Shown: positions 1-11,592 of the stretch, one piece after another | How positions within the stretch are numbered: position 1 is the stretch's first letter | How the letters are laid out: every line of letters starts with the position of its first letter | NCBI GenBank assembly: GCA_965371515.1 | Contig: CBDUYR010000068.1 | Location: 1-11,592, forward strand | Source: an uncultured bacterium | GTDB taxonomy: Bacteria; Krumholzibacteriota; Krumholzibacteriia; Krumholzibacteriales; Krumholzibacteriaceae | DNA length: 11,592 nt | Reading direction: 5' to 3' | Notes under the pieces: generated by a model | The model's database searches: none | Seen by the model: only the letters and a program-made list of their open reading frames with translations | What the model was told of the DNA's origin: nothing | Made by a program: the position numbers and the translations under genes

Positions 1-152
1 TCGATGATGACAAGGCGATATCAGTGGTCAACGAGGCCATATGCCGGGGATGCGGCAACTGTTTCGGTAGCTGCCCATCGGGAGCCCTTCGCACGAGGCA
101 TTTTACAAACACACAATTGATGAAGGAAGTTGCCGAGGCGGTAAGAGGATAG
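1..152 (+). CDS. hdrA: 3' end of an HdrA-like heterodisulfide reductase flavoprotein (C-terminal ferredoxin domain), partial
   Basis: Frame from nt 3 reads DDDKAISVVNEAICRGCGNCFGSCPSGALRTRHFTNTQLMKEVAEAVRG, ending at TAG 150-152. It has a CxxCxxCxxxCP motif and closely parallels the C-terminus of the HdrA at 2867-5926 (VVNEALCKGCGACVASCRCGALDLRGFSNDQL). Not in the ORF track because the start lies outside the window. Confidence 0.75.
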   Translation, partial: DDDKAISVVNEAICRGCGNCFGSCPSGALRTRHFTNTQLMKEVAEAVRG

Positions 153-165
153 ACAGGATCAGTAT

Positions 166-1317
166 ATGAGCGACGAGAAAACGAAGGGCAGGAAACTCCA
201 GGACAAGGACGCCAGGTCGGCGATCAGGGCGTTTGTCAGGGAGTCTATAGAGAAGGGTGTCATCGATGCGGCTCTCATGCCTGTGAGGGTCCCGGCTGGC
301 GATTCTTATGCCTGGATACTCATGAAGGATCCCGAAATAGTCGATGCTGCAAATCCGCTGGCACCGGTGATGCCGGTCCAGGGTGCAAAAGCCCTGAAGG
401 CTCTTACACGAAAGGGAGAGGGAAGCATCAAGGTTCTTGCCCTGATGAGGCCTTGTGAGGTGAAGGCGTCGATCGAGTTGACCAAGTTCAATCAGGTCCA
501 CCTGGACAACATTATCCTTGCAAGCTACGACTGCCCCGGCGCAGTTCCTCTGAAAGACTTTACGGAGGATCCTGAAGGCGCCGAGAAGAAGTTCGAAGAG
601 TTCCTCGGTGAAGAGGAAAGGATCACTGATGGAGTAAAGAAAGTCTGCAACGTCTGCACCGATTTCTCCTTCGTCGATTCAGATATACATTTCGGAAGAT
701 ACGGAACTGGTGGAGAGACGATCGTCATCTGCCGCAGCGGGAAGGGTGCCGCATTTCTCGAAGAGGCTGGAATCGGAAGCGATACAGATACATCGGCCTG
801 GAGAGAGAAGGCGGAGAAGCTGACAAGCAAAGCGCAAGAGGTGAGGAACGCATCGGCGGCGGAAATCGGTTCGATGATCCAGGGCCTCGAGGGTATGGTC
901 AGGACATTTGCCAACTGTATAGGGTGCCACAACTGTCAGAGCGTGTGTCCGATCTGCTACTGTCGGCAGTGTTACTACGACTCGGAGGTCGCAGTCCCGG
1001 AACCCGACTCCGTCCACGACAAGGCCGGGATAAGGGGAGGGATCTCCTTTCCGCGCGATCGTGTGCTCTTTCACACGGGGCGCATGGCTCATATGACGCT
1101 TTCATGCGTCTCTTGCGGTCAGTGCACCGACGCGTGCCCCGTATTCATCCCCGTCGCGAGCGTATTTGGCTATATGGCTGACCAGGCGCAGCCGGTATTT
1201 GAGTACAGGGCCGGGGTGAACGACGGTGTCGCCGTGCCGCTGAGACGGTTCCAGGAAGACGAGGTCCCTCTCGTGAAGGAACTCCTCGAGGAAACGGAAG
1301 AGGAGACGCATACATGA
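166..1317 (+). CDS. FdhB/FlxC-like iron-sulfur protein (FrhB/FdhB-family N-terminal domain plus C-terminal 4Fe-4S dicluster), paralog 1
   Basis: 383 aa. RPCE...YDCPG...CNVC cluster motif set, CIGCHNCQSVCPICYCRQC and FHxGRMAH...CVSCGQCTDACP, as in FdhB/FlxC proteins. AGGA upstream at 156-159. Confidence 0.85.
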   Translation: MSDEKTKGRKLQDKDARSAIRAFVRESIEKGVIDAALMPVRVPAGDSYAWILMKDPEIVDAANPLAPVMPVQGAKALKALTRKGEGSIKVLALMRPCEVKASIELTKFNQVHLDNIILASYDCPGAVPLKDFTEDPEGAEKKFEEFLGEEERITDGVKKVCNVCTDFSFVDSDIHFGRYGTGGETIVICRSGKGAAFLEEAGIGSDTDTSAWREKAEKLTSKAQEVRNASAAEIGSMIQGLEGMVRTFANCIGCHNCQSVCPICYCRQCYYDSEVAVPEPDSVHDKAGIRGGISFPRDRVLFHTGRMAHMTLSCVSCGQCTDACPVFIPVASVFGYMADQAQPVFEYRAGVNDGVAVPLRRFQEDEVPLVKELLEETEEETHT

Positions 1318-2414
1318 GTAGCATGAGGATCGCCAGAGAGCCAAACCAGGCGGTGACTGATTATCTGCGGCATCTTCTCACGAGCGGAAAGGCTGGAGCG
1401 GTATTGACCCTGCGCCGGAGTGAAGAAACTGGTTCGTACGATTACGGGTTGATCACAGATCCCGATGGTCTGGAGTACGCAGCTCCTCTCGATCCTGTCA
1501 TGCCGGTGAACGGGGGCGAGGTGCTCAAAGAGGTCACGCCCTCGAAGGTCAAGATCGCCGCGGTGCTGAGACCATGCGAGGTCCGGGCGTTCGTCGAGCT
1601 GGTCAAGCGTGAGCAGGGTTCAATGGAAAACGTTATGATCATATCCCAGACCTGTAGTGGAACTTATCCTCTCCAGATGGCTGCTAACAGGACGCTGGAA
1701 GGAAAGCTCCCCGAATATTTCGAGGTCGCTGCCGAAGGCGAGATCCCCGAAGGGATCAGGCCCACATGCGCCGCGTGCGAACATTTCATTCCCGGGAATA
1801 CAGATATTACAGTATCGCTGGCCGGCGAGAAGGATTCAGCCGAATCGTGCCTCCTTTACTTCAACACGGAGGAGGGTGCGTCATCGGCCGAGGGATTCGA
1901 GGGCCTCAAGACAAATGGAGAATACGATCCAGGTATGGTCGCGGAACTTCTCGAAAAGCGCCTCAAGGCGAAGGAAGAACTGTATGCCTCGATGATGGAC
2001 GGAAAGAAGGGATTAGACGCTCTAGTCGATACCTTCGGTAAATGCGTAGGATGTCACGGTTGCGGGCATGTCTGCCCGATCTGCTACTGTGTCATGTGTG
2101 ATTTCGAGTCACGAAATTTCGACTACGACATGCCGTATTTCGAGAAGGAGCTCGATCAGAAGAATGCGCTGAGGCTTCCGCCCGATACGATCTTTTTCCA
2201 TCTCGGAAGGTTGACGCACATGAGTTTCTCGTGCGTAGGCTGCGGGCTCTGCTCGGATGTCTGCCCCGTGGATATCCCCGTATCTCAGGTATTCAAGAGG
2301 ACGGGGGAGCAGACTGCGGGGTTGTTCGAGTATGTCGCCGGCAGAGACCTGGAAGAGCCGATACCCGTGCTGGTGTTCAAGGAAGATGAATTTCTCGAAA
2401 TTGGCGAGGACTAG
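1314..2414 (+). CDS. FdhB/FlxC-like iron-sulfur protein, paralog 2
   Basis: 366 aa. RPCE...QTCSG...CAAC, CVGCHGCGHVCPICYCVMC, FHLGRLTHMSFSCVGCGLCSDVCP. ATGA overlap with the previous gene, AGGAG at 1301-1305. Colinear with paralog 1 (PLAPVMPVQG vs PLDPVMPVNG). Confidence 0.85.
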   Translation: MSSMRIAREPNQAVTDYLRHLLTSGKAGAVLTLRRSEETGSYDYGLITDPDGLEYAAPLDPVMPVNGGEVLKEVTPSKVKIAAVLRPCEVRAFVELVKREQGSMENVMIISQTCSGTYPLQMAANRTLEGKLPEYFEVAAEGEIPEGIRPTCAACEHFIPGNTDITVSLAGEKDSAESCLLYFNTEEGASSAEGFEGLKTNGEYDPGMVAELLEKRLKAKEELYASMMDGKKGLDALVDTFGKCVGCHGCGHVCPICYCVMCDFESRNFDYDMPYFEKELDQKNALRLPPDTIFFHLGRLTHMSFSCVGCGLCSDVCPVDIPVSQVFKRTGEQTAGLFEYVAGRDLEEPIPVLVFKEDEFLEIGED

Positions 2415-2418
2415 TGAA

Positions 2419-2844
2419 ATGAGCGATGAATTCGCCCCGAAGATTACAGCGTTTCTCTGCAAGTGGTGCTCGTATACCGGCGCCGACCTGGCAGGAACGA
2501 GCAGGATGCAGTACCCGACCTCGATCATTCCTATTCTGGTCATGTGTTCGAGCAGGGTCGATCCCGTTTTTATCATCAAGGCGTACCTGAAGGGCGCAGA
2601 CGGTGTTCTCCTCGGTGGGTGTCATCCGGGCGACTGCCATTACGAGGTGGGTAACTATCACACGCGGAGGCGTTTCGCGATAGTGAAGACGATCTTCGAA
2701 TCGCTCGGACTCGAGGCTGAGAGGCTCAAGCTCTCGTGGATCTCCGCGTCGGAAGGGCCGAAGTTCGCCAGGGTCAGCAACGAGTTCACCGAGAAAATAA
2801 AGGAAATGGGCGAGAATCCAGTCCGGAAAAGCATGTTCTTGTAG
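2419..2844 (+). CDS. mvhD: MvhD-like [2Fe-2S] hydrogenase iron-sulfur (delta) subunit, copy 1
   Basis: From ATG 2419 (MSDEFAPKITAFLCKWCSYTGADLAGTSR, 141 aa), with CSSRVD, GCHPGDCHY, GN and WISASEG motifs. The ORF-track start at 2257 overlaps the previous gene by 158 nt and is unlikely. Confidence 0.92.
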   Translation: MSDEFAPKITAFLCKWCSYTGADLAGTSRMQYPTSIIPILVMCSSRVDPVFIIKAYLKGADGVLLGGCHPGDCHYEVGNYHTRRRFAIVKTIFESLGLEAERLKLSWISASEGPKFARVSNEFTEKIKEMGENPVRKSMFL

Positions 2845-2866
2845 ATGAAAGGGCCGTGAGACTTAC

Positions 2867-5800
2867 ATGATCAAGAAGAGCAAATCGGTTCTGGTCGTCG
2901 GAGCGGGAATCGCCGGTATACAGGCGTCGCTCGATCTCGCCGAACTCGGCGTGGACGTCCATCTCATCGAGGATACTCCCTCGATCGGCGGGCGGATGCC
3001 GCAGCTCGACAAGACATTTCCGACTAACGACTGCTCAATGTGTATACTCTCTCCCAAGATGAGCGAAGTGATCCGTCATCCGAGGATCATCCTTCATATC
3101 AACTCGTCGCTCGACTCTATCTCTGGTGACCCTGGAGACTTCACCTGTACGATAACGCAGAGAGCCACGTACGTCGATGCAGAGAAATGTGTATCCTGCG
3201 GGCTCTGCGAAGAGAAGTGTCCCGTAAAGGTGGACGATATATTTGATACCGGTCTGAGGAAGAGGAAGGCGATATCGCGCTACTTCCTCCAGAGTATCCC
3301 CTCTGAATACACGATTGACAGGGACAACTGCCTCTTCCTCACGAAGGGCGTCTGCAAACTCTGCGAAAAGGTATGCCCGGCCGATGCGATAAACTACGAG
3401 GATGAGGACAGGGAGATCGAGCTCAATGTAGGATCGGTGATCCTTTCGACAGGCATCGACCCGTTCGATCCGATCGGTTTCGGCCACTTTGGCTACCATC
3501 GTTTCGATAACGTAGTTACCTCGCTGGAGTACGAGAGGATGCTCTCGGCCTCCGGTCCTCTGGGCGGCCATGTGGAAAGAGCGTCCGACGGGAAGGAACC
3601 GAAGAAGATTGCATTCATCCAGTGCGTCGGATCGCGCGACGAGAGCATCGACAAGAACTACTGCTCGTCGGCCTGCTGTATGTTTGCCATAAAGCAGGCG
3701 ATTATTTCGAAGGAGCACATCAAGGATCTCGAGCCGACGATCTTCTACATGGACATCAGAGCGTTCGGCAAGGATTTCGACAAGTACTACGACAAGGCGG
3801 AAAACCAGTACGGCGTGAGATTCGTGCGCTCGAAAGTGGCAGATATCAATGAAACGAAAAACGGTGACCTGCGGCTGAGGTTTGTATTCGAGAACGGAGA
3901 TGTAACATACGAAGACTTTGATATGGTCATCCTCGCGATCGGTCTTCAACCCAGGAAGGGGACCGAGGATCTTTCGAGGACCGTCGGCGTCAAGCTCAAC
4001 GAGTTCGGTTTCTGCAGGTCGGACACGTTCACGCCCCTCCAGACGACCCGCGAGGGCATCTACGTATGCGGCGCGATGAACGCTCCAAAGGATATCCCCG
4101 AATCGGTCATCTCTGCGTCGGGTGCAGTCGCCAATGCGGCCAAGTTTCTCAAGATCGAGCGTCAGGACAGGACCAACGACCCCGATGCTGTCCCGGAGAA
4201 GGACGTAAAAGGAGACAGGCCCAGAGTCGGCGTCTTCGTCTGTCACTGCGGGATCAACATAGCCGGTGTTGTAGATGTAAAGGACGTCGCGTCTTACGCC
4301 GGCAAACTCGAAAATGTCGAGCACTCGGAGGACGTCATCTACGCCTGTTCGACCGACTGTCTCGAGACGATAAAGAAACGGATCGAAGAACACGATCTCA
4401 ACAGGGTGATAGTGGCTGCCTGTACGCCGAGGACGCACGAGCCACTCTTCAGGGAGACTGCCGCCGAGGCAGGTCTCAATCCATACCTCGTCGAGATGTC
4501 CAACATCAGGGACCAGTGCTCATGGGCGCATATGGATGAGCCGGAGCTGGCCACTGTCAAGTCGAAGGACCTAGTGGAGATGATGGTCGCCAAGGCGAGG
4601 GGGCTCGAGCCTCTCGAGCGCCTGCCGGTCGAGATCGATCCGAAGGCCCTGGTGATAGGAGGCGGCCTGTCGGGAATGAACGCTGCTCTGTCGCTCGCCG
4701 AAGCAGGACACGACGTCTTCCTCGTTGAGAAGGAGAAGGAACTCGGAGGCAATCTCAGGAACATCTTCTTCAACTTCGACGATACCGATCCGCAGGAGTA
4801 CCTTGCCGACCTGGTCCGCCGCATCAAATCGAACAAGAGGATAAGGGTGTTCAAGAGCTCGCTCGTCGAGCAGGTTCTCGGGTATGTAGGGAATTTTGTG
4901 ACCACGGTGAAGGACACGGAGACCGGCGGTTCAGAGACCGTTGAGCACGGGGTTGTGATCGTGGCGACGGGAGGAGAGGAGCATACGACGGAGGAGTACT
5001 TTTACGGTCAGTCAACAAGGATCGTCAGCCAGGTCGAGTTCGAGAGGATGATTCACGAGGGGAATTTCCCAGTTGGACGTCTCAACAACGTGGTCGTTAT
5101 CCAGTGCGTCGGTTCACGTGAAGAGGGCAGGATGTACTGCAGCAGGGTTTGCTGCACCAAGGCTGTGAAGAACTCGCTCGAGCTGAAGAAAATCAAGCCT
5201 GCGACGAACGTATTTATTGCCTATCGCGATATGAGGACATACGGCTTCAGGGAGAAATACTACACGAAACTACGAGACGAGGGCGCGGTATTCATGCGGT
5301 ATTCGCCCGACAGGAAACCGGTTGTCGAGCTGCTCGACGCGGCAAATCCCGACAGCAGGGCCCGGGTGACGATGTTCGATCCGATTCTAGACGGCGAGGT
5401 TGCGGTCGACGCAGACCTTGTTGTCCTGTCTACTGCGATCGACGCTCCGGAGAGCAACAGTGTATTGGCGAAGATGCTCAAGGTGCCGCTGAACACCGAC
5501 GGTATATTTCTCGAGGCGCATGTGAAACTCCGGCCGGTTGATTTTGCGACGGAAGGAATATTTGTCTGCGGACTCGCCCACGGGCCGAAGGATATGAACG
5601 AATCGATCGCGCAGTCGAAAGCTGCGGCTAGCAGAGCGATGACTTTCCTCAACCAGAAGTCGATATTGGCTGAGGGAACTATCTGCCGTGTCAGGGAAGA
5701 CAGATGCTCAGGCTGTGCGTACTGCGAATCCATCTGCGCGTACGCAGCAATAGAGGTCGACCCTGAGAAGCAGGTCGCCGTCGTGAACGAGGCCCTATGC

Positions 5801-5926
5801 AAGGGATGCGGCGCATGCGTGGCCTCATGCCGGTGCGGGGCGCTTGATCTGCGTGGGTTCAGTAATGATCAGCTCTTCTCGGTATTCGAGTCGCTCGAGA
5901 TGGCGGCAGTGGAGGAGTCGGAATAG
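2867..5926 (+). CDS. hdrA: Large double-module HdrA-like flavo-iron-sulfur protein (two FAD domains; BamE-like size and architecture)
   Basis: 1019 aa. Module 1: [19 protein letters not shown], inserted ferredoxin (CVSCGLCEEKCP; CKLCEKVCP), CVGSR...CSSACC, PKDIPESV. Module 2: VGVFVCHCG...AACTPRTHE...NIRDQCSWAH, GGGLSG, CVGSR...CSRVCC, EAHVKLRPVDF, GLAHGPK, and a C-terminal 2x[4Fe-4S] domain. Confidence 0.95.
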   Translation: MIKKSKSVLVVGAGIAGIQASLDLAELGVDVHLIEDTPSIGGRMPQLDKTFPTNDCSMCILSPKMSEVIRHPRIILHINSSLDSISGDPGDFTCTITQRATYVDAEKCVSCGLCEEKCPVKVDDIFDTGLRKRKAISRYFLQSIPSEYTIDRDNCLFLTKGVCKLCEKVCPADAINYEDEDREIELNVGSVILSTGIDPFDPIGFGHFGYHRFDNVVTSLEYERMLSASGPLGGHVERASDGKEPKKIAFIQCVGSRDESIDKNYCSSACCMFAIKQAIISKEHIKDLEPTIFYMDIRAFGKDFDKYYDKAENQYGVRFVRSKVADINETKNGDLRLRFVFENGDVTYEDFDMVILAIGLQPRKGTEDLSRTVGVKLNEFGFCRSDTFTPLQTTREGIYVCGAMNAPKDIPESVISASGAVANAAKFLKIERQDRTNDPDAVPEKDVKGDRPRVGVFVCHCGINIAGVVDVKDVASYAGKLENVEHSEDVIYACSTDCLETIKKRIEEHDLNRVIVAACTPRTHEPLFRETAAEAGLNPYLVEMSNIRDQCSWAHMDEPELATVKSKDLVEMMVAKARGLEPLERLPVEIDPKALVIGGGLSGMNAALSLAEAGHDVFLVEKEKELGGNLRNIFFNFDDTDPQEYLADLVRRIKSNKRIRVFKSSLVEQVLGYVGNFVTTVKDTETGGSETVEHGVVIVATGGEEHTTEEYFYGQSTRIVSQVEFERMIHEGNFPVGRLNNVVVIQCVGSREEGRMYCSRVCCTKAVKNSLELKKIKPATNVFIAYRDMRTYGFREKYYTKLRDEGAVFMRYSPDRKPVVELLDAANPDSRARVTMFDPILDGEVAVDADLVVLSTAIDAPESNSVLAKMLKVPLNTDGIFLEAHVKLRPVDFATEGIFVCGLAHGPKDMNESIAQSKAAASRAMTFLNQKSILAEGTICRVREDRCSGCAYCESICAYAAIEVDPEKQVAVVNEALCKGCGACVASCRCGALDLRGFSNDQLFSVFESLEMAAVEESE
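5911..5917 (+). promoter_or_regulatory. Shine-Dalgarno site for flxD/mvhD, embedded in the hdrA 3' end
   Basis: GGAGGAG ends 9 nt before ATG 5927. Confidence 0.6.
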
Positions 5927-6346
5927 ATGAAGGAATGGCAGCCGAAGATACTGGCGATACTCTGCAACTGGTGCTCTTACGCGGGAGCTGACCTGGCAGG
6001 AGTTTCAAGGATACAGTACCCGGCGAACATCCGGGTGGTAAAGGTCCCCTGCTCGGGCCGGGTCGATCCACTGTTCATCATGAAGAGCCTGCAGAGCGGT
6101 TATGACGGTATCCTGATTTCGGGATGCCACCCGGGCGACTGTCATTACCTTTCTGGCAATTACGTTGCGAGGAGACGGTTCGCCGTGCTCAAGCCCCTGC
6201 TCGAATTCATCGGGATCGAACCGGACAGGGTCCAGTTCTCCTGGATCTCTGCGGGGGAGGGCGAGAGGTTCGCTCAGGTCGTTACGAAGGTTACAGAAGA
6301 CGTCAAGAAACTCGGTCCGGCAACAAGGCTGGTCAAACAGATATGA
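5927..6346 (+). CDS. flxD: MvhD-like [2Fe-2S] subunit, copy 2 (FlxD position in flxDCBA)
   Basis: 139 aa. LCNWCSYAGADLAG, PCSGRVD, GCHPGDCHY, WISAGEG. GGAGGAG at 5911-5917. Directly precedes flxC-flxB-flxA-like genes. Confidence 0.9.
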   Translation: MKEWQPKILAILCNWCSYAGADLAGVSRIQYPANIRVVKVPCSGRVDPLFIMKSLQSGYDGILISGCHPGDCHYLSGNYVARRRFAVLKPLLEFIGIEPDRVQFSWISAGEGERFAQVVTKVTEDVKKLGPATRLVKQI

Positions 6347-7314
6347 ACGTAAATCAGAAATTGAGAGAAGCAGCGAAGAAATTGCTCGCCGAAGGCAGGG
6401 CCGACGTGGTCATAGGATGGGGCCGGGGATCACTTTCGATGTCATCGACCCCGATATTCGCTGCGACGGAGGAAGAGGCGGATGGACTCATTTTCGACGC
6501 TACATGCGGGTCCAACCTTACCGTCTATTTCACGAAGGACAAGCGGCAGATTGCCTCTGACGGCAAGAAGGCTGCGGTCGTTGTGAAGGGCTGCGACGCC
6601 AGGTCAATTGTGCTGAATATCAAGGAACGCCAGATAAAGAGGGAAGACGTGATCGTCATCGGCGTTCCATGCGACGGAATCATAGACAGGAGCAAGATCT
6701 CGGAAATGACCGGCGGGAGGGAGATCCTCGAGTTCTCCGACAACGGGGCGAAGATCTCGGTAAAGGGGAGGGATTTCGAGCTGGATATTCCGCGGGAGGA
6801 TGTCCTCAGCGATTCCTGTCTCTCATGCGCTCATCCGGACGCCGGGATGTCCGACATCTTCGTCGGCGAACATCGTGAAAGCGGCGAAGGGAAGGATCAG
6901 TACGCAGCGGTGGAGGAATTCGAGAAACTTTCCATCTCGGAAAGGTGGGAGAGAATACAGCAGGAGTACTCGAAATGCATAAGATGCTACGCCTGCCGTA
7001 ACGTTTGCCCGTCGTGCTATTGCAACGAGTGTTTCGTCGATCAGAACGATCCGCAGTGGATAGGGAAGACGCTGGATTTCAGCGATACGATGATATTTCA
7101 CGTAATAAGGAACCTGCACGTCGCCGGGCGATGTGTCGAGTGCGGTTCGTGCGAGAGGGCGTGCCCGATGGATATCAAGCTTCTTCTGCTGAACCGCAAG
7201 GTCGCGAAAGAAGTCGCCGAGAGGTTCGGGATGGAGACAGGCGTCGATCAGGAAGCGAAACCGGCCATGTCCGATTTCAGGGAAGACGAGAAGCAGGATT
7301 TCATAATGGGGTAG
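6343..7314 (+). CDS. flxC: FlxC-like 4Fe-4S protein
   Basis: From ATG 6343 (ATGA overlap with flxD; MNVNQKLREAAKKLL, 323 aa). KGCD...GVPCDG...CLSC, CIRCYACRNVCPSCYCNECF, FHVIRNLHVAGRCVECGSCERACP. The ORF-track start at 6124 lies inside flxD. Confidence 0.85.
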   Translation: MNVNQKLREAAKKLLAEGRADVVIGWGRGSLSMSSTPIFAATEEEADGLIFDATCGSNLTVYFTKDKRQIASDGKKAAVVVKGCDARSIVLNIKERQIKREDVIVIGVPCDGIIDRSKISEMTGGREILEFSDNGAKISVKGRDFELDIPREDVLSDSCLSCAHPDAGMSDIFVGEHRESGEGKDQYAAVEEFEKLSISERWERIQQEYSKCIRCYACRNVCPSCYCNECFVDQNDPQWIGKTLDFSDTMIFHVIRNLHVAGRCVECGSCERACPMDIKLLLLNRKVAKEVAERFGMETGVDQEAKPAMSDFREDEKQDFIMG

Positions 7315-7318
7315 GGCT

Positions 7319-8344
7319 ATGATAAGGCTCGACAGTAAGGGATTCGAAAAATTTATCGAAGAGCTCGCCGGGGCTTACACCCTCTTCGCTCCCGTTATGA
7401 AGGGCGGCAAGCAGGTGTTCGGCGTGATCTCTTCGGCTGAAGATATCGATTCATCGCGCCTCAACACGGAGAGATCGCCGAAGGAGATATTCTTTCCTCA
7501 TTCCGAGGTTCTCTTTGAATACGACGAGAACGGGATCAGAACCGCTGGAGGGGAGGAGAAGCCGATTGCTGTCTGGGGGATGCGGGGTTGCGACGCGAGA
7601 AGCCTTCCGATGCTCGATAAGGTGTTCGGCAGCGAGGGCGAGAGGCCTGCCAACCTTCGTTTCGACGACCCATACTGGAGTGGGCGTTATGACAAGTCAC
7701 TAGTCTTCTCCATGGCCTGCAACGAGCCTCTTTCAACCTGCTTCTGCAACTGGTTCGATAGCGGGCCGCACGACCGGAAGGGCGCCGACGTATTTGTCGT
7801 CGACACGGGGGATGTCTTGCTCATGGAACCGGTCAGCGAGAAGGGCGAAGAGTATCTGAAAAAATTGAAAGACGCGAAGAAAGCAACGAAGAAGGACGAA
7901 GAGAAGGCATCGGCGCTTGCCGTTGAAGCAGAAGAGATGCTGAGCGAGCGGACTGACATTGACGGACTGAACGAAAAGCTGAAAGAAATCTTTCACAAGC
8001 CGGTCTGGGACGCGGTCAGCGCCAAGTGCGTCAACTGCGGTGCCTGCTCGTTCACGTGCTCGACCTGCCACTGTTTCGACATACAGGATGAAGGCAGGAG
8101 AGGGCGTGGAAAGAGGATCAGGATATGGGACACGTGCATGTTCCCGGTCTTCACGAAGGAGGCTTCGGGTCATAATCCCAGGGTGCTATCCAAGGAACGC
8201 GTCCGGCAGCGCGTCATGCACAAGTACAGTTATTTCGTGGATAATCACGGCGAGTTCCTCTGCACGGGGTGCGGCCGGTGCGTTGCCGTATGCCCCGTCA
8301 ACCTCGATATCAGGGAAGTGATCAGAGAGGTGCTGGCCTCCTGA
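7319..8344 (+). CDS. flxB: FlxB-like (AsrA/sulfhydrogenase beta family) 4Fe-4S protein
   Basis: 341 aa. SPKEIFFP, RGCDA, DPYW, CNEPLSTCFC, CVNCGACSFTCSTCHCFD, WDTCM, RVRQRVMHK, CTGCGRCVAVCP. Confidence 0.85.
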   Translation: MIRLDSKGFEKFIEELAGAYTLFAPVMKGGKQVFGVISSAEDIDSSRLNTERSPKEIFFPHSEVLFEYDENGIRTAGGEEKPIAVWGMRGCDARSLPMLDKVFGSEGERPANLRFDDPYWSGRYDKSLVFSMACNEPLSTCFCNWFDSGPHDRKGADVFVVDTGDVLLMEPVSEKGEEYLKKLKDAKKATKKDEEKASALAVEAEEMLSERTDIDGLNEKLKEIFHKPVWDAVSAKCVNCGACSFTCSTCHCFDIQDEGRRGRGKRIRIWDTCMFPVFTKEASGHNPRVLSKERVRQRVMHKYSYFVDNHGEFLCTGCGRCVAVCPVNLDIREVIREVLAS

Positions 8345-8360
8345 GGACAAGGACGTTCGG

Positions 8361-9194
8361 ATGAGCAATACATATTTGCCCATACAGATGAAAGTCGACG
8401 GGATAGTCGTAGAGGACCCTGCCAAAACGCTAAGGACCTTCGATCTCACTTTTGTCAGCGATGATGACCGCAAAGCGTTCAAATACATGCCGGGACAGTT
8501 CTGCGAGTTATCGATTCTCGGCAAGGGCGAGTCGCCGTTCGGTATCGCTTCCTCTCCTACAGAAGAGGGATTCCTGCGCTTTACGGTGAGCAGGACAGGC
8601 TCGGTGACCAATGAGATACATTACCTCAGGAAAGGTGATACGGTTGGTATACGTGGGCCCCTGGGTAATTGGTATCCAGTCGAAAAATTCAAGGGAGAGA
8701 ACGTTGTCATTGTCGGCGGTGGTTTCGCCTTCACCACGCTGCGCTCGCTTATAGTCTACATGCTCGAACACCGGGGTGACTATGGAGACATCACCGTCAT
8801 ATACGGTGCGCGAACTCCCGACCTCTTCATATACAAGGACCAGCTTGAGGATTGGAAGGGCAGGGACGACATAGCTCTGCATCTGACGATCGACAACCCC
8901 GTGGACGGATGGGACGGGCTGACAGGATTCGTCCCCGCTGTGACAAAGGATATATCGCCGAGCCCGGAGAAGGCGTGGGTCGTGCTCTGCGGGCCGCCGA
9001 TCATGATCAAGTACACACTGCCCGTGATCTCGGATCTTGGCTTTACGGACGAGAGAGTATACACGTCGCTAGAACGGCGCATGAAATGCGGAATAGGCAA
9101 ATGCGGAAGATGCAACATCGGCTCGCGCTATATATGCGCTGACGGGCCGGTGTTCTCGATGGCCGAAATCGAGGATATTCCTGAGACTGTGTAG
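8361..9194 (+). CDS. flxA: FlxA-like FAD/NAD(H)-binding oxidoreductase with C-terminal [2Fe-2S] cluster (PyrK/AsrB family)
   Basis: 277 aa. PGQF, GESPFGIASSP, RGPLGN, GGGFAFTTLRS, YGAR, CGPPIM, ERRMKCGIGKCGRC...CADGPVF. AAGGA at 8349-8353. Confidence 0.9.
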   Translation: MSNTYLPIQMKVDGIVVEDPAKTLRTFDLTFVSDDDRKAFKYMPGQFCELSILGKGESPFGIASSPTEEGFLRFTVSRTGSVTNEIHYLRKGDTVGIRGPLGNWYPVEKFKGENVVIVGGGFAFTTLRSLIVYMLEHRGDYGDITVIYGARTPDLFIYKDQLEDWKGRDDIALHLTIDNPVDGWDGLTGFVPAVTKDISPSPEKAWVVLCGPPIMIKYTLPVISDLGFTDERVYTSLERRMKCGIGKCGRCNIGSRYICADGPVFSMAEIEDIPETV

Positions 9195-9195
9195 C

Positions 9196-9201
9196 AAGGA
9201 G
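9196..9201 (+). promoter_or_regulatory. Shine-Dalgarno site for hdrC
   Basis: AAGGAG ends 9 nt before ATG 9211. Confidence 0.6.
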
Positions 9202-9210
9202 ACTGGCCGG

Positions 9211-9684
9211 ATGGAAAAGATAATACTGAGCGAGAAGGATCCCCACTTCAAGAACGAGGTGGCTTCGAAACCCGGCGCTGAAGCGTTCATGCGCTGCTTC
9301 ACCTGCGGCACCTGCACCGCTTCATGTCCCGTGGCTGAGGTCCACGACGAATACGATCCGAGAAAGATCATAAGGATGACCATTCTCGGAATGCGCGAGG
9401 AAGTTCTCTCCTCCGACATCTTATGGATGTGCTCGAGGTGCTACACCTGCCATGCTCTCTGCCCCCAGAATGTCAAGTTCACCGACGTTATAGCCATACT
9501 CAGGGAGATGGCTATAAAGGAGGGGTACGCGCCTAAGGAAAGGTACGAGGAGGCGAGGGAGCTCGACAAAATGATACAGGAATTAAGATGCAGGATCATC
9601 AACAACAAACTGCATCCGAAAAAGAAACAGGTGGACGAGATCAAGGCCATCGTCGAGGAAGAGCTCGGCGAGGAATGGGCGTAG
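9211..9684 (+). CDS. hdrC: HdrC-like 2x[4Fe-4S] protein
   Basis: 157 aa. CFTCGTCTASCP, YDPRKIIRMTILG, WMCSRCYTCHALCPQNVKFTDVIAILREMAIKEG. AAGGAG at 9196-9201. Confidence 0.88.
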   Translation: MEKIILSEKDPHFKNEVASKPGAEAFMRCFTCGTCTASCPVAEVHDEYDPRKIIRMTILGMREEVLSSDILWMCSRCYTCHALCPQNVKFTDVIAILREMAIKEGYAPKERYEEARELDKMIQELRCRIINNKLHPKKKQVDEIKAIVEEELGEEWA

Positions 9685-9693
9685 CGGGATAAA

Positions 9694-10833
9694 ATGACAG
9701 GGGACGTCATGAATCAGGACAGGATCTGGTCGTTTACTGATCTCAGAAATGAAGTGATAGACGGGGGTATCTGCGGAAAGTGCGGCGGATGCGTTTCTTT
9801 CTGTTCGGCCAACAGGATCGGTGCCCTGAAGATCGGCGAGAACGGATTTCCCGCCTACGAAGACGAGGACAAGTGCCTCACGTGCGGGCTGTGCTACATG
9901 GTCTGCCCGCAGACCCATCCTCTGCAGGAAGAGGTCGACGCTGCATATAACTGGGAGCCGCCCATCGGCCATTTCACCGAGGTATTCTCGGCCCGCAGCG
10001 CTGATACGGAGATACTCGAGTCCGGCACAGACGGCGGGGTAGTCACCGCTCTACTGGTCCATCTCCTCGAAAACAGGTTTATAGACGGAGCGGCCGTATC
10101 GATATCAGAGGGTCCCTTAAAGAGAAAGGCTATTGTTGCCACCTCGAGGGAAGAACTCATCCAGGCCGCCGGATCTCACTGGGCCGAAGCGCCGCATCTC
10201 GAGGAGGTAGGAGCCGGATATACGAACTTCGTGCCGGTGATCAGGTCTATTCATGAACTCGAACCCAAGAAGTTGAAGAAGATCGCAGTGGTCGGTACGC
10301 CGTGCCAGATAGGCGCCGTAAGGAAGATGCAGGTGCTCAACATCGTTCCGTCGGATATTGTCGTGCTGACGATCGGTTTGTTCTGCATGCAATGCTTCGA
10401 GATAGACCGCCTGATGGACAAGAGCTTTATTAAGAACCACAATGTGACACGGGGTGACCTGGCAGGGGTGAACATCAAAGACGATTTCATGCTGAAACTC
10501 AAATCCGGGATAACCGTGCATGTTCCACTGGAGGAGATCGAGGAGATAGCAAGACCCGCCTGCCTGGCCTGCAAGCTCTTCGCCAACGATTACGCTGATA
10601 TCTCCGTTGGCGGGCTCGGCTCGCCGGACGGGTATACAACAGTTGTGATAAGGACGATCAACGGCAAGAGGATGTTCGCGGACGCCGTTTACGATGGAAG
10701 TATCGAGTACAGGACGAGAAGATCGATGAGCGATTACGCGGTGGAGATGAGCACGATCGTATCGCGGATAGTCGAATTCGCCGACAGGAAAAAGACACGG
10801 GGACTGAAATACAGGAAGCAGTTCAAGAGTTAA
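9694..10833 (+). CDS. FrhB/FpoF-like flavoprotein (coenzyme F420 hydrogenase/dehydrogenase beta family) with N-terminal 2x[4Fe-4S] domain
   Basis: 379 aa (alternative start ATG 9709). CGKCGGCVSFC and CLTCGLCYMVCP, then TDGGVVTALL, VGTPCQ, IGLFCMQCF, ACLAC and ADISVGGLGSPDGYTTVVIRT, which are FrhB-family signatures. Confidence 0.88.
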   Translation: MTGDVMNQDRIWSFTDLRNEVIDGGICGKCGGCVSFCSANRIGALKIGENGFPAYEDEDKCLTCGLCYMVCPQTHPLQEEVDAAYNWEPPIGHFTEVFSARSADTEILESGTDGGVVTALLVHLLENRFIDGAAVSISEGPLKRKAIVATSREELIQAAGSHWAEAPHLEEVGAGYTNFVPVIRSIHELEPKKLKKIAVVGTPCQIGAVRKMQVLNIVPSDIVVLTIGLFCMQCFEIDRLMDKSFIKNHNVTRGDLAGVNIKDDFMLKLKSGITVHVPLEEIEEIARPACLACKLFANDYADISVGGLGSPDGYTTVVIRTINGKRMFADAVYDGSIEYRTRRSMSDYAVEMSTIVSRIVEFADRKKTRGLKYRKQFKS

Positions 10834-10873
10834 AGGATGACTTGGAATAGAGATCGTACAGGAAAACGGTGTG

Positions 10874-11592
10874 ATGATCAAACAAACTAAAAAAGCAAAA
10901 TCAGGATCCGTTCTCGTTGTCGGTGGAGGGATTGCTGGTATCCAGTCGTCTCTGGATCTCGCAGAGTCCGGATTCAAGGTCTATCTGCTCGAGGAGACCC
11001 CGGCGATCGGTGGTACGATGGCGCAGCTCGATAAGACATTCCCGACCAACGACTGCGCGATGTGCGTTATCTCTCCAAAACTCGTCGGTGCCGGCAGACA
11101 CCTGAACATTGATCTGATCACAAACGCGGAACTGATAGGTGTGAGCGGTGAAGCGGGGAATTTCAAGGTGCAGGTCAAGAAAAAACCGAGATATGTCGAT
11201 TCCGAAAAATGCACCGGCTGCGGAGCCTGTGTAGAGGCGTGCCCGGTGAGCATGATCAGAACTCAAGTCGATCTCTCCGAGATCGATATCAGCAGAAAGG
11301 ACATTGAGGCTGTTGACCCCATACTGGCGAAGCACCAGAACCGCAAGGGAAACCTCATGCCGATACTTCAGGAGATCAACTATCACTATAATTATCTCCC
11401 GAAGCAGGTCCTTCGTTATGTTGCCGCGCAGCTTGCGTTGGATATAGCGTCGATATACAACATAGCCACATTTTACAGCTCGTTCAGCCTTGAGCCGAGG
11501 GGTAGACATAAGGTGAGCATCTGTATGGGGACAACATGTTATGTGAAGGGTGCCGAAAAGCTGCTGCAAAGAGTATGTGAGGAACTCGACAT
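10874..11592 (+). CDS. HdrA N-terminal module fused to a NuoE/HydC/HoxE-like [2Fe-2S] domain, 3' partial
   Basis: Manual translation from ATG 10874 (or GTG 10871; AGGA at 10860-10863), open to the window end: [30 protein letters not shown]...[19 protein letters not shown]...[20 protein letters not shown], then ...[30 protein letters not shown]...[38 protein letters not shown]. Missing from the ORF track because no stop is in the window. Confidence 0.9.

Follow-up and report, generated by a model that had tools for sequence, protein, structure and literature searches.

One of the closest described systems is class II benzoyl-CoA reductase, Bam[(BC)2DEFGHI]2 or 'Bam-Bfu'. As would be the case for the locus analysed here, BamE, an HdrA with two modules, and BamGHI, a module of the HydABC type, are held in one complex, and BfuA carries the clusters A1, A2 and A4 only (PMC9304861; bioRxiv 10.64898/2026.04.10.717634); in the latter, two distinct bifurcating modules in one oxidoreductase are given as unreported before it. 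A preliminary description of the present DNA had inferred the joining of two families of bifurcating enzymes, which is by itself no novelty, because benzoyl-CoA reductase II already joins them with separate subunits. Another related group consists of HdrL of Desulfobacterium autotrophicum (PMC2702500) and HdrA9-11 of ANME-1 with its NfnB insert (PMC9012536). According to these papers, an NAD(P)H module lies between the cluster motifs of the inserted ferredoxin and two bifurcation sites were proposed; the HdrA scaffolds belong to the same clades as those described below.

The BfuABC enzymes of types 1-4 (HydABC, NfnABC/StnABC, WorABCSL), as laid out in PMC9304861, share with this locus BfuC, a full BfuB and the N-terminal clusters of BfuA, and the cluster set of BfuA in the Bam/Wor clade is there given as being without the His-ligated A3. 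HdrABC-MvhAGD of methanogens (PDB 5ODC) resembles the locus in its HdrA core residues, MvhD adaptor, MvhAG neighbours and HdrC (with HdrB in 8 of 21 loci), but its inserted ferredoxin is whole and delivers electrons to ferredoxin, MvhB or FmdF, whereas here this domain is split. In D. phosphitoxidans, nuoEFG is clustered with hdrA and mvhD, as stated in PMC4046663.

The fusion gene and its surroundings

The window, i.e., the whole stretch of 11,592 nucleotides that was analysed, is the entire contig C68 of an uncultured member of the Krumholzibacteriaceae, so that its end is the end of the contig. The gene of interest (10874..11592, +) starts with ATG at 10874 (GTG at 10871) and runs without a stop up to the window end, which cuts it after 239 of about 291 codons; in the full-length, near-identical relatives (protein P0131, metagenome contig L104) the product has 291 residues, comprising HdrA residues 1 to about 125 and a HydC/BfuC domain. 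The open frame and all the motifs named in the preliminary description were found where it had placed them, and its reading of the first ~125 codons as the start of an HdrA was borne out: the HdrA profile NF040770 covers residues 7-128 (E 5e-49), and residues 1-127 are 58% identical to the intact double-module HdrA of 1019 residues encoded in the same window (2867..5926, +), which serves as the unsplit reference. This HdrA N-terminal piece (residues 1-126; 10874..11251, +) is the first part of the FAD-binding fold. It contains the GxGxxG dinucleotide-binding loop (residues 17-22; 10922..10939, +), in which G17, G19 and G22 are invariant among 51 aligned proteins, followed by DKTFPTxDCxxC (residues 53-64; 11030..11065, +), whose C61 and C64 correspond to HdrA Cys194 and Cys197 and are both kept in 121/121 sequences, and by CxxCxxCxxxCP (11210..11245, +), the first of the two cluster motifs of the HdrA inserted ferredoxin, with its four cysteines likewise in 121/121; all six cysteines of the piece are conserved throughout this set.

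The second inserted-ferredoxin motif is absent from the window protein, which has one 4Fe-4S motif only (residues 107-128). A variable linker with the junction (11246..11314, +), at which the two alleles C68 and C69 diverge, then leads into the [2Fe-2S] domain of the HydC/BfuC type (11315..11592, +), its last ~52 residues lying beyond the contig end. The expected NuoE-family match was obtained with PF01257 on residues 148-238 (E 6.6e-27, 94.6 bits against a cut-off of 24.8). Its first two [2Fe-2S] cysteines, C217 and C222, stand in the CMGTTC at 11522-11539, and the other two, C258 and C262, in the full-length relatives. An HdrA combines the FAD domain and the inserted 2[4Fe-4S] ferredoxin in a single polypeptide; here the 291-residue protein ends after BfuC, and the second motif is found in the third gene. 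When the N-piece protein was modelled by itself with AlphaFold2 (pTM 0.46), the BfuC block reached a pLDDT of 78-91, and the lone cluster motif (pLDDT 54-65) formed no ferredoxin fold.

The gene is cut by the contig end, and its junction is the point where a second allele departs from it, both of which would fit an assembly chimera, the objection foreseen in the preliminary description, or a decayed gene. Contig L104, however, spans the junction without a gap at 97.6% DNA identity to window positions 10727-11592, and L107 does so at 98.2% over 11042-11592, and since these independent assemblies cross it, the HdrA-N::BfuC fusion is real. In L104 the frame stops after 291 codons, with the start of a hydB-like gene directly behind, and the complete 291-residue P0131 (96% identity to the window protein where they overlap) belongs to a cluster whose 8 members come from ENA, NCBI and JGI. 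A search for proteins of nearly equal length, with the orthologue in genome G017 as the query, gave at least 120 of them (clusters at 90% identity), and among these matches listed all carry PF12831 together with PF01257 at a query coverage of 91-100%. With the same layout in so many clusters, chimera or decay is exceedingly improbable.

The cassette is found across many phyla. At 50% identity, 8 among the 150 representatives listed cover the whole profile; in its own phylum 8 of 201 genomes match at E 1e-60, and none of the 6 congeners does. A GTDB scan kept at least 77 loci, at least 14 of them with a fused or adjacent layout and all metagenome-assembled, and the fused or adjacent loci among the matches listed come from Desulfobacterota, Cloacimonadota, Acidobacteriota, Bacillota, Spirochaetota, Myxococcota, Glassbacteria and archaea. 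For the window clade, a long single chain was ruled out as the full form, since the relatives end this frame at 291-311 codons; some proteins are partly fused onward to BfuB (P0002, P0010, P0067, P0075), and a fully fused chain of at least 1909 residues was found in none of 1238 candidates, which is weak evidence. In one protein (P0080, 669 residues) HdrA-N::BfuC is fused behind a response-regulator/histidine-kinase protein, which could be a misassembly.

Upstream in the window, all on the forward strand, lie two FrhB/FdhB-like Fe-S proteins of the same gene run (166..2414, as 166-1317 and 1314-2414; PF04432), a second MvhD adaptor (2431..2844; PF02662, E 2.5e-51), the intact HdrA, an MvhD (FlpD) adaptor (5927..6346; PF02662, E 1e-54), an FlxC-like Fe-S subunit with an FrhB-type C-domain (6343..7314), an FlxB/AsrA-like Fe-S subunit (7319..8344) and an FlxA/AsrB-like FAD/NAD(P)-binding subunit (8361..9194). 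These are followed by an HdrC-like 2[4Fe-4S] protein with no adjoining hdrB (9211..9684; TIGR03290, E 4e-27, below the cut-off) and an FrhB/FpoF-like flavoprotein with N-terminal 2[4Fe-4S] (9694..10833; PF04422, PF04432), whose upstream position is conserved in the window clade. The Flx names for these neighbours are labels that we presume to apply, the families actually matched being AsrA/AsrB and FrhB-type. In the FlxABCD-HdrABC of Desulfovibrio, Flx neighbours occur as here, but the inserted ferredoxin is whole. The gene run in the window contains hdrC and an FrhB-like gene and no hdrB. F420 was considered as a partner of the FrhB-like protein and rejected, as no CofE match was found in the genome itself (99.6% complete).

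Contig C75 (C75:471-10316, locus L179) carries genes for an ArsR regulator, a sulfur transporter (PF04143), three rhodaneses, a porin, DsrE, MvhD and two HdrA proteins leading into the window; its end is overlapped by C68, at the start of that contig, and by C69, and its gene order is shared with genomes G061 and G087. Contigs C7 and C40 hold an HdrA with a GltD insert (902 residues) and a 649-residue HdrA, an hdrCBA-mvhDGA operon and another two-gene HdrA pair.

The remainder of HdrA in related loci

The preliminary description had asked whether nuoF- and nuoG-like genes follow, and in the relatives they do. The gene order there is HdrA-N::BfuC, (Trx) BfuB, and then a protein of 1074-1111 residues in which the remainder of a double-module HdrA is fused behind a BfuA-like N-terminus (BfuA'). 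This BfuA'::HdrA-C is the third gene in 25 of the 26 loci long enough to reach it, the exception being L116, where the third gene stops after 144 codons; several of the loci are close kin, so the 25 are not a count of independent cases. The assembly of the genome under study lacks bfuB and the beginning of the third gene, and no contig in it overlaps the end of C68, so both are inferred from these relatives. Another contig of this genome, C84, begins inside a C-piece (78.9% identity to that of G017) and carries the YCSSVCCMYAMK motif. It is closer to the clade of the C69 type (79-86%) than to L115/L106 (73%) and for this reason may belong to the other allele.

The two HdrA pieces are complementary, since the C-piece begins where the N-piece stops: residues 12-127 of P0131 match 145-260 of 5ODC chain A, and the C-piece resumes at 256. 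The equivalents of Lys409 and Glu356 and the [4Fe-4S] ligands of the TrxR domain are found in the separate C-piece, also on the genome's own C84, and not in the window protein. Besides C64, the counterpart of Cys197, a ligand of the shuttle cluster according to PMC9012536, the other ligands of that cluster are located in the C-piece. Of the two cluster motifs of the inserted ferredoxin, each HdrA piece carries one, the second being present in 23 of 24 C-pieces by pattern reading, which missed BfuB in L024, L025 and L031 and the C-piece in L029 (all detected by BLAST) and left L168 and L169 outside the annotation. HdrA is thus very probably split around a BfuC-BfuB-BfuA' cassette within its inserted ferredoxin, and, judged from the distribution of these ligands, the FAD, the shuttle cluster and both inserted-ferredoxin clusters would be bound by residues of both pieces. 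The earlier proposal that a HdrA flavin module is wired to a NuoEF(G)-type module survives in that the modules are tied; the window protein itself, however, supplies only ~125 HdrA residues, and the rest is fused behind BfuA' two genes on.

The HdrA type of 650 residues is split at the same point (L030, L031). In L032, L051 and L062 the unfused state is seen, a short HdrA N-piece gene being followed by a separate bfuC; there an in-frame TGA stands at the second cysteine of NDCAMC, the Cys197 position, and probably encodes selenocysteine. Genes with CBS, PHP and ATPase domains are located between bfuB and bfuA'::hdrA-C in L016, L020, L023, L025 and L103. Such genes also occur in hydrogenase operons, hinting at the source of the cassette. 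In G017 and G061 the cassette is followed directly by an Flx-like pair, a 596-residue molybdopterin-fold-like protein and a membrane-bound group 4-type hydrogenase cluster (L018:12114-20000), and in the genome of the window the same pair, 596-residue protein and hydrogenase cluster are found on another contig, C18:29000-43700 (-).

By sequence, the inserted genes match the bifurcating type. The preliminary assignment of the [2Fe-2S] domain as NuoE/HydC/HoxE-type was right as to the NuoE family and is narrowed to HydC/BfuC: its best solved matches, by sequence and by fold, are HydC, NfnC and StnA, all ranking above complex I NuoE. An identity as complex I NuoE was ruled out, given that the partner is a HydB-type subunit of 596-655 residues and that no nuo membrane arm lies between the cassette genes. 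BfuB of L115 scores 615-763 bits against the bifurcating HydB, NfnB, StnB and WorB, and at most 412 against NuoF or FdsB, and the relatives' BfuB proteins have the FMN site, N-terminal Trx, Zn/B2 site and, in 22 of 25, the motifs of two C-terminal [4Fe-4S] clusters. Published work sorts BfuB into 57 clades; no signature residues for BfuB turned up in the literature, and none are used here as a test. BfuA' matches 9mqx_A over residues 4-188 and has the clusters A1, A2 and A4; two 4Fe-4S motifs are seen in 24/24, the [2Fe-2S] pattern in 23/24, and in none of the 24 a His-ligated A3. In L026, L030, L172 and protein P0010, BfuB has a GltD/NfnB-like domain in place of the C-terminal ferredoxin, a third flavin module in the cassette.

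It could be argued that one module only bifurcates, the cassette being a plain NADH diaphorase or HdrA a passive conduit. Sequence motifs are no proof of bifurcation, not every HdrA flavin bifurcates (the second FAD of BamE does not), and a GltD-like domain replaces the ferredoxin-binding end in 3 of 25 BfuB proteins. Both C-terminal cluster motifs are nevertheless kept in the other 22, and every checkable ligand of both bifurcating centres is retained, which makes a single bifurcating module very unlikely.

A proposed order of two bifurcations

The working mode that we put at slightly better than even is a serial one, Hdr first and Bfu second. The two HdrA pieces would reassemble into one enzyme that passes its low-potential electron to the Bfu module, not to free ferredoxin. 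By analogy with HdrA structures, two electrons would enter via MvhD, from NADH through Flx in the window clade and from H2 through MvhAG elsewhere, and the HdrA FAD would send one of them to the HdrC branch and the other via the inserted ferredoxin into BfuA'; BfuBC would then, as in Bfu enzymes, split those electrons between ferredoxin and NAD+. The high-potential acceptor in the window clade might be a protein-bound persulfide or the FrhB-like protein, which is a guess, although a sulfur carrier is plausible because the sulfur transporter, the three rhodaneses and DsrE lie upstream on C75.

Two observations favour this order. The inserted ferredoxin is the low-potential exit of HdrA, as described in PMC9012536, PMC12350162 and bioRxiv 10.64898/2026.04.10.717634, and the cassette is tethered there, by both of its ends, with tethers of ~20 and ~15 residues. 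The input arm is also kept: of 21 loci, 13 have MvhD directly behind the C-piece and 6 (the window clade) have it upstream, the remaining 2 ending at a contig border; among the same 21, MvhG/A adjoin the cassette in 5, while Flx A/B-like genes occur in 8 and hdrB in 8. That the cassette is covalently attached close to the inserted ferredoxin is no proof that electrons pass there, and the tether could be structural, with the Bfu arm feeding the input side of HdrA, as in benzoyl-CoA reductase II, and the inserted ferredoxin serving an outside acceptor. The only structurally solved Hdr+Bfu complex is wired so, BfuA' has the Bam-like cluster set without a His-ligated A3 in 24/24, and five loci of the window clade have no MvhD directly after the third gene. 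Both tethers end at the inserted ferredoxin, however, and most loci retain MvhD plus Flx or MvhAG, by which the input is already supplied; an input-side Bfu arm is therefore regarded as quite unlikely.

The same wiring could also be run backwards, so that BfuBC merges electrons of NADH and reduced ferredoxin into the inserted ferredoxin and HdrA joins these with thiol-derived electrons for the reduction of NAD+ via Flx or of protons via MvhAG. Both modules are reversible, confurcation has been proposed for the HdrA-NfnB insert in PMC9012536, and BamGHI operates as a confurcating unit. With Flx on the MvhD arm, however, NADH would be both consumed and made, which is useful only as a thiol-oxidising device, and no dsr-type or methanogenic partner was seen in the gene run of the window, so that reverse running is considered unlikely.

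In the serial Hdr-then-Bfu mode, HdrA would face a low-potential acceptor of about -390 mV instead of -500 mV, and ferredoxin could be reduced by weaker donors at a lower yield, with a net stoichiometry of 3 NADH + 2 disulfide + 2 Fd. The potentials used are -280 mV for NADH, -500 mV for ferredoxin and -140 mV for the disulfide (given in PMC9304861). In an illustrative calculation with textbook values, the donor must lie below -320 mV for one stage and below -265 mV for two; NADH-driven ferredoxin reduction with a disulfide at -140 mV would likewise, for illustration, come to +15 kJ with one stage and -12 kJ with two, and the illustrative H2 threshold would move from ~67 Pa to ~1 Pa, roughly 70-fold lower. 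If the mode is true, ferredoxin would be reduced from NADH, or from H2 at a ~70-fold lower pressure than one stage allows, a testable explanation of how anaerobes living close to the energy limit might get reduced ferredoxin out of weak donors.

Possible mobility of the cassette and comparison with known enzymes

The same bin holds a second allele, C69, which is 87.6% identical to C68 over 11.2 kb. The encoded HdrA-N pieces are 91% identical and the BfuC parts only 61%; the DNA identity falls at the cluster motif, and over the linker and BfuC part C69 is richer in AT (GC 0.38 vs 0.48). Between the two alleles, a swap at the 4Fe-4S motif has exchanged the linker and BfuC. Both forms are natural, since L104 has the C68 form and L116 the C69 form; C68 and C69 may represent strains or paralogues.

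In an HdrA core tree ('quick' search, with 80 of the 84 rows retained) the split forms are interleaved with HdrL and intact HdrA, and the C84 piece belongs to a group, supported at 100%, that comprises 9 split rows and 5 of HdrL. A single origin of the split scaffolds as one clade was tested on 32 rows and rejected by the AU test (p-AU 7e-73 with 15 rows and 7e-40 with 13), for which the group was defined beforehand and the rows were picked from the 80-row tree after viewing, both trees being 'quick' searches. An aldehyde oxidoreductase (tungsten-type) is likewise split around a Bfu cassette in the same genome (C25:6676-11880 (-), locus L182), as AFOR_N::BfuC::BfuB of 1068 residues and BfuA'::AFOR_C of 665 residues, followed by a ThiF gene. 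It is a tentative idea, held at a little under even, that bfuCBA' is a mobile cassette, spliced into the low-potential exit of HdrA and, in this genome, into the aldehyde oxidoreductase, that has given rise to a widespread and undescribed class of two-stage bifurcating enzymes, with Hdr upstream of Bfu and four redox pools (donor, disulfide, NAD and ferredoxin).

The earlier statement that HdrL-type proteins have another insert proved accurate, and the domain that it interrupts is the same: the insertion point is at residues 152-172 in the HdrL type and at ~121-125 here (numbering of the window's intact HdrA). HdrL is a single chain of ~1480 residues with a GltD/NfnB insert, whereas the insert here is BfuC-B-A', a three-gene cassette of the FMN type that breaks the chain. 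A full-text literature search whose scope included passages of PMC11237513, PMC10553843, PMC6037941, PMC11406978, PMC12018979 and PMC11216029 gave no account of an HdrA that is split and joined to Bfu subunits; the HdrA survey of Appel et al. 2021 (PMID 33460586) lies outside it and could contain the type. Section 5 of PMC9304861 has no member with BfuA fused to HdrA, nor a BfuC with an N-terminal enzyme fragment. The split of HdrA and the attachment point of Bfu look to be the undescribed elements, and the split-HdrA cassette would formally be classed as Type 1, 'Hdr-Bfu'. In many genomes this enzyme goes unnoticed, because public sources label the proteins as 'NADH:ubiquinone oxidoreductase subunit E', and its naturally split HdrA is a handle on the low-potential electron path.

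The comparison with benzoyl-CoA reductase II brings out the difference. There, BamE is one chain and BamG and BamI are separate subunits, whereas here HdrA is split and Bfu is fused to it; there, Bfu feeds the input via BamF and the inserted ferredoxin exits to BamBC, whereas here Bfu is fused at the inserted ferredoxin. Among the neighbours of the cassette, as annotated against the reference set of this analysis, no gene resembling BamB or BamC was seen. The proposed Hdr-then-Bfu order is likely the reverse of that in benzoyl-CoA reductase II, and two energy-coupling devices are likely wired in series in many uncultured anaerobes. If true, this would be a second and far more widespread case of two bifurcating modules, hard-wired by fusion and working in the opposite order.
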